Shown: one piece after another, positions 1 through 64,000 of the stretch
Layout: the number at the start of each line of letters is the position of its first letter
Numbering within the stretch: position 1 is the stretch's first letter
NCBI GenBank assembly: GCA_964404275.1
Contig: CAYOJH010000001.1
Span: 41,512 to 105,511 of the forward strand
Direction of reading: 5' to 3'
Length of the DNA: 64,000 bases
Source: an uncultured Gammaproteobacteria bacterium
GTDB taxonomy: Bacteria > Patescibacteriota > Patescibacteriia > SG8-24 > DYFX01
The notes under the pieces: generated by a model
What the model saw: only the letters and a program-made list of their open reading frames with translations
What the model was told of the DNA's origin: nothing
Database searches by the model: none
Translations under genes and position numbers: made by a program

Positions 1-174
1 GGCGCGGAAGGAACCGCGCGTTTCATCGAAGGTGTCGATTTTGGCAAGCGCCTTCAAGAAGACCTGGGACGTCAGGTCCTCGGCCGTCTCGCGGTGCTGG
101 GTGCGGTAATAGACGTAGCGATAGACGTCGCGCACATGCGCGTCGTACATCGATGCGAAGCGGTTGGAATCCAT
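1..174 (-). CDS. ECF-type RNA polymerase sigma factor, N-terminal part; the gene continues beyond the window start
   Basis: Minus-strand translation from the ATG at 172-174 gives MDSNRFASMYDAHVRDVYRYVYYRTQHRETAEDLTSQVFLKALAKIDTFDE, a typical sigma-70 region 2 / ECF signature. It is truncated by the window edge. Confidence 0.55.
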   Translation of the reverse strand, partial: MDSNRFASMYDAHVRDVYRYVYYRTQHRETAEDLTSQVFLKALAKIDTFDETRGSFRA

Positions 175-224
175 GGGAGCGCTCTCACCAGTGTACTACG
201 GAAGGCTTTTCGGAAGGTAACATC

Positions 225-255
225 AAAAAGAAAAACCCGGAACCGGAGTTCCGGG
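225..255 (-). terminator. Rho-independent terminator for the 256-654 gene
   Basis: Hairpin cccggaaccggagttccggg (236-255) lies just after the stop codon at 256-258 and is followed on the minus strand by a T-run (plus-strand A-run 225-235). Confidence 0.5.
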
Positions 256-654
256 CTAGCAATCGCGGCGTTCGGGCGTCTGGTTCAGCACCTGAGCCTC
301 GATTGAGGTGAATTCTCGCCAGGCCGTACCGCCGACCGCTTCCGGACGGAAGGCGGCGATCTTGTGGCAATTCTGGAAAGCCAGGCGAACGCCGAAGCGC
401 TCCTCGACCGCCGTGCGGATGGCGGTGCCGGCCATCAGGCGCAAGAGCTGCTGGCGAACGCCGTCATCCATCTGCGGAGGCGCGTGCAGCGCGCGATCGG
501 CGTCCGGCTCGGCTTCGAGCCGCTTGGCCAGATCGGCGACGATGTGGAACGCGTCATGCAGCGAGTCGTGCACGACGCGGACGAACGTCGCGTTCGTGAC
601 GGAACGGCCGGCCTTGGCGTCTTCGATGATCGGTTGCGGAACGTTGAGCGACAT
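256..654 (-). CDS. Hypothetical protein (132 aa), last gene of the Fur-family / ATPase unit
   Basis: ORF with terminator immediately downstream; co-directional with and 75 bp after the CooC/ArsA-like ATPase. No motif recognised. Confidence 0.45.
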   Translation of the reverse strand: MSLNVPQPIIEDAKAGRSVTNATFVRVVHDSLHDAFHIVADLAKRLEAEPDADRALHAPPQMDDGVRQQLLRLMAGTAIRTAVEERFGVRLAFQNCHKIAAFRPEAVGGTAWREFTSIEAQVLNQTPERRDC

Positions 655-728
655 GTCTCCCCTTTTTCTGTTCTCCGGCGTCCGTCGCCGGCCTCGCGCC
701 CTTTCAAGGAAGCGGGACCGGCGACCGA

Positions 729-1667
729 CTAGGCCGGATAGCGGAATTCGAGATCGACTTGTCCGGAAAGATCCGTGCCGACCGCGGCGTTGGCCCAGGA
801 AACGGCGTTCTTGAGATGGAACTCGATCGACTGGCGCTGCATCGCTTGCCAGTCGCGCGTGCGGGCGTCGAGCGCGCCGCGCAGCCTTTCGAGCGCTCCA
901 AGGACGCGGGGCTCGAGTTCCGTGATCGCGGGCGCTTCCCCGCGCTCCATGGCGCGCACGAAGTTCGAGCGCGGGACGGAAGCCAGCAAGGCGTCGCCGA
1001 CGCGCTCGCGCAAGAACGCTTCATCCTCGGCATCTTCGATCTTATTGCCGACGACCGCGAAGGAAAGGCGGTAGCCGTCCGCGTACTGGCGATACTGCTC
1101 CCAGACGCCAAGCGCCTGGCGCGTCGGTTCCGCCACGACCACGAGCAAGTCGAATTTGGCGAACAGCCCCGAAGCGAAGGCGTCGGCGCCGGCCGTCATG
1201 TCGACCACCACGTATTCGTCTTTCCCGTCGATCAGGTGATTGAGCAGGAGTTCGACCGCGCCCGTTTTCGAGTGAAAGCATTTCACCCCGATGTCTCCGC
1301 TCTCGAATTCGCCGGTCGCGAGATGCGTCACGCCGTCGATCGCGCGCCCGAAAGCCGTGAAGATCGGGTTGCGCTCGTTGAAGCGCAGGAGGCGCGAGCC
1401 TCGTCCGGGCGGCGTCGTTTTGACCATCTCGTCGGCCGAAGCGATGCGCGGATTCGCGCCGCGCACGTATTCCTTGAGCAGGCGCATGTCGGCGGCGAGC
1501 GCGAGCGCCTGAAACGTATCCGGAGCGCCGAGCGCGGCGGCCAGATGCTGATTGATGTCCGCGTCGATCGCCAAGACCGGCTTGCCGAGCAAGGCGAGAT
1601 ACCGGGAGAAGAGGGCGGCCAGCGTCGTCTTGCCGCTGCCGCCTTTGCCCACGAAAGCGATTCTCAT
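729..1667 (-). CDS. P-loop ATPase of the MinD/ParA superfamily, CooC/ArsA-like (possible metal-insertion or maturation factor)
   Basis: Deviant Walker A MRIAFVGKGGSGKTTLAAL at the N-terminus. VVDMTAGADAF resembles the CooC DMEAG / ArsA DTAPTGH switch motif. The start ATG at 1665-1667 overlaps the upstream Fur-family gene stop by one base. The long upstream extension of the raw ORF is probably not translated. Confidence 0.65.
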   Translation of the reverse strand: MRIAFVGKGGSGKTTLAALFSRYLALLGKPVLAIDADINQHLAAALGAPDTFQALALAADMRLLKEYVRGANPRIASADEMVKTTPPGRGSRLLRFNERNPIFTAFGRAIDGVTHLATGEFESGDIGVKCFHSKTGAVELLLNHLIDGKDEYVVVDMTAGADAFASGLFAKFDLLVVVAEPTRQALGVWEQYRQYADGYRLSFAVVGNKIEDAEDEAFLRERVGDALLASVPRSNFVRAMERGEAPAITELEPRVLGALERLRGALDARTRDWQAMQRQSIEFHLKNAVSWANAAVGTDLSGQVDLEFRYPA

Positions 1668-1668
1668 A

Positions 1669-2085
1669 TCAACGGCACTTCTTGCACAGGCCGAACAGTT
1701 CGAACGAGTGGCGCAAGAGCTTGAAGCCCGCGCGCGTGGCGATACGGCGTTCGGCGGCTTCGAGCTCGGCATCCGCGTCGATGTCCTGGACCCTGCCGCA
1801 TTCCAGGCAGACCGCATGATGGTGATGCGTGCCCGCAAGCTCGTAGAGCATCGCACGGCCTTCAAAGCGCACCGACTCCGCGATGCCTTCGGCAACGAGG
1901 AATTCCAGCTCGCGATAGACCGTGGCGCGATCGACGCCCGTCTTTTTCTTTTTGAGCGACGTCAAAATATCCGCCGCACCGATCGGCGAGGGCGAGGCGT
2001 CCAGGAGCGCGATGATCGCTTTGCGAGCGGCGGTTAAACGATGGCCATCGCGCTGCAGACGATCAAAAATGGCGGCGTTTTTCAT
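1669..2085 (-). CDS. Fur-family transcriptional regulator (Fur/Zur/PerR)
   Basis: 138 aa with HHHHAVCLECGRV ... HSFELFGLCKKC, i.e. the HHH-x-C-xx-C and C-terminal CxxC metal sites of the Fur family, plus an N-terminal winged-helix region. Confidence 0.8.
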   Translation of the reverse strand: MKNAAIFDRLQRDGHRLTAARKAIIALLDASPSPIGAADILTSLKKKKTGVDRATVYRELEFLVAEGIAESVRFEGRAMLYELAGTHHHHAVCLECGRVQDIDADAELEAAERRIATRAGFKLLRHSFELFGLCKKCR

Positions 2086-2118
2086 ACGCCGCCATCTTAA
2101 TGCGACTTTGTCGCACTG

Positions 2119-2685
2119 TCAACCCTCGCGCGCGGTCTTGAGCGCCTTGGCCCACCAATCAAGCTGCGCCAACGTGCCGGCAAGTTTCTTCTCCTGCATC
2201 TCGTCGGCCTTGAAGCCCTCCGCGGAAAGCGCTGACCAGACATTCATGAGATGCACCGCTTCGCGGATGTCATGCATCTGGAGCTCGCCCGCGACTTGGC
2301 GCAGCTGCTCGACGGAACGCGCGCCGCCGACGCTGCCGTACGCCACGAAGCCGACGGGCTTGTTGTTCCATTCGGCGTAGAGATAATCGAGCGCGTTCTT
2401 CAGCACGGCGGGATAGCCGTGATTGTATTCGGGCGCGATGACGATGAAGGCGTCGAGCCCGGCGATCTTCTTGGACCATTCTTTGGCCAGATCGACGGAG
2501 TAGTCGCCCTTCAGCGCCATGACCGTCGCCTTCTCGTTGAAAAACGGCAGCGGCCAGTCGCGCAGGTCGATGAGTTCCGGATTCCAGCCCTCGACGGTTT
2601 TCGCGCGCTCGAACACCCATTTGCCGACGGGTTCGCTGACGCGATTCGGGCGCGTGCTTCCGAGAATGATGCCGACGTTGATCAT
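2119..2685 (-). CDS. NAD(P)H-dependent FMN reductase family protein
   Basis: 188 aa; MINVGIILGSTRPNRVSE ... flavodoxin-like fold typical of the SsuE/ArsH/YieF family. Confidence 0.75.
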   Translation of the reverse strand: MINVGIILGSTRPNRVSEPVGKWVFERAKTVEGWNPELIDLRDWPLPFFNEKATVMALKGDYSVDLAKEWSKKIAGLDAFIVIAPEYNHGYPAVLKNALDYLYAEWNNKPVGFVAYGSVGGARSVEQLRQVAGELQMHDIREAVHLMNVWSALSAEGFKADEMQEKKLAGTLAQLDWWAKALKTAREG

Positions 2686-2688
2686 AAA

Positions 2689-3087
2689 TTATTCTTTTTT
2701 GAATTTGAGCGAAGCGGAGTTGACGCAGAAGCGCTTGCCCGTCGTTTCCTTCGGTCCGTCGTCGAAGACGTGGCCGAGGTGCGAGCCGCAGCGCGCGCAC
2801 ATGATCTCCGTGCGGGCCATGCCGAAGCTCTTGTCGACCGCCGTTTTGATCTTCGAAGGATCCACGGCTTGCCAGAAGCTCGGCCAGCCGGAACCGGAAT
2901 CGTATTTCGCGTCGGACTTGAAAAGTTCCGCGCCGCAGCCGCGGCACATGTAGGTGCCGTGCTCTGTATTGTGGTAGAGCTCGCCGGAACCGGGCGGTTC
3001 GGTCCCCTTCTCGCGCAAGATGTGATACTCCTCCGGCGTCAGGGCTTCCTGCCATTCGGCGTCTGAGCGTTTGAAATCTTCAGGCAT
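2689..3087 (-). CDS. msrB: Peptide-methionine (R)-S-oxide reductase MsrB
   Basis: 132 aa with two CxxC pairs (CRGCG ... [12 protein letters not shown]) and the RFCVNS catalytic-Cys motif diagnostic of MsrB/SelR. Confidence 0.9.
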
Positions 3088-3149
3088 AGATATGTGATCA
3101 GACGGATGACTGCCGGGCGTTCTTACCCGGCAATGGTCTTATCCTAGCA

Positions 3150-3181
3150 CAAAAAGAAAAACGTCCCGATCATCGTGATCG
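3150..3181 (-). terminator. Rho-independent terminator after the TPM-domain gene
   Basis: Hairpin cgatcatcgtgatcg (3167-3181) just past the stop at 3189-3191, followed on the minus strand by a T-run (plus-strand aaaaagaaaaa). Confidence 0.45.
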
Positions 3182-3188
3182 AGACGCG

Positions 3189-3929
3189 TCAGAGATCTCC
3201 GCCTGCTCCCCCGCCGTCGAAGCCGCCTCCGCCTCCGAAACCGCCGAAGCCGCCTCCGTCGCTGCCCCCGCCGGAAGTCCCTCCTCCGAAGAAGCCTCCG
3301 CCCGAGGAAGAACCGCCTCGGCCGCCATCGGCCCAAGCGATCAGCAAGGCGAGTCCCGTCACTCCGCCCAGGCCGCCGAGGATGATCAACATCCAGACCC
3401 ACCAGGCCCAGCCGCCGTCGACGGCAGCCGAAGCTTTGGGCGGCGTCCGTTCGGCGAGCGGCATCGTGCCGAGCGCGGCGATCACGGCGTGTGCGCCGTC
3501 GATCACCGCTTGGGCATGCTGGCCGCTCTTCGAAGTCGGGCTGATCGTCTTGCGGATGATCCGGCTCGTGACGGCGTCCGTCAGATACGGTTGGACGCCG
3601 CCGGCGACCGCGATGAAGACCTTGTGGTCGCCGAAAGCGAAGAGCATCACGACGCCGTTGTTCTTGCCTTCCGCGCCGACGCCCCAGGTTCTGCCGATCT
3701 GCGTGGCGAATTCCATGGGATCCCGGCCGTCGAGCGACGGCACGGTCACGACCGCGATCTCGATCGACGTCGCCTTCTCGAAGGAAGCGAGGTCGGTCTC
3801 GAGCGCTTGCGCGGCGGCGGGCGAAAGGACGTTATCGTAGTCGTTGACGTAGCCCATCGGCTTGCTCGGCAGGTCGAAACCCGCGAGCAGCGCGACGGCG
3901 GCGAAGAGCATCAGGATGCGCGTGCGCAT
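3189..3929 (-). CDS. TPM-domain (TLP18.3/Psb32/YgcG-like) protein with C-terminal TM segment and Gly-rich tail
   Basis: Signal-like N-terminus, then GYVNDYDNVLSPAAAQALETDL..IEIAVVTVPSL.G (the TPM phosphatase-domain signature), a TM helix, and a GGGFGG low-complexity tail. Confidence 0.7.
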   Translation of the reverse strand: MRTRILMLFAAVALLAGFDLPSKPMGYVNDYDNVLSPAAAQALETDLASFEKATSIEIAVVTVPSLDGRDPMEFATQIGRTWGVGAEGKNNGVVMLFAFGDHKVFIAVAGGVQPYLTDAVTSRIIRKTISPTSKSGQHAQAVIDGAHAVIAALGTMPLAERTPPKASAAVDGGWAWWVWMLIILGGLGGVTGLALLIAWADGGRGGSSSGGGFFGGGTSGGGSDGGGFGGFGGGGGFDGGGAGGDL

Positions 3930-3936
3930 CGTCGCC

Positions 3937-4536
3937 TCACTTCTTCCCGAAGTCGACGCGCGGCGCCTGATCGGCGCCGCCGGCGGCCTTGAAGGATTCC
4001 TTGTGCTGGTAGCCCGCGAACTTCGCGCCGCAGCCCGTCATGACGCCGCGCCCGGCCTTGTTGTAGGTCGCGACGGCGTCGTTGTAGTTCTGCCGGGCCA
4101 CGTTGATGCGGTTCTCGGTGCCTTCGAGCTGCGACATCAGGTCTTGATAGAGCGGCGCCGATTGCAGCTGCGGGTAGTTCTCGCTGATCGCGAGGAGCTT
4201 CCCGAGCGACGCGCCGAGTCCGGCCTGCGCCCTCTCGTAGGCTTCCACCTTGGCGGGGTCGGACAGGTCGTCGACCGTGAGCTTCACCTGCGTGGCTTCA
4301 GCCCGCGCTTTGGTGACGCTCTCGAAGACGTCAGTCTCGTGTTCCGCGTAGCCTTGCACCGTCTTGACCAGGTTCGGGACGAGATCCGTCCTTCGCTGGT
4401 AGGAACTCTCGACGTTGCCCCAGGCCTTCTGGACGTTTTCGTCCGCGTTGACCGTGGCTTGATAGCCGTTGCAGGTCACGCCTCCGAACACCACCAGAAC
4501 GCCGAGCACGATTGCGGGAACGGTCCATTTGCCCAT
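3937..4536 (-). CDS. LemA family protein
   Basis: N-terminal TM helix (WTVPAIVLGVLVVFGG), then NADENVQKAWGNVESSYQRRTDLVPNLVKTVQGYAEHE, characteristic of LemA. The probable start is MGKW at 4536; the longer ORF to 4641 is probably an extension. Confidence 0.75.
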   Translation of the reverse strand: MGKWTVPAIVLGVLVVFGGVTCNGYQATVNADENVQKAWGNVESSYQRRTDLVPNLVKTVQGYAEHETDVFESVTKARAEATQVKLTVDDLSDPAKVEAYERAQAGLGASLGKLLAISENYPQLQSAPLYQDLMSQLEGTENRINVARQNYNDAVATYNKAGRGVMTGCGAKFAGYQHKESFKAAGGADQAPRVDFGKK

Positions 4537-4665
4537 GTCTCTCTCCTCATTGGCAGTGCATCTGCCGCCGCAAAGATAGCAGCCGCGCGCAAAAACGTCA
4601 ACGCCCTTGCGCGCGCCGAAAGAATGTTCCATTCTGACCATAACGTCCTTTCAAAGGAGCACGAG

Positions 4666-5334
4666 ATGAAAAAAGCCGACGGCGGCGGAGACGACGAAAT
4701 CGAACCCGATGACCCGGCTGAAGGCGAGGCGGAAGTGGCGCGATTCGAGGCGCTGCTCGGCCTGTATCCGCTCGACCGCGCCAGCGAGATCACCAAGGCC
4801 TACTTCGAAGCCCTGCCGCCGAACGACGGCGTGTTCCTGCCCGAGACGAGCGCCGAAGAGCTCGAAGCCGAGATGGCTGACGCATTCGCGCTGCCCGATG
4901 ACGCTTCGGATGAGGATCGCGCCGAAGTCGAGCAGATGAAGCAGGGGTTCCGACAGATCCGCGGCAAAAAAGTTTCCGAGATCGAAACGACGCCGGAAGA
5001 GGATGCGCAGTTCTACGCAGAGGAAGCCCTTACCGGCCTCCGACAGCTCTTCAGCGGTTGGGCGCAGACGCTCTATCTCTGGGAGAAGCAGGAAGGTGCG
5101 GGCGCCCGTCTGACGGACACGTTCGAACCGACCGGACCGATCCGCGCCTTCGGCGGCAAGACCTGGCAGGAAATCGCTGGCACGCCGACGCCCTTCACGG
5201 CCGACGAGATCGCCGAGCTCCACGCCGTCTTCGCCGCCAAGCTGCGCGCCGCGATCGACGCCGATCCGACCTTCCGGCTGGCGAGCGACTGGACCATCAA
5301 GAAAGACGCGCAAGGCTACCACCTCGTGCCCTGA
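4666..5334 (+). CDS. Hypothetical acidic protein (222 aa)
   Basis: ATG at 4666 preceded by aaggag. The upstream part of the 3862-5334 raw ORF is antisense to LemA and is rejected. A terminator follows. Confidence 0.5.
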   Translation: MKKADGGGDDEIEPDDPAEGEAEVARFEALLGLYPLDRASEITKAYFEALPPNDGVFLPETSAEELEAEMADAFALPDDASDEDRAEVEQMKQGFRQIRGKKVSEIETTPEEDAQFYAEEALTGLRQLFSGWAQTLYLWEKQEGAGARLTDTFEPTGPIRAFGGKTWQEIAGTPTPFTADEIAELHAVFAAKLRAAIDADPTFRLASDWTIKKDAQGYHLVP

Positions 5335-5366
5335 CCCTGTACCGGACGGTACAGGGTTTTTCTTTT
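5335..5366 (+). terminator. Rho-independent terminator
   Basis: Hairpin ccctgtaccggacggtacaggg followed by tttttctttt, directly after the stop at 5332-5334. Confidence 0.6.
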
Positions 5367-5370
5367 GCGC

Positions 5371-5398
5371 AAAATCAAAACCCGACCGAACGGTCGGG
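5371..5398 (-). terminator. Rho-independent terminator downstream of tRNA-Gln
   Basis: Hairpin cccgaccgaacggtcggg preceded on the plus strand by aaaatcaaaa (a T-run on the minus strand), just 3' of the minus-strand tRNA. Confidence 0.5.
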
Positions 5399-5404
5399 CC
5401 TTGA

Positions 5405-5478
5405 TGGCTCGGGGACTTGGATTCGAACCAAGATTCACGGCTTCAAAGGCCGCTGTCCTACCATTGGACGATCCCCGA
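5405..5478 (-). tRNA. tRNA-Gln (anticodon TTG)
   Basis: Reverse complement folds as a cloverleaf: acceptor UCGGGGA/UCCCCGA, anticodon stem GCGGC/GCCGU with loop CUUUGAA (anticodon UUG), T-arm CUUGG-UUCGAAU-CCAAG, CCA encoded. 74 nt. Confidence 0.8.
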
Positions 5479-5546
5479 ACGCGTTCCTAATCTAATGAAT
5501 TTTTTGAATCACGTCCAGCCGCGTGTTGTGCTATCATCAGTCCGTT

Positions 5547-6857
5547 ATGCCCACCCATCAAGAAAAAGTCGCCCGGATCGCTGCGCAACTTAAAGCTCGG
5601 ACGAGCACGGAGCCGGTCAGTTTGAAGAAGCGGGCCGTGTCCCACGAGGTACCGAAGCTGAACGACAAGCGTTTCGGCGACGAGAAAATCGACGTCAGCG
5701 ATCTCGATCAGGTGTTGTCGATTGATGCCGAGCGCCGCGTCTGCGTGGCCGAACCGGGCGTGACCTTCGTCGATCTGGTCGAAGCGACGCTCAAACACGG
5801 TCTCGTGCCGATCGTCGTGCCGGAACTCAAGACCATCACGATCGGCGGCGCGGTCGCGGGTTGCTCGATCGAATCGATGTCGTACGTGCATGGCGGTTTT
5901 CATGACACCTGCCTCGAATACGAAATCATCACCGCCAAGGGCGAGGTCTTGATCTGCGCGCCCGAGAACGCGCATCGGCTGGTCTTCGAGATGGCGCACG
6001 GCACCTTCGGCACGCTCGGCGTCATCGCCAAGCTGACCTTCAAGCTCATCCCGGCCAAGCCGTTCGTCAAAGTCACGTATGAAAAATATCCCGACCTCGA
6101 AGCGTACAAGGCGGCGATCTGGAAACGCTACGAGGCGCGCGATGTCGATTTCATGGACGGCATCATCCACTCGCCGACCGAGCTCGTACTCAGCCTCGGG
6201 CAGTTCGTCGACGAAGCGCCTTACGCGCATCGATACGACTGGATGCGCGTCTATTACTTGAGCACCAAAGAGCGCAAAGAGGATTACTTGCGCACGGCCG
6301 ATTATTTCTTCCGCTACGACAAAGGCGTGACCAACGTGACGCCGAAGTCATGGCTCGGCCGCCTGGTGTTCGGCAAATTCATCGACTCGTCGCGGATCCT
6401 CAAGCTCGTCTACTTCTTGCGCCGCTGGCTGCCGAAGGACGCGATCCCCGTCACGCTCGACACCTTTATCCCCTTCTCGCGGATGACCGAGTTCTTCGAC
6501 TGGTACAAAAAAGAAATCGACTTCTTCCCGCTCTGGTGCGTGCCGTACAAGCGCATGCATCTCTACGAATGGATCAATCCGGAATTCGTGCAGAAAGCGC
6601 CCGACGAGCTCTATCTCGACATCGCCATCTACGGCTTGAAACGGAACGACGGAAAAAATTACTACAAACTGTTCGAGAACGAGCTGCTCGAGATCGGCGG
6701 ACTCAAGACGCTGATCACGCCGAATTATTATTCCGAAGAGGATTTCTGGAAGGTCTGGAACAAGGACAACTACCAAGCCGTCAAAAAGATCGTCGATCCC
6801 GACAACATTTTCAGGGGCCTGTACGAAAAGACCTGCCGCGCGACGCGCGGGCAGTGA
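5547..6857 (+). CDS. FAD-binding oxidoreductase (PCMH-type FAD_binding_4 domain, DWARF1/DIMINUTO-like FAD-linked oxidase)
   Basis: N-terminal FAD-binding segment (VSDLDQVLSIDAERRVCVAEPGVTFVDLVEATLKHGLVPIVVPELKTITIGGAVAGCSIESMSYVHGG), a typical PCMH FAD domain, with a long C-terminal substrate domain. ATG at 5547; the raw ORF starts at GTG 5523. Confidence 0.7.
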   Translation: MPTHQEKVARIAAQLKARTSTEPVSLKKRAVSHEVPKLNDKRFGDEKIDVSDLDQVLSIDAERRVCVAEPGVTFVDLVEATLKHGLVPIVVPELKTITIGGAVAGCSIESMSYVHGGFHDTCLEYEIITAKGEVLICAPENAHRLVFEMAHGTFGTLGVIAKLTFKLIPAKPFVKVTYEKYPDLEAYKAAIWKRYEARDVDFMDGIIHSPTELVLSLGQFVDEAPYAHRYDWMRVYYLSTKERKEDYLRTADYFFRYDKGVTNVTPKSWLGRLVFGKFIDSSRILKLVYFLRRWLPKDAIPVTLDTFIPFSRMTEFFDWYKKEIDFFPLWCVPYKRMHLYEWINPEFVQKAPDELYLDIAIYGLKRNDGKNYYKLFENELLEIGGLKTLITPNYYSEEDFWKVWNKDNYQAVKKIVDPDNIFRGLYEKTCRATRGQ

Positions 6858-6867
6858 CGGACCTTCA

Positions 6868-7773
6868 TCAAGCCACCAGCCAGGTACCGAGGATCATGCA
6901 CGCGATCGCGACGAGCTTGCGGAGCAGCAATTTGCGATTCAATTCTTCGCGCAGGATGGCCGGGCGATAGACGCTGATCAGCACGGTCAGGAGCAGCAGG
7001 AACAGCGGATTGGTGCCGACGACCGCGTTGACGAGCGTGATGTAGCCGGTCGAGGCGGCGAAGAGGATGAAGATCGTGGTGACCGAAGTCACGCCCTCGC
7101 TGACGAGCGTCGCCACAAGCACGCGCGCGCCGTGCGTGCGCACCGAAGACCGGAAGACGCCGTAGCCTTCGCGCATGAACGGCACCGTCGCGAAGAGCGT
7201 GCCGAGCTTGCTGTAGGCGAAGATCGCCCACGGGTCGAGCGAATCAAGCGCGAATTTGATCGCGACCACGCCGACGGCCACGAGCCCGACCGACAGAAGC
7301 ATCCAGGCCATGCCTTTGCCGAAGCGGAAGCCGCGCAAGCGCTTGAGCGAAAGCAGAATCGCCCCGCCGCTGATAAGAAGGACCCCGAGGTATTTCACGG
7401 GCGACAGAACTTCGTGCAGGAATCCGGCCGCCAGGATGGCGACGATGACCGGCGTGAGATCGTAGAGCGGCACGACGCGCGAAATCTCTTCGACTTTGAC
7501 GGCTTGGAAATAGCAGAGCGACGAGGCCGCGAAGGCCGCGCCGGCCGCGAGCGTGACGAGGAGCGGCGCGAGCGGCAGCCGCGGGAATCCGAGGATCGCA
7601 AGCGCGGCGAATCCGGAAAGCGCTTCGATCGCGCCGAAAACGAAGTACGAGCCGGTCGGCTTCGTCATCCAGTTCGACAAGACGGCCTTGTCGATCACGC
7701 TGGTGAAGGCGATCGCGGCGGCGGCGATGAGCGAATAGAGGATCCAGAGCGGCATGAGCGTCCAGTGTAGCAT
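6868..7773 (-). CDS. EamA/DMT-superfamily transporter (10-TM permease)
   Basis: Highly hydrophobic 301-aa product with two EamA-like halves. Start taken at MLHWTLMPLW (ATG 7771-7773). The longer raw ORF to 8226 is a GC-driven extension. Confidence 0.65.
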   Translation of the reverse strand: MLHWTLMPLWILYSLIAAAAIAFTSVIDKAVLSNWMTKPTGSYFVFGAIEALSGFAALAILGFPRLPLAPLLVTLAAGAAFAASSLCYFQAVKVEEISRVVPLYDLTPVIVAILAAGFLHEVLSPVKYLGVLLISGGAILLSLKRLRGFRFGKGMAWMLLSVGLVAVGVVAIKFALDSLDPWAIFAYSKLGTLFATVPFMREGYGVFRSSVRTHGARVLVATLVSEGVTSVTTIFILFAASTGYITLVNAVVGTNPLFLLLLTVLISVYRPAILREELNRKLLLRKLVAIACMILGTWLVA

Positions 7774-7839
7774 TTTTCCGCGTTGACAGTCGCCCGCCGT
7801 GCCTTTACCGTGGTCGCAGGCCACACGGGGAAGGCACCG

Positions 7840-8229
7840 ATGCAACCAAAAACGGTCGAGGTCATCAAGGTCCGCAATCTCGAACGCACCAAACGCTTCT
7901 ACGAAACGCTCGGATACGCGCTCGTCGAAGAATCCCATGACGGCGGGCCGGTCCACTATTCGGTGGATTTCGGAACGTATCTCTGGGAATTCTACCCGTC
8001 CACGTCCAATGGAAATCCGTCGCCGCCGACGAAAGGCCGCTTCCTGATCGTCGAGACGGAGGCTTTCGACCGTGTCCTCGCGCTCTGCGTCGAATGGGGA
8101 CTCCGGCGCGATCCGGTTTCGTACCATGATCCGCCTCGCAGGCTGCGCGTCACGACCGTCGCCGATCCGGACGGCTGGCTGCTCCACGTCCAAGAAACCG
8201 CGCCCGACGCGAACCCGCCCGTCCATTGA
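7840..8229 (+). CDS. VOC (glyoxalase/bleomycin-resistance/dioxygenase) family protein
   Basis: About 130 aa; VIKVRNLERTKRFYETLGYALVEE ... is a typical VOC beta-alpha-beta-beta-beta module start. Start at MQPKTVEV. Confidence 0.55.
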   Translation: MQPKTVEVIKVRNLERTKRFYETLGYALVEESHDGGPVHYSVDFGTYLWEFYPSTSNGNPSPPTKGRFLIVETEAFDRVLALCVEWGLRRDPVSYHDPPRRLRVTTVADPDGWLLHVQETAPDANPPVH

Positions 8230-8284
8230 CCGGCGGTTTTTTCATGTTAAAGTCTGGACGTCCGTGTGGACAAAAGGAGTTCCG

Positions 8285-9145
8285 ATGCCCTTTCAACCGA
8301 GCACGCCGTGGGAAGTGCGCCGCGCTGCCGCCTTGGTCCGCATGACCGGACGACGCATCCGCCGGCTCGCGGAGGCCGGCAAGAAGGTGCACGTCATCTG
8401 GGACGTCGATCACGTGCTGGTCTCCGGACGGAGCGAAGACGCTTTCGGGCTTCTGAAGTTCGACGTGGAGAAATACTTCGCGCACGAAGAGCGCCTGCTC
8501 CTGGAAATCCTGGAGGACGGCCCGTGGCTGCGGCTGGCCCGCGCCTGCGGAACGCTCTTCCAATCGCAGGACGTGGTCACGGCCCGCTCCAGTTTCCTGG
8601 CGCTGCGGGTCACCTTCTTCCTGGTGCAGCATCAACTGCCGATCCGCTGGCAGCTCTTCGTCGGGCATCAATCGAAGGCGGAAAGCTACCGGATCATCCT
8701 GAAATCGTTCGAGAAAGATCCGGACATGCACGTCTTCAGCGTCGACGACGCCAAGAAGCACAATGACGCCTTCGACGCGATCGCCGCCGAGCTCGGCATG
8801 TCCGCGCGCTGCCACAGCGTGCTCGCTCCGCAGATCCGGCGCCACACGCAGGAGGATCTCGAATACGAGATCGCGCAGATCATGCGCGTGTCCGGCGCGG
8901 AGCCGAAGATCATTCCGCCGCGCGTGCACGTCGCCGGAGCGTACAACCGCTACGTGCGCGTCGTGCCCGACGCCCGCAAGATCATTTCCGACATGCTCTG
9001 GAACGGCAGCCGCCAGGCGGAAGACCGCGCCTTCATCGATCAGCACCGGGCCGCGCTCGAAAAACTGGCCGCGGAACATTTTCCGGGCCAGCCGATCACC
9101 GACGAGCTTCTCCTCGTTTTCCGCGACATGGGCATGCCGCCCTGA
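8285..9145 (+). CDS. Hypothetical protein, possibly HAD-like hydrolase fold
   Basis: ATG at 8285 preceded by aaaaggag. VHVIWDVDHVLVSG resembles a HAD motif I (DxDx[TV]) but the assignment is weak. Confidence 0.45.
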   Translation: MPFQPSTPWEVRRAAALVRMTGRRIRRLAEAGKKVHVIWDVDHVLVSGRSEDAFGLLKFDVEKYFAHEERLLLEILEDGPWLRLARACGTLFQSQDVVTARSSFLALRVTFFLVQHQLPIRWQLFVGHQSKAESYRIILKSFEKDPDMHVFSVDDAKKHNDAFDAIAAELGMSARCHSVLAPQIRRHTQEDLEYEIAQIMRVSGAEPKIIPPRVHVAGAYNRYVRVVPDARKIISDMLWNGSRQAEDRAFIDQHRAALEKLAAEHFPGQPITDELLLVFRDMGMPP

Positions 9146-9155
9146 TCGCGGTTTT

Positions 9156-10067
9156 TTATTTCTTCAAATACCTTCGCATCGAAAGCGCGGTGGCGACGAA
9201 GCTCAGGAACGTCACGGCGCCGAATTGGTAGCCGAAAATCTCGAGCCAATGCATTCGATAATAGGCGCCGATCGCCACGTCGGCGTTGAAGAAGGCGCGG
9301 GCCGACGGCTCGATCACGCCGAGCGCCGGAAAGACGAGCGCGGCCACTACGCCGAGGGAAATCAGGTTGAACAGCACCGCTTCGATCAGGAACGGCACGC
9401 GCACGAAATTGCTGGAGGCGCCGACCAGCCGCATGATCGCGATCTCTTCGCGATGGATGTAGATCGAAACGCGGATCGTGTTGAAGACGATGAGCAGCGA
9501 AATCAGCGCGAAGACCAGGCTGAGCGCCAGAGCCGCGCGCTGGACCTTGTTCGTGACGGAGGTGAGTTTTTCGATCAGGGCGCGGTGATCCTCGACGGTT
9601 TTGTCGGTCACGAGGCTCTTGATCGACGGGCTGTCGAGGGCCTGCAGGATCGGGCCGTAGCTGGCGGCGTCCTTCGCTTTGACGACCAGGACCGCGCCGA
9701 GCGGGTTGTCCCCCACTTCCTGAAGCGCGGCCAGGATGGCGGGTTGATCGGCGTGCGTCGTCTTGAATTGCGCGAGTGCCTGGTCGCGCGAGATGAATTC
9801 GACCTCCTTGACTTCCGGCAGCGAGGTCAGCTCGCCGCGCACGCCGAGGATGCGGTCGTCCGAAACGCTCGGCCCGAAATAGACGGAAATGTCGACGCGA
9901 TTCTCGATCACGTGGATGGCGGCGTCGGTGAAGAAATTGACGACGACCAGGAGGTTGAGCGACAAGTACGTCAAGATCAGGATCGAGATCGTCATGAGCG
10001 ACAAGCCCAGATTCCTCCAGAAATCCTTGAGCGCGAACTTGAAGACGCGGGTGAGAGTCGTGAACAT
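9156..10067 (-). CDS. ftsX: Cell-division ABC transporter permease FtsX
   Basis: 303 aa, N-terminal TM, large periplasmic loop, three C-terminal TM helices (FtsX-like permease domain). Lies directly downstream of ftsE. Confidence 0.85.
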   Translation of the reverse strand: MFTTLTRVFKFALKDFWRNLGLSLMTISILILTYLSLNLLVVVNFFTDAAIHVIENRVDISVYFGPSVSDDRILGVRGELTSLPEVKEVEFISRDQALAQFKTTHADQPAILAALQEVGDNPLGAVLVVKAKDAASYGPILQALDSPSIKSLVTDKTVEDHRALIEKLTSVTNKVQRAALALSLVFALISLLIVFNTIRVSIYIHREEIAIMRLVGASSNFVRVPFLIEAVLFNLISLGVVAALVFPALGVIEPSARAFFNADVAIGAYYRMHWLEIFGYQFGAVTFLSFVATALSMRRYLKK

Positions 10068-10069
10068 GG

Positions 10070-10750
10070 TCAGATCAGGTATTTGCCTTCTTCGTGGTCG
10101 GCGACGATCTCGCCGGCGTGGATCGTCAGCACGCGCTTGCGCAGCGCGTTCACGATCTCGCGGTTGTGGGTGACCATCACGACCGTTGTGCCGAACTCGT
10201 TGATCTTGCGGAAGATGTCGACGATCTCGCCCGTGTGGATCGAGTCGAGGTTGCCGGTCGGCTCGTCGGCCACGATGATCTTCGGACGATGCACGAGCGA
10301 GCGGGCGATCACGACGCGCTGTTGTTCGCCGCCGGAGAGCTGCTCCGGATAGCGCGCCTCCTTGCCGGCCAGGTTGACGATGCGCAGCACGTGCGGCACG
10401 ACTTCGCGGATGCGGCGGCCCGGCACGCCGGCGACTTCAAGAGCGAAGGCCACGTTTTCGAAAACGGTTTTCTTCGGCAGCAATTTGAAATCCTGAAAGA
10501 CGACGCCGATCTGGCGCCGCAAGCCCGGCACGTCCTTGTCGCGGATGCGCCCGATCTCCCAACCGCCGATCGCGAGCGAACCGGAGGTCGGCTTTTCCTC
10601 GGCGATCAGCAATTTCACCAGCGTCGATTTGCCGGTGCCGCTCTGTCCGACGATCGAAACGAATTCGCCGGGACGGATGTGGACGTTGACGTTTTTGACC
10701 CCGACGATGTCGGGACCGTACATCTTCGTGACGTTCTTCAGGCGGATCAT
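10070..10750 (-). CDS. ftsE: Cell-division ATP-binding protein FtsE
   Basis: MIRLKNVTKMYG..., Walker A GQSGTGKST, ABC signature LSGGEQQRVVIARSL, Walker B IIVADEPTGNLD. ATG at 10748-10750. Confidence 0.9.
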   Translation of the reverse strand: MIRLKNVTKMYGPDIVGVKNVNVHIRPGEFVSIVGQSGTGKSTLVKLLIAEEKPTSGSLAIGGWEIGRIRDKDVPGLRRQIGVVFQDFKLLPKKTVFENVAFALEVAGVPGRRIREVVPHVLRIVNLAGKEARYPEQLSGGEQQRVVIARSLVHRPKIIVADEPTGNLDSIHTGEIVDIFRKINEFGTTVVMVTHNREIVNALRKRVLTIHAGEIVADHEEGKYLI

Positions 10751-10786
10751 GCGGCCAGTATAGCACACCGGCCGCCCCGCCCGCCC

Positions 10787-12394
10787 TTACAGCCCCGAAA
10801 CGCTGACGCTTTTTACGCGCATATTCGCGATTCCCGCCTCCTGATTCCAGACCCGGAGCGCGATGCCGCCGGTCCGAAAGACGGGCTCGGTCGCCTTGCC
10901 GCTCACGACCAGCTTCCCGTTCGCGTAGCAGCTGGCCGTCGCGCCTTTGACGTCCATGCGGAAGGTCGCGTCGCTCTTGGAACCCGAGAACGCGTAAGGC
11001 GCGGTGGCGATATTGGTTTGCGCGTCCTGGACGTGGCGTTCGAGAGTCGCTTGCGCATCGGAGAAATCGCAGGCCAAGAATGTCGCGCCGTCCTGACGCC
11101 GCGCGACCAAGGACACGTCGGTGCCGGCGATCCAATCGACGTTCGCCGTGAAGGAATAGTCTTTCCAAAGCTGCGCGCCGTTCAAGGCCGCCTCCGCGCC
11201 ATTCGTGGTCGAAGGCGCGCTGAGCGAAAGCGTGCCGTTCGATTGGATCGTGCCCCAGGTGCCGACCCACTCCTGTCCGAAGCTGCTGCTGCGATACGGC
11301 AGGTCTTTCACGCGGCTGGCATCCAAAATATCCAGCAACGCTTTTCCGCTGCCGAGCGTGCCGGGCTCGAACCGCTTGATCATGATCTGCGACGGATCGG
11401 CGTAATTGAACGCGTCGCCGTGGCTCGGCCACGTCTGGTAAAAGGCGAAGGTGTAGATGGACGGCACGACCCGCGCGATGATCGCCTGCGCGTCGGGGAA
11501 ATTCAGCGTGTCCTGTCCGAAGTCGTTGAACGGATAGGCGTAGCCGATCACGGATTGGCCGAAATCCTTTTCAAGCGTTTGCTTGGAAAGCGTCAGATCG
11601 TTCGTGATGCGTGTCGTGAATTCGTCCGCCGTTTCCAAACGACCCGCCTTCGGCAGCCAGAACAGATTGCTCAAGAAGTGGCCTTTGGCCGTCGCGCCGC
11701 TCGAGGTGCGAATGTCGTACATCCGGTGATCCTCTTTGCCATGGGATTCGAGATCCCATCGGCCGCTCTCTGCCATCGTCCGCAGCTCGTCTTTCGAAAG
11801 ATAGAAATTCGCAGGGACGCTGGAGGGATCGTCCGGCATCGAGAAGCCGGTGATATCGAACATGACCGCCGTGTCGCCGAGCTGCTTCAGCACGGGATCG
11901 ACGGGACCGAAGGTGTCCTTTCTGCCGTCATCGAAGGTCAGCATGAACGATTTGTCCGGCAGCTTGGCGCCGTTTTTCATGAAGGCCTTGAGCTGGGCCA
12001 TCGTAATCGTCCGCCAGCCGTCGGCCTTGAGCGCGCACATCTGGTCGACGAAGACCGAGAGCGGTGTCTGCCCTTCCTCATTGCCTTCCCCGTGATAGAG
12101 GAAGACCGGGATGGAGCGCGCGAATCCGATCGGCGGCGCGATCGCCGGAACGTCGGGACAGAGCGGCGAAGGCAGCGGCGGGACGACGATCGGCGTCGCG
12201 GGCGCTTCCGGTTCGGCCGCGACGCCGCCGGACGTGCCGCTGGCGCCCTCACCGACGGCGGCGCCCGGCGTTCCCGTGGCGCTGGACCCGACCGGCGATC
12301 CGCTCGGATTCGACCGGCGCATTGCGACGATGACGCCTCCGACAATGAGGATGGCTCCCAGGACGGCAGTGATGATTTTCGTTGAAGTGCGCAT
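10787..12394 (-). CDS. Membrane-anchored polysaccharide deacetylase family protein (NodB-homology) with C-terminal beta-rich domain
   Basis: N-terminal TM (IITAVLGAILIVGGVIVA), a Gly/Pro/Ala-rich linker, then LTFDDGRKDT (NodB motif 1 with catalytic Asp/Zn-binding Asp) and a later His-containing segment. About 535 aa. Confidence 0.7.
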   Translation of the reverse strand: MRTSTKIITAVLGAILIVGGVIVAMRRSNPSGSPVGSSATGTPGAAVGEGASGTSGGVAAEPEAPATPIVVPPLPSPLCPDVPAIAPPIGFARSIPVFLYHGEGNEEGQTPLSVFVDQMCALKADGWRTITMAQLKAFMKNGAKLPDKSFMLTFDDGRKDTFGPVDPVLKQLGDTAVMFDITGFSMPDDPSSVPANFYLSKDELRTMAESGRWDLESHGKEDHRMYDIRTSSGATAKGHFLSNLFWLPKAGRLETADEFTTRITNDLTLSKQTLEKDFGQSVIGYAYPFNDFGQDTLNFPDAQAIIARVVPSIYTFAFYQTWPSHGDAFNYADPSQIMIKRFEPGTLGSGKALLDILDASRVKDLPYRSSSFGQEWVGTWGTIQSNGTLSLSAPSTTNGAEAALNGAQLWKDYSFTANVDWIAGTDVSLVARRQDGATFLACDFSDAQATLERHVQDAQTNIATAPYAFSGSKSDATFRMDVKGATASCYANGKLVVSGKATEPVFRTGGIALRVWNQEAGIANMRVKSVSVSGL

Positions 12395-12438
12395 ACGTCT
12401 GGCTGAGACGGCGAATCGAGCCTCCGCTTACATTCGGC

Positions 12439-12462
12439 AAAAAAACCTGACGGAATGTCAGG
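12439..12462 (-). terminator. Rho-independent terminator after the tRNA-Thr/Gly pair (hairpin is flanked by runs on both strands)
   Basis: Hairpin cctgacggaatgtcagg (12446-12462) with a plus-strand A-run at 12439-12445 (minus-strand T-run) and a plus-strand T-run at 12463-12470. Confidence 0.55.
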
Positions 12463-12469
12463 TTTTTTT

Positions 12470-12545
12470 TGGAGCCACCTCGGGGAATCGAACCCCGGAC
12501 CTTTGCTTTACGAAAGCACTGCTCTACCGGCTGAGCTAAGGTGGC
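12470..12545 (-). tRNA. tRNA-Thr (anticodon CGT)
   Basis: Reverse complement GCCACCUUAGCUCAGCCGGUAGAGCAGUGCUUUCGUAAAGCAAAGGUCCGGGGUUCGAUUCCCCGAGGUGGCUCCA. Anticodon loop UUCGUAA (CGU), T-arm CGGGG-UUCGAUU-CCCCG, CCA encoded. 76 nt. Confidence 0.8.
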
Positions 12546-12546
12546 G

Positions 12547-12620
12547 TGGAGCGGGTAACGGGAATCGAACCCGTCTCTCAACCTTGGGAAGGTCGCATAC
12601 TACCGATGTACGATACCCGC
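12547..12620 (-). tRNA. tRNA-Gly (anticodon CCC)
   Basis: Reverse complement GCGGGUAUCGUACAUCGGUAGUAUGCGACCUUCCCAAGGUUGAGAGACGGGUUCGAUUCCCGUUACCCGCUCCA. Anticodon stem CGACC/GGUUG with loop UUCCCAA. Only 1 nt separates it from tRNA-Thr. 74 nt. Confidence 0.8.
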
Positions 12621-12663
12621 GCGGTCGAGCGCGCGTCAAGGGTACCGGATGCGCCCGGAAACA

Positions 12664-13656
12664 TCAATGCACGAAGATCACGATCGAGGCGGTTTTCCGC
12701 TGCGCTTCCAGATAATCGTCGAGTTGGATGGGACGGATCAGGATTTCTTCGAGCTGGACCTTCATGACCTGACCGTTTGCTTCCTGGCGCGCGGTCACGC
12801 GCAGCACGTGATAGCCGAGCGCGCTCTTCACGACGCCGCTCGTTTCGCCCGGCTTGAGCGCGAAAGCGGCCGCTTCGACTTCGGGCGGCAGAAGACCACG
12901 ACCGATCATCCCGCGTTCGCCGCCGGTCGCGGCGGCTTCCGGATCCTCGCTGTAGGCCAAGGCGACGTCGCGGAACGGCTTGCCGGCCTCAAGCTCGGCC
13001 AGCGCGGCTTCGGCTTTCTTTTTCTTTTCGGCGTTGAGCGCGTCGTCATTCCGCAGTGCCTGCGCGAGTTTCTGGCGGATCAGGAACGGATAGAGCACGC
13101 TGTTCTGGAATTCCGAAGGCCGGAGGCCGTAGAGCTGCAGCAGGGTGTTCGCGGCCTGGGCTTCGGCCTTGGCTTTGCCGGTGGCCGTGCCGAGCGAAGC
13201 CTGATCCAGGATCGTCGTGTCGTAGGCTTTCTTCACTTCGTCGCTCGTGACGGTCACGTGGTAGCGGTCGGCCAGCGAAAACGCCAGCTGATCCTTGATC
13301 AGGCGGTCGAGCACGCGCGACGTGATTTCGGCCTTCGTCGGAAAGACGGAGCCGGGCGCGGCCTGCTGCCGCTGATCATCGTAAAATTTTTGGAGCACCG
13401 CGACGTCGTCCTGGAAATCGGAGTAGCGGATGACGCGTCCCTCGACGATCGCCGCCGGATACGGCAGCACCTTGGTGACGACTTCCGCCACGCCGCCATG
13501 CCATTGGTAGCGGTACAAACCGAAACCGAAGAGCGCCAGCAGGATCGCCAGCGCGGCGGCCGCGATCCAGGCCGCGCGGCGGCGCGTCGGCTTTTTAGAG
13601 GGCGGCGGAAGGGGCGGGTTGGTTGTCGCTGGTGCGGGAGCGGGCATAGTCTTCAA
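12664..13656 (-). CDS. Peptidyl-prolyl cis-trans isomerase, PpiC/parvulin (SurA/PrsA-like), membrane-anchored
   Basis: N-terminal TM, a SurA-N-like helical region, and a C-terminal parvulin domain (FRDVALAYSEDPEAAATGGERGMIGRGLLPPEVEAAAFALKPGETSGVVKSALGYHVLRV). Confidence 0.75.
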   Translation of the reverse strand: MKTMPAPAPATTNPPLPPPSKKPTRRRAAWIAAAALAILLALFGFGLYRYQWHGGVAEVVTKVLPYPAAIVEGRVIRYSDFQDDVAVLQKFYDDQRQQAAPGSVFPTKAEITSRVLDRLIKDQLAFSLADRYHVTVTSDEVKKAYDTTILDQASLGTATGKAKAEAQAANTLLQLYGLRPSEFQNSVLYPFLIRQKLAQALRNDDALNAEKKKKAEAALAELEAGKPFRDVALAYSEDPEAAATGGERGMIGRGLLPPEVEAAAFALKPGETSGVVKSALGYHVLRVTARQEANGQVMKVQLEEILIRPIQLDDYLEAQRKTASIVIFVH

Positions 13657-14047
13657 AAGCGCGGGGATCGGCGAAATACATCCACCATTTCTTGGCGTTC
13701 GACCACCCTTCGCCGGGGCTTCGGGCGGCGGGCCCTGACGCCGCGGGAGCGGGCACGGCTTTGGTCAGGACGACGACGTGTTCGCCTTCTTTCTGCAGGC
13801 CGAGCTTCATGCGCGCTTCGCGCTCGATGAACTCCCCGCTTTCCAAGGAGGTCTGCAGCGAGGAGATTTGGAAATTCCGCACGCGCAAGCCGTCCGCCTC
13901 GTTTTTCAGATCGCGGATTTCGAGATCGATCTGACGCGCGCGCAGCGTTTCGCTCACGAAACCGGCGCCGGCGAGCAGCGAGGCGGCGGCCAGTCCGGCC
14001 ACCAGCCAGCCCAGGCGGCGTTCGGGAGAGACGGTCTTCGTGCGCAT
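13595..14047 (-). CDS. Septum formation initiator family protein (FtsB/DivIC-like)
   Basis: N-terminal TM (WLVAGLAAASLLAGAGFV), then a coiled coil (RARQIDLEIRDLKNEADGLRVRNFQISSLQTSLESGEFIEREARMKLGLQKEGEHVVVL), the FtsB/DivIC hallmark. The C-terminal tail overlaps the PPIase start; the exact stop is uncertain. Confidence 0.55.
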   Translation of the reverse strand: MRTKTVSPERRLGWLVAGLAAASLLAGAGFVSETLRARQIDLEIRDLKNEADGLRVRNFQISSLQTSLESGEFIEREARMKLGLQKEGEHVVVLTKAVPAPAASGPAARSPGEGWSNAKKWWMYFADPRAFEDYARSRTSDNQPAPSAAL

Positions 14048-14063
14048 AGGCGCCTCAATCCTA

Positions 14064-14669
14064 TCACGCGCGGTCCTCGGGAGGAAGGAGCCGGATCGTG
14101 CGGTCGATTTCGGATTTCAGCAGTCCGAGCTGGCGCGCGTCCAGCTTGGAGACCGATTGCAAAACGTCGCCGAAGCCGCCATGGGTTCCGCTTTGGAGCT
14201 CGTTGATCAGATCCTGAAGCCGATGCGGGCCGGGGATGTTTTCCATCGTCAGCGGATCCTCGTTGCCGGCCGACTCGATGAGCAGCGTGCCGTAGCGGAA
14301 GAGCGTCGGAAACAATCCGTGCACGCGATATGAAACGCGCTGGATCCGGGAATACGGCATCTCCGCCACGTGCCGGTCGAACACGCCGTGCTGATGCACG
14401 AGGATCAGGCGGCGCTCGGTGACGGCCAGGAACGAGCCCTGCCAATCCCACCAGACGCGCGAAGCGATCGAAAGTGCCACGAGCAGCGACAGGCCGATCA
14501 GCACGTAGCCGATCGTCGCCAGGCGCAAGAGCGGCACCAGGAAGACGAATGGCGCGAGCGCGAAAACGGCCGTGGCCAAGCCCGGCAGGAACAGCGTGAC
14601 AGCCGCGCGCCGCGCCACGGCCAGCAGCGTTTCGTCGTCTTTCAATCCGAGGCGTCGTTCCAGATTCAT
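14064..14669 (-). CDS. Membrane protein with bacterial PH (bPH_2/YdbT-like) domain
   Basis: Two TM helices followed by WDWQGSFLAVTERRLILVHQHGVFDRHVAEMPYSRIQRVSYRVHGLFPTLFRYGTLLIE, typical of the bPH_2 family. Confidence 0.55.
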   Translation of the reverse strand: MNLERRLGLKDDETLLAVARRAAVTLFLPGLATAVFALAPFVFLVPLLRLATIGYVLIGLSLLVALSIASRVWWDWQGSFLAVTERRLILVHQHGVFDRHVAEMPYSRIQRVSYRVHGLFPTLFRYGTLLIESAGNEDPLTMENIPGPHRLQDLINELQSGTHGGFGDVLQSVSKLDARQLGLLKSEIDRTIRLLPPEDRA

Positions 14670-14673
14670 GCGC

Positions 14674-16023
14674 TCATTGTAGCTTGCCGAGCCGCCGTCG
14701 CACCAGTTCGCGAGCGACCTTCCGTTCGTCCCAGGGCGTCATCTTGCCCCCGCGGCCGACGATCGCCTGTTCGGCGCCTTTGCCGGTCAAGAGCACGACG
14801 TCGCCCGTTCCGGCCAGCGCGATCGCTTTTTCGACGGCGGCGCGCCGGTCGTCGATCTTGAACAGCGTTTCGCCTTCTTTTTTTCCGGCTTCGATCGCGC
14901 CGGCGGCGACCTGTTCGATGATCATGCGCGGATCGTCGTCGTACGGATCCTCATTAGTGACGATCGCGATGTCGGCGTGCTCTCCGGCCAGGCGCCCCAG
15001 GATCGGGCGACGCGCGACGTCGCGTCCCCCGCCCGCCGAGCCGAGCACGTGGATGATGTTCCGATGCGGGAGGCGTTCCACTGCCGCGTAGACCTGGCGG
15101 AGGGATTCCGGCTCCGGCGCGTAATCGACGATGATCGCGAAGTCCTGGCCTTCGTCGATCCGTTCGAAGCGTCCGGGCACGTTGTCGACTTTGGCGAGCG
15201 CCTTGGCCATCGTGTCGAGCGGGATCCCTTGCGAAAGGCCGACCGAAATCGCCGCCAGCGCGTTCAGCACGTTGTAGCGTCCCGGCATCTTGATCTCGAA
15301 ACGCGTTTCGCGGACGACGAAACTCGAGCCTTCCGGATTCAGCCGCAGATCGAGCGCCTTGACGATCGCCATCGGCCAGACGACCGCGCCGGGCGGCTTG
15401 TCCGCGCCGTCGGCCAGGAAGCCGTATTTCTTGTCAGCCGCCGCGCCGAGGAAATCCAGCGCGTGTTCCGATTCCAAATTCGCGACGATCGTTTTTTTGA
15501 CGTCGCCGCGCATCGGCAGCGTCTTGCGGCCGCGCTTCGTCAGATGGCGGAAGAGCCTCAATTTGGCGTTCTTGTAATTCGAGAATCCGCCGTGCGCTTC
15601 GATATGCTCGGGAGTGAGATTCGTGAAGACAGCGACGTCGACTTCGATCCCGAGATGGCGGAATTGATCGAGGCCTTGCGAAGAGGTCTCGATCACGGCG
15701 TAGCGGCAGCCGGCTTCGGCCATGCGATGCAGCGTCTTCTGCAGGAAGAAGCGGCCCGGCATCGTCATTTTCTTCTCGTTCAGGACGTCATGCCCGGCGA
15801 TGCGAAAATTCACGGTCGAGGTCAGCCCGACCTTCTCCCCTGCTTCTTCCAAGATCCGCGCGATCAAATTGACCGTTGTGGTCTTCCCGTTGGTGCCGGT
15901 GACGCCGATCACGACCATCCGGCGCGACGGCCAGGCGTACCAAGCGGCCGCCAGATAGGCCAGCGCCCAATGGTAGGCTTGAAGCAGCGGCTTCGGCACG
16001 AATTTTTTGACGGAAGACAGCAT
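14674..16023 (-). CDS. murE: Mur ligase, MurE-type (UDP-N-acetylmuramoyl-L-alanyl-D-glutamate--2,6-diaminopimelate ligase-like)
   Basis: P-loop VIGVTGTNGKTTT, Mur ligase middle-domain motifs (TPEHIEAHGGFSNYKNAKLRLF), C-terminal domain with DYAPEP (cf. the DYAHNP motif) and RFE motif. Start chosen at MLSSVKK (16023); upstream alternatives at 16041 and 16119 are possible. Confidence 0.8.
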   Translation of the reverse strand: MLSSVKKFVPKPLLQAYHWALAYLAAAWYAWPSRRMVVIGVTGTNGKTTTVNLIARILEEAGEKVGLTSTVNFRIAGHDVLNEKKMTMPGRFFLQKTLHRMAEAGCRYAVIETSSQGLDQFRHLGIEVDVAVFTNLTPEHIEAHGGFSNYKNAKLRLFRHLTKRGRKTLPMRGDVKKTIVANLESEHALDFLGAAADKKYGFLADGADKPPGAVVWPMAIVKALDLRLNPEGSSFVVRETRFEIKMPGRYNVLNALAAISVGLSQGIPLDTMAKALAKVDNVPGRFERIDEGQDFAIIVDYAPEPESLRQVYAAVERLPHRNIIHVLGSAGGGRDVARRPILGRLAGEHADIAIVTNEDPYDDDPRMIIEQVAAGAIEAGKKEGETLFKIDDRRAAVEKAIALAGTGDVVLLTGKGAEQAIVGRGGKMTPWDERKVARELVRRRLGKLQ

Positions 16024-16117
16024 AGATACGTTCGGAAGCATAACCGTGAGTGGCGCAAATGTCGAATATCGTTTACGCTGTGGAAACAACCGCCCCCGAA
16101 CTATCGACGCCTTCATC

Positions 16118-17137
16118 ATGGAGCCGACGGCAAAGAGCAGGTTTTTTATTTTTTGGGCTTTGGCCTTCCTCGCGGCCGGCTTCGGGCTTGGATTTGTCGT
16201 CTGGGGTCCGATCCTGAATCTCGATCGCCTGGCGGCCGAAAAGAAAGGCTGCTCCTCGCATTACGCCTTCGTGAATCCGGAGCCCGATTGCGACACGCTG
16301 GTCGCGACCATCAGCCGCTTGCAGAAAGCCCAAGCCGACGCGAGCGCGCAGATCGACCTGATGCTCCGCGACGGCAAGGCCAAAAGGATTTCCGTTTTTT
16401 CGAGAGACCTCAAGACGTTTCGCTACGTCAGCGTGAACGAGCAGGATGCGTACGAACCGGCTTCCCTCCTGAAAGTTCCGCTGATGGTGGCGTATGACAA
16501 GCTGTCGGAAGTCGAGCCCGACGCGCTTTCGAAAAGCGTGACGATCGGCGATCAGGATTTGAACGGCGCCGAGGAGCTCGCCAACGCCGATCCCATGCTG
16601 TTGTCCAAGCCCGGGCAGTCCTACACGGTCGAGAACCTGATCGAACGGATGATCAAGTACTCCGACAACAACGCCACCGACGCCCTGTACAAAAACATCG
16701 ATCCCGCCTTTCTCGAACGGGTCTTGATGGATCTCGGCATCAGGATTCCCAAGCAGAACAGCATGGAGAACCGCGACTTCGTCAACACGAAAAGCTTCGC
16801 CGCAATCTTTCGAATGCTTTATAATTCTTCGTACCTCAGTCGCGATCTTTCCGAAAAGGCTTTGAGGCTCATGTCGCAAACCACGTTCGCCAAAGGCGCG
16901 CGTTCCGTCCTGCCGGACACGGTGATCGAAAAATACGGCGAACGCAGCGTCTTCGACCAGACCGGCGCGCTCCTCAATCGCGAGCTGAACGAGTGCGGCA
17001 TCGTCTATCCCAAGAGCGGGCCGTACACGTTCTGCATTTTCACGGAGGGCGGCAACTATATCGATCTGGTCGGCGTCATCCAAACGCTTTCAAAAACGCT
17101 CTACACGGACGAAACGAATGGGGGGGGTAATGGCTAG
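16118..17137 (+). CDS. Serine hydrolase with class-A beta-lactamase fold (beta-lactamase/penicillin-binding-like)
   Basis: N-terminal TM/signal (FFIFWALAFLAAGFGLGFVVWG), active-site S-x-x-K (PASLLKVP), SDN motif (YSDNNATD) and a later [KR]-[ST]-G-like region. Divergent from murE. Confidence 0.6.
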   Translation: MEPTAKSRFFIFWALAFLAAGFGLGFVVWGPILNLDRLAAEKKGCSSHYAFVNPEPDCDTLVATISRLQKAQADASAQIDLMLRDGKAKRISVFSRDLKTFRYVSVNEQDAYEPASLLKVPLMVAYDKLSEVEPDALSKSVTIGDQDLNGAEELANADPMLLSKPGQSYTVENLIERMIKYSDNNATDALYKNIDPAFLERVLMDLGIRIPKQNSMENRDFVNTKSFAAIFRMLYNSSYLSRDLSEKALRLMSQTTFAKGARSVLPDTVIEKYGERSVFDQTGALLNRELNECGIVYPKSGPYTFCIFTEGGNYIDLVGVIQTLSKTLYTDETNGGGNG

Positions 17138-18825
17138 GATGCCATGAGTTGCAGGCCCTGCGAGGTCGTGCGGACCGGCACGCCGTTCGTTTTCAGATAA
17201 TCGACGATTTGTTGGAACAGGGCCGGCGTGATGGCCGTCGACTCCCCGCTCGCATCGACGTGATGGAAGACGAGGATCAGCCAAAGTTTTTGGGCGCGAG
17301 CCTGCTGCACCCATGTTTCGATCTGCGTCAGCGTCGTGCCGGACTCGACCGGTTCGCGCTTGAGCTGATAGCTATTGCCGTTTTTGGCGTTGAACCCGCC
17401 GTCCGACGTCCGAGCGCCCGCGAAACCGGATTGCTGAACGATCGCCGTCGTCGAGGCGTCGTACGCGCCGAACGGAAACGCGAACGTGCTGACCGGCATG
17501 ATGCCGAGATCGAGCAGATCCTGCCGCGAACCGGCGATCTCCGTCCGCTTGTCGGCATCGGAGAGCGTCGTCAGGTCGGGATGCGTCCGCGTGTGCGCGC
17601 CGATCTCGTGCCCGCGATGATACATGTCGACCGTTTCGGTTTGGTTGACGTAGCCCGAGAACGAGAAACGCCCGGTGATGATGTATTGCGTGCTCTTGAA
17701 GCCCGCCGCGTCCAGGATCGGGATGGCGTTCTGATACGTCGTCTTCCAGCCGTCGTCGAAATTCAGCGAGACGAAGCCTTCGGAGAAGGTTCCCGTCGCG
17801 TCGCCGCTTCCCTGCTTCAAGGAAAAGGCGTCCACCCGCAAGACGCCGACGGCATTGATCAGATGGAAGACGGTGACCGCGACGGCATTCGACGGCGTCG
17901 TGAACGTCTTTTGGAAAGAAGCCCAGGTCGAGGAGGTCGCCGGAGCGCCGATATCGATCCACGCGTAACTGCCGTCCGACAGCCGGTATTGCGCCGTCAC
18001 ATGGCTGCCGATCGAACTTTGATACTGATCGGAAAAGGTGTACGTCGTCGCGCCGGAAATCGGCACTTCATTGAAATACCACTTGGCGTCGCCGCTCGTC
18101 CGCTGCGTCAGTTCGACCTCCGCCGCTCTGGCGCCGTCGATGCCGGCGACCGGGTAGCGGAAGATCGCCGTGTTCGCGCCCCAGCGGCCGGCCGCCCAGG
18201 AGCTCGGCGCGGAGCCCGTTTGATTCTCAAGGGAAGGGTTCGGCACAAGATTGCTGTCCGGCAGCTCCTGCCGCAGGGAAATGTCATCGATGCGCAAGAC
18301 GCCGACCGCGTTGATCAGATGGAAGACGGTCGCGGCGGTGGCGTTGGCCGGCGCCGTGAAGGTCGTCTGGACCATCGACCAGTTCGCGGCGGCCGCGGGC
18401 GTCACCAGATCGACCCAGCTGTTCGTGCCGTCGGACAGGCGGTACTGCACGGTCACGTAGGTGTCGATGTTCGATTCGTACTGGTCGGCATACGTGTAGG
18501 TCGCGCCGCCGGAGATCGGCACCTCATTGAAATACCACTTGGCGTCGCCGCTCGCGCGCGAAGTCAATTGAACTTCGGCGGCGCTGCCGGCTTCGACGCC
18601 GGAAACGGGATAGCGGAAAACGGCGGCGTTCGTCCCCCAACGGCCCGCTGTCCAAGAAGCCGGCGCGGAACCGCTTTGCGTTTCGAGCGAGGCGTTCGGC
18701 ACAAGGTTCGGCCCCTCGGCTGCGCGAGCGGCATGGGCGCCCGAAAGTCCGGCGAAGAGACAAAGAAGGAGAAAAGCGTACGTGAAAAGCGTGCGTCGCG
18801 CGAACGACGCGGAAGGCATCATCAT
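17134..18825 (-). CDS. Secreted polysaccharide deacetylase (NodB domain) carrying two tandem N-terminal CBM4/9-like modules
   Basis: Signal peptide, two 152-aa repeats each starting NLVPN[AP]SLE.Q.GSAP.SW (CBM_4_9-like), then LNFDDGWKTTY (NodB motif 1) and HTRTHPDL (His motif). Confidence 0.75.
   Translation of the reverse strand: MMMPSASFARRTLFTYAFLLLCLFAGLSGAHAARAAEGPNLVPNASLETQSGSAPASWTAGRWGTNAAVFRYPVSGVEAGSAAEVQLTSRASGDAKWYFNEVPISGGATYTYADQYESNIDTYVTVQYRLSDGTNSWVDLVTPAAAANWSMVQTTFTAPANATAATVFHLINAVGVLRIDDISLRQELPDSNLVPNPSLENQTGSAPSSWAAGRWGANTAIFRYPVAGIDGARAAEVELTQRTSGDAKWYFNEVPISGATTYTFSDQYQSSIGSHVTAQYRLSDGSYAWIDIGAPATSSTWASFQKTFTTPSNAVAVTVFHLINAVGVLRVDAFSLKQGSGDATGTFSEGFVSLNFDDGWKTTYQNAIPILDAAGFKSTQYIITGRFSFSGYVNQTETVDMYHRGHEIGAHTRTHPDLTTLSDADKRTEIAGSRQDLLDLGIMPVSTFAFPFGAYDASTTAIVQQSGFAGARTSDGGFNAKNGNSYQLKREPVESGTTLTQIETWVQQARAQKLWLILVFHHVDASGESTAITPALFQQIVDYLKTNGVPVRTTSQGLQLMAS
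17797..18708 (-). repeat. Tandem direct duplication (2 x 456 bp) inside the deacetylase gene, encoding two about 70%-identical CBM-like modules
   Basis: Near-identical DNA blocks are visible, e.g. gcgcaagacgccgac[gc]gc[ag]ttgatcagatggaagacggt recurring at about 17795 and about 18290, and cacttggcgtcgccgctcg with tcattgaaataccacttggcgtcgcc recurring at about 18070 and about 18530. Unit boundaries come from the protein repeat: residues 40-191 and 192-343. Confidence 0.8.
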
Positions 18826-18896
18826 AGGAAGCGATCAAAAATGGCGTGGCATCCAGCCTAGACGGATGCCGGAACCGGAATATTACGGCCCTCGCC

Positions 18897-20315
18897 TCAG
18901 CGCAGCTTTTTCACCTGGACGCGGAATTGATCGCCGCGATCGAATTCATTGACGAACAGTCCGAATGAAGCGCAGCCGGGCGAGAGCAAGACGGCCTCTC
19001 CCCTTTTGGCGGCGCGGGCGGCGTGCGCGACGGCTTCTTTCATCGAAGCGACGGTCGCGCCGACGGGCACGCCGGCCTTCTTGAGCGCGGCCGCCATCTT
19101 CGGCGTCGCGGTGCCTTCAAAGAGGATGATATCTTTCGCGTGACGCTTCACCACTTTGGCCCATTCAGAAAATTTCAACGCTTTGTCGGCGCCGCCGGCG
19201 AGCAGCACGCCCTTCTTGCGCGTGAAGATCGTCTGCATCGCGGCGATCGAAGCCTCGGGCGTGGTGGCGGCGGTGTCGTTCCAGTACGTGACGCCGCGCA
19301 GATCATGCACGCGCTCGAGACGGTGCGGCACGCCTTTGAAGGCGCGGAGCGCTTTGCGGATCGCGGCCGGTTTCGCGCCGCGCAGGAAGGCGGCGCCGCC
19401 TGCCAAGAGCGCGTTCCACAAATTGTGCGTTCCGGGCAAGCGCGCGTCCTTCATTTCAAATAAAACCGTTTCGACGCCTTGTGCGCGGATGACGGCTTTC
19501 GTTCCGCGGTAAAACAGGCCGTTCTCCTCGTCGGACAGCGGTTTCATCGAAGCCCAGAAACGCTCGCCGCGCACGCGCGCGCCCATCTTGCGCGTGTAGG
19601 CGTTGTCGTACGGCACGATGGCGATGTCGGTCGGCAGCTGCCAGGCGTAGATGAGTTCCTTGGCGGCGGCGTAGTCGGCCATGCCGTCGTAGCGATTGAG
19701 ATGATCCGGCAGGACGTTGGTCAGCACGGAAATGTTCGGGCTGCGTTCCGCGGGCTTCAAGCTCTCGAGCTGCCACGACGAAAGTTCGAGCACGATCGGC
19801 GTTTCGCGCTTCGATTCCATGACATACGCGCCGTGCGGCGATTTACGGATGTTGCCCGCCACGAGCGCGCGGCCGAAGGCCGCTTCGAGCATCGCGCCGA
19901 GCAGCGCGGTCACGGTCGTTTTTCCCTTCGTGCCGGAGACGCCGATGATCGGATGCGCGCAGAGGCGGAAAAAAATCGACATGTCGGATTCGATCGGCAC
20001 GCCCGCCTTTCGCGCGAGCTTCAGGATGCGTGAATCGCGCGGCACGCCGGGATTCTGGATGACGAGGTCGGCGTTCTTGAAATCCTCCGCGCGATGCGCG
20101 CCGAGCGCGTAGCGGATCGCGTGCGCTTTCTTGCCGAGCGTTTTGCGCTCGCGTTCCAAGGCTTCGATCGACGGCGCGAGCGCGTGCCGATCTTTCAGGT
20201 CCGTGATCGTCAAGCGTGCGCCTTGCGCGAGCAGCCATTTGGAAATCCCCAAACCGCCCTGGTTCAAGCCGAGGCCCATGACCGTCACGTTTTTGCCGCG
20301 GAATTCCATGGTCAT
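18897..20315 (-). CDS. murD: UDP-N-acetylmuramoylalanine--D-glutamate ligase MurD
   Basis: MEFRGKNVTVMGLGLNQGG ... Rossmann-like N-domain, GVSGTKGKTT P-loop, Mur ligase middle and C-terminal domains. 472 aa. ATG at 20313-20315. Confidence 0.85.
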   Translation of the reverse strand: MTMEFRGKNVTVMGLGLNQGGLGISKWLLAQGARLTITDLKDRHALAPSIEALERERKTLGKKAHAIRYALGAHRAEDFKNADLVIQNPGVPRDSRILKLARKAGVPIESDMSIFFRLCAHPIIGVSGTKGKTTVTALLGAMLEAAFGRALVAGNIRKSPHGAYVMESKRETPIVLELSSWQLESLKPAERSPNISVLTNVLPDHLNRYDGMADYAAAKELIYAWQLPTDIAIVPYDNAYTRKMGARVRGERFWASMKPLSDEENGLFYRGTKAVIRAQGVETVLFEMKDARLPGTHNLWNALLAGGAAFLRGAKPAAIRKALRAFKGVPHRLERVHDLRGVTYWNDTAATTPEASIAAMQTIFTRKKGVLLAGGADKALKFSEWAKVVKRHAKDIILFEGTATPKMAAALKKAGVPVGATVASMKEAVAHAARAAKRGEAVLLSPGCASFGLFVNEFDRGDQFRVQVKKLR

Positions 20316-21025
20316 TTATGCAAAAATTCATTTCGCGCGAGGTGCACGTTCACCATCGCTTCGGCCACTTCCCAAACCATCATCACGTAAGCCCAGAGCC
20401 CGCGCACGATGCCGATCTTTTGCATCTTGCGGACCTGCCCGACGCCGAGGGTCGGGATCGAGCCGTACGGCCAGCCGTGCGCGCGGCAGGCATAGTTCAG
20501 CGCCATCTCGACCCGAAAGCCTTTCAGGAAACGCGGCGGCACGGATTCGATGACGTCCCGCAGCAGCGCGCGCTCTCCGGAAAGCAGCGGCAAATGCGAG
20601 ATGACGTTTGTGACGAAAGGCCCGCGATCACGGAGTCCCGTGCACATCACGAGGCGGCCGCTGATGACGGGCGCCAGGATCCGCTCGACGTGCATCGGCG
20701 TCAGGCCGAGGAAATCCGCGTCGCAGAAGAACAGGGTGCTCGCTTCGGTCGCCTGGACGCCGCGAAGCAGCGCGTCTCCTTTACCGACGTTTTTTTCGAG
20801 GCGAAGCACCGTGTCGGCGCCGGCGCGTTCCGCTTCTTCCGCCGTCGCGTCGCCCGAGCCGTCGCTCACGACGATCACTTCGTCGATGGACGGCGAAGCC
20901 TTGAGCGCGCGCACGACGGCTCCGACGGTCTTCTCCTCGTTAAAGGCCGGCACGATGGCCGCCACGCGCTGATCCGCGACCTGCACCGTCTGGTGCAGGT
21001 CAGCGGCCGCGAAGCGAGAGCTCAT
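20312..21025 (-). CDS. Family-2 glycosyltransferase (GT2, DPM1/GpgS-like), small soluble type
   Basis: VAAIVPAFNEEKTVGAVVRAL..IDEVIVVSDGSGDATAEEA (GT-A fold with DxD-like VSDGS/CDADF motifs). Stop overlaps the murD start. Start at MSSRF (21023-21025). Confidence 0.7.
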   Translation of the reverse strand: MSSRFAAADLHQTVQVADQRVAAIVPAFNEEKTVGAVVRALKASPSIDEVIVVSDGSGDATAEEAERAGADTVLRLEKNVGKGDALLRGVQATEASTLFFCDADFLGLTPMHVERILAPVISGRLVMCTGLRDRGPFVTNVISHLPLLSGERALLRDVIESVPPRFLKGFRVEMALNYACRAHGWPYGSIPTLGVGQVRKMQKIGIVRGLWAYVMMVWEVAEAMVNVHLARNEFLHK

Positions 21026-21569
21026 AGAGAATCTCTTCCGCTTTGCGCTCATGCGAACGGGCCTGATCGTACTTGGTGCGAAGGTAGCCGGAATAATCCA
21101 TGGCATCGAGGCCGATGACGACGCGATCGATCCGCGCCTTCATGTCTTTGGCTTCGGCGTCGCGTCCGGCCGTGACGTAGAACGTCATCAAACGGACCGC
21201 TTCGCCGACGGCGTCGCATAAACCGCCGATCTGCGTCTCCTCGTCCAAGCCTTCAAGCGCCGAAACCTCGCCTTTCCAGGCGAGCTGCGCGACGAAACGC
21301 GCTTCGGCGTATTCCTCGAGCGCGGCGCGATACGAGCCTTCATGCGCCAGACGCGCGTTCACCGAAGCTTTGGCGCGAATCGCTTCGAACGCGTCTTCGG
21401 CTTCGGCCAAAAGCGCTTTCGCGCCGGCTTCATCGTCGCGCTGGATCGCGAAAATCGCGCGCTTCGAAGCGCCTTGGGCCTTGGCGGCCAGGCCGATGAT
21501 TTCGCGCCGGGTCGCGTCAAACGTTTCGTGCGCGCGTTTCAGTTCCGCCAGGAGGTCTGCGCTCGTCAT
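21000..21569 (-). CDS. Hypothetical helical protein (about 190 aa)
   Basis: ORF between the metallophosphoesterase terminator and the GT2 gene; no confident motif. Start taken at the ATG for MTSADLL; TTG at 21608 is an alternative. Confidence 0.4.
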   Translation of the reverse strand: MTSADLLAELKRAHETFDATRREIIGLAAKAQGASKRAIFAIQRDDEAGAKALLAEAEDAFEAIRAKASVNARLAHEGSYRAALEEYAEARFVAQLAWKGEVSALEGLDEETQIGGLCDAVGEAVRLMTFYVTAGRDAEAKDMKARIDRVVIGLDAMDYSGYLRTKYDQARSHERKAEEILYELSLRGR

Positions 21570-21610
21570 AGTCCCGTGCAGCGTAGCCGAAATACGCCTA
21601 AAAATCAAGC

Positions 21611-21640
21611 CAAAAGAAAAGTCCGCGTCGGAACGCGGAC
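21611..21640 (-). terminator. Rho-independent terminator after the membrane metallophosphoesterase gene
   Basis: Hairpin gtccgcgtcggaacgcggac (21621-21640) immediately after the stop at 21640-21642, followed on the minus strand by ttttcttttg. Confidence 0.55.
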
Positions 21641-23193
21641 TAGCGGTGATCCCAGGCCGCTTCTTCGCCGGTCAGGCGGAGAAAGCGCTTGGTCGCCGGT
21701 TCGTAGGACAGGAGGCGCACGTCCACCGAGCCGTCATCGTACTCGCGCACTTCGGCCGGCGTGAACCGGAAGAAGTGGCCGTCCTTGTATTCGGCGGCGA
21801 ATTGCCACCAGAGCAGAAGGAACGTCGCCAGGAAGGCGGCCGGCCAACGGAGCGCGTGCAGAAAGGGCAAGGGCGGCAGCAGGAAGAGCGTGACGGGCAG
21901 CGTCGCATACGCCGCGGTGACGAACGCGGCCTTGAGCGGCGCGTGCGTCCAGTAGTAGCCGATGCGGCGGAAGAACGTCTCGAGCTTCGTCCAGCGCGTG
22001 CGGCACTCGACGGTCGGCTTGGACGCGTTGACCTGCCGGATCGCCGTGCCGGTGTTGTAATAGATCACCTGCGCGCCGGCGACTTCGCAGGTCATCATGC
22101 CTCCGCCGTGCGTATGCCCGGCGATGAGATGGCGCACCTGCGGCCGCTCGGCCAGGAACACGTTGAGTTCCTTTTCGATGCGGTCGGCGTGCAACGTGGT
22201 CGCGATCAAGTCGAGCATCATGCGCGGATTGAACTTCTCGCGCGGCCGGCGGAAGGCGTGGAAGAATTTGTGGCCGATCGCTTCCATCGCCAGCATCGGC
22301 AGCAGCAGCGGCAAGGCGTGCCATTTCCTGGCCACGCCGATGATCCATTCGTCGCCGTGATCGACCCGGCGGCCGATGCCCGGAAACAGCCCGCCTTTCA
22401 GCTTCGTGCCGAGCCCCGCGTTCATGTAGGACGCGGTCGGGACGTTCAGGACGAGTTCCTTGCTCGACCATTGGAAGGCCAGATGTCCGGCGATCCAGCG
22501 GAAGACCAGGAAGAGCATCACGAACGACAGGATCACGCCGAGCGCGACGCCGCCGACCGTGTACGGCACCCAAGCGAAGATCAAGCCCGCGAGCGTGCTG
22601 GCGAGCAGGAGCGAGAGGATCAGCATGAAGGCGATGACCTTCCGGCTGATCTTCACGTCTTCCTTGAACGTGTCCGATGCGGGCGGGTTGGCCGAGAACG
22701 GATCGAACTGGTCGCCGTGGACGATCAGCGCCGTTTCGCCGATCGGAATTTCGCGTCCGAACGTGACGCGCTGGCCTTGCCCGGCCGGCGCGAGAACGGC
22801 GCGGAGCTTCTCCTGGACGCTGGCCCAGGCGAAATCCAGATCGTGGTTCCCGATCAGCATCTCGAGGCTGAAGCGCGGAAACCGCTCGATCAGCCCGCGC
22901 AGGTCCGAGAAATATCGGGGATGCGCGCGCAAGATCGCGTCGGTTTTGGCCAGCGCGGCCGTTTCGGTCGGCACGACGCCGTAGCGCCCTTCGAAGCGGA
23001 CGGCATGATAGTCGAACCAGTCGCCGTCGATGACGTGGCGATAGTCGACGTCGGGCCCGATCAGCTCCAAATGCGTCTCGAGCATCTCGAGATACGCGCG
23101 TTCGTTTTCTTTCGGAAAGTCCTCGAGTTTGGGCATGCCCTCCCCGAGGTGGTGATCGCTCATGACAAGCGTCGCCTTGCGCAGTGTCGGCAT
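21640..23193 (-). CDS. Membrane-embedded calcineurin-like metallophosphoesterase
   Basis: Motifs SDHHLGEG (GDxHG-like), GDWFD, GNHD, then 3-4 TM helices inserted mid-domain, then GHTHGG and a C-terminal TM pair. 517 aa. Confidence 0.7.
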   Translation of the reverse strand: MPTLRKATLVMSDHHLGEGMPKLEDFPKENERAYLEMLETHLELIGPDVDYRHVIDGDWFDYHAVRFEGRYGVVPTETAALAKTDAILRAHPRYFSDLRGLIERFPRFSLEMLIGNHDLDFAWASVQEKLRAVLAPAGQGQRVTFGREIPIGETALIVHGDQFDPFSANPPASDTFKEDVKISRKVIAFMLILSLLLASTLAGLIFAWVPYTVGGVALGVILSFVMLFLVFRWIAGHLAFQWSSKELVLNVPTASYMNAGLGTKLKGGLFPGIGRRVDHGDEWIIGVARKWHALPLLLPMLAMEAIGHKFFHAFRRPREKFNPRMMLDLIATTLHADRIEKELNVFLAERPQVRHLIAGHTHGGGMMTCEVAGAQVIYYNTGTAIRQVNASKPTVECRTRWTKLETFFRRIGYYWTHAPLKAAFVTAAYATLPVTLFLLPPLPFLHALRWPAAFLATFLLLWWQFAAEYKDGHFFRFTPAEVREYDDGSVDVRLLSYEPATKRFLRLTGEEAAWDHR

Positions 23194-23304
23194 GAGTTCC
23201 TCCTCGGTTTATTGGCTGATGTTGGTCTCGAATGACCTGGGCCCACTCCATCAGGAAAAACGGAGTTTGTCAATCACGATTCCGAACGCTACGATGGCAG
23301 GCGT

Positions 23305-24309
23305 ATGACCTTCTCCCCAAAAAAAATCGCCCTGATTCTGGCAGCCTTTCTCCTGACCGGAGGCGCCCTGCTCGCCCGCGCCAGCAGCTACAAGCATGCG
23401 GCGCGCAAACCGAAAGCGCCGGTCGCGACCGCGCCGGTCGCGCCGCCTCCCGACCACACGCGTCCGTTCGCGGTCATGATCGACAATCATCCCGACGCGC
23501 GCCCACAATCCGGCATCGCCAAAGCCGACGTCGTCTGGGAAGCGCCGGTCGAGGGCGGGCTCACCCGCGACATGGCGATCTTCCGCAGCGCCAGCGCGAC
23601 GGAGATCGGTCCGGTCCGCAGCGCGCGGCCGTACTTCCTGACCTGGGCGCGCGAGTTCGACGCGGCCTACGCGCACATCGGCGGCAGCGACGAAGCGCTC
23701 TCCGATCTGGCGAACGGCGCGTTCGGCCTCGATAACGCCGACGGCATCGCCGACAGCCTGACGTTCTGGCGCGACACGCGCCGCGACGCGCCGCACAACG
23801 CCTACACGTCTTCCGAAAAGATGCGCGCGCTGATCGCTTCGAACGCTTGGCATGCGACGACGGACGCGATCGACCTGACGCCGCGTGGAGACGCCGCGAG
23901 CGGCACGCCGGCCATCCGCGTCGATCTCGTCTCGCAAGAGAACGGCGAGCAGGCGGAATTCCAGTGGGATGCCAAGACGAAAAGCTATGATCTCTGGCGC
24001 GCGGGCATGCTCGCGCACGAACGCGACGGCCTCGCCATCGCGCCGAAAACCGTGGTGGTCTTGGAGATGAACATCGTGCCGATCAACGATCCGCACGCCA
24101 AGGGATTGATCGGCCTCCAGAGCCTCGGCTCCGGCAAGGCGACCGTCTTCCAAAACGGCCGCGCCGTCGCGGGCACGTGGAAAAAAGCTTCGCCGCAAGC
24201 TCCGACGATCGTCATCGACGCGAACGGACAGAAAATTCCCTTCGCATCCGGCCAGGTCTGGTACGAGGTCATCGGCATCAACCGCGGCGGCAGCGTCACC
24301 GTGGAGTAA
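23305..24309 (+). CDS. DUF3048-family secreted or lipoprotein (YerB-like)
   Basis: Signal peptide MTFSPKKIALILAAFLLTGGALLA, then PFAVMIDNHPDARPQSGIAKADVVWEAPVEGGLTRDMAIF, which matches the DUF3048 N-terminal domain pattern. Confidence 0.6.
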   Translation: MTFSPKKIALILAAFLLTGGALLARASSYKHAARKPKAPVATAPVAPPPDHTRPFAVMIDNHPDARPQSGIAKADVVWEAPVEGGLTRDMAIFRSASATEIGPVRSARPYFLTWAREFDAAYAHIGGSDEALSDLANGAFGLDNADGIADSLTFWRDTRRDAPHNAYTSSEKMRALIASNAWHATTDAIDLTPRGDAASGTPAIRVDLVSQENGEQAEFQWDAKTKSYDLWRAGMLAHERDGLAIAPKTVVVLEMNIVPINDPHAKGLIGLQSLGSGKATVFQNGRAVAGTWKKASPQAPTIVIDANGQKIPFASGQVWYEVIGINRGGSVTVE

Positions 24310-24787
24310 ATTCGCACCAATCCTTGAGCGAACCGACGGTGAAAGTCCAGGTGCGGGTTTCGAGATCTTTGGTGACGTCGCACGGCGATTCGAACGATTT
24401 GCGCGGCGCCGTCGGCGCGACATAGCGCCCGCGCATCGACCAGACCCGTACCGTGCAGGTCGAACCGTCGTCGCTTCCCTCCCCCGTTGCCGCGACGTAG
24501 GCGGCGCAATCGCCGTGGGTCAGGATCTGCGAGGCCACGCGCTCGTCGAGCACCTGCGTGTCGCCCGGGAAGAAACGCTGGGCCAGCGCGTCGCGCGTGC
24601 TCCAAGTCCACATGCCGGCGATCGCCAGGACGCCCAGGATCGCGAGTTCGGCGTGCGAGGGCCCGTGATGCGCGCGGGCCACCGCTGTCACGAAGGCGAA
24701 ACCCGCCACGCAGACCGCGGCGGCTCCGATCACGGCGGCCGGAAGTTCCCAAGAGAAGGCGAAGGCCATATGCCGCAAGTATAGCAT
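24296..24787 (-). CDS. Hypothetical membrane protein (163 aa)
   Basis: Two hydrophobic helices; convergent with and overlapping the DUF3048 gene end by 14 nt. No motif. Confidence 0.35.
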   Translation of the reverse strand: MLYLRHMAFAFSWELPAAVIGAAAVCVAGFAFVTAVARAHHGPSHAELAILGVLAIAGMWTWSTRDALAQRFFPGDTQVLDERVASQILTHGDCAAYVAATGEGSDDGSTCTVRVWSMRGRYVAPTAPRKSFESPCDVTKDLETRTWTFTVGSLKDWCEFTPR

Positions 24788-24792
24788 GAGGC

Positions 24793-24821
24793 TTGCCAGG
24801 GCAGTTTTTTTCTGATACGTT
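24793..24821 (+). promoter_or_regulatory. Putative sigma-70-type promoter for tRNA-Lys
   Basis: TTGCCA (24793-24798), a 17-nt spacer, then TACGTT (24816-24821), 10 nt upstream of the mature tRNA 5' end. Confidence 0.3.
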
Positions 24822-24831
24822 ACGTGCGCTC

Positions 24832-24907
24832 GGGTCGGTAGCTCAGTCGGTAGAGCAACAGCCTTTTAAGCTGATGGTCCCGGGTTCGATCCCCGGCCGA
24901 CCCACCA
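24832..24907 (+). tRNA. tRNA-Lys (anticodon TTT)
   Basis: GGGTCGGTAGCTCAGTCGGTAGAGCAACAGCCTTTTAAGCTGATGGTCCCGGGTTCGATCCCCGGCCGACCCACCA. Anticodon loop CUUUUAA, T-arm CCGGG-TTCGATC-CCCGG, CCA encoded. Confidence 0.9.
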
Positions 24908-24941
24908 TGAAAAACATCCCGTCAGGCGGGATGTTTTGCGT

Positions 24942-25166
24942 TCAGGCTTCCGGAATCTCGCTTTTGAACTCGGGGTAGCGCTCCTTGAGCTGTTCTTTGA
25001 CGGCCGAGAGTTCCTCGTCGGCGTGGACTTCGGCGAACTCTTCGCGATCCTGGATGACGGCATCGATCATGTCGGACCATTCTTCCGGCGCGTAGGCGCC
25101 TTCGGCCAGGGCGCGCTCTTTGACCGCTTGGTACAGCTCTTCGAGATTGAAGGTGGGAAATTCCAT
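24942..25166 (-). CDS. Small acidic hypothetical protein (74 aa)
   Basis: ORF co-directional with and 10 nt downstream of the C39-like peptidase gene; no motif. Confidence 0.3.
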   Translation of the reverse strand: MEFPTFNLEELYQAVKERALAEGAYAPEEWSDMIDAVIQDREEFAEVHADEELSAVKEQLKERYPEFKSEIPEA

Positions 25167-25175
25167 ACGGGAAAA

Positions 25176-25952
25176 TTATTTTTCGACGACGACCATGACC
25201 TTGGCGCCGTGCGCGACGTCGCCGCCGTTCCAATCATGGATGGCGTTCCACAAGACGGCGGGGTCGTAGAGATAGTCGGCGCCGCGGCGCGTGCCCGGAT
25301 CGTTGGTGATGATCTTGCCGTCGTTGGTGAAACCTTTGGCGACCAGCATGTGGTAGAGCGGGCCCGCGCCGCTGAAGTACGGATTGCGCAGCTCGCGTCC
25401 GGCTGCGGGCAGGAGCACCGGCAGGCCTTTCCGGATTTCATTTTTGACGTCTTCGATCGACGAGATCTTCACCGCTTTCGAGCGCGGAAATTTATAGTAC
25501 TCTCGCGCCATCGTCGCGACTTCTTCGGCTGTCGTGTCTTCGTAGTAGCCGAAACGTTGTTTCTCCCAGGCAACGAGCGCGAGGATCTGGCGATCGGCTT
25601 CATCGGGCGTGAAGGCGCCGGCGTTCGTCAGGTAGGCGTTGGCCATCATCAAGGACGCTTCTTCGCACGCTTCCTGATACGGCAGGCCCCAATCGGCGTG
25701 CGGCGCCTGCGGCGTGAACGGCACGGCCAGGTTCGCTTCGCCGGCGATCGGCTTGGGCTGCGGCGCGGGCGTTGTTGGCGGCGGAATCGTCGGCGCGGCG
25801 GGCGGGGGCTCGTAGGGTTGCGCGGCCGGCAGCGCCGGTTTCATCCGCGCGGTCACGGCCTCGCGGATCACGCCGCGTAAAGCGAAAGCCATCCCGGCGG
25901 CGGCAAGCAGCAAGGTGAAGATCGCGCCAAGGATGATCGTTCGCGCGCGCAT
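25176..25952 (-). CDS. Secreted peptidase_C39-like (BtrH-like) domain protein
   Basis: Signal/TM N-terminus, Pro-rich linker, then WGLPYQEACEEASLMMANAYL with a candidate catalytic Cys and a later His (LYHMLV), as in C39_2 papain-like domains. Confidence 0.5.
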   Translation of the reverse strand: MRARTIILGAIFTLLLAAAGMAFALRGVIREAVTARMKPALPAAQPYEPPPAAPTIPPPTTPAPQPKPIAGEANLAVPFTPQAPHADWGLPYQEACEEASLMMANAYLTNAGAFTPDEADRQILALVAWEKQRFGYYEDTTAEEVATMAREYYKFPRSKAVKISSIEDVKNEIRKGLPVLLPAAGRELRNPYFSGAGPLYHMLVAKGFTNDGKIITNDPGTRRGADYLYDPAVLWNAIHDWNGGDVAHGAKVMVVVEK

Positions 25953-26007
25953 AGAATGGCTTTACTCTACCACAAACCCCGACGTTTCGATCGGGGTTTC
26001 TCTTTCA

Positions 26008-27048
<1,041 letters not shown>

Positions 27049-27131
27049 GGCGAAAATGTGGTCCAACCTTAGTCTTCGACCCCTCGAATGTCAACAACGC
27101 TTTTCCCCAAGGACGTGTATACTGGAACGGT

Positions 27132-27905
27132 ATGAAACGTTCCACGTTTTCTTTGCTCTTGGCCGCCGCGATTCTTGTGGTTGGAGGCCTGGCGCTCTGG
27201 TTCTTCCTGATCGCGCCGCGCCTCGGCCATCCTTCCAAGACGGGTCCGGCGACATCCACCGTCGAGGTCCCGCTCGCCCAGAAGCCGCGCAACGCCGCCC
27301 TCAACCTCTATCTCGCCGCTCCCGCCGCGCTGCCGACAAACGTGGTCCGGGCCGAACTGACGCTGGTCAAGGCGACGGTCACGGACGCAGACGGCCTCGA
27401 GGTCGCGTTCTTCGAGGGCAATCAGCGCGTCATGCTCCAGACCGATATCGTCGAAAAAACCTTGAGCGAGCGGATTCCCGCCGGACATTGGAACCGCCTG
27501 AAGCTCGAATTCTCCCCCGCCGCCGAACTGGCCATGAAGGACGAATCGGTCGAAGCGGTCCTGCTCGGAAAAAAGACGGCGACGTTCGCCTTTGACGCCA
27601 AGGTGCCGACGAGCGGCAGCCTGGCGCTCTTCGCCGCGCTGCCTTTGGAACGCGAAACGCTGGCGGCCGGCGGCGCGACCGTCGCGAACGTGTCGGACAA
27701 AGCGCAAACGGCCGAATCGTTCGTCTTCGGCGGCTTCCTGCTCGATCCGCGCGGCCGCGGCAACGTCTACACGTTGAAGAACGCGACACTCGCCTCCGTC
27801 ATCAAGAAAGACCTCGGCTTCGACATCACGCTGGTCAAAACCGGTTCCTCGGGCTTCACGCCCGCCGCCGGACAGCCGAGCGCGACGCCGCCGCCGACCA
27901 GGTAA
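27132..27905 (+). CDS. Hypothetical secreted/membrane-anchored protein (257 aa)
   Basis: N-terminal TM/signal (STFSLLLAAAILVVGGLALWFFLIA), beta-rich body. Divergent from metK. Confidence 0.5.
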   Translation: MKRSTFSLLLAAAILVVGGLALWFFLIAPRLGHPSKTGPATSTVEVPLAQKPRNAALNLYLAAPAALPTNVVRAELTLVKATVTDADGLEVAFFEGNQRVMLQTDIVEKTLSERIPAGHWNRLKLEFSPAAELAMKDESVEAVLLGKKTATFAFDAKVPTSGSLALFAALPLERETLAAGGATVANVSDKAQTAESFVFGGFLLDPRGRGNVYTLKNATLASVIKKDLGFDITLVKTGSSGFTPAAGQPSATPPPTR

Positions 27906-27910
27906 GCAAA

Positions 27911-27946
27911 AGAAAAACCCTGCACCGTACGGTGCAGGGGCGTTTT
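27911..27946 (-). terminator. Rho-independent terminator of the large 716-aa gene; may also act for the convergent plus-strand gene
   Basis: Hairpin ccctgcaccgtacggtgcaggg (27918-27939) with a plus-strand A-run at 27913-27917 (minus-strand T-run) and a weak plus-strand T-run after; stop of the large gene at 27945-27947. Confidence 0.55.
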
Positions 27947-30095
27947 ACCGCTTGAAGCCCTGCTGATCGAGGAAGTCATGGAACGGCTTTTCGCTGTCCC
28001 AGCGCCTCTCTTCGGGCTTGATCTTGTCGTTGCTGTAGAAGGTCGTCCGCGTACCGACGATCCGGCCGCTGATCGAATCGACTTCCAGCACGCCGAAGCC
28101 CTGGTCGACCGTCTTGAGCTTGCTGTGCTCGAACGGGCTGCCGTGCTTCATGGTGGGAATCTGGACGCAGATGCGCTGCCCCAGCTTCTGATCCCACTCT
28201 TCGACGACGACGGCCGTGTGGAAGTTGCCGATGACGACCACCGGACAATCCCGGTAGAGCATCAGCGACTTCTGCGCCGAGCTCGAGATGGTCTCGGAAC
28301 CGCCCATGTGCGGGTGGGTCATGCCCATCAGGAGGCCTGACGGAAGCGTGAACTTGCCGTCTCCGACCGTCTCGATGCGGCTCTCGACCAGGCGCATGAC
28401 CCGGTCGATCGACAGGCCCTTGGAGCCGAGGTGATCTTCGATCCACTGCGTGAGCAGCTCCACGATTTCATGCACCATCGTCACCAGGGGCTTCACGCCG
28501 CTCCGGCCGATCCAACCGCAGTGGTTGCCCGGCACGTAGCGGAACATCGGCAGCATCTGCCGGACCAGCTCCGCGATTTCCTCGCGCTTCTTCGGCGCGG
28601 ACGCCTTCAAAGCGGCGTCGAAGCGCGTCTGGAACACCTTGTGGAGCACGGTGGCGATCATGTGCGCCGCCAGCCGCTCCTGCCGGGTGTTGTCGAAGCC
28701 GAGAATGATCTCGTCCTTCATCATCATGTCGTGGGACGTGCCCTCGACGTGATCGCCGGCGCTGACCAGCATGTTCGCGCCTCGCTCGAGCATGACCCTC
28801 GGCACTTCCTCGCGGAAGTGCTTGTAGTCGGTGTCGCGCGAGCCGGCGTGCATGCAGCAGATGGCCACGACCACGTCCTTCTTCAGCTCGCCTTGCGGCG
28901 TGCCGTAGCGGAGGGAGCGTTGGACCCACTCGAGGTTGAAGTCCCAGCGATCGGACGGCTCGTCGTAGACGAGTCCGGACCAGGTCGCGTACCGCTTGTG
29001 GTCCTTGGTCGCGAGCAACTCCTTCAGCGTCTTGCGAACATCTTCCTTGTCGAGGCCGGTCTCGTCGGCGATGCGCCCGGTCGTCGAACGACCGTGATGG
29101 CGCAGCACTTCCAGACACGCCTTCTGCTTCGACGACGGATCCTGCGGCATGCCGATGAAGGTGCGCTCGCGGCTCAGCAGATCCTTGAAGGAGAAGCTGC
29201 GCATCGTCGGGTTGCGACGAACGTGCTCGATCTCCAGGACCTGGACGCCGACTTGCGTTTCGGCCACGCCGGTGTCGTCGAGACGATGCAGCGCGGGCAC
29301 GGCCACGAAGCCGATCGGCCAGTTGCCTTCGGGCTTCATGATCGAGACGCCGACCGAACCGACGACCTGGAAGTCCACGCGCACGCCCGACGACGTCTGG
29401 CGGCGCTTGTCCTTGATGCGGCGCTGGACCGGCGTCGAGTGATAATCGCCGCGGAGCCAGGCCTGCTTGTCGAGCGTCAGCGCTTCGAGGTTGCGCTCGT
29501 GCGGCTTGCCTTCCCAGAGCGGGAGACGGTCGCCGCCGGGCTTGAGCACCCGGAACTCGCCCTGCTTGCGCAGATCGGCGAGCTTCAGCGCGGTCTCTTC
29601 GCCCATTTCCTTGTCGTAGACGGGAGACGGGATGAAGTACAGCTTGATCGGCCGACCCTTGCCGTCCGTGAAACGCGGCAGCCACTCTTCGAGCGCCTCC
29701 GCCATCGCCTCGGGCGTGAGCGCGTCGATCTTCGCCTTGAGCTGCGCCATCTTGCGGTTCAGCTTGGCGAGCTCCTTCCGGAGCCGCTCGATCGCCTTGG
29801 CATTGACGGCGGTCTCGTCGCTGTTTTCCAGGACGTAGAGCTCGGTCGATACGGCCTTGGCCGACTTCGACGTCTCCTTCGACTGCTTGTGCAGCTTCGA
29901 GAGCTTGTCCTTGACGGCCTTGGCGGCGATGAGGCCGCCGGCCAGGATGACGAACGCGACGTCTTCGGCTTTGAAGCGTTCGGCGGCGAGCTCGAGGAGT
30001 CCCCGCCGAAAACCATCGCCTCCGAAATCGACGCGCGACATGAGTCCGATGCGGACCACCTTGTCGCCGTTACGGTCCTTGATGTTGTCCGACAT
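27945..30095 (-). CDS. Large hypothetical protein (716 aa): coiled-coil N-region, central winged-helix-like segment, C-terminal degenerate calcineurin/Mre11-like metallophosphoesterase domain
   Basis: ATG at 30093-30095 preceded by aggag at 7-nt spacing; the raw ORF M at 30116 is GTG. Motifs: N-terminal RIGLMSRVDFGGDG and VAFVILAGGL (degenerate MPE motifs I/II), a Lys-rich coiled coil at residues about 60-130, LEVLRHHGRSTTGRIADETGLDKEDVRKTLKEL (HTH/wH-like), then CCMHAGSRDTDY, SAGDHVEG, VPGNHCGW and VVIGNFHTAVVVEEW resembling MPE motifs II-V. Confidence 0.65.
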   Translation of the reverse strand: MSDNIKDRNGDKVVRIGLMSRVDFGGDGFRRGLLELAAERFKAEDVAFVILAGGLIAAKAVKDKLSKLHKQSKETSKSAKAVSTELYVLENSDETAVNAKAIERLRKELAKLNRKMAQLKAKIDALTPEAMAEALEEWLPRFTDGKGRPIKLYFIPSPVYDKEMGEETALKLADLRKQGEFRVLKPGGDRLPLWEGKPHERNLEALTLDKQAWLRGDYHSTPVQRRIKDKRRQTSSGVRVDFQVVGSVGVSIMKPEGNWPIGFVAVPALHRLDDTGVAETQVGVQVLEIEHVRRNPTMRSFSFKDLLSRERTFIGMPQDPSSKQKACLEVLRHHGRSTTGRIADETGLDKEDVRKTLKELLATKDHKRYATWSGLVYDEPSDRWDFNLEWVQRSLRYGTPQGELKKDVVVAICCMHAGSRDTDYKHFREEVPRVMLERGANMLVSAGDHVEGTSHDMMMKDEIILGFDNTRQERLAAHMIATVLHKVFQTRFDAALKASAPKKREEIAELVRQMLPMFRYVPGNHCGWIGRSGVKPLVTMVHEIVELLTQWIEDHLGSKGLSIDRVMRLVESRIETVGDGKFTLPSGLLMGMTHPHMGGSETISSSAQKSLMLYRDCPVVVIGNFHTAVVVEEWDQKLGQRICVQIPTMKHGSPFEHSKLKTVDQGFGVLEVDSISGRIVGTRTTFYSNDKIKPEERRWDSEKPFHDFLDQQGFKR

Positions 30096-30263
30096 GACGT
30101 ACTCCTGTTCCGGCACCGCCGGATGCGAACTTTTTTGTGGAAAGAGCGAGCGAACGAAAAGAACTCTTCTTACGAAGAGCCCTTCTCGAACACAAGGAAA
30201 TCGCCCTCTCCTTTTTCAACCATGACGTTCAGTGCAGCCATAGGCATTTCCTTATGCGCCTCT

Positions 30264-30291
30264 AGTATAGAGCCTCAGTCCCCCGGCACAA
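30264..30291 (-). promoter_or_regulatory. Putative sigma-70-type promoter for the large 716-aa gene, giving a leader of about 165 nt
   Basis: On the minus strand: TTGTGC (plus 30286-30291), a 16-nt spacer, then TATACT (plus 30264-30269). Confidence 0.3.
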
Positions 30292-30307
30292 CCCCGGTTA
30301 TCCACAT

Positions 30308-30331
30308 ACAAAAAATGGGCTAAACGCCCAT
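30308..30331 (-). terminator. Rho-independent terminator overlapping the stop codon of the CYTH gene
   Basis: Minus strand atgggcgtttagcccat (stem ATGGGC/GCCCAT, includes the TAG stop) followed by tttttt. Confidence 0.5.
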
Positions 30332-30853
30332 GAGTTTGAAGATCTGCTCCTTGTCGCTCTGCGGCCAATCGCCGAACGGATGCTGCGCCAGATTCTTGTT
30401 CTTGAAGCGCGCGTCCTTCGTGACTTCGCGGCCCAGCCAGGCCGGACGATGCTTGCGCTTCAATCCGTACTTCTTGCGCGGCGTCTCGAGCTCGGCGATC
30501 ACGAGGCCTTCGTTCTCGCCGCGGAAGAAATCGATTTCCCATTTCAGGCCGTCGAAGCCGGCCGGGATTTCGAAGCGTTCCTTCGTGATGATCGAGGCGA
30601 TCCTCGAGGCGTGCTCGCGCAGCCAGCGGCGTCCTTCCGCCAGCGGCATGCGGCCGAGCTCGACCTCGATGTTCTTGTCGCCTTTGAGTTCCAAGACGCC
30701 CTCGCTGCCGATGAGGCGGACCCGGATCTGAGGCGAAAGACAGAGGTAACCCTGTTCGAGTTCCTGTCCGTCCTTCAAAAGACCGCGCGGCATCTCGTTG
30801 ACGCGCACGAGGAATTTTTTTTCGTATTCCTTGCCGGGAACAAGCTGCGCCAT
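30320..30853 (-). CDS. CYTH-domain protein (CyaB/thiamine-triphosphatase family; triphosphate tunnel metalloenzyme)
   Basis: Start MAQLVPGKEYEKKFLV (the ExExK motif at the tunnel entrance), followed by RVRLIG, ELKGDK, ERFEIP and WEIDFF beta-strands with alternating charged residues typical of CYTH. 177 aa with a basic C-terminal tail. The upstream part of the raw ORF is rejected. Confidence 0.75.
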   Translation of the reverse strand: MAQLVPGKEYEKKFLVRVNEMPRGLLKDGQELEQGYLCLSPQIRVRLIGSEGVLELKGDKNIEVELGRMPLAEGRRWLREHASRIASIITKERFEIPAGFDGLKWEIDFFRGENEGLVIAELETPRKKYGLKRKHRPAWLGREVTKDARFKNKNLAQHPFGDWPQSDKEQIFKLMGV

Positions 30854-30880
30854 AGATGCCTCCGCCCGAAATCTAGCACA

Positions 30881-30908
30881 TTGACGAAAGACGTAAAGGG
30901 TGTATCGT
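30881..30908 (+). promoter_or_regulatory. Putative sigma-70-type promoter for the DHH gene in the CYTH-DHH divergent region
   Basis: TTGACG (30881-30886), a 16-nt spacer, then TATCGT (30903-30908). Downstream are a small hairpin gttccgagcggaac and GAGG 10 nt before the ATG at 30945. Confidence 0.3.
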
Positions 30909-30944
30909 GGCTTCGTTCCGAGCGGAACACGAGGTCTTTCATTC

Positions 30945-32048
30945 ATGTCCACGTACATCAGGGAGCTGGAGCTGAAGCCCCAGTCTCTCGATTCTTTCCG
31001 AACCTTCGTAAAAAATTGCGTCGAGCAGAAGGCGCACCTGGCGCTGATCATCGCCCAGATCGATCCCGACGGCGTCGCCTGCGCCAAGCTGATGAAGACC
31101 GTCTTCGAGTATCTCGGTCTCGAAGTGGCCGGCATCTACTACGCCGGCACCGTCGGCCATCGGCAGAACCACAAGATCTTCGACAAGTTCAACCTCTCGG
31201 GCGAGATCACGAAGATCGAGGAGATGCCGGAAGGCTGCCTGCACATGCTGATCGATTCGTCCAAGCTGCCCGACACGCGCCTGGCGAACACGAAGTTTTC
31301 GCTGGAGCATTTCGTCGGCTTCATCGACCACCACCACACCAACGGCAAGGTGCCCGACAAATCTCCGCGCGAACGCTTCATGTGGAACGCCCAGAGCGTG
31401 GCGGCCACGACCCTGGCGTGGATCTTGGCGAAGAAGCTCGAAGTGCCGATCGATGAAACGCTGGCGACCTTGGCGGCGATCGGCATCTATACCGATTCCA
31501 ACCGGCTGGCCTCCGAGTTCGTCAAGGACGAGGACGTCAAAGCCTACGCGCAGGCGCGAGAGCAGGGACAGACGGAGCTGTTCTCCAAGTGCTGCAACTA
31601 TCGCCTGACGAAGCGCTGCCGCCTGATCCTGGCGGAGGTGCTGACGAACTGCGAGGACATCGAGGAGTATCAGATCTCGCATCCGAGCACGCATCTCACC
31701 GAGGAGGACGGCGACGACATCTCGATCTACGCCGACCACCTCCACAAGTACGAAGGGTCGCACACGACCATCGTCTGGGGGCTGTGCGGCTCGGAGATCC
31801 GCTACTCGATCCGCAGCAACGGCGAGGGCGGCAACGTCAACGACGTGCTGCACCGCCTGTTCGGAAAAAGCACCGGCGGCACGAAGCAAGGCGCGGGCGG
31901 CGGACGCTTTCGCCTGCCCGAGCAGATCGCTCCGCTCGAGGAGAGCAGCGAAAAGTTCATCGCGTTCTTCGGCGCCCATCTGCTGCAAAAGCTGACCCAC
32001 CACGCCGGCGTCACGAACGCCGCGGACGGCGGCGCCAAAAAGCCCTAG
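30945..32048 (+). CDS. DHH/DHHA1-family phosphoesterase (NrnA/GdpP-like nanoRNase, pAp phosphatase or cyclic-nucleotide phosphodiesterase family)
   Basis: Motifs LALIIAQIDPDGVACA (DxD), FIDHHHTNG (the DHH motif) and a C-terminal DHHA1-like Gly-rich GAGGGRF. 367 aa. ATG at 30945. Confidence 0.7.
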   Translation: MSTYIRELELKPQSLDSFRTFVKNCVEQKAHLALIIAQIDPDGVACAKLMKTVFEYLGLEVAGIYYAGTVGHRQNHKIFDKFNLSGEITKIEEMPEGCLHMLIDSSKLPDTRLANTKFSLEHFVGFIDHHHTNGKVPDKSPRERFMWNAQSVAATTLAWILAKKLEVPIDETLATLAAIGIYTDSNRLASEFVKDEDVKAYAQAREQGQTELFSKCCNYRLTKRCRLILAEVLTNCEDIEEYQISHPSTHLTEEDGDDISIYADHLHKYEGSHTTIVWGLCGSEIRYSIRSNGEGGNVNDVLHRLFGKSTGGTKQGAGGGRFRLPEQIAPLEESSEKFIAFFGAHLLQKLTHHAGVTNAADGGAKKP

Positions 32049-32085
32049 GGACTCGTCCCGGGCTTTTTTTCTTTGTGAGGCCGGA

Positions 32086-34161
32086 TCAGTACTCGTCGAT
32101 GTTTTTCAACAGTCCTTTCCGCTGGATCGGATCGCCGCTCTCGTCGTAGGTGATGGTCGGCAGATCGTCGTAGGATTCTTCGATGCGGATCTCGTCGACC
32201 AGGCGTGGCGAAAGTTCCTGCAGGAATTCCGATTTCGGCTCGAACGAGAAGTCGCCGTAGCCGACGGAAATGGGATAGGTCAGCCAGAGGTCGCGTCGGG
32301 CGCGCGTGACCGCGACGTAAAAGAGGCGCCGCTCTTCTTCGAGGCCGGAACCCGCGTCCCCCTCCACCAGCGCGCGCTTGTTCGGAAAAGCGCCTTGCGT
32401 CATGTGGATGACGAAGACCGCGTCCCATTCGAGCCCTTTGGCCTGATGGATCGTCGAGAGCACGACTTTGCCTTCGCTCGTGTCGGTCGGCTGGAGGATG
32501 CGCGCGTTCTTGCCGGCCGCGGCGATATCGTCGCGGAGCGCGGCGTCGGCCAAGAAGGATTCGGCGTCCGGATACTGTTCGGCGAAACCGGCCAGCTGTT
32601 CGAGATCTTCCAAGCGGTCGCGATAATCCGGGTATTCGTTTTCGAGATAGACCTTGTATTCCGAATCGGCGACCGTGCGGAGCAAGGCCGAAGGCGACGG
32701 GCGCGCGTCGAGCACCGCGCCGAACGTTTTGAGAAAACTCCGCCAGCCGGAAGCGGCGCGGCTCGGCAAACCGATCGCCACCTCATCGCCGACGTCGTCG
32801 AGCGTCGGCAGCGCGCGGACGCGTTCGAGCAAGCGGACGGCCGTGGCCGGGCCAATGCCGACTTGGAGCGAGAGCACGCGCATCCAGGCGACTTCATCGT
32901 CCTTGTTGACCGTGATGCGCAAAAACGACAGCGCGTCCTTGATGTGCGCGCGGTCGAAGAATTTCATGCCGCCGCGGTAGTCGTACGGGATGCCGCGCTT
33001 CATCAATTCGAATTCGAGCGCTTGCGAATGGAAGGTCGCGCGGAAGAGTACGGCGACTTCGTCGAAGGGCGTGCCCTCGTCATGGAGTTCCAGGATGCGC
33101 TGGGCGATGAATTCCGCTTCCTGCGCGCCGGAGACGGCGTTCACGACGGAAGGCTTGGCGAACGAAGGCTTCACGCTCTTGAGCGCCTTCGGGAATTGCT
33201 CGATGTTCTTCGAAATCACGTCGTTGGCCAGCTCGAGGATTTCCGGCGTCGAGCGGTAGTTGGTTTCGAGACGAAAGGTTTTCGTGTTGGGGAACAGTTT
33301 CGGAAACGCCAAAATATTGCGGATGTCGGCGCCGCGGAACGAATAAATGGATTGCGCGTCGTCGCCGACCACGACCACGTTGCCGTGCACGGTCGCGAGC
33401 CGGCAGACGATCTCGGCTTGCACGCGGTTGGTGTCCTGATACTCGTCGACCAGGATGTAGCGGAACTGTTCCGCGTACCGCAGCCGCGACGCTTCGTCCT
33501 CGCGCAGCAGCTTGGCGGTCAGGAGCAAGAGATCGTCGAAATCGACCGCGTTCGAGGCGCGCTTCTTGGACATGTAGCGCGCGATCACGTCTTCGATGGC
33601 GGAGAGCTGATCGCGGAAAACGGGGTGCTTGGCTTCGACGACGTCCGGCACGGAAACGCCGGCATTGAAGGAAAAGGAGGCGAGGCTAAGCAGGACGGCC
33701 GGCGACGGAAAGCGCTTGGCTTTCGTATCGACGCCGATCTCGCGCACGCAGGCTTTCATCAAGTCTCTCGCGTCTTCCGCGTCCAAAATCGTGAAGCCCT
33801 CGCGCAAGCCGACGCGCGTTCCCCGCTCCCTCAAAATTCGATGGCAGACGTGGTGGAACGTGCCGCCCCAGAGGCGCGAGGGTTCCGCGCCGATCAGCTC
33901 GGCCACGCGTTCGCGCATTTCGCGCGCGGCTTTGTTGGTAAACGTTAAAAGCAGAATCTGCTCGGGCGCGACGCCTTTTTCCAAAAGATAGGCCACGCGA
34001 TAGACGATCGTGCGCGTCTTGCCGGAACCGGCGCCGGCCAAGACCAGGCACGGCCCGTCGCCGTTCACGACGACGTCGAGCTGCTCCTCGTTCAATTCCG
34101 CCGCGTAGTCGATGCGGAATTCGGGCGCGCCGCCGGATTTCTTGAGGACGTACGTCTTCAT
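32086..34161 (-). CDS. uvrD: ATP-dependent DNA helicase, UvrD/PcrA family
   Basis: LNEEQLDVVVNGDGPCLVLAGAGSGKTRTIVYRVAYLL (helicase motifs Q and I), TFTNKAAREMRER (motif Ia), VDEYQDTN (motif II) and further SF1 motifs through the C-terminus. 691 aa from MKTYVLKK. Confidence 0.85.
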   Translation of the reverse strand: MKTYVLKKSGGAPEFRIDYAAELNEEQLDVVVNGDGPCLVLAGAGSGKTRTIVYRVAYLLEKGVAPEQILLLTFTNKAAREMRERVAELIGAEPSRLWGGTFHHVCHRILRERGTRVGLREGFTILDAEDARDLMKACVREIGVDTKAKRFPSPAVLLSLASFSFNAGVSVPDVVEAKHPVFRDQLSAIEDVIARYMSKKRASNAVDFDDLLLLTAKLLREDEASRLRYAEQFRYILVDEYQDTNRVQAEIVCRLATVHGNVVVVGDDAQSIYSFRGADIRNILAFPKLFPNTKTFRLETNYRSTPEILELANDVISKNIEQFPKALKSVKPSFAKPSVVNAVSGAQEAEFIAQRILELHDEGTPFDEVAVLFRATFHSQALEFELMKRGIPYDYRGGMKFFDRAHIKDALSFLRITVNKDDEVAWMRVLSLQVGIGPATAVRLLERVRALPTLDDVGDEVAIGLPSRAASGWRSFLKTFGAVLDARPSPSALLRTVADSEYKVYLENEYPDYRDRLEDLEQLAGFAEQYPDAESFLADAALRDDIAAAGKNARILQPTDTSEGKVVLSTIHQAKGLEWDAVFVIHMTQGAFPNKRALVEGDAGSGLEEERRLFYVAVTRARRDLWLTYPISVGYGDFSFEPKSEFLQELSPRLVDEIRIEESYDDLPTITYDESGDPIQRKGLLKNIDEY

Positions 34162-34234
34162 GCCTCGCAGTCTAGCGGTCGGACGGCGAACAAGGCAAAT
34201 AAAAACGGCGGGAACCACCATTCCTGCCGCAGAG

Positions 34235-34534
34235 TCACTCTTCGCCGACGAGCTGTTTGTACTCCGTATGAAGGACCTTGGTAATCGCTTGGCGCTGCGC
34301 TGCGTTCGGCTTGCCATCCCCTTTGGCCCAGCCGTCCACATCGCGATCACGCCCATGCGGCAATCCTGCCGCGCGGGCAATCGGCCAGCGCATGGCCGGC
34401 GTCACTCCGAGCATGACGCCGATCATTTGGACGAAGTGGTCTTCGTCATCAGCAGGCCGCAGCTCTCTGAATACGCTGCGAAGCCGTGCTACAAGGTCGT
34501 CTCTCGTCCGGCTCTTCTCTCCGCGCTTCTCCAT
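34235..34534 (-). CDS. Small hypothetical protein (99 aa)
   Basis: ORF only; mid-GC; no motif. Confidence 0.35.
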   Translation of the reverse strand: MEKRGEKSRTRDDLVARLRSVFRELRPADDEDHFVQMIGVMLGVTPAMRWPIARAAGLPHGRDRDVDGWAKGDGKPNAAQRQAITKVLHTEYKQLVGEE

Positions 34535-34660
34535 GGTCTCGATCTCCTCCAGGTGGGGAAGGTCTCGTCGTCACAACCGCCGGGGAGCGGCAACGAGGAC
34601 CCTACGCAGAATGCGATTTTTCGTCAAGCCACGTCGGTCGCGCTTTGCGTGGCAAGGGAT

Positions 34661-34687
34661 AAAGAAAAAACCCCGATGAGATCGGGG
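34661..34687 (-). terminator. Rho-independent terminator after the 83-aa ORF
   Basis: Hairpin ccccgatgagatcgggg preceded on the plus strand by aaagaaaaaa (a T-run on the minus strand), directly after the stop at 34690-34692. Confidence 0.5.
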
Positions 34688-34689
34688 CG

Positions 34690-34941
34690 TCAGACGTTCT
34701 GGAAATAGCCGCGGATGATGGCGACGACTTCGCCGCAGGCGTCGGGCAGGTCGCGGCCGGCGCCCCAGCCCTTGATCGCCCGGTAGTCTTCCTTCCGGGC
34801 GCTGCGCAGCGTGACGACCACCCGCTTATCGAGGTCGATCGCGTTGCGGACGATGTCGCTGAAGCCGCGGTCGGAGCCGTCCCAGGCGTCGATCTGGCGA
34901 ATGAGATCTTCCTTGAGCCGCTTGAGCGCCTCGGCGTCCAT
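34690..34941 (-). CDS. Small hypothetical protein (83 aa)
   Basis: ORF followed by a clean terminator; abuts the 98-aa ORF (3-nt gap), suggesting co-transcription. Confidence 0.4.
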   Translation of the reverse strand: MDAEALKRLKEDLIRQIDAWDGSDRGFSDIVRNAIDLDKRVVVTLRSARKEDYRAIKGWGAGRDLPDACGEVVAIIRGYFQNV

Positions 34942-34943
34942 GG

Positions 34944-35240
34944 CTAAGGCCCTTTCAACAGGTCCGCGAAGTGCGTGCGGAGCATGCGGACGGCCTTGCG
35001 CCGCATGAGCGGGGCGGGGCTGACCGCGCCGCAGGCCCAGTTCGCGAAGAGGGTCATCTCGCCCTGCATGTACGTGCCGACGACGATCCCGCAGAGCGCG
35101 GTGTAGTGCTTCTTCTCGGGATCCGGAAGATCAAGCACGGCGGCGATCAGTTTGGAAAAATCGTCCGGACATTCGGCCGGACGGCCTTCCTCGAGCGCGT
35201 AACGGAGCTTCTGCGTCAGGTCGAGACTGCGTTCGGCCAT
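34944..35240 (-). CDS. Small hypothetical protein (98 aa)
   Basis: ORF co-directional with and immediately downstream of the CNNM/CBS gene; no motif. Confidence 0.4.
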   Translation of the reverse strand: MAERSLDLTQKLRYALEEGRPAECPDDFSKLIAAVLDLPDPEKKHYTALCGIVVGTYMQGEMTLFANWACGAVSPAPLMRRKAVRMLRTHFADLLKGP

Positions 35241-35252
35241 GCCGAACCTCCT

Positions 35253-36473
35253 TTATCCGCGCTTGCGGACGGAAATGAGCTGCGGTCGCGTGCGCGACAT
35301 TGTGGAGATTACGTACGTCAGGCCGCCTTCGTCAAGCGCGTCGCCCACCTTGGGACGCTTGCCGAATTTTTCCATGACGAAGTCGCCGACCGTGCCATCG
35401 TGCGCGATCGCGGTGTTGAAGAAGTGGTTGACCTTGGCGATCTCCGTGCCCTCGCTGACCAGGATCTCGGTTTTCGAGACGCGCTTGATCGTTTCCGGCC
35501 GCACGTCCTTCTCGTCGGTGATCTCGCCGACCAATTCCTCCAGCACGTCTTCGAGCGTGACGACGCCGACCAGCTTCCCGTCGGCGTCTTCGACAATCGC
35601 GAGGTGCTGTTCCTTTTTCTGGAACAGCGGCAAAAGATCGTCGGCCGGCAGGTCGTTCCGGACGCGTATCGCTTCCTGCAGGAAGTCGATCGGCTTGGCT
35701 TGGAATTCGTCGCGCGCGACGGCCGAAATCAGGTCGCGGGTCAGCACGACGCCGAGCACTTGTTCGGCCGTTTCGCCGGTGACCGGCACGCGCGAATGCC
35801 GCAGCTCGAGCACGCGCTGGCGCTGCTCGCCGAGCGGAATGTCGCCGGGAATCGTCTCGACGCGTTCGACGAGCGTCATCATGTCGTCGGCGGTGATGTC
35901 GTTCAGCTGGAAGACGCGCCGGATGATCGACGACTCGTCGTGCTCGATCGCGCCGGCTTCATGGCCGAGCTGCGCCATGATCTTGATCTCTTCTTCCGAG
36001 ACTTTGGCCTTGAAGGCCGGCTGGCGGTGGAACGGTTTGACCAGTCGGTCGATCAGCCAGAGGATCGGCTTGAAGACCCGCGTCAACAGCAGGACCGGCG
36101 GCGCGACCAGAGGCGCGATCCGGTCGGCGTGCGCTTCGCCCAGCGTCTTCGGAATGAGTTCGGACGCGACGATGATCGCCAGCGTGAAGACGGCGAAGAA
36201 GAGGCCGAGCATCGTCGAATTGAACACGTGGTGCGCGGCGGTGCCGACCAGGGCCGAGCCGACGATCGTGGCGACGTTGTTGACGATCACGATCGTGCCG
36301 ATCGCCGAAGTCATGTCTTCCTTGACGCGCACGAGCGCCTTGGCGCCGCGGCGCTTGGCCTGCAGCATGGCGCGGACCCGCGAGTACGGAACGCTGAAGA
36401 GCGCCGCTTCGGTGCCGGAAGCGAGCGCGGCGACGGCCATGACGATGAGGACGGTGGAAAACAAGGCGAGCAT
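35253..36473 (-). CDS. CNNM/HlyC-CorC family transporter (DUF21 + tandem CBS + CorC_HlyC domains)
   Basis: 4-TM DUF21 N-domain (GTIVIVNNVATIVGSAL...), ELIPKTLG, CBS pair (IMTLVERVETIPGD ... VPVTGE ... LGVVLTRDLI) and C-terminal transporter-associated domain. Confidence 0.8.
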   Translation of the reverse strand: MLALFSTVLIVMAVAALASGTEAALFSVPYSRVRAMLQAKRRGAKALVRVKEDMTSAIGTIVIVNNVATIVGSALVGTAAHHVFNSTMLGLFFAVFTLAIIVASELIPKTLGEAHADRIAPLVAPPVLLLTRVFKPILWLIDRLVKPFHRQPAFKAKVSEEEIKIMAQLGHEAGAIEHDESSIIRRVFQLNDITADDMMTLVERVETIPGDIPLGEQRQRVLELRHSRVPVTGETAEQVLGVVLTRDLISAVARDEFQAKPIDFLQEAIRVRNDLPADDLLPLFQKKEQHLAIVEDADGKLVGVVTLEDVLEELVGEITDEKDVRPETIKRVSKTEILVSEGTEIAKVNHFFNTAIAHDGTVGDFVMEKFGKRPKVGDALDEGGLTYVISTMSRTRPQLISVRKRG

Positions 36474-36474
36474 G

Positions 36475-37500
36475 TCAGCGCAGGTATTTCGCTTTATTGG
36501 CGCTTTGTTCTTGAAGCGTTTTCGCGTAGTGCACGTTCCCCTCTTTGTCGGTCAGGAAATACCAGTACGGATTGCTCTTGGGGCGGATGGCGGCCACGAG
36601 CGCGGACAAGCCCGGGTTGCCGATCGGTCCCGGCGGCAGGCCTTTGTACTTGTAAGTGTTCCAAGGATTGTCGACTTTCGTGTCCTGATACGTGACCGAA
36701 GGCGTCGAATGGCCGGTGATGTAGTTGACCGTCGAATCCGCTTCCAGGCCTCCTCCGCTGTCGATGCGCTTCCAGAAAATATCCGAAACCATCGCGCGAT
36801 CCGCGTCGCCGCGCACTTCGCGCTCGATGATCGAGGCGACGATCACGATATCGCGGACGGAACGATGCTTCGCGGCGATTTCCGCGCGGAGGTCCGGCGT
36901 CAGCTTGGCTTCGAAGTTGTCGAGCATGCGCCGCACGAGCGCCTTGGCGCCGCCGTCCGAAAAAATGCGATAGGTGTCGGGGAAGAGATAGCCCTCGAGC
37001 GAGGCGTTGGCCGGCTTATCCTGGAGCGCCGGATACGAAGCGGCCCAATCGGGCAGAGAACCCGGCTTCGCGAACTTCGCGCTCTCACCCGCTTCGGCGA
37101 AGAATTCTTTTTTCGAAGCGATGCCTTGCCGTTCCAGCGCGTCGGCCATGTCGTCGAGCGTCCAGCCTTCGAGGATCGTGACTTCGCGCTCGTCGGAGAT
37201 CGGTTTTCCGCCGGCCAGCGCTTTTTCGATCTCGCTCGTCTTCATCGACGGCGAAAGCTCGTAGCTGCCGGCCATGAATTTCGGCTGGTCGTGCCGGAGC
37301 CAGACGGTGAACAGAAAGTAGTTCTTGCTGCGGATCAGCCCGGCCTTCAAGAGGCCCTCGGAAATCGTGCGCGCGCCGTCGCCTTTGTTGATGACGTAGA
37401 GCGTCGTGGAGGTCGCGTGCGACACCGGCCGGTCGGAACGCAAAAACAGGACTCCGCCGAGTCCGAAGGCGATCAACACGCCGGCAAGCAGGGCTTTCAT
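36475..37500 (-). CDS. mltG: Endolytic murein transglycosylase MltG (YceG family)
   Basis: N-terminal TM, LysM-like region, and YceG motifs (GSYELSPSMK, ILEGWT, ASIIEREV, LEADSTVNY). Confidence 0.85.
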   Translation of the reverse strand: MKALLAGVLIAFGLGGVLFLRSDRPVSHATSTTLYVINKGDGARTISEGLLKAGLIRSKNYFLFTVWLRHDQPKFMAGSYELSPSMKTSEIEKALAGGKPISDEREVTILEGWTLDDMADALERQGIASKKEFFAEAGESAKFAKPGSLPDWAASYPALQDKPANASLEGYLFPDTYRIFSDGGAKALVRRMLDNFEAKLTPDLRAEIAAKHRSVRDIVIVASIIEREVRGDADRAMVSDIFWKRIDSGGGLEADSTVNYITGHSTPSVTYQDTKVDNPWNTYKYKGLPPGPIGNPGLSALVAAIRPKSNPYWYFLTDKEGNVHYAKTLQEQSANKAKYLR

Positions 37501-37501
37501 G

Positions 37502-38593
37502 TCAGAGATACTTCTTCATTTTTTTTCTTTCGAGCGCCTCGACGAGCCGTTTGACGTCCTGGGCGCGCTCCTTCGGGCAGACCAGAATGACGTCTTCCGT
37601 TTCGAGCACGATCATGTCCTTGAGGCCGGCGGTGGCGATGAGTTTGCCGGTGAAGCTGTACAGCAAGTTGCCGCTCGACTCGTGGCCGAGATGCTTGCCG
37701 CGCGTGACGTTCGCGTCCGGCTTGCCGGAGAGAACGTCGTGGACGGCGCGCCAATGGCCGACGTCGGCCCAGCCGAAATCCGCCGGCACGACCAGCATCT
37801 TCTTTTCCTTTTCGAGCAGGCCGTAGTCGATCGAGATCGGCATCATGGCTTCGAAGGCGCGAGAGAGCGTCTTCGCGTAGCGCGGCTTGTCGCACGCCTT
37901 GCGGATCGATTCCAGCCGTTTCCAGATTTTCGGCAAGTGCGCGCGAAAAGCGGCCATCAGCGTCTCCGCCTGCGCCACGATCAGCGTCGGATTCCAAAGA
38001 TACTCCCACTGCGCGACGTAGATCTTGGCCGTGGCGAGATCCGGCTTCTCGCGGAAGCCTTCGACCTCGAAGACGTCGTCATGTCCGCCGGGACGCGCGA
38101 AACGCATCGGCTGAGAACCCATTTTGATGTAGCCGTAGCCCGTTTCCGGATAGGCCGGGCGGATGCCGATGAGCGCCAGGCGCCCGGTCTTGCGGGCGGT
38201 TTTTTCCGCCACGCGGATCACGCGCCAATATTCTTTTTCGTTCTTCACGAACGCGTCGGAGTTGATGGTCGCGATGGTCGCGTGGGGATCGCGAGCGAGC
38301 GCGACGGCGGCGCCGAAGCCCACGGCCGCGGCCGTATCGCGCTTCATCGGTTCGACCAGCAGGTTCCGATCGGGAAGTTCGGGCAGGTCCCGGCGGATGA
38401 GTTCCGCTTGCGCGGCGTTCGTCACGACCAGGATGCGCGAAGCGGGCAGGCCTTGGCGGAGCCGCTTCCACGTCGAACGCAGCAACGTGTCCGCGCCCAA
38501 GATGGGCTGGAGCTGTTTCGGCGTTTTTTTTCTGGAAACCGGCCACAAGCGCGTGCCGCTTCCGCCGGCGAGCAGGATCGCGTAAAGGCTCAT
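37502..38593 (-). CDS. Mannose-1-phosphate guanylyltransferase / sugar-1-phosphate nucleotidyltransferase (ManC/GMPP-like)
   Basis: MSLYAILLAGGSGTRLWPVSRKKTPKQL (G-x-G-T-R-L signature) and downstream nucleotidyltransferase motifs (GYGYIK). ATG at 38591-38593. Confidence 0.8.
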   Translation of the reverse strand: MSLYAILLAGGSGTRLWPVSRKKTPKQLQPILGADTLLRSTWKRLRQGLPASRILVVTNAAQAELIRRDLPELPDRNLLVEPMKRDTAAAVGFGAAVALARDPHATIATINSDAFVKNEKEYWRVIRVAEKTARKTGRLALIGIRPAYPETGYGYIKMGSQPMRFARPGGHDDVFEVEGFREKPDLATAKIYVAQWEYLWNPTLIVAQAETLMAAFRAHLPKIWKRLESIRKACDKPRYAKTLSRAFEAMMPISIDYGLLEKEKKMLVVPADFGWADVGHWRAVHDVLSGKPDANVTRGKHLGHESSGNLLYSFTGKLIATAGLKDMIVLETEDVILVCPKERAQDVKRLVEALERKKMKKYL

Positions 38594-39177
38594 GCGTCGC
38601 GCTTCTTGTATTTCCGGAAGACGGGAAGCAATTCGAGATACGGCTCGACGCCTTTCTTGATCGGCGCCGCCAAGCGGGCGGACAGGTAGCCGACCGCCAG
38701 GCCGCCGAGGATGTCGGAGGGATAGTGCACGCCGGCCGCAATGCGCGAGAGACCGACCGCCGCGGCGAGGACCAGAAGCAGCCAGCCCCATTTCTTGTTA
38801 TGCAGCCAGATGCCGAAGGCCATCGCGAAAGCGACGCTGGCGTGGCCGGACGGAAATGATTTTTCGAGCGGCGATTTTTCGATCAGCTTGACGACGTTCG
38901 GCAAGGTCACGAACGGTCTCGGCCGAAACCAGAGGAAGCCGATGACGATCTCGACGATCAACGCCAGCACGCTTCCGATGACGACGTGGAACAGGTTCTC
39001 GACGCGGCCCTCGAAGTGGTCGGTCTTCCAGGAAACGGCGACATACGCCAGGACCAAGGCAACCATCACGATGATCAGTTTGTTCGCGCCGAAAATGAAA
39101 ACGGCGTCGAGGGCGACATTGCGTCCCGCGAGCCCGTTCAACAGCCTGAAGATCCGAACGTCCAAGGTCATGGACAT
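38590..39177 (-). CDS. PAP2-family membrane phosphatase (undecaprenyl-diphosphatase-like)
   Basis: PAP2 motifs KSFPSGHAS ... SRIAAGVHYPSD. Start at MSMTLDV (ATG 39175-39177); the Arg-rich raw ORF extension is rejected. Confidence 0.7.
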   Translation of the reverse strand: MSMTLDVRIFRLLNGLAGRNVALDAVFIFGANKLIIVMVALVLAYVAVSWKTDHFEGRVENLFHVVIGSVLALIVEIVIGFLWFRPRPFVTLPNVVKLIEKSPLEKSFPSGHASVAFAMAFGIWLHNKKWGWLLLVLAAAVGLSRIAAGVHYPSDILGGLAVGYLSARLAAPIKKGVEPYLELLPVFRKYKKRDA

Positions 39178-39215
39178 GCCGACATCATAGCCGCGGAACG
39201 GCCTTTTGAAAAGGC

Positions 39216-40016
39216 TCAGCCGCGGCCGAGCAGCAGGCAGCCCAGGAAGACGGCGATCGCGGCGGCGACGATCGTGCCGCCCGCCGCCAGGTCGAGCGCG
39301 TAGGACAGGAAGAAGCCGGTCACGACCGCGACGAGCGAAAGCGCCACGGACAGCAGATGCGTTTTTTTGAAGCCGAGACCGAAGCGCGCGGCGGAGAGCA
39401 CCGGCACGACCATCAAGGCGCCGACCAAGAGCGCGCCGACGATGCGGAGCGACAGGGCGATCGTCAAGCCGGCCAGCACGGCCAAGAGCGCGTTGAAAAC
39501 GCCGCCGCGCAAGCCGCCCGCCGCCGCCAACTCCTCGTCGAGGCCGATCAGGAAAAATTCCTTGTAGCACGCGATGATCACGAGGAGCACGAGCGCCCCG
39601 AGCGCGAGCACGGTCGCGACGTCGGCCCGCGAGACGGTCGTCACGCTGCCGAACAGGTAGGAAAAGAGGCCGGCGTTGAACCCATGCGCGACGCCGATCA
39701 GGATGACGGCCAAGGCCAAGCTGCCCGAAAGCACGAGCGCGAGCACCGATTCGCCGAACAAGCCGCCCTTGGCCCGCAGCCGCTCGATCAGAAGCGCGGC
39801 CAAGATCGCCAGCGCGATGGCCGCGGCGATCGGATTGAAGCCGAGGAGCAGGCCGAGCGCCACGCCGGCCAGCGAAACGTGCGCGAGCGTGTCGGCCAGG
39901 AACGATTGGCGGCGCACGACCAAAAAGATGCCGATCGTCGGCGCGATGACCGCCACGGCCAGCGCGGCGACGAATCCGCGCACCAGGAAATCGTAGTGGA
40001 AAATCGAAAAAAGCAT
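39216..40016 (-). CDS. Metal ABC transporter permease (ZnuB/MntB/TroCD family)
   Basis: 266 aa, 8-9 TM helices, ABC-3 family pattern. Confidence 0.8.
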   Translation of the reverse strand: MLFSIFHYDFLVRGFVAALAVAVIAPTIGIFLVVRRQSFLADTLAHVSLAGVALGLLLGFNPIAAAIALAILAALLIERLRAKGGLFGESVLALVLSGSLALAVILIGVAHGFNAGLFSYLFGSVTTVSRADVATVLALGALVLLVIIACYKEFFLIGLDEELAAAGGLRGGVFNALLAVLAGLTIALSLRIVGALLVGALMVVPVLSAARFGLGFKKTHLLSVALSLVAVVTGFFLSYALDLAAGGTIVAAAIAVFLGCLLLGRG

Positions 40017-40017
40017 A

Positions 40018-40779
40018 TCAGTGCGAATGATGTTCGTGTTCGACGAGCTTCATCTCGCGGCCGTAGAGCTGCACCAGGAAATCTTCTTTCAGGTATTCGC
40101 CGGGCCGTCCGTGGCAGACCATCTCGTGATTGAGGCACAGAACCGACGTGGTCTCGCGCGAGACGAACTCGACGTCGTGCGTCACGAAGACGATCGTCAT
40201 GCCGAGCTCGCGATTCGCTTTCGCCAGGAATTCGCGGAAGACGTTCTGCGCGGCCGCGTCGACGCCGACAGTCGGCTCGTCGAGCACCAGGATGCGCGGC
40301 TTGGCGGCCAGGGCGCGGGCGATGTACGCGCGCTGCCGTTCGCCGCCCGAGAGCGCGCCGATCTTCCGTTTCGCGTAGGCGTCGACGCCGAGCGTGCGCA
40401 TCGCGTCCCGCACGGCGGTTTCATCCTCCTTCGTCCAGAAGCGGAACAGCCCGCGCCGCGGCGTGCGGCCGCTTTCGACGATCTCGCGGACCGTGGCCGG
40501 AAAATCCGCGGCGTTGCCGGAGACGCGCTGCGGCACGTAACCAACGTCGGCGCGCGCGCGCGGATCGGACGACGGCCGGCCGAAGATGCGGATCTCCCCC
40601 GCCGCCGGCTTGAGCAGTCCGAGCAGGAGCTTCACGAGCGTGGTCTTGCCGCCGCCGTTCGGTCCGATGACCGCCAAATACTCCCCGCTTTTCAGCGCGA
40701 AATCGACGTCCTTGAGCACGTCGGCGCCTCCGTAGGAGAAGGTCAGGTTGTGGGCCTCGATGGCGAAAGGCGGATTCAT
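40018..40779 (-). CDS. Metal ABC transporter ATP-binding protein (ZnuC/MntA-like)
   Basis: Walker A GPNGGGKTT, signature LSGGERQRAYIARAL, Walker B ILVLDEPTVGVD, and a His-rich C-terminus HEHHSH. Confidence 0.85.
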   Translation of the reverse strand: MNPPFAIEAHNLTFSYGGADVLKDVDFALKSGEYLAVIGPNGGGKTTLVKLLLGLLKPAAGEIRIFGRPSSDPRARADVGYVPQRVSGNAADFPATVREIVESGRTPRRGLFRFWTKEDETAVRDAMRTLGVDAYAKRKIGALSGGERQRAYIARALAAKPRILVLDEPTVGVDAAAQNVFREFLAKANRELGMTIVFVTHDVEFVSRETTSVLCLNHEMVCHGRPGEYLKEDFLVQLYGREMKLVEHEHHSH

Positions 40780-41669
40780 GAGCAGGTTAAAGCGGATCGG
40801 AGCGCCTCAAGATTCTGACGCATGAGCGAGAGATAGTCTTTCCCGGCGGCCAGCTCGTCCGGCGTCAAGCCTTCGACGGGATCGAAGACGGAGGTCGTCA
40901 CGCCGATTTCTTGCGCGATGGTCTGCGCGAGCTTCGGACTCACGAGCGTTTCAAAAAAGATCGTCTTTGCATGTCCGGCCTTGGCCAAGGCCGCAACTTC
41001 TGCCATCCGCTTCGGCGAAGGCTCCTCGTCCGGCGAGAGTCCGGCGATCGGGATGATCGTCAACTGATAATGTTCCGCCATGTAGCCGAGCGCGTCGTGC
41101 GACGCCACGACGGTTCGCGTCGCGCAGCTCGCCAAACCCTTGTGATACGACTCGTCGAGCGCGTCCAGCTGCGCGATGTACGCGGTCGCGTTGGCGCGAT
41201 ACGTCTCCGCGTGCGCGGGATCCGCCGCGACGAACGCGCCCAGGATCATGCCGACGATCTGTTCGGCAAAATCCGGAACGAGCCAGACATGCGGATCTTT
41301 TCCGATCGAAGGGAACGCGTCTTGGACGCGCATCACGCGGACGCCCGAGGCGCGCAGATCGGGCACGACGCGGTCGAGCCAAGCGTCGACGCCGCCGTTC
41401 ATCAGCACGACCTGCGCGTCATGCGCCGCCACGAGATCCTGCGGCGTCGGTTCGTAGTCATGCGGTTCCCCGCCGGGCGGCACCAGCACTTTCACGTCGA
41501 CCAGGTTTCCGCCGACGTGCGAAGCGAAATCGCCCAACGGATAAAAGGTGGCGACGACGCGCAAGGCCGAGGCCGTGGCGGCCGGCGCTTTTCGAAGCGA
41601 GAGCGCGCGCCAGCCGACGAGGCCGGCCGCGGCCGCGAGCAGCGCGAGGAAGAGAAGGGATCGTTTCAT
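40776..41669 (-). CDS. Metal ABC transporter substrate-binding protein (ZnuA/TroA cluster-9 family)
   Basis: Signal peptide, then VVATFYPLGDFASHVGG ... HDYEPTPQD ... DPHVWL ... (metal-coordinating His/Asp pattern of TroA-like SBPs). Confidence 0.8.
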   Translation of the reverse strand: MKRSLLFLALLAAAAGLVGWRALSLRKAPAATASALRVVATFYPLGDFASHVGGNLVDVKVLVPPGGEPHDYEPTPQDLVAAHDAQVVLMNGGVDAWLDRVVPDLRASGVRVMRVQDAFPSIGKDPHVWLVPDFAEQIVGMILGAFVAADPAHAETYRANATAYIAQLDALDESYHKGLASCATRTVVASHDALGYMAEHYQLTIIPIAGLSPDEEPSPKRMAEVAALAKAGHAKTIFFETLVSPKLAQTIAQEIGVTTSVFDPVEGLTPDELAAGKDYLSLMRQNLEALRSALTCS

Positions 41670-41702
41670 ACCTCCCCAGTATTTGCGACATTGTCGCATT
41701 TG

Positions 41703-43259
41703 TCAACCCGCCTTTTCCACCGCGCGACGCATCGGCAGATCGGCGGCGATCCAGGCCGGCTTGTCGTTCTTGGTGAAATCGATCTCGTCGGTTTCCGTCT
41801 TTTCGTAGCCGGGCTTCAGGGCGGTCAGATAATAGACGCCCGCGCCGACGTTGAAATGGTAACGGCCCTGCGCGTCGGCCAGCTGCGTTTCAAGCACCTT
41901 GTGATAGGGCAGCGAAAGCACGCGCACGACCGCGCCGGCAATCGGCTTGCGCGTGTCGATGTCATGCACGACACCTTGCGATTTGGGCTTCGGCGGTTCG
42001 GAAAAGCGCTTGAACAGCTGATAGAAAAACAGCTGGATCAGGAAGAGGAGCAGCATCGGCACCGACGGCGTGACGGCCAGCGCGAGCGCGGCGAGGCTGG
42101 GGCCGACCAGCGCGAAGGCTTTACGCAGCGATTTCTTGTTGCGTTCCGTGAGCAGGTCGCGGGCCTCCGTCAGCGGCGCTTGGGCGGGATCGAGCGGCAC
42201 GTTGACCGTCAGCGCTTGGCCGCTGCCGTCGGCGTGCAGGATCGTGCCGTGATAGAGGTCGGTATACAGTCCGACTTCGGCGGTGCCCTGAAGCGCGGCC
42301 GAAGGGAAAATGAAACCCGGTTTCACGACCTCCAGCCGGTAGTCCCCCATCCGTGGGGCGAAGGCGAAACGGCCATCTTTATCGGTGACCTTGGTCGCGG
42401 CGGCCCGGTTGGTCCGCGTGTCGATCAAGCGGACGGTGGCGAGATCGATCGGCACGCGCGTGTCCGAGCGGAACACGACGCCCCACTGCCGGTTCTTGCG
42501 GCCGGCGAAGAGCAGGAAAGGCTGCGTGAAGAGCACGAAGGCGAACTGACCGGCGCTGCCGAGCGGCAAAGCGCCCGAAGCGGCCGCGATCAAACTGGCC
42601 AGGGCGCCGAGCGCGGCGGCCGGCGCGATGAGCATGCGGTTCGCGGCCTGCACGTCCGGACGCATGGCCGCCTGGCGCGCGAGCGCGGCGGTTTCCTGGG
42701 CGGTGCCGAAGGCCGTCGCGATCTGTTCCTGCGTCGGAAGGTACTGCGTGAGGGTCGCGAACGTCGAAACGCCGCTGGCGCCGCGTTCAGAACCCAAGAT
42801 GCCGGTGTCGGTCAGGAGGTGCGGTCCGGCCGCGAGTTCGCCCGTCGGCGTCTCAAGCTCGAAGGACACTTCGTAGCTTTCGCAGTCGTGATCGCACAGG
42901 CTCCCGTCCTTGTGCTTGGCGTGATAAAGGTACGGCACGCCGTGCGGCAGCATGTTGTAGGGCACGTTCTGCATGTAGACGATCCCCTTCTGCGCGCCAT
43001 CGCGGGTGATGCCGCCATCCGAGATCATCTTGGCGTCGTCCGCACCGAGCACCAGCCCCGCATGCGGCGCGTCGGGGTACTTGCTGTTCTGCTCGAAATA
43101 CAACTCGATCGCGCTGTGGATCGCGGAGATATCGGACACGCGGCGAGTGTCGCGCGCCCGCGCGCGGACGTACTGGTACGACGTCGAAGCCGTCACCGCC
43201 AAGAGGCCGATGATCGAGACGGTCACGAGCAGTTCGACGAGGGTAAAGCCTCTCTTCAT
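41703..43259 (-). CDS. Large prepilin-type N-terminal cleavage/methylation domain protein (pseudopilin-like, 518 aa) with internal TM helix and Ig/CarboxypepD_reg-like beta domains
   Basis: N-terminus MKRGFTLVELLVTVSIIGLLA (class III signal / N-methylation site G|FTLVE). The downstream body is far larger than canonical pilins. Confidence 0.6.
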   Translation of the reverse strand: MKRGFTLVELLVTVSIIGLLAVTASTSYQYVRARARDTRRVSDISAIHSAIELYFEQNSKYPDAPHAGLVLGADDAKMISDGGITRDGAQKGIVYMQNVPYNMLPHGVPYLYHAKHKDGSLCDHDCESYEVSFELETPTGELAAGPHLLTDTGILGSERGASGVSTFATLTQYLPTQEQIATAFGTAQETAALARQAAMRPDVQAANRMLIAPAAALGALASLIAAASGALPLGSAGQFAFVLFTQPFLLFAGRKNRQWGVVFRSDTRVPIDLATVRLIDTRTNRAAATKVTDKDGRFAFAPRMGDYRLEVVKPGFIFPSAALQGTAEVGLYTDLYHGTILHADGSGQALTVNVPLDPAQAPLTEARDLLTERNKKSLRKAFALVGPSLAALALAVTPSVPMLLLFLIQLFFYQLFKRFSEPPKPKSQGVVHDIDTRKPIAGAVVRVLSLPYHKVLETQLADAQGRYHFNVGAGVYYLTALKPGYEKTETDEIDFTKNDKPAWIAADLPMRRAVEKAG

Positions 43260-43894
43260 GGCTTCGGAGTCTTGTGAGGGTAGGCACAGAAACGGGCGAC
43301 GGGGCATTTCCAGCAGCGCGGGCGTCCCGGGATGCAGATCGTGCGGCCGAATTGGACGAACACGCGATTGACGTGGAGCCACAGGTCTTTCGGGATCAGG
43401 CGCATGAGCGCGAGCTCCGTCTTGAGCGGATCCTTCGTTCGCGTCCAGCCGAGGCGATTCGCGATGCGATGCACGTGCGTGTCGACCGCGATCGCGGGCT
43501 TTTTAAAAGCATAACACAAAACGCAGTTAGCCGTTTTGCGGCCGACGCCCGGCAACGCGATCAGTGTCCCCGTGGTGTCAGGCACTTTGCCTTGGTGATC
43601 GCGCAGCAATGCCTCCGCGATCCCCTTCATGGATTTGGCTTTGGCGCGATACAAACCGATTTCCTTGATCGTGTCGGCGATTTCGGGGACGGAGGCTTTG
43701 GTCAACGAGACGAGCGTCGGAAATTTTTTCCGCAACTTCGGATAGACCTTCAAGACCTGCTCGTCGCGCGTGCGCGCCGACAAGACGGTCGCCAAAAGCA
43801 CATCCTCAGCGCGATCAAGTTCGACCGCGCCCTTGCCGGGAAAATCCCGTTTCAAAATTTCGATCACTTTGCGGATCGCGGCGGTCGTTGGCAT
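43256..43894 (-). CDS. nth: Endonuclease III (Nth), HhH-GPD glycosylase with [4Fe-4S] cluster
   Basis: HhH motif LIALPGVGRKTANCVL, catalytic region, and C-terminal CIPGRPRCWKCPVARFC cluster ligands. Confidence 0.85.
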   Translation of the reverse strand: MPTTAAIRKVIEILKRDFPGKGAVELDRAEDVLLATVLSARTRDEQVLKVYPKLRKKFPTLVSLTKASVPEIADTIKEIGLYRAKAKSMKGIAEALLRDHQGKVPDTTGTLIALPGVGRKTANCVLCYAFKKPAIAVDTHVHRIANRLGWTRTKDPLKTELALMRLIPKDLWLHVNRVFVQFGRTICIPGRPRCWKCPVARFCAYPHKTPKP

Positions 43895-44709
43895 ACGGGA
43901 CAATAATGCGCGCCGCGCTGGGCAACCCACATCTTCTTTAAAGGCGCGCCGCAGCGGCGGCACGGTTTTCCGTCGCGCCCATAGGCCCAGAGATGCGGCA
44001 CGTTTTCGCCTTTTTCGCCGTACAGATCGCGGAAATTGTCGGCCGATGTGCCGAGGCGCTTCACCGACGCCCTCATCGATTTCAGCGCGCCTTCGTAGAC
44101 GTCTTTCAATTCTTTTTCGGAAAGCGAGCCGACCGTGCGCTCCGGATGCACCTTGGCGTACCAGCAGGCTTCATCGGCGTAGATGTTGCCGATGCCGGCG
44201 ATGCAGGTCTGCTCCATCAAAAGCGGTTTGATTTTTTTGCTCGGCCGTCCGGTCACGCACATCTTGAAACGCGCGAACGTGAACGACGGATCGAGCGGCT
44301 CGGGGCCGTACCCTTCTTTGTCGAAAATCGTTTTTTCGAGATCGGCGGTCTTCACGAGTTTCAGGAATCCGAATTTGCGCACGTCGTCGAACCACAGCTG
44401 TTCCTTCTTATCGAGACGAAATACGACATGGACGTGCTTCGAAGGTACGACCGTTTCCTTTTTCAAAAGATACGAGCCGGTCATTTTCAGATGCGTGACG
44501 ATCGTCCAGCCGTTCGAGAGATGGAGCAACAGCAATTTCGCGCGGCGGCCAAAGGCCTTGAACTTCGCGCCAATCGCCGCTTTCACCAGCGCGGAGGGCG
44601 ACGGCTGAATCTTCCTGCCGAAGCGGACTTCGACGCCCAAAATCCTGCGCCCGACCAGCGCTTTTTCCATCTGACGGCGGAGCGTTTCGACTTCGGGAAG
44701 TTCGGGCAT
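43864..44709 (-). CDS. mutM: Formamidopyrimidine-DNA glycosylase (Fpg/MutM)
   Basis: N-terminal MPELPEVE (catalytic Pro2/Glu3), H2TH domain, C-terminal zinc finger CRRCGAPL ... CPVCQ. Confidence 0.85.
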   Translation of the reverse strand: MPELPEVETLRRQMEKALVGRRILGVEVRFGRKIQPSPSALVKAAIGAKFKAFGRRAKLLLLHLSNGWTIVTHLKMTGSYLLKKETVVPSKHVHVVFRLDKKEQLWFDDVRKFGFLKLVKTADLEKTIFDKEGYGPEPLDPSFTFARFKMCVTGRPSKKIKPLLMEQTCIAGIGNIYADEACWYAKVHPERTVGSLSEKELKDVYEGALKSMRASVKRLGTSADNFRDLYGEKGENVPHLWAYGRDGKPCRRCGAPLKKMWVAQRGAHYCPVCQRPPRSAK

Positions 44710-44763
44710 GCGAGGCCAGTGTAAAAGAAAAGACGGCCTTGGAGAAGGCCGCTCTGAGAATGA

Positions 44764-45207
44764 TCAGATATCGAGGAGCTTGACCTGATAGGTCAGGAAG
44801 GGGCAAACAAGCTCGCCGGAAGGAGGCGCGAGGCGGTATTGCGCTTCGCGACCTGTTTCCCGGATGCGCCGCACCGCCTCGATCGCGGCGGAAAACGCCA
44901 CGACCGCGTCGAGCGCCCCGTCCGTCGTGAACTGCGCCAGGACGCAGGGGGCGCCGTTCGAGAGCGACGTGGCGACGGCCGTGTAGACCGTCATATAGAT
45001 CTTGTCCGGCGCGAACGGTTCGAGCAGTTGCTCGTAGCGAGCATTCTCTTCGGGCGACCAGTCAACCCGGTGCTCCCGACGCGCGGTCGCGACATCGCAG
45101 CGCGCCTGCGCGATGGCGTTCTCGATGTCGCGCCCATAGGCCGCGACCGCCTTCCTCCGCGCGGCGTCGGCCAGCTCGTTCTCGTGCTCCTGATCGTTCG
45201 GATGCAT
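44764..45207 (-). CDS. Hypothetical protein (about 147 aa)
   Basis: ORF only; start taken at MHPNDQ; no motif. Confidence 0.35.
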   Translation of the reverse strand: MHPNDQEHENELADAARRKAVAAYGRDIENAIAQARCDVATARREHRVDWSPEENARYEQLLEPFAPDKIYMTVYTAVATSLSNGAPCVLAQFTTDGALDAVVAFSAAIEAVRRIRETGREAQYRLAPPSGELVCPFLTYQVKLLDI

Positions 45208-45278
45208 GGATTCCTCCCCCGCCAGCCTCCGCCGATCGCCGCAATTTGTCAACCCCCATGTGTTAGAATGAAGTCCGT

Positions 45279-46307
45279 ATGCGCGCCGCCGAGTTCGAAT
45301 ACGACCTGCCCGAAAGGCTGATCGCCCAGAAACCCGCTTCGCCGCGCGAGTCGGCCCGGCTTTTGGTGTTGGATCGGATGAAGGATGCGCTCCGGCACCG
45401 GCACGTGCGGGATCTTCCCGAGTTTTTGGAAAAGGGCGACGTGCTCGTCGTGAACGTCAGCAAAGTCTTCAAAGCGCGTCTGACCGGAAAGCTGAACGAT
45501 GCGCGAAAGACGAAGGTCGAGCTGTTCCTCGTCCGTCCCGAAGGGAAATTCTGGCGCGCGCTGGCGAAACCGGGACGCAAACTGGCGCATGGCTCGCTGA
45601 TCAAGATCGCCTCTGGCTTCGTCGCGAGGGTCGAGTGGAAAGACGCGGACGGGTCGATCCTGGTGGATTTCGGACTGAAGAAAGACGAAGTGATCCGGCT
45701 CGCCGACGCGCACGGCGAAGTGCCGCTGCCGCCCTACATCACCCGCAAGCCCAAAACGCCGGCGGAATACCAGACGGTCTACGCGCGGCATGTCGGTTCC
45801 GTCGCCGCGCCGACGGCCGGCTTCCATCTGACGAAACCGTTGATTGCCAAATTGAAAAAGAAGGGCGTGATCTTTTTGGAAGTCACGCTGCACGTCGGCC
45901 TCGGCACCTTCCTGCCGATTCGCGCCGACGACCTCGAGGAGCACACGATGCATGCCGAGTGGGTCGAGATTCCCACCAAGACGGTTAAGGAAATTTTGAA
46001 AGCGAAGATCGAGAAGCGCCGCGTGATCGCCATCGGCACCACGACCGCTCGCGCGCTCGAGGGCGCGGTCCAGCAATGCGGCGGCGAGCTTTGCGCCTGG
46101 CACGGCGACGTGAATCTCTTCATCCGTCCCGGTTTCACATTCCGCGTCATCGACGCGCTCATGACGAATTTCCATCTGCCGAAATCGACGCTGCTCGTGC
46201 TCGTTTCGGCGCTGGCGGGGCGCCCGAAAATCCTCAAGGCGTACAAGGAAGCCGTCAAGAAAAAATACCGCTTCTACAGCTACGGCGACGCGATGCTGAT
46301 CCTCTAG
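45279..46307 (+). CDS. queA: S-adenosylmethionine:tRNA ribosyltransferase-isomerase QueA
   Basis: MRAAEFEYDLPERLIAQKP ... LPPYI ... AAPTAGFHLT ... IAIGTTTARALE, hallmark QueA motifs. 342 aa. Confidence 0.9.
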   Translation: MRAAEFEYDLPERLIAQKPASPRESARLLVLDRMKDALRHRHVRDLPEFLEKGDVLVVNVSKVFKARLTGKLNDARKTKVELFLVRPEGKFWRALAKPGRKLAHGSLIKIASGFVARVEWKDADGSILVDFGLKKDEVIRLADAHGEVPLPPYITRKPKTPAEYQTVYARHVGSVAAPTAGFHLTKPLIAKLKKKGVIFLEVTLHVGLGTFLPIRADDLEEHTMHAEWVEIPTKTVKEILKAKIEKRRVIAIGTTTARALEGAVQQCGGELCAWHGDVNLFIRPGFTFRVIDALMTNFHLPKSTLLVLVSALAGRPKILKAYKEAVKKKYRFYSYGDAMLIL

Positions 46308-46367
46308 AGGTTGACCGCCCGCCGCCCGGATGCTCCAATGGGTTCAGCACCTTGAAAGGAGGCGCCC

Positions 46368-46883
46368 GTGTCGCAAGACGATGATGATCTGAAAAGCGTC
46401 TCCGAGGCCATGGCCGAGTGGGACAATCTTTTGCCGCCGAATCACGGCGGTCGCACGCTCGTGGCCGGACTCCACGCCCTGGAAAGCGGCGAACTCGAAC
46501 ACGCGCCGCTCGAGGGTTCGGACGAAACGGTCGGCGCGACCTGGCTCTCGATCCTGTCTCTCGGAACCGTCGCGAACGGCGCGCTCAAGTATTTCATCTA
46601 TCCCGCCGCGGAAACGAATGAAGACTTGCTCCATCGCGATACGCTCTTGACCGCGATCGAGGACCGGCCCGAGTCCGAAAGCGATCCGATGGCGGTCGTG
46701 GCCGAAACGGTTCCGCCTTCGACCACGCTCGCACTCGCCTACTTCGGCCTGTATCAAGGCGCACGCGCGATCGGCGTCGCTTGGAACCGGCGTTACGATC
46801 GCAGGACGGCGATCGGCCGCCTCAAGCTGGTGATCCGCCGCATCCGCGAAAACGAGGCGGCGGCCGCGAAAGGCGGGAGCTGA
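46368..46883 (+). CDS. Hypothetical protein (171 aa)
   Basis: GTG start with aaaggagg upstream; no motif. Confidence 0.45.
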   Translation: MSQDDDDLKSVSEAMAEWDNLLPPNHGGRTLVAGLHALESGELEHAPLEGSDETVGATWLSILSLGTVANGALKYFIYPAAETNEDLLHRDTLLTAIEDRPESESDPMAVVAETVPPSTTLALAYFGLYQGARAIGVAWNRRYDRRTAIGRLKLVIRRIRENEAAAAKGGS

Positions 46884-46972
46884 TTCCCATCTGAACCGCT
46901 TCGGCGGTTTTTTCGTTTGACGCGCCGGATCCCGCGTGGTGAGCTGCGTGCAGCCCTTTTCCGGAGGTTCCC

Positions 46973-47491
46973 ATGGAAAGGATGACGCCAGAAGCGCTCG
47001 CGCTGTACGCGAACATCGTGTTCGCCGGCGAGCGCGAGCTCGTGAAGTTCAATCTCGTCTATGAGGTGCATAACGGCCTCCTGATCGCCGAGGTGCTCGA
47101 GGGCGACGCCGACGCGGCCACGTCCGAACGGCACATGCTCGCCGCCGCCTTCGCCTGCGCGATGGTCGGAGGCGGCCCGCGCATGCTGGCGAAAGTCTTC
47201 GAGATCGCCGCCGATCCCGACGCCACGATGATGGCCCTCGCGGAACGGATCGACGCCCTGCCGATCGTGATCTCGATGGAGGAGAAGGGCGAGCTGCAGA
47301 TCCAGCAGCGACCGCCCGTCATCGCCGCGGCCTTCGTCGCGGCGCAAGATCCGGACGGCAAGCCTTCCTACCTGCTCTATCGCCATCCCGAAGTCGACCG
47401 CGACCGCGCCATCATCATCCTGAAGGCGGTCCTGCGCGCGGCCGGCAACGCCGCGCTCGAAGCCGATACGCGCAAGTTCAGCGGAAACTAA
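46973..47491 (+). CDS. Hypothetical protein (172 aa)
   Basis: ORF followed by a strong terminator; no motif. Confidence 0.45.
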   Translation: MERMTPEALALYANIVFAGERELVKFNLVYEVHNGLLIAEVLEGDADAATSERHMLAAAFACAMVGGGPRMLAKVFEIAADPDATMMALAERIDALPIVISMEEKGELQIQQRPPVIAAAFVAAQDPDGKPSYLLYRHPEVDRDRAIIILKAVLRAAGNAALEADTRKFSGN

Positions 47492-47492
47492 A

Positions 47493-47521
47493 CCGCCTCG
47501 CGAACCGAGGCGGGTTTTTTA
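47493..47521. terminator. Bidirectional rho-independent terminator between the 46973-47491 gene (+) and tgt (-)
   Basis: Hairpin ccgcctcg-cgaac-cgaggcgg followed by ttttttat. The tgt stop (47519-47521) lies in the T-run. Confidence 0.6.
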
Positions 47522-48673
47522 TTCGACGATCCAGTCCTTCTTGAAGTCGAGGAAACGGTCTTCGAGGATCGCTTTGCGCATTTCGCGCATCAGGTTCAGC
47601 AGGAAGTGCAGATTGTGGAGCGTGCCAAGGCGGAAATAGGCGAGCTCCTCCGCCAGGAACAGATGGCGCAGGTACGCGCGCGTGTAGTGCTTGCACGTGA
47701 AGCAGGCGCATTCCTCGTCGATCGGACGCGTGTCGAGCTCGTGCGCTTTGTTGCCGATCTCGATGCGGTATTTTTTGGAACGCCCGGCCTTGCGGTTGAA
47801 AAGCGCGCCGTTGCGCGCGACGCGCGTCGGCGAAACGCAATCGAACATGTCGGCTCCCCCTTCGACCACGTCGAAGAGATCTTCGGGCGAAAGGCCGACG
47901 CCCATCGTGTAGCGCGCTTTGTCCTCCGGCATCAGATCCTCGATCCAGCCGAGGATCTCGCGCGTTTTTTCCATATTGTAGCCGACCGACTCGCCGCCGA
48001 TCGCGAAACCATCGAAGCCGCGCGAGGCGATGAACTCCGCCGAAGCGCGACGCAGATCTTTATGCACGCCGCCCTGCACGATGCCAAAGAGCTGCTGCGT
48101 GAACGTCGGCGCGTCTTTTTTATCCTTGAACGCTTCGAGGCAGCGGTCCGCCCAGCGATGCGTGCGCTCCATCGCCGCGCGCGCCTCTTCCTCGGAAGCG
48201 CTGTCGGACGTGCATTGGTCGAATGCCATGATCACGTCCGCGCCGAGCTTCTGCTGGATCCGAATCGCCTCTTCCGGCGTGAAGCGATGACTCGAACCGT
48301 CGAGATGCGACTTGAAGGTGACGCCGTCCTCGTCGATCTTCACGAGATTGCCGTGCGCGGATTTCTTCGCGCCCAAAGAAAAAACTTGATAACCGCCCGA
48401 ATCCGTCAAAATCGCGCGGTTCCAATTTTGAAAGGCATGGACGCCGCCGAGCGCTTTGATCGCGTCCTCCCCCGGCCGCAAGTGCAAGTGATACGTATTA
48501 TTCAAAATGATCTGCGCGCCCAACATTTCCATGTCGGCCGCGTCGAGCGCCTTGACCGTCGCCTGCGTGCCGACCGGCATGAAGACCGGCGTCTCGACGT
48601 CGCCATGCGCGGTATGCAAAATGCCCGCGCGGGCGCGCGAGTTTTTATCTTGGTGCTGGAGCGTGAAATTCTT
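47519..48673 (-). CDS. tgt: Queuine tRNA-ribosyltransferase (tRNA-guanine transglycosylase) Tgt
   Basis: RARAGILHTAHGDVETPVFMPVGT ..., LTDSGGYQ, and the zinc site CACFTCKHYTRAYLRHL. 384 aa from MKNFTLQ. Confidence 0.9.
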   Translation of the reverse strand, partial: KNFTLQHQDKNSRARAGILHTAHGDVETPVFMPVGTQATVKALDAADMEMLGAQIILNNTYHLHLRPGEDAIKALGGVHAFQNWNRAILTDSGGYQVFSLGAKKSAHGNLVKIDEDGVTFKSHLDGSSHRFTPEEAIRIQQKLGADVIMAFDQCTSDSASEEEARAAMERTHRWADRCLEAFKDKKDAPTFTQQLFGIVQGGVHKDLRRASAEFIASRGFDGFAIGGESVGYNMEKTREILGWIEDLMPEDKARYTMGVGLSPEDLFDVVEGGADMFDCVSPTRVARNGALFNRKAGRSKKYRIEIGNKAHELDTRPIDEECACFTCKHYTRAYLRHLFLAEELAYFRLGTLHNLHFLLNLMREMRKAILEDRFLDFKKDWIVE

Positions 48674-48858
48674 CATGACGTTCGAGAAGTGAAATGCCAC
48701 TGCAAGCATTCGGCGCATTGATAGACATTCAAGTCCACGCCGTTCTTTTCTTCGGCGTAGGCCTTGGCCTCGAGCGCCTGGCGCTCGGTCTCATAGGCTT
48801 TCTTGGCCGAGGAACACTGGTTCCGACTCATGTCCGGCCTGAGCGGCTGAAATCGCAT
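48673..48858 (-). CDS. Small hypothetical protein (61 aa) immediately upstream of tgt
   Basis: ORF overlapping the tgt start by 4 nt (atga); contains QCAEC. Weak call. Confidence 0.25.
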   Translation of the reverse strand: MRFQPLRPDMSRNQCSSAKKAYETERQALEAKAYAEEKNGVDLNVYQCAECLQWHFTSRTS

Positions 48859-48894
48859 AACGACCCATCTTGGACCAAAAAACGTCCGCGGTCA

Positions 48895-48920
48895 AGACAC
48901 GTCATTCGCGAATGACGTGT
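48895..48920. repeat. Perfect 26-bp palindrome gacacgtcattcgcgaatgacgtgtc (13-bp arms)
   Basis: Read directly; lies just 3' of the ORF6N stop (48920-48922) and is followed on the minus strand by ttttttggtcc. Candidate terminator and/or protein-binding site. Confidence 0.7.
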
Positions 48921-49426
48921 CAAGTCTTGAAACCGATCTCCTCCTTTTTTGAAGGCGGCTCCGCCAAAAGCTGCCGAATGGCGTCGAAGACGATCTTGAA
49001 CTGCTTGTCGTAGCGCTGTTCCAAGACCTCAAGTTTTAAACGAAGATCTGCATTCTCCGCCAGGAATTCGCGCAGCTTGGTAAACGTGCGAATGATCTGA
49101 ATGTTGACCAAGATGGCCCTTGGACTGTTCAAAACGCTCGAAAGCATGGCGACGCCCTGCTCAGTGAAGGCGAGTGGCAATTTACGAAGACCGCCCCAAC
49201 TTGAAGTCACAAATTGTGACTTCAAGTTTTTAAGCTCATCTTGATGCAATTTAAACATAAAATCCTCTGGGAAACGCTCCGCATGGCGCTTCACAGCTTG
49301 ATTCAACACTTTCGTGGAAACGCCATACAAATCGGCCAAATCGCGGTCGAACATGACCTTCCGGCCGCGAAATACGTGGATCTTCTCCGCAATGCGTTCT
49401 GCCGGGACGATGCCATATTGTTCCAT
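48920..49426 (-). CDS. ORF6N-domain protein (KilA-N/ORF6N family, phage antirepressor-like)
   Basis: IVPAERIAEKIHVFRGRKVMFDRDLADLYGVSTKVLNQAVKRHAERFPEDFMFKL is the ORF6N domain signature; C-terminal coiled coil. Start at MEQYGIV. Confidence 0.65.
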   Translation of the reverse strand: MEQYGIVPAERIAEKIHVFRGRKVMFDRDLADLYGVSTKVLNQAVKRHAERFPEDFMFKLHQDELKNLKSQFVTSSWGGLRKLPLAFTEQGVAMLSSVLNSPRAILVNIQIIRTFTKLREFLAENADLRLKLEVLEQRYDKQFKIVFDAIRQLLAEPPSKKEEIGFKT

Positions 49427-49529
49427 ATGGCGCGGTCCTAGCAGAACGCGCGTCATTCATGCAAGAGATTCAAAAAACCGGCCACGATCACATCGCGCGG
49501 TCGAAGCTCGTTTTTTCATGTATACTTGC

Positions 49530-50342
49530 ATGACTATGCCTAGCACTTCTTTCGACTTCCCTAGCGCCATTTTTTTCAGCATCGCTTGGCCTTTCTTGAA
49601 AATACTTCTTATCTTGTTGGTATTTGCCATGGTGCTCGGCCTCCTTACCGGGATTTTTACTTACGGACAGCCGATCCGAAAGGAAAAAAAATCAGGCGGC
49701 ATGGATGACGCGATCATGCTAGGCATGATCATCTCGCATGCGTTGATCGACTTCATCCTGGGAAAATTCCGCAGGGGGAAGGGCGGCGACGGCGGGTGGC
49801 TCGATAATCAAAAAATCCTTGCAATGATGCGAGGCATGCATCCGAGCGAGTTTGAGAAATTCATCGCTGAAATGTTCGCGGCGCTCGGATACGAAACGGA
49901 AGTTGTCGGCGGCAAAAGCGATGGAGGCATCGATATCGAAATGACGAAAGGCGGTCGCCGTTACGTGGTGCAGTGTAAAAAATTCATCACCCGCAAGGTC
50001 AGGCCGACGGACGTGCGGGATTTCTTTGGGGCGATGATCGGTCGAAACGCAGATGGCAAGGGCTTCTTTGTCACAACGAATATTTTTACCACCGAGGCAG
50101 AGTTGTTCGCTGAAGGCAAACCGCTTGAACTCATCGACGGCCTTGAGCTGGTGAGCCTCGTCCGGCAAAACGGCATGCTTGGGAAAATACCGGCCGCGTC
50201 ATCAATACCGGCAGTATCGGCTAAACGAGAATCATGCCCTGCATGCGGGGGTGTGTTAACCGAAAGGGCTAATCGCAACGATGGCAGCAAGTTTCTGGGA
50301 TGCTCAAATTTTCCAAGTTGCCGCTATACGAAATCACTTTAG
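49530..50342 (+). CDS. Membrane-anchored Mrr-like restriction endonuclease (Mrr_cat domain) with C-terminal topoisomerase-type C4 zinc ribbon
   Basis: N-terminal TM (IFFSIAWPFLKILLILLVFAMVLGLL), Mrr_cat core EKFIAEMFAALGYETEVVGGKSDGGIDIEMTKGGRRYVVQCKKF (D-x(n)-D/E-x-K nuclease motif), and C-terminal CPACGG...FLGCSNFPSCR (zf-C4_Topoisom). Confidence 0.7.
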   Translation: MTMPSTSFDFPSAIFFSIAWPFLKILLILLVFAMVLGLLTGIFTYGQPIRKEKKSGGMDDAIMLGMIISHALIDFILGKFRRGKGGDGGWLDNQKILAMMRGMHPSEFEKFIAEMFAALGYETEVVGGKSDGGIDIEMTKGGRRYVVQCKKFITRKVRPTDVRDFFGAMIGRNADGKGFFVTTNIFTTEAELFAEGKPLELIDGLELVSLVRQNGMLGKIPAASSIPAVSAKRESCPACGGVLTERANRNDGSKFLGCSNFPSCRYTKSL

Positions 50343-50344
50343 CG

Positions 50345-50370
50345 AAAAAGAGGCGGAACGCCTCTTTTTT
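50345..50370. terminator. Bidirectional rho-independent terminator between the Mrr-like gene (+) and gpmI (-)
   Basis: aaaaa-gaggcg-gaa-cgcctc-tttttt, symmetric with A/T runs on both sides. Confidence 0.6.
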
Positions 50371-50373
50371 GAT

Positions 50374-51951
50374 TCAGACCAGCGGCCTTCCCGTCATTTC
50401 GTTCGGTTGCGGGATGTTCAGGATTCGTAGAATCGTCGGCGTGACGTCAGAGAGCATGCCGACGGGCGGGCTGAGGCTCAGGTCGCCGCCGACCATTTCC
50501 TGGGCTTCGCCGGCCATGCCTTCGAACTGGCGGCCGACGATGATGAGCGGCACGGGGTAGGTGGAGTGCTCCTTGTCGATCGCGCCGGTCTGGAGATTGA
50601 CGACTTCTTCGGCGTTGCCGTGATCGGCGGTGATCAGCACCACGCCGTTTTTCGCCAGGGTCGCGTCGACGATCTTGCCGATGCACTGGTCGATGACTTC
50701 GGCCGCCTTGACGGTGGCTTTCAAATTGCCGGTGTGGCCGACCATGTCACCGTTCGCGAAGTTCGCGAGGACGACGTCGTACGTCCCGTTGTTGACCTCC
50801 TTCACGATGCGGTCGGCGATCTGCGGCGCGGACATTTCCGGCTGCTGGTCGTACGACGAGACTTTCGGCGACGGGATGATCACGCGGTCTTCGCCCGGGA
50901 ACGGGTCTTCCTTCATGCCGTTCAGGAAGAACGTCACGTGCGCGTATTTTTCCGTTTCGGCGATGTGGAGCTGCTTCATGCCCGCTTCGGAGATGACGCG
51001 GGCCAAGCAGTTCGAAATCGGTTCCGGCGGAAAGGCGACTTGGACCGGCAATTCCTTTTCGTATTCCGTCATCGTGACGAACATCAGGTCGCGCATGTAC
51101 GTCCGGGCGAACTTGTCGAAGGCCGGCAGGGCGAAGGCCTTGGTGATCTCGCGGGCGCGGTCCGGACGGAAATTGAAGAAGATGACGGCGTCGCCGTCTT
51201 CGATTTTCGCGACGGGTTTCCCCTTCTCCGTGATGACCGTCGGAATGAATTCCTCGTCGTAGATTTTTTTCTCGTAGGATTCCTTGATCGCCCGGAGCGG
51301 GTTGTCGCTCATGACGTCGGCCTGGCCCTCGGCCATGGCGCGATAGGCTTTCTCGACGCGGTCCCAGCGATTGTCGCGATCCATCGCGTAGAAGCGCCCG
51401 GCCAAGGTGGCGATCTTGCCGACGCCGTTCTGCTTCATGCGCGCTTGGACGGTGGTCACGAAGTCGATGCCGGCGTTAAAGGTGGTGTCGCGGCCGTCGA
51501 GAATCGCGTGCAGGTACGTTTCTTTCACGTTCTGCGCTTTGGCGAGATCGAGCAGCGCCAGAAGATGGTCGAGCGAAGCGTGCACGTTGCCGATCGACGT
51601 CAGGCCGAGCAGGTGCAGCTTCGATTTCTTTTCCTTCACGTGTGTGATCGCCTCGAGGAACACGGCGTTCTGCGCGAACTCGCCGCTCTGGATCGCGCGG
51701 TTGATGCGCGGCAGGCTCTGGTAGTAGACCTTGCCGGCGCCGATCGTCAGGTGGCCGACTTCCGAGTTGCCCATCTCGCCCCACATCAAGCCGGCCTCTT
51801 CGCCGGAAGCGAGGATCGTCATGGCCGGATAGTTCGAAGCGAGCGCGCGGATACGCGGCGTGTCGGCCATGGCGAGCGCGTTGCCCTGGTCCGGAGGCGC
51901 GACGCCCCAGCCATCGAGAATCAGCAGCACGAGGGGTTTCGGGGTTGGCAT
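50374..51951 (-). CDS. gpmI: 2,3-bisphosphoglycerate-independent phosphoglycerate mutase (iPGM, GpmI), copy A
   Basis: PLVLLILDGWGVAP ... SEVGHLTIGAGKV ..., metal-site motifs and C-terminal ADHGNAEE. Start at MPTPKP (51951); an upstream ATG at 51993 is possible. Confidence 0.85.
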   Translation of the reverse strand: MPTPKPLVLLILDGWGVAPPDQGNALAMADTPRIRALASNYPAMTILASGEEAGLMWGEMGNSEVGHLTIGAGKVYYQSLPRINRAIQSGEFAQNAVFLEAITHVKEKKSKLHLLGLTSIGNVHASLDHLLALLDLAKAQNVKETYLHAILDGRDTTFNAGIDFVTTVQARMKQNGVGKIATLAGRFYAMDRDNRWDRVEKAYRAMAEGQADVMSDNPLRAIKESYEKKIYDEEFIPTVITEKGKPVAKIEDGDAVIFFNFRPDRAREITKAFALPAFDKFARTYMRDLMFVTMTEYEKELPVQVAFPPEPISNCLARVISEAGMKQLHIAETEKYAHVTFFLNGMKEDPFPGEDRVIIPSPKVSSYDQQPEMSAPQIADRIVKEVNNGTYDVVLANFANGDMVGHTGNLKATVKAAEVIDQCIGKIVDATLAKNGVVLITADHGNAEEVVNLQTGAIDKEHSTYPVPLIIVGRQFEGMAGEAQEMVGGDLSLSPPVGMLSDVTPTILRILNIPQPNEMTGRPLV

Positions 51952-51993
51952 AGCTTCCAAAGTGTAGCTTCCGAAGGCCTTTTTTTCAAGCAT

Positions 51994-52017
51994 GAAAAAA
52001 ACCGCTGGATCAGCGGT
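51994..52017 (-). terminator. Rho-independent terminator after the 52017-52523 gene
   Basis: Hairpin accgctggatcagcggt overlapping the stop, preceded on the plus strand by aaaaaaa (a T-run on the minus strand). Confidence 0.5.
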
Positions 52018-52523
52018 TATGCGTCCCGATCGTCCCGAATGAAGATCGCGGGCTGCGTCTCGAGTAGCCGCCCGATCGTGAGCGACTTCTTGTCGTAGGC
52101 GCGGAGGTTCTCGGCGTTCAGCTTGACGCCGTGCCGCATGACCAGGCGTTCGTCGGTACCGGCCTGGGCCAGAAAGGCCGGCAGGTTGTGGATCATTTCC
52201 ATCATCGGCATGCGCATTTGCGTGTGCGCTTCCGTCGCCATCTCGAGCATCTCTTCCAGCGGGAACGGCAGCTGTTCGGCCGGCGTGGCCTCGAGCATCT
52301 TCTTAATGAAGCCCTGGTCGAGCATATGCTCGAGAATCGCGAGCTTGGCCTCCATGAGCGACGAAAGCGTGACGGTCTTGCCGAGGTGATCGGCCAGCAG
52401 TCCGGGCAGCGCGGCCGCCAGCTCGCGGATGACCGGAACGGCTTGTTCGGGGATTTCGCTCATGAATGCGGCGTCGTTCTCGAGCGCCTTCCAGATCTTC
52501 TTCGCATCGGGCTTCGTTGCCAT
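52017..52523 (-). CDS. Hypothetical protein (168 aa) between the two gpmI paralogs
   Basis: ORF with own terminator; helical, Met/Glu-rich; no motif. Confidence 0.45.
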   Translation of the reverse strand: MATKPDAKKIWKALENDAAFMSEIPEQAVPVIRELAAALPGLLADHLGKTVTLSSLMEAKLAILEHMLDQGFIKKMLEATPAEQLPFPLEEMLEMATEAHTQMRMPMMEMIHNLPAFLAQAGTDERLVMRHGVKLNAENLRAYDKKSLTIGRLLETQPAIFIRDDRDA

Positions 52524-52582
52524 CGCAATCCTCCTCGCGCCGAGGTATATCGCGAAAACGCCGACCCGTCAAGGTCGGCGTT

Positions 52583-55449
<2,867 letters not shown>

Positions 55450-55466
55450 CGAAGCCGAGGGATCTG

Positions 55467-56279
55467 CTACGGAAGAATTTCGTAATTGACGCTCACGTCG
55501 ACGATCACGTCCTGCGAACCGGATTCGACCGAGGGCGAGACGGCTCCCCCGCCCATGCCCATCGCCGCCTTGTCGAAGTAGATCGGCGAGGGCGCGCCGC
55601 CGTAGCTCTCGGTGAAGCCGACGACCTTGCCGAGCTTCACGCCGGCCGCAGCCGCGATTTGCTGCGCCTTCTTTTTGGCGCTTTCGAGCGCCTGGAGACG
55701 CGCCTGCTGTCGGAGATCTTCGGGATTATCGATCGTGAACGAGACGCCGCCGACCGTGTTGGCGCCGAGCGCGCCAGCGGCCGCCAGGACGTCGCCGATC
55801 TTCGAAAGGTCGCGGATCTTCACGTCGATCGACTGCTGCACCTGGTAGCCGCGGTCGACCTGCTTGCCATTCACGTAATCGTATTGCGGATAGATCGTGT
55901 AGTTGCTGGTCTGGATGTCCTCGGGCGCGACGCCGAAGCTTTTGACCTTGTCGATGATGGCGTTCATCTTGGCCGTGTTGTCTTTCTGCGCCGCGGACAC
56001 TTCCTTGTTCTCGGTCTGCACGCCGATCGAGACGGTCGCGATGTCGGGCAGCGCCTTGACCTTGCCCTCGGCGTTGATCGCGATCGTGTCGCGCTGGCCG
56101 CTCGGACGCCCGATGTACTGGTTCTGCTTGGCGGCGTTGGCGGCCAGGATCGCGAGGTACGCGATGCCGACGACGATCAGCGCGCCCTTCAATCCCTTCA
56201 AGCCGCGGCGCCGACCGGAAGAACCGCCGCCGTTGCCGCAGCCTCCTCCGTTTCCGCATCCGCACATGTTGCCTTCCAT
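55467..56279 (-). CDS. SIMPL-domain protein (DUF541, periplasmic immunogenic-protein-like) with Cys/Gly-rich N-terminus
   Basis: N-terminal MEGNMCGCGNGGGCGNGGG, then TM, then the SIMPL-like body (TVSIGVQTENKEVSAAQKDNTAKMNAII...). Confidence 0.65.
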   Translation of the reverse strand: MEGNMCGCGNGGGCGNGGGSSGRRRGLKGLKGALIVVGIAYLAILAANAAKQNQYIGRPSGQRDTIAINAEGKVKALPDIATVSIGVQTENKEVSAAQKDNTAKMNAIIDKVKSFGVAPEDIQTSNYTIYPQYDYVNGKQVDRGYQVQQSIDVKIRDLSKIGDVLAAAGALGANTVGGVSFTIDNPEDLRQQARLQALESAKKKAQQIAAAAGVKLGKVVGFTESYGGAPSPIYFDKAAMGMGGGAVSPSVESGSQDVIVDVSVNYEILP

Positions 56280-56300
56280 AGTGGTGAGTGATGATGAATC

Positions 56301-57512
56301 TTATTCGTCAATACGCAACGGCTGCAGTCCGGGTAACGGCGTGCCTTCCAGGAATTCGAGCATCGCGCCGCCTCCGGTCGAAAGATGATCGATGCAATCG
56401 GCCAAGCCGGTGCGAAAGAGCGCGACCGCCGTCTCTCCGCCGCCGGCGATGCCGAAGGCTTTGCCTTTCGATCTCGCCGCGATCAGCCGGCCGATCGCCA
56501 GCGTGCCGTGACTGAATTTCGGCGCCTCGAACAGACCGAGCGGGCCGTTCCAGACGATCATCTGCGCCGAACGGATGTAGGACGCGTAGGCCGAGATCGT
56601 CTTGGGCCCGATGTCGAGGATCGCCTCGTGATCGCGGCAGAGATCGAACGGCTCCGTCTGAAGATCGACGACGTGCGCCGAACCGTTCAGGTTTTTGGGA
56701 TCGCCGATCACGACGTCGTGCGGCAGGATCAATTTTTTGAAATACGGATGCTTCATCAGCTCATGCGCCGCTTCGAGATCGGCCTCGCTGCAGGGCGTGA
56801 GCCCGATGCAGTGGCTCTGGGCCTTGAAGAACGGCGCGATCAAGGCGCCGCCGAGCAGCACGCGATCGGCCGCCGAGAGCAGCTGCGAGATGACACCGAT
56901 CTTGTCGGAAACTTTCGCGCCGCCCATCACGACGAGATACGGATGCAAGGGCGCGTCGATGGCTTTTTCAAGCGCGGCAACTTCGGCCACGAGCAGCGGT
57001 CCGGCGTACGACGGCAGATGGCGCGTGATGCCGACGATCGAGGCGGCGGCGCGATGGCAGGTGCCGAAGGCTTCGTCGACGTAAACGTCGGCCAAACGCG
57101 ACAAGGCCTGCGCGAAGGACGGATCATTGGCTTCTTCGCCTTTGTGGAAGCGCAGGTTTTCAAGCAGCACGGCCTGGCCGTTCGCGAGTTCCGAGGCGGC
57201 GGCTTCGATCTTTGGGCCGATGCAGTCCGGCAGCTTGGCGACGTCGCGGCGCAGGAGTTGCGAGAGGCGCTTGGCGATCGGATCCAGCTTGAGCGAAGCG
57301 ACTTTCTTGCCGTCCGGCCGCCCGAGATGCGCGGCGATCACGACGCGCGCGCCGGCTTTCATCAAGCGCTCGATCGTCGGCACGACTTTGCGGATGCGCC
57401 AATCCTCGTCGGCGCTGACCTTGCCGCGCGAGACCGGCACGTTGAAATCCGCGCGCAGGAACACGCGCTTGCCGCGGATCGATTTGAGATCGTCAAGCGT
57501 GCGAAGTTTCAT
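56301..57512 (-). CDS. pgk: Phosphoglycerate kinase
   Basis: RVFLRADFNVP ..., AHLGRP, GGGA..E motifs. 403 aa. Confidence 0.9.
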   Translation of the reverse strand: MKLRTLDDLKSIRGKRVFLRADFNVPVSRGKVSADEDWRIRKVVPTIERLMKAGARVVIAAHLGRPDGKKVASLKLDPIAKRLSQLLRRDVAKLPDCIGPKIEAAASELANGQAVLLENLRFHKGEEANDPSFAQALSRLADVYVDEAFGTCHRAAASIVGITRHLPSYAGPLLVAEVAALEKAIDAPLHPYLVVMGGAKVSDKIGVISQLLSAADRVLLGGALIAPFFKAQSHCIGLTPCSEADLEAAHELMKHPYFKKLILPHDVVIGDPKNLNGSAHVVDLQTEPFDLCRDHEAILDIGPKTISAYASYIRSAQMIVWNGPLGLFEAPKFSHGTLAIGRLIAARSKGKAFGIAGGGETAVALFRTGLADCIDHLSTGGGAMLEFLEGTPLPGLQPLRIDE

Positions 57513-57513
57513 G

Positions 57514-58830
57514 TCAGAGATTGTTGCGCCGGAAAAACGTGAGCGGCGCGCGGATCAGCTTCCAGGCACTCTTCCACGGCAGCGTCGTCACGAAGTAGCG
57601 CACGTCCGCCGCCAGGCGCACCGGCCAGACGAGCCAGCCCTTGAAGCGGAAACCGTAGACGTCGGCCACGCCCCACATGCCGCCCATCGGCACAAGCGCA
57701 TGCATGGCAGGGAACGTATAGCTCGCGAGCGGTTTCTTTTCCATCATGCGGATGATGTTTTCGGCGGCGAGTTCGGCCTGATGGATCGCCCCCTGCGCGA
57801 GCTGCGGCACGGGCCGTTTGGATTTCGGATCCGAGAGCGCGATGCAATCGCCGACCGCCCAGACGTTTTCACGACCCTGGACCCGCATCGTCGCTTCGAC
57901 TTGGACCTTGCTGCGCGCGTCGAGCGCCAGGCCGAAATTCTTGACGACCGGATTCGCGCGGAAGCCGCCGCACCAGACGAGCAAGTCCATCGTGACTTCT
58001 TTCTGGTTTTCTTTTTTGAAATCGCAGATCAGCATGTCCATCGTTTCGCCCGGCTTGAGCGGACGCGGCGCAAGCACGACATGGTCTCGGTGAACCCCTT
58101 TGATGCACGCATCCAGGATCAATTTGACGCCGAGCTTTTCGAGACGCGTTTTCGCCCAGGCGGAAAGCTGCGGATGAAACATCGGCAACGGGCGCGGCGA
58201 AGCTTCTACGAGCTCGATCGAATATTCGCCCGCGCCAAGCATGCCTTTCTTCACCTGCGTCCGCATGAAACCGGCCGCCTCGCAAGCGAATTCGACGCCC
58301 GTCGGCCCCGCGCCGCCGACCATGACGCGCACGAACGGGATTTCATTGCGACGTTTCATTTCGATCAGCGCGCGCAGCTTGCGATGCACGTGGAGCGCGT
58401 CTTGCAAGCTGTACATCGGAACGCCGTGCTGCTCGAGGCCTTCGATGCCGTAAAAATCCGGTTCGGTGCCGACGGCGATCACGAGCTGATCGAACGGCAG
58501 CGCGCGCCCGTCGGCCAGCTTCACGGTTTTCGCTTCTTCGTCCACGCCGAGCACTTCCTGGTATTCGACCCTCACGCCCGCCGAGGCGAGGTGCGCGCGC
58601 AGATCCTCATACGGCGTGGCCACGCCGGATTCCAATTGCGACTCCGGCGCGTCCCCCGTCGCCACTTCATAGAGCCACGGGCGGTAGAGATGATGCGTGT
58701 GCTTGTCGATGACCGTGATCTCGCAACCGGAACGCCGCCCCAAGCGCTTCGAAAGCCGCACCGCGGTCGTCAAACCGCCGAAACCGGCCCCGAGAATCAC
58801 AATCCGTTCGCAGCGTTGAGACGTTGCCAT
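57514..58830 (-). CDS. ndh: Type-II NADH dehydrogenase (NDH-2) / FAD-dependent pyridine nucleotide-disulfide oxidoreductase
   Basis: RIVILGAGFGGLTTA (first dinucleotide fold), VMVGGAGPTGVEFA (second GxGxxG), and VWAVGDC. Start at MATSQR (58828-58830); the upstream raw ORF residues (..IPAFAGMT..) are translation of a repeat element. Confidence 0.8.
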   Translation of the reverse strand: MATSQRCERIVILGAGFGGLTTAVRLSKRLGRRSGCEITVIDKHTHHLYRPWLYEVATGDAPESQLESGVATPYEDLRAHLASAGVRVEYQEVLGVDEEAKTVKLADGRALPFDQLVIAVGTEPDFYGIEGLEQHGVPMYSLQDALHVHRKLRALIEMKRRNEIPFVRVMVGGAGPTGVEFACEAAGFMRTQVKKGMLGAGEYSIELVEASPRPLPMFHPQLSAWAKTRLEKLGVKLILDACIKGVHRDHVVLAPRPLKPGETMDMLICDFKKENQKEVTMDLLVWCGGFRANPVVKNFGLALDARSKVQVEATMRVQGRENVWAVGDCIALSDPKSKRPVPQLAQGAIHQAELAAENIIRMMEKKPLASYTFPAMHALVPMGGMWGVADVYGFRFKGWLVWPVRLAADVRYFVTTLPWKSAWKLIRAPLTFFRRNNL

Positions 58831-58855
58831 ACGCGTGAAAGTATAGCATCTCCAT

Positions 58856-58880
58856 GTCATCCCGGCGAAAGCCGGAATCC
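58856..58880. repeat. GTCATCCCG-family hairpin element gtcatcccggcgaaagccggaatcc (stem CCGGC-GAAA-GCCGG) 26 nt upstream of the ndh start
   Basis: Shares the gtcatcccg(a/g)gcgaa core with the two copies at 55415-55461. Confidence 0.5.
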
Positions 58881-58901
58881 AGTTCCTACAGGAATTTAAA
58901 A

Positions 58902-58928
58902 CACGCGTGAGACAAAGTCTCACGCGTG
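58902..58928. promoter_or_regulatory. Perfect 12-3-12 palindrome cacgcgtgagac-aaa-gtctcacgcgtg upstream of ndh (candidate operator)
   Basis: Read directly; about 72 nt upstream of the ndh start codon, in the intergenic region after the terminator of the preceding gene. Confidence 0.45.
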
Positions 58929-59049
58929 GAAAGGGTCCAAGGACATTTTTCCCGCCGGCATGGCAGGACCCGGGCCTCGCCTCAAAGGTACGATAGGCCT
59001 AAGAATAGCATAAAAATGCGGTTTTGTCAAGGTTTTTGGGCGGGCGGCG

Positions 59050-59076
59050 AAAAACAAAAACTCCCCACGCGGGGAG
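59050..59076 (-). terminator. Rho-independent terminator after the 59083-59334 gene
   Basis: Hairpin ctccccacgcggggag preceded on the plus strand by aaaaacaaaaa (a T-run on the minus strand). Confidence 0.55.
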
Positions 59077-59082
59077 TCGGCA

Positions 59083-59334
59083 TCATGCCAGTACGGTGTG
59101 CTTTTCGTCTTCGGTAATGATGCGCTTCTTTTCCAGAACGTTGATGAGGATATTCACCTTGCCGTCCGTGCGGTCGAGTTTTCGATCGAGGTTGGTGAGA
59201 CGGTTGTCGAGGCCATCGAGCTGTTCTTGAACCGCGTCGAACTTGGTGTTGATGACACCCTCCGGGTCGGAGAGTACGCCTTCAACGACCTTTCCAATCG
59301 CCTTCAAATCTTCGTTCGTGAGCATGGTCGGCAT
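59083..59334 (-). CDS. Small coiled-coil hypothetical protein (83 aa)
   Basis: ORF with own terminator; heptad-like pattern (LDGLDNRLTNLDRKLDRTDGKVNILINVLEKK). Confidence 0.4.
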   Translation of the reverse strand: MPTMLTNEDLKAIGKVVEGVLSDPEGVINTKFDAVQEQLDGLDNRLTNLDRKLDRTDGKVNILINVLEKKRIITEDEKHTVLA

Positions 59335-59389
59335 ATAGAAGGATTATAGATGCTGGCCTATCACGAATGCCACCTGCGCTGTCAAGAGA

Positions 59390-60316
59390 CTAAAACCTCA
59401 CCTCCGTCAGCACGATTTCCGGCGGGCAGAGCAGGCGGGCGCGGGGTCCGGATTCGCCTGTGCCGGCGCCGATGATCAGGGCGCAGCCTTCGTAGTCGAA
59501 CACTCCGCGATCGAATTTGCGCCGGAGATGATGCGGCAAGAGCCAGACCGAGCCGATGAACGGCAGGCGGATCTGGCCGCCGTGGGTGTGCCCGCAGAAA
59601 AAGACCGTTTTCCCTTGCCGCGCCTTCAACAGGCGCGAGGCCGGCGGCAGCAGATCCGGGTTGTGGAGCATGACGATGGCCAGCTCGTCCGAACGGACGT
59701 CGCCGAAGGCGGCCTCGAGATCCGTTTCGCCGAACCAGTCGTCATCCGCGCCGGCGACGGAAAAGGACGCGCCGTTTTTTTCGAGCCGAACCGAGCGGTT
59801 CAAGAGCAGCGGCAATCCGGCGGCCGCGAACCAGGCCTCAGATTCGGCCGTGGCGTGATGCTCATCGTGATTTCCAAGAATCGCGTAGACGCCGTGCGAC
59901 GCGCGCAGTTCCTTGAGCGGTTCAAGTTTCGGGAGATCCCGGCCGTCGTGATAGAGAAGATCGCCGCCGAGCAGGATCAGGTCCGGCTTGAGCGCGTTGG
60001 TCTTGCGGACAAGCCGCCGCATCCATTTCACGCCCTTATACGGACCGACGTGCAGATCGGACAGGAACGCGATCCTGAGCGTGTTCGTCCCCTTCCCGAT
60101 TGCGTACTTCCGGATCTTCAAGAGACGCGGCTCGATAAAGGACCCGTAGAAGATCGTCAGGAAGCCGAGGCCGCTCACGACCCTGAGAAGCGCATGATCG
60201 CGGAGGTGCCCGTACGCGTGCAGCGCGCCGAAGCCCGCGAGCAGCAAGAAAATGGCGAGATCGAAGATCTGCCAGGGAATTTCAAAATCGTAAACGGGCG
60301 ACGAGTATTTCCGAGA
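59390..60316 (-). CDS. Membrane-anchored calcineurin-like metallophosphoesterase (YkuE-like)
   Basis: Two N-terminal TM helices, then RIAFLSDLHVG (motif I), GGDLLYHDG (II), GNHD (III), and CGHTHGG (V). Start at MSRKYS. Confidence 0.8.
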   Translation of the reverse strand, partial: SRKYSSPVYDFEIPWQIFDLAIFLLLAGFGALHAYGHLRDHALLRVVSGLGFLTIFYGSFIEPRLLKIRKYAIGKGTNTLRIAFLSDLHVGPYKGVKWMRRLVRKTNALKPDLILLGGDLLYHDGRDLPKLEPLKELRASHGVYAILGNHDEHHATAESEAWFAAAGLPLLLNRSVRLEKNGASFSVAGADDDWFGETDLEAAFGDVRSDELAIVMLHNPDLLPPASRLLKARQGKTVFFCGHTHGGQIRLPFIGSVWLLPHHLRRKFDRGVFDYEGCALIIGAGTGESGPRARLLCPPEIVLTEVRF

Positions 60317-60318
60317 CA

Positions 60319-61329
60319 TTATCTGATCGACTTGCCGACGCGTTCCGCCATTTCGGCCAGGCGGTTCGAGTAGCCCCATTCGTTGTCGTACCAGGCCACG
60401 ACTTTGACGAGATCGCCGTCGACGACTTGCGTCAGGCCGATGTCGACGATCGAAGAATGCGGATTCTTGATGAAGTCCGAGGAGACGAGCGGTTCTTCCG
60501 TCCAGGTCATGACGCCTTTGAAACGCACGGCGGTGCAGGCTTTCTTGATCGCCAGGTTCACTTCTTCGACGGATGTCGGCTTGCCGACGACGAAGGTAAA
60601 ATCGGCCAACGAGACAACGGCCGTCGGTACGCGGATCGAAAGGCCGTCAAAGAGGCTCTTGAGTTCCGGCAGCGTTTCGGTCACGGCAATGGCAGCGCCT
60701 GTTGAGGTCGGGACCATGTTAGCAGCAGCAGCGCGAGCGCGGCGCAGATCCTTGTGCGGGCCGTCCTGCAGGTTCTGGTCGGCGGTATAGCTGTGGATCG
60801 TGGTCATGAGCGCCTTCTTCACGCCGAAGGCTTCATGAATGACGTCGGCGACCGGCGCGATGCAGTTGGTGGTGCATGAGGCGTTGTTGATGACCATGTG
60901 GTTCGCGTCGTATTCATGGCCGTTCACGCCGAGCACGTAGGTCGGCACGTTGCCGCCTTTGGCCGGCGCGGAAATGATGACGCGTTTTGCGCCGGCCGTC
61001 AGATGTTGCGACGCGCCCACCTCGTCGGTGAAACGACCCGTCGATTCGATGACCACGTCGATCTTCAAGTCCTTCCAGGGAAGCTTGGTCGGATCTTTTT
61101 CCGCCGTGACCAGGATTTTTTTGTTGTCGACGATGACGTGCGTGGCGTCATAGCTCACGTCGTGATCGTAGGTGCCGTAGCTCGTGTCGTGCTTCAAAAG
61201 ATGCGCGAGCGTTTTCGTGTCGGTCAGGTCGTTGACGGCCACGAATTCCAAATCCTTGAGGCGTCCGAAGGCGGCTTTGAAGGTGTTGCGTCCGATGCGG
61301 CCGAACCCGTTGATGGCGATTCTGATCAT
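60319..61329 (-). CDS. gap: Glyceraldehyde-3-phosphate dehydrogenase
   Basis: MIRIAINGFGRIGR ..., active site ASCTTNC, and WYDNEWGYS. 336 aa. Confidence 0.9.
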   Translation of the reverse strand: MIRIAINGFGRIGRNTFKAAFGRLKDLEFVAVNDLTDTKTLAHLLKHDTSYGTYDHDVSYDATHVIVDNKKILVTAEKDPTKLPWKDLKIDVVIESTGRFTDEVGASQHLTAGAKRVIISAPAKGGNVPTYVLGVNGHEYDANHMVINNASCTTNCIAPVADVIHEAFGVKKALMTTIHSYTADQNLQDGPHKDLRRARAAAANMVPTSTGAAIAVTETLPELKSLFDGLSIRVPTAVVSLADFTFVVGKPTSVEEVNLAIKKACTAVRFKGVMTWTEEPLVSSDFIKNPHSSIVDIGLTQVVDGDLVKVVAWYDNEWGYSNRLAEMAERVGKSIR

Positions 61330-61913
61330 GGCGTGTAGAATTTTATGGTGGAAACGAAAGCGGCGAAGACCGCGGGATCCGCCGAGGCGGCGCTGGCGAC
61401 GAGCGCGGAGCCTTTGCCGGCGGGAACGTAGATCGCTTGGCGCTTGACCCGGCCGTTCTCGAACGCGATCGCGAAGACGGAAGGATGTCCGTCGACGGAG
61501 ACGTCATAGAACGCGGCGCGGGTGCCGGCGAAATCCTGGGCGGCCAGGTCGGAAACGTCCTGGCGATCGGCCAGCGCGACCGAGCCGATCATCACACCTT
61601 CGCCGGAAGCGGGAGCCGTCTCCAGTTCTTTGGACGACCGTCCGAGGCGGACGCGGGCGGGATCGGCGGCCTCGACCAGCCAGTCCGGCGGCGCCGCGAA
61701 AGCATAGCCCTCGCTCGGCACGTCGTGACGCGTCCAGGCATCGATATCGAGCGGCACCGGCTGCGGCACCGTGCTGAGCAGGGCCGTTGAAGAAACGTCA
61801 AAAGGCGCGAGCGACGCGTACCAGATCGCGAAAAGGCCGTACGCGGCGACAACGGCGACCAGCGCGGCTTCAACGAGCGGAGACAACGTATGTTTCACCC
61901 TCCACAGAGACAT
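61326..61913 (-). CDS. Hypothetical membrane-anchored protein (about 195 aa)
   Basis: Start at MSLWRVK with one TM (LVEAALVAVVAAYGLFAIW). Overlaps the gap start by 4 nt. Confidence 0.4.
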   Translation of the reverse strand: MSLWRVKHTLSPLVEAALVAVVAAYGLFAIWYASLAPFDVSSTALLSTVPQPVPLDIDAWTRHDVPSEGYAFAAPPDWLVEAADPARVRLGRSSKELETAPASGEGVMIGSVALADRQDVSDLAAQDFAGTRAAFYDVSVDGHPSVFAIAFENGRVKRQAIYVPAGKGSALVASAASADPAVFAAFVSTIKFYTP

Positions 61914-61969
61914 ACTCGCACAGTATAGGGCGCGAAGGACGCCGCGTGAAGTACATAAAAACCCCGCGC

Positions 61970-62626
61970 TCACGGCGCGGGGGCGGTGTAGACGCAGGAA
62001 GGATCCGCGTCTTCCATCTTGTCGGGCACGGCTTTGAGGTCGGTCTCGCGCTCGTCGTAGGCCAAGGCGTCGATCGCCGTCACGAAGGAGATCTCCTTGT
62101 GATAGTAGGCGTTCAAGAGCGCCGGGCCGCAGATCGGCTTGCCGTCGCCGCGGTGCTTCGGAGCGTTCGCGTCGCACGTCGCGGCCACGTGTTCCCAGAT
62201 GCCGAGCTCATGCCCGATCTCGTGGGCGAAGACCGCGCCGTACTGATGCGCTTCGAAACCGGCGCCGTCCTTGTTCAAGCAGTTCCACATCATGCGCACG
62301 CGGCCGTCGCGATAGGCTTCGGCCAGCGTGAAGGAGCCGGTCAGCTCGCCCTTGTCGTCGCGCTGGCGGCAGTCGCGTCCGTCGATCGACACGCGCACGT
62401 CCGACGCGCCAATGCTATCGGCGTCGACGCACGTCACGTTCATGACGTTCCAACGGTTGCAGGCCGCCACGGTCAGCGCGCGGTCGAGCCGCGGATCCCT
62501 GTCGACCCACAGGCGCAGCGTCCGGCGCGGATGATTTCCGCCGGGCGCCGGATCGGGCTTGCTGATGAACACGCAGGAAGAGCAAATCCAGGCGAAGAAG
62601 GCACAGATCGCGATACGCTGCGACAT
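61970..62626 (-). CDS. Zinc metalloprotease, metzincin/M10-like (HExxHxxGxxH)
   Basis: HEIGHELGIWEH is an extended zincin motif; N-terminal hydrophobic/lipobox-like segment (IAICAFFAWICSSC). Start at MSQRIA. Confidence 0.55.
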   Translation of the reverse strand: MSQRIAICAFFAWICSSCVFISKPDPAPGGNHPRRTLRLWVDRDPRLDRALTVAACNRWNVMNVTCVDADSIGASDVRVSIDGRDCRQRDDKGELTGSFTLAEAYRDGRVRMMWNCLNKDGAGFEAHQYGAVFAHEIGHELGIWEHVAATCDANAPKHRGDGKPICGPALLNAYYHKEISFVTAIDALAYDERETDLKAVPDKMEDADPSCVYTAPAP

Positions 62627-62701
62627 GACGTCCTCCTGACGCAGTCCGTCTTCCAACGTAGCACAAAAAGAAAAACCGCCCCTGTGGGCGATTTTCCGGG
62701 C

Positions 62702-63310
62702 TTAGCCGGGAACCTGGGTGGCGGCTTCCATCGCGAAGCGCGTAAAGCGCTTGACTTGGATGTTTTCGCCGCATTTGGCGATCGTCTCTTTGACGAGTTC
62801 CTCGACGGTCTTGTCCTCGTCTTTGATGTAGGCCTGGTTCATCAAGCAGACGTCGGAGTGCCACTTCGAGAGCTTGCCTTCCATGATCTTGGCGATCACG
62901 TCGGACGGCTTGCTCGATCCGGCGAACTCTTCGGCGTAGATGGATTTCTCCTTCTCGACGACTTCGTCCGGGATCATCTCTTTCGAGACATAGAGCGGAT
63001 TCATGGCCGCGACCTGGAGCGCCAGCTCGTGGCAGAGTTCCTTGAAGCCGTCGGTGCGGGCGACGAAGTCGGTTTCGCACAGGACTTCGACCAGCGCGCC
63101 GACCTTGCCGTTGCCGTGGACGTAGGCGTAGACGAGGCCTTCGGATGTGTTGCGATCCGATTTCGATCCGGCTTTGGCGATGCCCTTCTTGCGAAGCAGC
63201 TCGGCGGCGGCCGCGAGATCGCCGCCGGTTTCTTCGAGCGCCTTCTTGCACTCAACGATGCCGGCGCCGGTCATGGCGCGCAATTCGGAAACGGTCTTGG
63301 CGTCGATCAT
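62702..63310 (-). CDS. tsf: Elongation factor Ts (short form)
   Basis: MIDAKTVSELRAMTGAGIVECKKALEETGGDLAAAAELLRKKG (UBA-like N-domain) and the dimerisation core. 202 aa. Confidence 0.85.
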   Translation of the reverse strand: MIDAKTVSELRAMTGAGIVECKKALEETGGDLAAAAELLRKKGIAKAGSKSDRNTSEGLVYAYVHGNGKVGALVEVLCETDFVARTDGFKELCHELALQVAAMNPLYVSKEMIPDEVVEKEKSIYAEEFAGSSKPSDVIAKIMEGKLSKWHSDVCLMNQAYIKDEDKTVEELVKETIAKCGENIQVKRFTRFAMEAATQVPG

Positions 63311-63321
63311 ATCTTTCTTCT

Positions 63322-64000
63322 TTACGCGGTGATGACGCGGCTCGGCTCGGAAGCGGCCGCTTCCATCTTGACGGCTTCGGCTTTCTTGACGGCCATATCC
63401 TTTTCGCGGAGCTTGCGGCCTTCTTTGACCGCTTCGGCGAAGAGCCGGGTGAACAGTTCGATGGACTTCACGGCGTCGTCGTTGGCCGGGATGCCGTAGG
63501 TGATGTCTTCCGGGTTGATGTTCGAGTCGATCAGGCCGAAGATCGGGACTTTCTTGGCGCGGGCTTCTTCGATGGCCGTCTTCTCGTGCTTGGCGTCGAT
63601 GACGAAGATCGCTTCCGGCAGCTTGGTGAGCGACGAAATGCCGCCGACCTTGCGCTCCATGTCCGCGATCTCGCGATCGATCACGACGCGTTCTTTCTTG
63701 GTGTACTTGTCGAAGCCGCCGGTGTCACGCTTGGTACGGTACTCGTTCAGCTTCTTGATGAGCTTGTTCAGTTCCGGGAAGTTCGTGAAGGTGCCGCCCA
63801 GCCAGCGTCCCGTGATGTACGGCGCGCCCGCTTCCTTGGCGTACTTCTCGACGATCGGCGCGGCCTGGCGCTTGGTGCCCAGAAAGACGATCACGCCGCC
63901 CTTGGCGGTCATGTCGCGCGCGGCGTCGAGCGCTTCCTTCAACTTCACGACGGTCTTTTCCAGGTCGATGATGTGGATGCCGTTCCGGGAACCGAACAGG
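63322..64000 (-). CDS. rpsB: 30S ribosomal protein S2, C-terminal about 225 aa; the N-terminus lies beyond the window end
   Basis: GVIVFLGTKRQA, GRWLGGTFTNF, and VPIFGLIDSN motifs of uS2. The ORF runs off the window edge; upstream of tsf as in the conserved rpsB-tsf operon. Confidence 0.8.
   Translation of the reverse strand, partial: LFGSRNGIHIIDLEKTVVKLKEALDAARDMTAKGGVIVFLGTKRQAAPIVEKYAKEAGAPYITGRWLGGTFTNFPELNKLIKKLNEYRTKRDTGGFDKYTKKERVVIDREIADMERKVGGISSLTKLPEAIFVIDAKHEKTAIEEARAKKVPIFGLIDSNINPEDITYGIPANDDAVKSIELFTRLFAEAVKEGRKLREKDMAVKKAEAVKMEAAASEPSRVITA

Follow-up and report, generated by a model that had tools for sequence, protein, structure and literature searches.

The region at positions 27945–32048 of the window (the whole stretch of DNA analysed, 64,000 nucleotides long) lies on a Patescibacteria (Paceibacteria-like) chromosome and is best read as three independent transcription units, which came to be neighbours through a gene order specific to the lineage and do not form a functional module. 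Its main interest is a 716-aa protein with one dead and one live copy of a metallophosphoesterase (MPE) domain that is probably a regulated nucleic-acid phosphodiesterase. To the whole account, in which the genes are independent, a CYTH protein is of the NeuTTM type, a DHH protein is active and the 716-aa protein is a nucleic-acid phosphodiesterase under apparent control, we assign a probability of roughly 0.6. Of its elements, the folds, the conserved motifs and leader, and the distribution of the genes across taxa and syntenic regions are observed directly; the substrates, the nuclease role, binding of DnaA and attenuation are proposed.

Three separate transcription units

The 716-aa ORF (27945–30095, minus strand) and a stand-alone 177-aa CYTH/TTM ORF (30320–30853, minus strand) lie on the same strand, and a stand-alone 367-aa DHH/DHHA1 phosphoesterase ORF (30945–32048, plus strand) is divergent to them. 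An earlier note on this DNA had placed three ORFs here, and their positions as well as all the peptide motifs that it quoted are recovered in the translations. Just 3′ of the 716-aa gene, there is an intrinsic-terminator-like hairpin with a T run (27918–27939, minus strand); 7 of the 9 base pairs in its stem are GC, and TTTTTCTTTT comes next. A second terminator-like hairpin, which the earlier note had described, was found by scan over the CYTH stop codon (30315–30331, minus strand) and is kept in 9 loci. The 91-bp intergenic region between the divergent CYTH and DHH genes (30854–30944) contains the sigma-70-like element TTGACG-N16-TATCGT (30881–30908, plus strand) that had likewise been reported; the consensus scan that returned it gives one site in 5 kb versus 0.8 expected by chance. 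By the terminator/promoter scan, the terminators and the divergent orientation make the CYTH, DHH and 716-aa genes three separate transcription units.

The CYTH and DHH/DHHA1 proteins

The CYTH protein matches NeuTTM, the inorganic triphosphatase of Nitrosomonas europaea (PDB 2fbl/3typ), over its full length (E=2e-7), which bears out the CYTH assignment. Pfam returned no match for the sequence itself, which misses the PF01928 threshold, while more distant homologues carry this domain. In the alignment with NeuTTM, the protein has the ExExK motif (EYEKK) and equivalents of Tyr-28 and Lys-52, the Tyr/Lys dyad of NeuTTM having been described previously (PMC3440374). Because the sole match among solved structures is the triphosphatase NeuTTM, the dyad is kept, and CyaB cyclases gave no match, we rejected a function as cyclase; the product is a NeuTTM-type triphosphate-tunnel metalloenzyme that most likely hydrolyses inorganic triphosphate or a related triphosphate.

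The DHH/DHHA1 protein, also correctly assigned in the earlier note, matches TmPDE/TM1595 (PDB 5o1u; E=4e-6), while its Pfam matches fall below the curated cut-offs (PF01368, 20.9 versus 28.1 bits; PF02272, 20.1 versus 25.9 bits). The metal motifs DxD, D, DHH and D do not vary across 9 homologues, and in the protein and these homologues the GGGH motif of DHHA1 is replaced by GGGR/GGAR. To judge by its motifs, the product is an active NrnA/TmPDE-type phosphoesterase with two domains; given the change to GGGR in the substrate motif of DHHA1, its probable substrates are pAp, short oligonucleotides or a phosphate chain of short length. Genes of two very different types occupy this position (33% versus 55–83% identity), and the value of 33% is found between genomes whose remaining genes are 65–90% identical; very fast evolution or replacement of the DHH gene is suggested by these identities.

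Gene neighbourhood

We surveyed the co-occurrence of the three genes at 33 genome loci, which were scanned by tblastn and with HMMs. CYTH and DHH genes lie beside the 716-aa gene in only six of these (L001, L002, L004–L006 and L032), and additionally in L034 and L035; in trio-bearing loci the 716-aa protein is at least 66% identical and the whole 15–20 kb region is syntenic. Homologues of the 716-aa protein at 35–46% identity lie between metK and uvrD (directly adjacent in L012 and L029) without CYTH or DHH genes, and neither metK nor uvrD adjoins still more distant homologues. The surroundings of the trio are core genes.

The earlier note had compared the trio to cyclic-nucleotide-based signalling or defence modules, with unrelated housekeeping genes as the sober alternative. 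One nucleotide-signalling or defence unit, with the CYTH protein as source of a signal, the DHH protein as its degrader and the winged-helix/MPE protein as effector, would fit with three adjacent genes that each have predicted chemistry on phosphate esters or anhydrides and with retention of the trio in about eight related genomes. We consider this highly improbable and largely ruled out by synteny, the trio being confined to close, fully syntenic relatives and missing at all loci of more distant homologues; moreover, the CYTH protein matches a triphosphatase and not CyaB, PADLOC found no defence match at the locus (its sole matches were coiled-coil noise), viral relatives did not turn up, a nucleotide sensor domain is absent, and the genes form separate transcription units in a core-gene context. 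A narrower pairing of CYTH and DHH alone, divergently transcribed from the shared 91-bp control region, would provide a two-step disposal of PPPi to PPi to Pi, or of triphosphate ends and then oligonucleotides. It is unlikely, even though the two genes are head-to-head wherever the contig includes the flanks of both, in L001, L002, L005, L006, L032, L034 and probably L035, both superfamilies include inorganic triphosphatases/exopolyphosphatases, exemplified by NeuTTM and the DHH protein prune (PMC3440374), and the DHH protein has a weak match to the NCBIfam Mn-dependent pyrophosphatase (E=0.01). The pairing is limited to one syntenic clade, NeuTTM-like CYTH genes elsewhere have neither a DHH nor an MPE neighbour (3/3 loci checked), the two DHH types suggest replacement and not co-evolution, and the C-terminal domain is DHHA1 whereas pyrophosphatases have DHHA2. 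Unrelated housekeeping genes are, therefore, the better reading.

Architecture and distribution of the 716-aa protein

The high-confidence AF2 model of the 716-aa protein (pLDDT 90, pTM 0.87) has a three-part fold. The N-terminal MPE-fold domain (residues about 10–305; 29181–30068, minus strand) is a pseudo-enzyme without metal ligands, and structure comparison of the model confirms the degenerate N-terminal MPE proposed earlier. Between its motif-II and motif-III positions lies a Lys-rich antiparallel coiled-coil insertion (residues 58–138; 29682–29924, minus strand), modeled as helices 58–90, 99–124 and 128–138, which varies in length across the family and is almost missing in P0029/P0030. 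The winged-helix domain that follows (residues about 318–395; 28911–29144, minus strand) has a Zalpha-like topology; read against the ADAR1 residues, it lacks the Asn/Tyr contacts to Z-DNA that we take to be those of true Zalpha domains. The C-terminal MPE domain (residues about 400–700; 27996–28898, minus strand) has a complete, non-canonical set of ligands, i.e. C414-x-H416, G447-D448, G523-N524-H525, H594 and N624-x-H626, and in the model every motif lies where a beta strand ends. Among family representatives, C414-x-H416, GD448, GNH525 and H594 are invariant (134/134) and N624-x-H626 is present in 133/134. The Lys-rich coiled coil, the winged helix and a C-terminal MPE with non-canonical residues had all been proposed from the sequence; the structure prediction recovers the first two, and the C-terminal MPE is supported by its invariant motifs and by matches to PF00149.

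Of 28 C-domains taken in isolation, 11 had such a match, all sub-threshold (best E 7.4e-5), and a C-domain profile had no match among PDB sequences even at E<=10. Alignment by hhalign keeps the N- and C-domains in register for about 255 columns and matches their motifs to each other (P=0.007). The whole-protein fold search, which was dominated by the inactive N-terminal copy, returned DP1, B-subunits, Mre11 and SbcD as top matches, with MJ0936, YfcE, Ap4A hydrolase, LpxH and Rv0805 as other leading structural neighbours.

By sequence, the protein is the founding member here of an uncharacterised family; a protein-cluster search of 1.84 billion proteins gives this cohesive, small family a size of about 209 cluster representatives, and it is known only from Patescibacteria. 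All returned source names are "hypothetical protein" except for one JGI label, "predicted phosphodiesterase". The SbcD/Mre11 models of Pfam and NCBIfam do not match the protein. HTH-like N-terminal extensions were seen by eye in some members. Across the 29 loci with usable flanks, homologues neighbour metK in 13 and uvrD in 8, further neighbours being dCMP deaminase, IMPDH, a ClpX-like ATPase, YceG and FtsW; no DNA-repair partner recurs consistently at these loci, and the proximity of uvrD may be inherited synteny. A Rad50/SbcC gene is absent at every locus examined.

Upstream region of the 716-aa gene

The 225-nt region 5′ of the 716-aa gene, compared across 9 distinct loci, combines a conserved and perfect DnaA-box 9-mer with a promoter, a short uORF and a hairpin that resembles a terminator. 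The 9-mer TTATCCACA (30298–30306, plus strand; TGTGGATAA on the gene's strand), with the -35 element 6 nt downstream, is the only perfect DnaA-box match in the 64-kb window. It is invariant in the 9 aligned loci despite indels in its flanks, and each clade locus that retains the upstream region has one perfect DnaA box, always at this site; this conservation is confined to the close clade. The promoter-like element claimed previously, TTGTGC-N16-TATACT (30264–30291, minus strand), has the same -10 hexamer, TATACT, in all 9 related loci and a nearly invariant -35 region there, but scores too low for the consensus scan to return it.

The conserved structured leader (30153–30262, minus strand; RNAalifold consensus) comprises a P1 stem (30246–30256 with 30191–30201), in which an AAGGAA Shine-Dalgarno-like element pairs with TTTCCTT, and a terminator-like hairpin (30155–30188) followed by a T run. 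In the consensus, 92% of cells are paired versus 50–63% in slid controls, with both-sided changes at 6 pairs. A covariance model of the leader has matches only within the close clade, always 5′ of this gene, and no Rfam family matches the leader. The uORF has 23 codons from an invariant ATG (30170–30241, minus strand) with its stop codon in the leader hairpin loop; a frame of 22–26 codons is open in 9/9 loci and stops in or beside this loop. Because the peptide is weakly conserved and third-position bias is absent, we only infer that the uORF is translated; a coding-type substitution pattern is also absent, and the conserved residues coincide with RNA stems. Expression of the 716-aa gene appears, from these elements, to be controlled in the present clade. 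The predicted DnaA-box 9-mer adjoins the promoter and might allow control by DnaA; the short frame, taken as translated, would run into the terminator hairpin, and translation-dependent attenuation would thus be possible.

Proposed origin and function of the 716-aa protein

We suggest that the family goes back to an internal duplication in which an MPE domain with a helical insertion was doubled. The N-terminal copy has lost its metal ligands and retained the long basic coiled coil; the C-terminal copy has kept the strictly conserved binuclear-type site, with Cys for the first Asp and Asn for the first His of motif V; and the Zalpha-like winged helix connects both. We infer that the protein is a metal-dependent phosphodiesterase on nucleic acid, most likely a DNA- or RNA-end nuclease. 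In enzymes of the Mre11/SbcD or DP1 type there are a second subunit and parts that bind DNA; the dead copy and winged helix would take their place here within a single chain.

Alternatively, the protein could be a small-molecule phosphodiesterase or phosphatase and no nuclease (e.g. for 2′,3′-cNMP, Ap4A, cNMP or in nucleotide salvage), in which case the winged helix would either tether it to DNA as a regulator or be used for protein contacts only. Several of the best structural neighbours are indeed small-molecule or generic phosphodiesterases (MJ0936, YfcE, Ap4A hydrolase, LpxH and Rv0805), distant genomes often have nucleotide-metabolism neighbours (dCMP deaminase, IMPDH, HAD hydrolase and a 5′-nucleotidase-like protein), and CYTH and DHH adjoin the gene in the present clade. 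We regard this possibility as doubtful because the large size, basic coiled coil, winged helix and occasional HTH-like extensions, as well as the top fold matches to DP1, B-subunits, Mre11 and SbcD, point to a macromolecular substrate, and the DnaA-box 9-mer to DNA metabolism. We give very little credence to a bacterial counterpart of the eukaryotic debranching enzyme Dbr1, i.e. a 2′-5′ phosphodiesterase whose substrates would be branched RNA/DNA, group II intron lariats among them. The invariant Cys-x-His of motif I (134/134) would agree with it, this feature being treated in the literature as what separates Dbr1 from other MPE clades (PMC5113202). No sequence relationship to Dbr1 is detectable beyond superfamily motifs, and motif V is different.

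Comparison with known systems

The CYTH protein resembles NeuTTM in its ExExK motif, Tyr-28/Lys-52 equivalents, similar size and stand-alone architecture, and differs by about 20 additional C-terminal residues at about 30% identity. The DHH protein shares two-domain architecture, length and DHH motifs I–IV with TmPDE/NrnA but has GGGR/GGAR and not GGGH. When the 716-aa protein is compared with the PDE/MPE domains of the PolD small subunit DP1, Pol alpha B, Pol delta p50 and Pol epsilon subunit 2, sequence identity is 10–16%; it lacks an OB fold before the MPE, a polymerase partner gene is not evident, two MPE copies and a winged helix are combined in a single chain, and it belongs to Patescibacteria whereas DP1 and the B-subunits are archaeal or eukaryotic. 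From Mre11/SbcD it differs in motif I (Cys-x-His) and motif V (Asn-x-His), and a capping domain is not recognised. MJ0936, YfcE and Vps29 (Metallophos_2-type) have, unlike the 716-aa protein, a single domain and a length of about 170 aa; the PDB titles of MJ0936 and YfcE name them as phosphodiesterases, while the copy that resembles them here is without any His ligand. Dbr1 is eukaryotic and has one MPE domain and a specific C-terminal domain, whereas the 716-aa protein is bacterial and has two MPE copies; in both, the first metal-binding motif is Cys-x-His in place of Asp-x-His, and in Dbr1 this Cys is functional and essential (PMC5113202).

A divergent metallophosphoesterase with one inactivated domain

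The earlier note had placed three ORFs, quoted peptide motifs from them and assigned CYTH, DHH/DHHA1, metallophosphoesterase (MPE) and winged-helix parts; all three ORFs lie where it put them, every motif was found, and the domain calls were accurate. The window has a G+C content of 63%. Each of the three proteins has its nearest relatives among MAG proteins that carry the labels Patescibacteria, Uhrbacteria, Paceibacter and Yanofskybacteria, and we therefore assign the window to a Patescibacteria genome. Among the genome loci with homologues of the largest gene (numbered L001–L035), several public MAG records in which the locus is of the Patescibacteria type bear the title "uncultured Gammaproteobacteria" or "uncultured Candidatus Saccharibacteria" (L002, L003, L006, L007, L010, L019, L022, L024 and L025); these labels look wrong.

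The largest gene (27945–30095, minus strand; start codon picked from the sequence, AGGAG-N6-ATG at 30095) encodes a 716-aa protein, the catalytic parts of which matched no Pfam, NCBIfam or PADLOC model significantly. An AlphaFold2 model calculated from a 24-sequence alignment (pLDDT 90, pTM 0.87) has the architecture MPE–winged helix–MPE. In a Foldseek comparison of the whole model with the PDB, the top match was DP1, the small subunit of PolD (E 1.6e-7), followed by Mre11, the Pol alpha B-subunit and SbcD, and these alignments appear to cover the N-terminal rather than the C-terminal domain.

MPE superfamily proteins share a four-layer alpha/beta sandwich with the motifs D-x-H, G-D, G-N-H-[DE], H and G-H-x-H, in this order, at strand ends. 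The C-terminal domain of the 716-aa protein has its motifs in the same order, C414-x-H416, G447-D448, G523-N524-H525-[CD], H594 and N624-x-H626, each at the C-terminal end of a beta-strand in the model. The set of ligands is intact with two substitutions, Asp to Cys and His to Asn; every family member has Cys at the position of the first Asp. Specifically, C414, H416, G447, D448, G452, G523, N524, H525 and H594 are invariant in 134 of 134 representatives, each standing for one 50%-identity cluster, and N624 and H626 are kept in 133 of them. The Pfam MPE model PF00149 did not match the window protein at E<=1 and matched the isolated C-terminal domains of 11 of 28 relatives (best E 7.4e-5); no other family matched these 28 domains consistently. 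Because a profile of the C-terminal domain matched no PDB sequence at E<=10, this domain is very divergent; a profile of the whole family matched PDB sequences only in the winged helix. By family membership, the protein is probably a binuclear metal phosphodiesterase.

The N-terminal domain has the MPE fold and carries S/R-x-D, G-G and G-S-x-G at the metal-motif positions. It has no conserved His and does not keep the metal-binding residues, and is thus a pseudo-enzyme domain. Profile–profile alignment of the two domains with hhalign was weak (P=0.007) and collinear across ~255 columns, placing R21-x-D23 on C414-x-H416, G53-G54 on G447-D448, and S247-x-G249 on N624-x-H626; moreover, a helical insertion lies at the same place in both copies. 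Because the alignment is collinear and the insertion is common to both, we read the protein as the product of an internal MPE duplication after which the N-terminal copy became inactive. The winged helix resembles Zalpha domains; however, we rejected Z-DNA binding because in an alignment by eye the recognition-helix Asn and Tyr of ADAR1 appear as Arg and Lys.

Searched against 1.84 billion representatives, a family profile found 209 proteins at E<=1e-3, and nearly all full-length members have the same architecture from end to end. Some have N-terminal extensions of 150–300 residues, as in the homologues P0194, P0201, P0207, P0212, P0226, P0231, P0238 and P0245 (850–920 aa). These extensions, which we searched as potentially informative fusions, matched nothing in Pfam and by eye resemble repeated small helix-turn-helix modules, e.g. 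'...LGRSQSSIEKARNYHGLKKKR...'. Source names were "hypothetical protein" throughout except for one JGI "predicted phosphodiesterase". The family is restricted to Patescibacteria (~200 cluster representatives); no relatives were found in a viral contig collection, and neither the 716-aa nor the DHH protein matched PHROGs. We conclude that, in both its architecture and its active site, the 716-aa protein represents a new variant inside the MPE superfamily. A second, unrelated MPE-like gene lies ~4.7 kb away (21640–23208, minus strand; 522 aa, N-terminal SDHHLG); its product scored 20.8 bits against PF00149, just below the cut-off of 21.5, and the gene is conserved in syntenic relatives (L034, 15946 onwards).

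Divergent CYTH and DHH proteins of known families

The 177-aa CYTH protein (30320–30853, minus strand; start picked from the sequence, GGAGG-N6-ATG at 30853) did not itself match Pfam. Its closest relatives in the database search form a tight Patescibacteria clade (46–73% identity), followed by hundreds of ~157-aa stand-alone proteins with the CYTH domain PF01928 (33–42% identity); among the matches listed, PF01928 was present in over 90 of the homologues outside the clade. Residues 9–156, including the ExExK motif (EYEKK, residues 9–13), align with Nitrosomonas europaea NE1496/NeuTTM (PDB 2fbl, 3typ; E=2e-7), and the equivalents of NeuTTM Tyr-28 (LEQGYL) and Lys-52 (LELKG) are kept. These two residues are the proposed catalytic dyad of NeuTTM, a specific inorganic triphosphatase (PMC3440374). 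True cyclases of the CyaB type fall in a small cluster of their own, distinct from triphosphatases (PMC8233210). Because NeuTTM chains were the only PDB matches at E<=10, with no CyaB among them, and the dyad is kept, the CYTH protein most likely hydrolyses inorganic or other triphosphates rather than synthesizing a signal, and on these matches its identity as a class IV adenylate cyclase is not supported. In PHROGs, it matched one phage family in which function is unassigned (phrog_6660, E=4e-11), so NeuTTM-like CYTH proteins are present in phages too.

The 367-aa DHH/DHHA1 protein (30945–32048, plus strand) starts at the ATG at 30945, in accord with the N-termini of its homologues. It scored 20.9 bits against PF01368 (cut-off 28.1) and 20.1 bits against PF02272 (cut-off 25.9), and among solved structures it best matches TM1595, a DHH/DHHA1 phosphodiesterase from Thermotoga (E=4e-6). 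Motifs I–IV (DxD, D, DHH, D) are invariant in nine homologues (D40-P-D42, D104, D128-H-H130/131 and D184), and in the same alignment the DHHA1 motif reads GGGR or GGAR, not GGGH. Thus, judged from these residues, the enzyme core looks active and the substrate-binding motif altered. As a member of this family, the protein would be expected to hydrolyse short phosphodiester or phosphoanhydride substrates.

A word search found only seven close homologues of the DHH protein. The homologues P0152–P0157 are 55–83% identical to the window copy, and the proteins at the same position in L001 (2–955), L002 (7802–8941) and L006 (8061–9200) are 33–35% identical, although in these loci MetK and UvrD are 80–91%, CYTH 51–66% and the large protein 66–77% identical to their window counterparts. 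Thus, one slot holds two DHH types. That DHH type does not track flanking-gene similarity suggests that the gene was replaced or has evolved very fast.

No support for a three-gene module

The earlier note had presented the three genes as a module reminiscent in logic of cyclic-nucleotide-based defence or signalling. We compared neighbourhoods in a scan with one genome per species (33 loci), using tblastn with all window proteins as well as HMMs for CYTH and DHH made from their homologues. CYTH adjoins the large gene in L001, L002, L004–L006, L032, L034 and L035, and DHH lies beside CYTH wherever the contig reaches (not L004; L035 is unconfirmed). In these CYTH-containing loci the large protein is at least ~66% identical to that of the window and the entire region is collinear (DUF3048, C39-like peptidase, metK, ..., uvrD, corC, yceG). 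At 35–46% identity, the large gene still lies between metK and uvrD in L008, L009, L011, L012, L020 and L029, and L012 and L029 have it immediately next to both genes, CYTH and DHH being absent. Thus, the CYTH–DHH pair was inserted between the large gene and uvrD in one clade only. Loci of the Yanofsky-, Nealson- and Giovannonibacteria type lack metK and uvrD as well, and the large gene there has as neighbours dCMP/cytidine deaminases, IMPDH, a ClpX-like ATPase, YceG, FtsW, an AsnS/AspS-type synthetase and L10. Clustering of the neighbours of 29 loci gave no conserved partner aside from metK and uvrD; many of the clusters proved to be shadows on the strand opposite real genes.

In the window, terminator hairpins lie over the CYTH stop codon and after the large gene. 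CYTH and DHH are transcribed divergently, and the flanks are metK, uvrD, yceG and corC. PADLOC returned only coiled-coil noise for the three proteins (E>0.05), and NCBIfam gave no meaningful match. With the trio conserved only in the syntenic clade, only noise in PADLOC and terminators between the genes, the proposed module was not upheld, and a false lead is removed. Identity as a CBASS, Pycsar or type III CRISPR-like system was likewise rejected, given no PADLOC match, confinement of the trio to the syntenic clade and no viral relatives. We regard the three genes as separate units surrounded by core genes, and we put the probability that they form no three-gene module at roughly 0.75.

Several other observations concern these neighbourhoods. 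NeuTTM-like CYTH genes of other phyla had unrelated neighbours in three of three loci, and L011 has a different CYTH gene (3014–3736; HMM E=1.7e-21) ~6 kb upstream of the large-gene homologue, with genes between. Genes of the dCMP/cytidine-deaminase family or IMPDH flank the large gene in Yanofsky-, Nealson- and Giovannonibacteria-type loci (L013, 8943–9842 and 12108–12788, with deaminase-family genes on both sides; L017, 4447–5037; L027, 4502–5995; L028, 8461–9891), lending the neighbourhood a nucleotide-metabolism flavour. Between uvrD and corC, two small minus-strand ORFs of 83 aa (34690–34941) and 98 aa (34944–35240) match nothing in Pfam, are kept in L006 (43% and 32% identity, respectively) and are called as genes in L034.

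A conserved leader precedes the large gene

CYTH and the large gene are separated by 225 nt that show unusual conservation among nine distinct loci with proteins differing by 25–50%. The arrangement, at 30153–30306 (minus strand) in the window, is present in L001, L002, L004–L006, L032, L034 and L035. On the gene strand, the CYTH terminator is followed by a DnaA-box 9-mer (30298–30306), TGTGGATAA, the exact complement of the consensus TTATCCACA, then by a promoter-like TTGTGC-N16-TATACT, by AAGGAA, 6 nt and an invariant ATG, by an open frame of 22–26 codons (uORF), and by a hairpin of -14 to -26 kcal/mol, with the uORF stop in its loop or 3' arm, and TTCTTTTCG. The 9-mer is the sole perfect copy in the window and in each clade locus that retains the upstream region, and it is invariant although a 10-nt indel adjoins it. 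Upstream regions outside the clade are short and without the leader element, and upstream of distant homologues the 9-mer occurred only as unconvincing one-mismatch sites in four loci.

RNAalifold predicted an 11-bp helix, P1, in which the AAGGAA region pairs with an internal TTTCCTT, forming an SD-sequestering stem. Over the two leader helices combined, the share of paired cells is 92%, compared with 50–63% when the partners are slid, and six pairs have changes on both sides. The uORF peptide shows little conservation, and those of its residues that are conserved fall in the RNA stems; translation of the uORF is therefore no more than plausible. This layout could permit ribosome-dependent read-through of the terminator. 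We rejected a riboswitch because sequence conservation is low in the 44-nt loop that P1 encloses. Further copies that might form a regulon were sought with a covariance model, which found orthologous sites only; Rfam returned only tRNAs for the window at the gathering threshold and only terminator-like fragments, with no matching family, for the leader at E<=10. With its DnaA-box 9-mer, uORF and terminator, the leader would be one of few candidate regulatory elements defined in Patescibacteria.

Possible role of the 716-aa protein and comparison with known systems

Core DNA and RNA metabolism of Patescibacteria is poorly understood, and the 716-aa family, well defined and uncharacterised, merits experimental attention by itself. 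Its duplicated MPE with one dead copy, Cys-x-His and Zalpha-like winged helix are not known to have been described together. The architecture suggests a nucleic-acid substrate, given the winged helix, a basic coiled coil, a conserved basic helix STPVQRRIKDKRRQTSS and the HTH-like extensions of relatives, together with best fold matches to DP1, B-subunits, Mre11 and SbcD, occasional adjacency to uvrD and the DnaA-box 9-mer. Identity as a nuclease or nucleic-acid phosphodiesterase is a tentative proposal to which we give somewhat less than even odds. If it holds, the protein would be a lineage-specific substitute for a standard repair or replication exonuclease and a second, independent case of a thiolate ligand in binuclear phosphoesterases.

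A broader reading, which we consider unlikely to hold as a whole, is that of a new Patescibacteria-specific class of nucleic-acid-processing MPE with its own role and regulation. The protein would be a single-chain "pseudo-dimer" of dead copy, winged helix and live copy with a Dbr1-like Cys-x-His metal site, and in the reduced genomes of Patescibacteria it might take the place of an absent nuclease for end processing or proofreading, similar to Mre11/SbcD or DP1, or be a debranching-type enzyme. In the clade of the window, the DnaA box would tie the gene to the replication initiator and the leader attenuator would tie it to translation.

The known systems differ from the 716-aa protein in several respects. 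Mre11 and SbcD have an SMC-like ATPase partner, Rad50 or SbcC, whereas no such ATPase is encoded beside the large gene, neither among window neighbours nor among the ~20 immediate neighbours scanned at distant loci, and the SbcD and Mre11 models of NCBIfam and Pfam did not match. In DP1 and the B-subunits, an OB fold lies N-terminal to the PDE domain and a polymerase catalytic subunit is the partner, whereas the 716-aa model has no OB fold, and no polymerase gene adjoins the large gene in the window or in the scanned distant neighbourhoods. With Dbr1, the family shares the first motif: Cys-x-His, invariant here as C414 and H416, sets the eukaryotic Dbr1 apart from other MPE clades, and the Dbr1 Cys is essential, with C11D keeping 7% activity (PMC5113202). 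However, motif V is H-x-H in Dbr1 and N-x-H in the 716-aa family, no sequence match to Dbr1 chains was found, and the further marks of Dbr1, namely a lariat-recognition loop, a C-terminal domain and greater closeness in sequence or structure than to other MPE clades, did not place the family with it. Because Cys-x-His is common to both while the other features of Dbr1 are lacking, we treat this motif in the 716-aa family as convergent with Dbr1 or, at most, as the mark of a distant link.

Follow-up and report, generated by a model that had tools for sequence, protein, structure and literature searches.

The window, meaning the whole 64-kb stretch of DNA that was analyzed, comes from a high-GC Patescibacteria (CPR) genome. 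Between tgt and gpmI it carries a small islet of two genes, one encoding an ORF6N protein and the other a membrane-tethered Mrr-type nuclease. The features of the islet and its borders are the following.

48673..48858, minus strand: small61, an ORF encoding a Cys-rich protein of 61 aa (C15, C47-x2-C50, H53), between tgt and the ORF6N gene
48859..48895, minus strand: conserved tgt promoter-like element, from a comparison of the upstream tgt regions of six relatives and the window
48896..48921, no strand: left palindrome, perfect over 26 bp, with the halves GACACGTCATTCG and CGAATGACGTGTC
48920..49426, minus strand: ORF6N gene, 168 aa from M11, the start of the NCBI record (P0091)
49198..49228, no strand: intragenic palindrome, perfect over 31 bp (15+1+15), inside the ORF6N coding sequence
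49427..49517, no strand: divergent intergenic region, 91 bp, between the ORF6N and nuclease genes
49518..50342, plus strand: nuclease gene, 274 aa, with alternative starts at 49530 and 49536
49563-49658, plus strand (aa 16-47): TM helix of the nuclease, followed by a basic linker and a helix (61-80)
49830-50159, plus strand (about aa 105-214): Mrr_cat PD-(D/E)xK core with D135, D139 and Q152-C-K154
50229-50339, plus strand (aa 238-274): Topo-I-type C4 Zn ribbon with C240, C243, C262 and C268
50345..50369, both strands: right terminator, intrinsic, common to the convergent nuclease and gpmI genes, AAAAAGAGGCG-GAA-CGCCTCTTTTT

The initial annotation described the two islet genes as convergent. 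They are in fact divergent and stand head-to-head, and the only convergent pair is the nuclease gene and gpmI. Each gene presumably has its promoter in the 91-bp region between the two, where a consensus promoter scan returned nothing useful. An in-frame upstream ATG at 49456 would extend the ORF6N protein to 178 aa. The claimed drop in GC content to about 50% between tgt and gpmI is borne out by sliding GC and tetranucleotide scans in 1.5-kb windows, in which the islet is the extreme of the entire 64 kb. GC content is lowest in the 1.5-kb window at 48901 (50.6%, against a mean of 62.2% and sd of 2.5), the tetranucleotide distance is largest at the islet (0.46; mean 0.24, sd 0.04), and the extreme windows start at 48.6-49.0 kb. 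GC3 is 0.62 in the ORF6N gene and 0.60 in the nuclease gene, compared with 0.77-0.87 in queA, tgt, both gpmI genes and the hypothetical genes. ORF6N genes lie below the GC content of their host locus elsewhere too (46% versus 53-55% in L182 and L183, two other CPR genomes), so the low GC of ORF6N may be partly intrinsic to a very conserved gene and not a mark of recent arrival.

The same junction was compared in six related species-level Patescibacteria genomes (L004-L009) whose tgt products are 90-93% identical at the amino acid level. All six keep the order gpmI2-gpmI1-(gap)-tgt-hyp-hyp-queA, and their gaps (528-3506 bp) contain no ORF6N, Mrr or small61 gene. The gaps hold other cargo instead, including a 108-aa protein, a PIF1 helicase, NUDIX, TehB or other genes, none of which was found within the 64-kb window. 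The gpmI stop codon and the tgt promoter are the exact points at which similarity between the window and the relatives ends. Directly behind the gpmI stop codon the relatives have other terminators, which places the beginning of the variable region at that stop. Because the gaps of the relatives lack both genes and carry different cargo, we conclude that the site is a variable hotspot and that the ORF6N and nuclease genes were acquired. This agrees with the horizontal acquisition proposed earlier, since both genes are foreign to the lineage and absent from the junction in six relatives with intact flanking synteny. The idea that these are ancestral genes with odd composition was ruled out by the six relatives without them. 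The surroundings are as housekeeping in character as claimed, the neighbors being tgt, small61 and gpmI (housekeeping or of unknown function).

The left border of the islet includes small61, an ORF that the initial annotation did not mention. It opens the small61-tgt transcript, and its stop codon overlaps the tgt start codon (ATGA). The protein matches phrog_15216 (function unknown, E 2e-8), and its GC3 of 0.71 is intermediate. It is missing upstream of tgt in the six relatives, and a more distant genome (L191) has a 75%-identical homolog ahead of tgt. small61 is outside the ORF6N/Mrr acquisition and has a separate history. The conserved tgt element consists of TTGACC (48895-48890), a 17-nt spacer, CAAGAT (48872-48867) and 8 nt preceding an ATG (48858). 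In the relatives the tgt ATG follows directly, and in the window this position is taken by the ATG of small61. Judged from its sequence, the element is probably a promoter with a leaderless-type start.

A palindrome had been noted at the left end of the islet. It is real, perfect over 26 bp and unique within the window (0 expected by chance); what does not hold is a role as an island boundary repeat, given that it covers part of the ORF6N stop codon (TGA, 48922-48920) and adjoins the -35 box of the conserved tgt promoter. As RNA it folds into an 11-bp stem (-19.1 kcal/mol, z -2.0), and in L005 and L006 the terminator of the upstream gene lies at the corresponding position. It is most likely a 3' hairpin or insulator of the ORF6N gene. 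On the right, the islet is closed by a bidirectional terminator, as first described. This element has 100% complementary arms of 11 nt (an A-run plus GAGGCG) and a 3-nt loop, and it folds on the two strands with -17.9 and -15.4 kcal/mol (z -3.7 and -2.8).

A decayed prophage or integrative element inserted next to tgt could leave an islet of this kind, as the initial annotation suggested. In favor of such a remnant are the matches of ORF6N to PHROG anti-repressor families and of small61 to its own PHROG, as well as the presence of ORF6N relatives on IMG/VR viral contigs. We find no evidence for it and consider it improbable. No integrase was found, in keeping with the earlier observation, the nearest tRNA is not closer than 24 kb, and flanking direct repeats or att-like sites are limited to short matches at chance level. 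The islet also lacks other phage genes and pseudogene debris. The ORF6N subfamily is mostly chromosomal and rare among sequenced phages (5 of 50,697 records) and plasmids (25 of 72,556), and the history of small61 differs from that of the other two genes. Finally, the cargo that occupies this spot in the relatives is unrelated and not of phage type, as would fit the replacement of cassettes at a hotspot. With no integrase, att site or repeat at hand, we infer that acquisition proceeded via homologous replacement through the conserved flanks.

The ORF6N protein has an N-terminal DNA-binding-type ORF6N domain followed by two long C-terminal helices, and presumably binds DNA as a dimer. The domain assignment is secure, as Pfam PF10543 matches over the whole domain (model positions 2-86 of 86, E 6e-34) with 116.6 bits against a cut-off of 27.8. 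The PADLOC model for the candidate system PDC-S05 (PDLC04856) aligns at full length (residues 11-173 with model positions 1-172 of 177, E 3e-57). The PHROG anti-repressor match covers the N-terminal domain only (residues 10-122 with positions 11-126 of a 268-position PHROG). The AF2 model has a pLDDT of 70, and among PDB folds it has no more than weak, winged-helix-like matches (SKI/Dachshund, E about 0.1), from which we claim no structural family. There are more than 8000 homologs, which are 60-76% identical across phyla; exact look-ups of the 178-aa, 168-aa and P0091 proteins gave no match. In the two other CPR genomes mentioned above the homologs stand alone amid housekeeping genes, and one homolog lies within a type I RM operon on a Treponema plasmid (L189). 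The ORF6N gene of the window is not in a defence island, its neighbors apart from the adjacent nuclease being tgt, small61 and gpmI. A literature search found no functional studies of ORF6N proteins, or of KilA-N proteins with palindromes.

The nuclease combines three modules. Pfam Mrr_cat (PF04471, E 2e-27, 95.8 bits against a cut-off of 21) and Zn_ribbon_Top1 (PF01396, E 1e-11, 45 bits against a cut-off of 32) both exceed their gathering scores, so that the earlier calls of Mrr_cat and zf-C4_Topoisom stand. In an alignment of 26 homologs, D135, D139, Q152-x-K154 and the four Zn-ribbon cysteines are invariant. The AF2 model (pLDDT 84) shows a three-stranded ribbon (pLDDT >90), with the TM helix and further helices upstream of the nuclease core. 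The best solved structural matches are the nuclease domains of MspJI (4f0p), AspBHI (4oc8) and AF1548 (1y88). The third module is the membrane anchor, a TM helix (aa 16-47) that is conserved in homologs and had been correctly noted; the NCBI call (P0001, 237 aa, start M38) cuts into it. By the positive-inside rule, the protein is predicted to be orientated N-out/C-in, with the core and the ribbon at the cytoplasmic face of the membrane.

The nuclease had also been classed as a type IV (modification-dependent) enzyme, a label that has the nuclease fold as its sole basis and that we do not adopt. Pfam detects Mrr_cat and the Zn ribbon only, and no modification-reading domain. A methyltransferase is found neither in the islet and its flanks nor as a recurrent neighbor of nuclease homologs. 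In PADLOC, the nuclease part has domain-level matches to the mREase_IV, PDC-S02 and ZorD models, and the mREase_IV models match this part only (model positions 163-294 of 317). The family of Mrr_cat-Zn-ribbon proteins is large, with 3,874 cluster representatives at E <= 1e-10 in an exhaustive search. The top 150 matches are mostly 200-300 aa long and align through to the ribbon, and source annotations name homologs 'restriction endonuclease' or 'restriction system protein'. A literature search found no paper naming Mrr_cat and the Zn ribbon together. The exact 274-aa protein had no match, and the 237-aa NCBI call was found on two short Logan contigs only.

The initial annotation joined the two genes into one defence or addiction module. 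In such a module, ORF6N would be a regulator or antitoxin controlling the divergent nuclease, similar to a C-protein-controlled restriction or addiction pair. The head-to-head layout around a common 91-bp region, the same atypical composition in both genes and the predicted DNA-binding domain of ORF6N are what this proposal would lead one to expect, and, within this single genome, a regulator and its target could also be arranged in this way. In the loci compared, however, the pairing is not kept. None of the 91 loci with Mrr-Zn-ribbon homologs (66 metagenomic, 25 viral) has an ORF6N gene nearby, and none of about 89 ORF6N loci has an Mrr gene. Homologs of the nuclease have no recurrent neighbor at all; the closest one (L003, 62% identity) has different neighbors, and ORF6N homologs stand alone amid housekeeping genes. 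PADLOC handles PDC-S05 as a single-gene candidate. Copies of the core of the intragenic palindrome that could act as operators are absent from the shared intergenic region and from the rest of the window. We therefore regard a joint module as very improbable. The defence-type affinity of each gene by itself holds, through the full-length PDC-S05 match of ORF6N and the domain-level matches of the nuclease.

We favor the view, with a probability of roughly two in three, that the islet is lineage-specific cargo at a hotspot and consists of two unrelated, single-gene, defence-type genes that came to stand head-to-head by chance. The hotspot would be inter-operon, extending from the gpmI stop codon to the conserved tgt promoter, and its cargo would be two independently mobile genes. 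The first is an ORF6N-plus-coiled-coil gene that belongs to the PADLOC candidate PDC-S05 and carries a conserved 31-bp dyad in its coding sequence. The second would be a solitary PD-(D/E)xK nuclease of the Mrr/MspJI fold with intact catalytic residues, held at the cytoplasmic membrane face by its N-terminal TM anchor and with the topoisomerase-type Zn ribbon as its only nucleic-acid-binding module. This nuclease most likely cuts incoming foreign DNA. We infer defence roles for both genes.

An observation that speaks against a defence reading is that the islet is flanked by housekeeping genes and is not part of a defence island.

The acquired genes could instead serve other functions, the nuclease in DNA uptake, nucleotide scavenging or repair and ORF6N as an ordinary transcription factor. 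CPR bacteria depend on scavenged nucleotides, and DNA uptake, scavenging and repair are important to them. Nuclease homologs are widespread in Patescibacteria. Since many CPR members stand in housekeeping contexts, a non-defence role of the nuclease family is possible, and the lack of a modification reader or partner gene points the same way. For the islet itself we judge such functions unlikely. By the predicted topology, both the nuclease and the Cys4 ribbon would be cytoplasmic and not outside the cell, the gene is dispensable in the six relatives, and the fold is nearest to restriction enzymes. Moreover, PADLOC has ORF6N enriched in defence contexts, and one homolog occurs in the type I RM operon noted above.

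As lineage-specific hotspot cargo, the islet is routine, namely a small strain- or lineage-specific patch of two already catalogued defence-type families. At the same time, it neatly illustrates how cassettes turn over between core genes of Patescibacteria, whose defence repertoires are poorly known. It also warns against calling two genes a "system" on the strength of adjacency and a common odd composition. Of potentially greater importance is the palindrome within ORF6N, which is conserved and covarying.

The initial annotation missed this 31-bp intragenic palindrome.

The palindrome encodes N-L-K-S-Q-F-V-T-S-S. Between 10 and 15 of its 15 pairs are kept in essentially every ORF6N gene sampled, the sample spanning several phyla and proteins as little as about 40% identical, and the dyad is conserved with covariation (compensatory changes) across the family. 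A conserved, covarying dyad is thus established. In one ORF6N clade the same nucleotides are read in a different reading frame, and two ORF6N genes have tandem duplicated hairpins. The non-Watson-Crick cells comprise 11 G-T, 29 A-C and 27 other combinations, counts that are not phylogenetically independent; as there is no excess of G-T wobble pairs, selection at the RNA level on the sense strand is not indicated. A search of the islet against Rfam gave no match overlapping 49198-49228 at E <= 10, and four tRNAs are the only matches in the whole window at the gathering score. A limited literature search found no description of the palindrome. Because the perfect palindrome breaks short-read assemblies, many metagenomes probably have their ORF6N genes in fragments.

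On viral contigs, a 19-mer of the palindrome is about 15-fold or more commoner than two composition-matched palindromes. The free-standing copies on these contigs share no neighboring gene, and they resemble ordinary terminators.

Two explanations for the dyad have to be weighed. ORF6N genes may carry a selected mid-domain dyad or hairpin with arms of 12-15 bp that acts as a cis element, a reading that we hold tentatively, at a little under even odds. Candidate roles include a site for the dimeric ORF6N protein itself, in self-regulation or self-recognition, and a processing or mobility site. If true, selection on the dyad could help to explain both the 60-76% identity of the gene across phyla and its solitary placement among housekeeping genes, and the free-standing palindromes on viral contigs might be related targets. 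It would also offer an experimental handle on the very abundant PF10543/PDC-S05 family and provide another instance in which a conserved protein motif and a nucleic-acid signal overlap.

Alternatively, the dyad may be functionless, a self-perpetuating quasi-palindrome whose arms are homogenized by template switching during replication and which falls in a protein segment tolerant of change. Template switching at quasi-palindromes is generally known to yield complementary changes without selection (compare PMC7202029). The encoded segment overlaps a loop modeled with low confidence (pLDDT <50 at residues 73-79), and the lack of a G-T wobble excess also speaks for this account. On the other hand, a neutral palindrome should decay in some lineages, and 10-15 of the 15 pairs persist in essentially all sampled genes. 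The clade with another reading frame, the tandem hairpins and the abundance of the 19-mer on viral contigs relative to the two controls are likewise difficult to reconcile with it. This explanation is a serious contender that we find somewhat less persuasive than a selected cis element.

Signals and selfish palindromes inside coding sequences are known from phage pac sites in terS, the lambda ori in gene O and the Rickettsia palindromic elements. The ORF6N dyad resembles them as a dyad-symmetric element in an ORF that is conserved beyond the needs of the protein. It is much shorter than the Rickettsia palindromic elements. Unlike pac- or ori-type sites, it lies in genes with no known replication, packaging or mobility function, and it has no Rfam family.

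The ORF6N protein shares with PDC-S05 the full-length HMM match, the single-gene organization and relatives in RM or defence contexts. The one experimentally tested PDC-S05 representative that we found lowered T7 and T5 plating about 1000-fold in E. coli (bioRxiv 10.1101/2024.09.26.614923). That representative has a Virulence_RhuM domain, whereas the islet protein is a short ORF6N-plus-coiled-coil form without RhuM, and so the phage result is not directly transferable to it. The N-terminal ORF6N domain (PF10543) also links the protein to the phage anti-repressor or KilA-N-ORF6N class, from which it differs in having no prophage or cognate repressor context.

The nuclease has the Mrr_cat PD-(D/E)xK core with the D...QxK motif in common with Mrr, MspJI and AspBHI, and like these type IV enzymes it is encoded by a solitary gene with no methyltransferase. 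The N-terminal modification reader of those enzymes (the Mrr-N winged helix, or an SRA-like domain in MspJI and AspBHI) is missing, and a TM anchor and a C-terminal Topo-I Zn ribbon are present instead. Compared with annotated proteins that combine Mrr_cat with a C-terminal topoisomerase Zn ribbon, it has the same architecture and size and no essential difference. The islet as a whole, although very small with its two genes and with a presumed exchange mechanism, resembles core-gene hotspots that exchange cargo by flanking homology, in that it lacks an integrase or att site and its conserved flanks enclose cargo that differs from one relative to the next.

The GC content of the window falls to its minimum of 50.6% at 48901 (1.5-kb windows; mean 62.2%, sd 2.5), and the five windows with the highest tetranucleotide deviation all begin at 48.25-49.25 kb. 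GC3 is 0.62 in the ORF6N gene and 0.60 in the gene for the Mrr_cat/Zn_ribbon_Top1 nuclease, and 0.77-0.87 in queA, two hypothetical genes, tgt, both gpmI paralogues and a 168-aa ORF between these paralogues. These checks bear out the low-GC islet that the initial annotation placed between tgt and gpmI, and Pfam searches agree with the domain calls (ORF6N, E 6e-34; Mrr_cat, E 2e-27; Zn_ribbon_Top1, E 1e-11) and confirm the flanking genes (TGT, iPGM). The islet is real as described except for gene orientation. The two genes had been called convergent, but they are divergent and 91 bp apart, and it is the nuclease gene that is convergent with gpmI. The terminator proposed to close the islet on the right is present at 50345-50369.

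48920-49426, minus strand: ORF6N gene (ORF and Pfam)
49518-50342, plus strand: nuclease gene (ORF and Pfam)
48895-48859: promoter-like element of tgt, shared with relatives
48858-48673: small61, a 61-aa Cys-rich ORF between tgt and ORF6N, matching phrog_15216 (E 2e-8)

Secondary composition outliers lie at ~27.7-30 kb and 5.3-5.5 kb (tetranucleotide distance 0.30-0.34, GC 56-57%), the latter overlapping tRNA-Gln (5405-5478). ORF6N also has a lower GC content than its surroundings in two other CPR genomes (46% vs 53-55%; L182 and L183), so its low GC may in part be a property of this conserved gene itself and is a weak clock for its arrival.

Homologues and related loci place the host in the Patescibacteria (CPR); its GC content is unusually high. 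Scanning species-representative genomes with the tgt protein identified six relatives (TGT 90-93% identical), all of which keep the order gpmI2-gpmI1-gap-tgt-hyp172-hyp171-queA. The gap measures 528, 956, 1649, 1927 and 3506 bp in relatives vs 1697 bp in the window. Its cargo differs between relatives: a conserved 108-aa protein occurs alone or alongside other genes, and genes for a PIF1-like helicase, NUDIX hydrolase, TehB-type methyltransferase and 215-aa protein of unknown kind are also found, as is, in one genome, a 493-aa Cys-rich protein whose gene has 38% GC. None of these cargo genes occurs anywhere in the 64-kb window and, conversely, tblastn finds no match for ORF6N, the nuclease or small61 in any of the six relatives. 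The initial annotation would have been refuted by conservation of both genes at this junction throughout the lineage, which is not what the relatives show. Since the relatives' junctions lack ORF6N and the nuclease and carry other cargo, the two genes are lineage-specific and the junction is a gene-turnover hotspot. Their absence from this junction in 6/6 relatives supports the proposed horizontal acquisition of both.

Three of the relatives (L005, L008 and L009; TGT 90-92% identical, synteny unchanged) carry the label 'uncultured Gammaproteobacteria bacterium', which is probably mistaken, given that the remaining three are assigned to Patescibacteria or Minisyncoccota. The tandem iPGM (gpmI) paralogues at 50374-54157 share ~40-44% identity, and the pair is conserved across the lineage (L004-L007). 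The 168-aa ORF between them (52017-52523) matches no family and resembles the host in composition (GC3 0.85); it is absent in the 5/5 relatives that cover the spot, where the paralogues are only ~14 nt apart.

The boundaries of the insert can be placed from the same comparison. The terminator after the gpmI1 stop codon differs genome by genome, and similarity therefore stops at that codon. At the tgt end, every relative has a promoter-like element immediately 5' of tgt that consists of TTGAC, 17 nt, a CAAGAT/CAGAAT/ATGAT-type -10 box, ~8 nt and ATG, a layout suggestive of a leaderless-type promoter. In the window, small61 begins at the ATG after this element, the position used by the tgt ATG in relatives, and its stop codon is fused with the tgt ATG in an ATGA overlap. 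The protein collection contains a single further homologue (75% identity); this one too lies ahead of tgt, in a relative that is more distant (L191, tgt 81% identity) and has an unrelated gene upstream. With a GC3 of 0.71, small61 looks like an older feature, separate from the ORF6N/nuclease insert, which spans 48896-50373, close to the islet's first delimitation. The perfect palindrome reported at the left end exists (26 bp, 48896-48921), but it overlaps the ORF6N stop codon and directly adjoins the -35 box, and in L005 and L006 the upstream gene's terminator occupies its position. We read it as a putative 3' hairpin of ORF6N and not as an island end. The islet has no direct repeats, integrase or tRNA; the simplest route of arrival would be replacement by recombination through the conserved flanks.

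The two genes were initially interpreted as one defence or addiction module. This is not supported by their distribution: an ORF6N protein is encoded in 0/66 metagenomic (354 kb) and 0/25 viral loci with nuclease relatives (0/91 together), and no Mrr-type nuclease in the ~89 loci with ORF6N relatives. No family recurs more than twice beside nuclease homologues (Pfam survey, 82 neighbours); the neighbours are a housekeeping mix in which restriction or defence genes are few (DpnI, Eco57I, C5 methylase, AbiEii, DUF559), and the closest homologue (62% identity) has different genes beside it. In other CPR genomes, the homologues closest to ORF6N occur singly, set tightly between housekeeping genes, as in L182, where gaps of 2 nt and 1 nt separate ORF6N from a DUF711 gene and ruvX. 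The Treponema saccharophilum plasmid pTS1 (L189) has an ORF6N gene within a type I RM operon (hsdM-wHTH-ORF6N-hsdS-Fic), in keeping with an association of the ORF6N family with defence islands. The best explanation for the adjacency in the window is that two cargo genes came by chance to share a hotspot.

The one feature of the islet worth following further is a conserved dyad within ORF6N. This perfect 31-bp palindrome (15+1+15; 49198-49228), the islet's strongest sequence signal and absent from the initial annotation, codes for N-L-K-S-Q-F-V-T-S-S and as RNA is predicted to form a 14-bp stem (-30.5 kcal/mol in 101-nt context, z -4.5). In the AF2 model of ORF6N, this peptide overlaps a loop of low confidence (residues 73-79). 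Anchored by protein alignment alone, without structure fitting, 46 distinct ORF6N genes keep 10-15 of the 15 Watson-Crick pairs at this position. They come from Patescibacteria, Thermodesulfobacteriota, Legionella, Sulfuricurvum, Haliovirga, Treponema and many viral contigs. Besides the window, loci L077-L190 and L237-L316 cover this position in ORF6N genes across phyla. Dyad cells are paired in 83% of cases vs 26-40% with the partner column slid by 1-3 positions, both sides have changed at 12/15 pairs, and the covariation score is 0.355 vs 0.125 ± 0.013 in shuffled data (0/500 reach 0.355).

Many of these compensations alter amino acids. The variant GGTGCCAA-a-TTGGCACC changes S to C and V to G, GGTCGAAA-a-TTTCGACC and GGGGTATCACA-aaa-TGTGATACCCC are also amino-acid-changing, and another perfect 15/15 variant has a different core. 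Codon choice is strongly pairing-biased, with 560 pairs over the set vs 288 ± 11 expected from synonymous-codon resampling under own-gene usage (maximum 325 in 2000 trials). One clade (L120, L122, L135) keeps the hairpin nucleotides AACTGGTCACAA-a-TTGTGACCAGTT (AACTGGTCACAAaTTGTGACCAGTT) in another reading frame, which reads V-T-N-C-D and not S-Q-I-V-T, and two ORF6N genes (L094, L155) carry tandem duplicated hairpin-coding units.

Template switching at quasi-palindromes can produce complementary changes in both arms without selection. The covariation is compatible with such neutral arm homogenisation (for template switching, see PMC7202029) as well as with a selected cis element; the near-universal retention of the dyad argues for selection. 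Non-Watson-Crick cells show no G-U excess (counts not phylogenetically independent), which argues against a purely sense-RNA role. The palindrome matches no Rfam family, and we found it described nowhere in a limited literature search. Both short-read Logan contigs with a nuclease gene identical to that of the window (L001, L002) begin exactly at 49199, within the palindrome; short-read assemblies evidently break here, and ORF6N genes are thus probably often fragmented in metagenomes.

We found the 19-mer AGGTCACAA-N-TTGTGACCT in 44 viral stretches, 15 in ORF6N genes and 29 free-standing, vs 2 and 0 stretches for two composition-matched control palindromes. Of the independent free-standing copies, 20/21 are intergenic and terminator-like. 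The 29 free-standing copies (AGGTCACAAnTTGTGACCT; IMG/VR L192-L234) sit on viral contigs of low GC; almost every copy has A-runs and T-runs at its sides, and no neighbouring gene common to them was found.

The islet is composed of members of already known kinds and is modest as a system. ORF6N (168 aa from the NCBI-record start, P0091) belongs to a very large family (>8000 scored matches, all passing), and the best 120 of these matches are 60-76% identical, other phyla among them. Sequenced phages and plasmids rarely carry the subfamily (5 and 25 records, respectively). In the AF2 model (pLDDT 70), two long helices follow a small alpha/beta domain, and the matches to solved structures are winged-helix-like and all weak; we infer that the protein binds DNA as a dimer. 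Matches to PHROG anti-repressor families are confined to the N-terminal domain. The candidate single-gene system PDC-S05 in PADLOC matches end to end (E 3e-57). A PDC-S05 representative lowered T7 and T5 plating ~1000-fold in E. coli (cold-seep study, bioRxiv 10.1101/2024.09.26.614923), but it has a RhuM domain that the window ORF6N lacks. A defence role for ORF6N is plausible.

The nuclease shares with 26 homologues a hydrophobic N-terminal helix, basic linker, second helix, Mrr_cat core (invariant D135, G-G, D139, Q152-C-K154) and C-terminal ribbon with four invariant Cys. The AF2 model (pLDDT 84) agrees (helices 16-47 and 61-80, nuclease core, then ribbon), and the positive-inside rule would place the catalytic part in the cytoplasm. 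At 49518-49631, the public gene call at NCBI (237 aa from M38) cuts away the TM helix conserved in homologues; the real start is probably 49518, 49530 or 49536. An exhaustive search at E ≤ 1e-3 returned 16,119 cluster representatives, of which 3,874 reach E ≤ 1e-10; the best 150 matches are mostly 200-300 aa and align through to the ribbon, so the architecture is common. We found no literature study of the Mrr_cat and Zn-ribbon combination. Among solved structures, the nuclease best matches the nuclease domains of MspJI, AF1548 and AspBHI. These enzymes carry modification-reading domains without counterpart in the window nuclease, and the PADLOC type IV and PDC-S02 models match only its nuclease part, which leaves the original type IV label unproven. 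It is possibly a housekeeping DNA-processing enzyme; we take it to be a solitary membrane-tethered nuclease that would act on foreign DNA.
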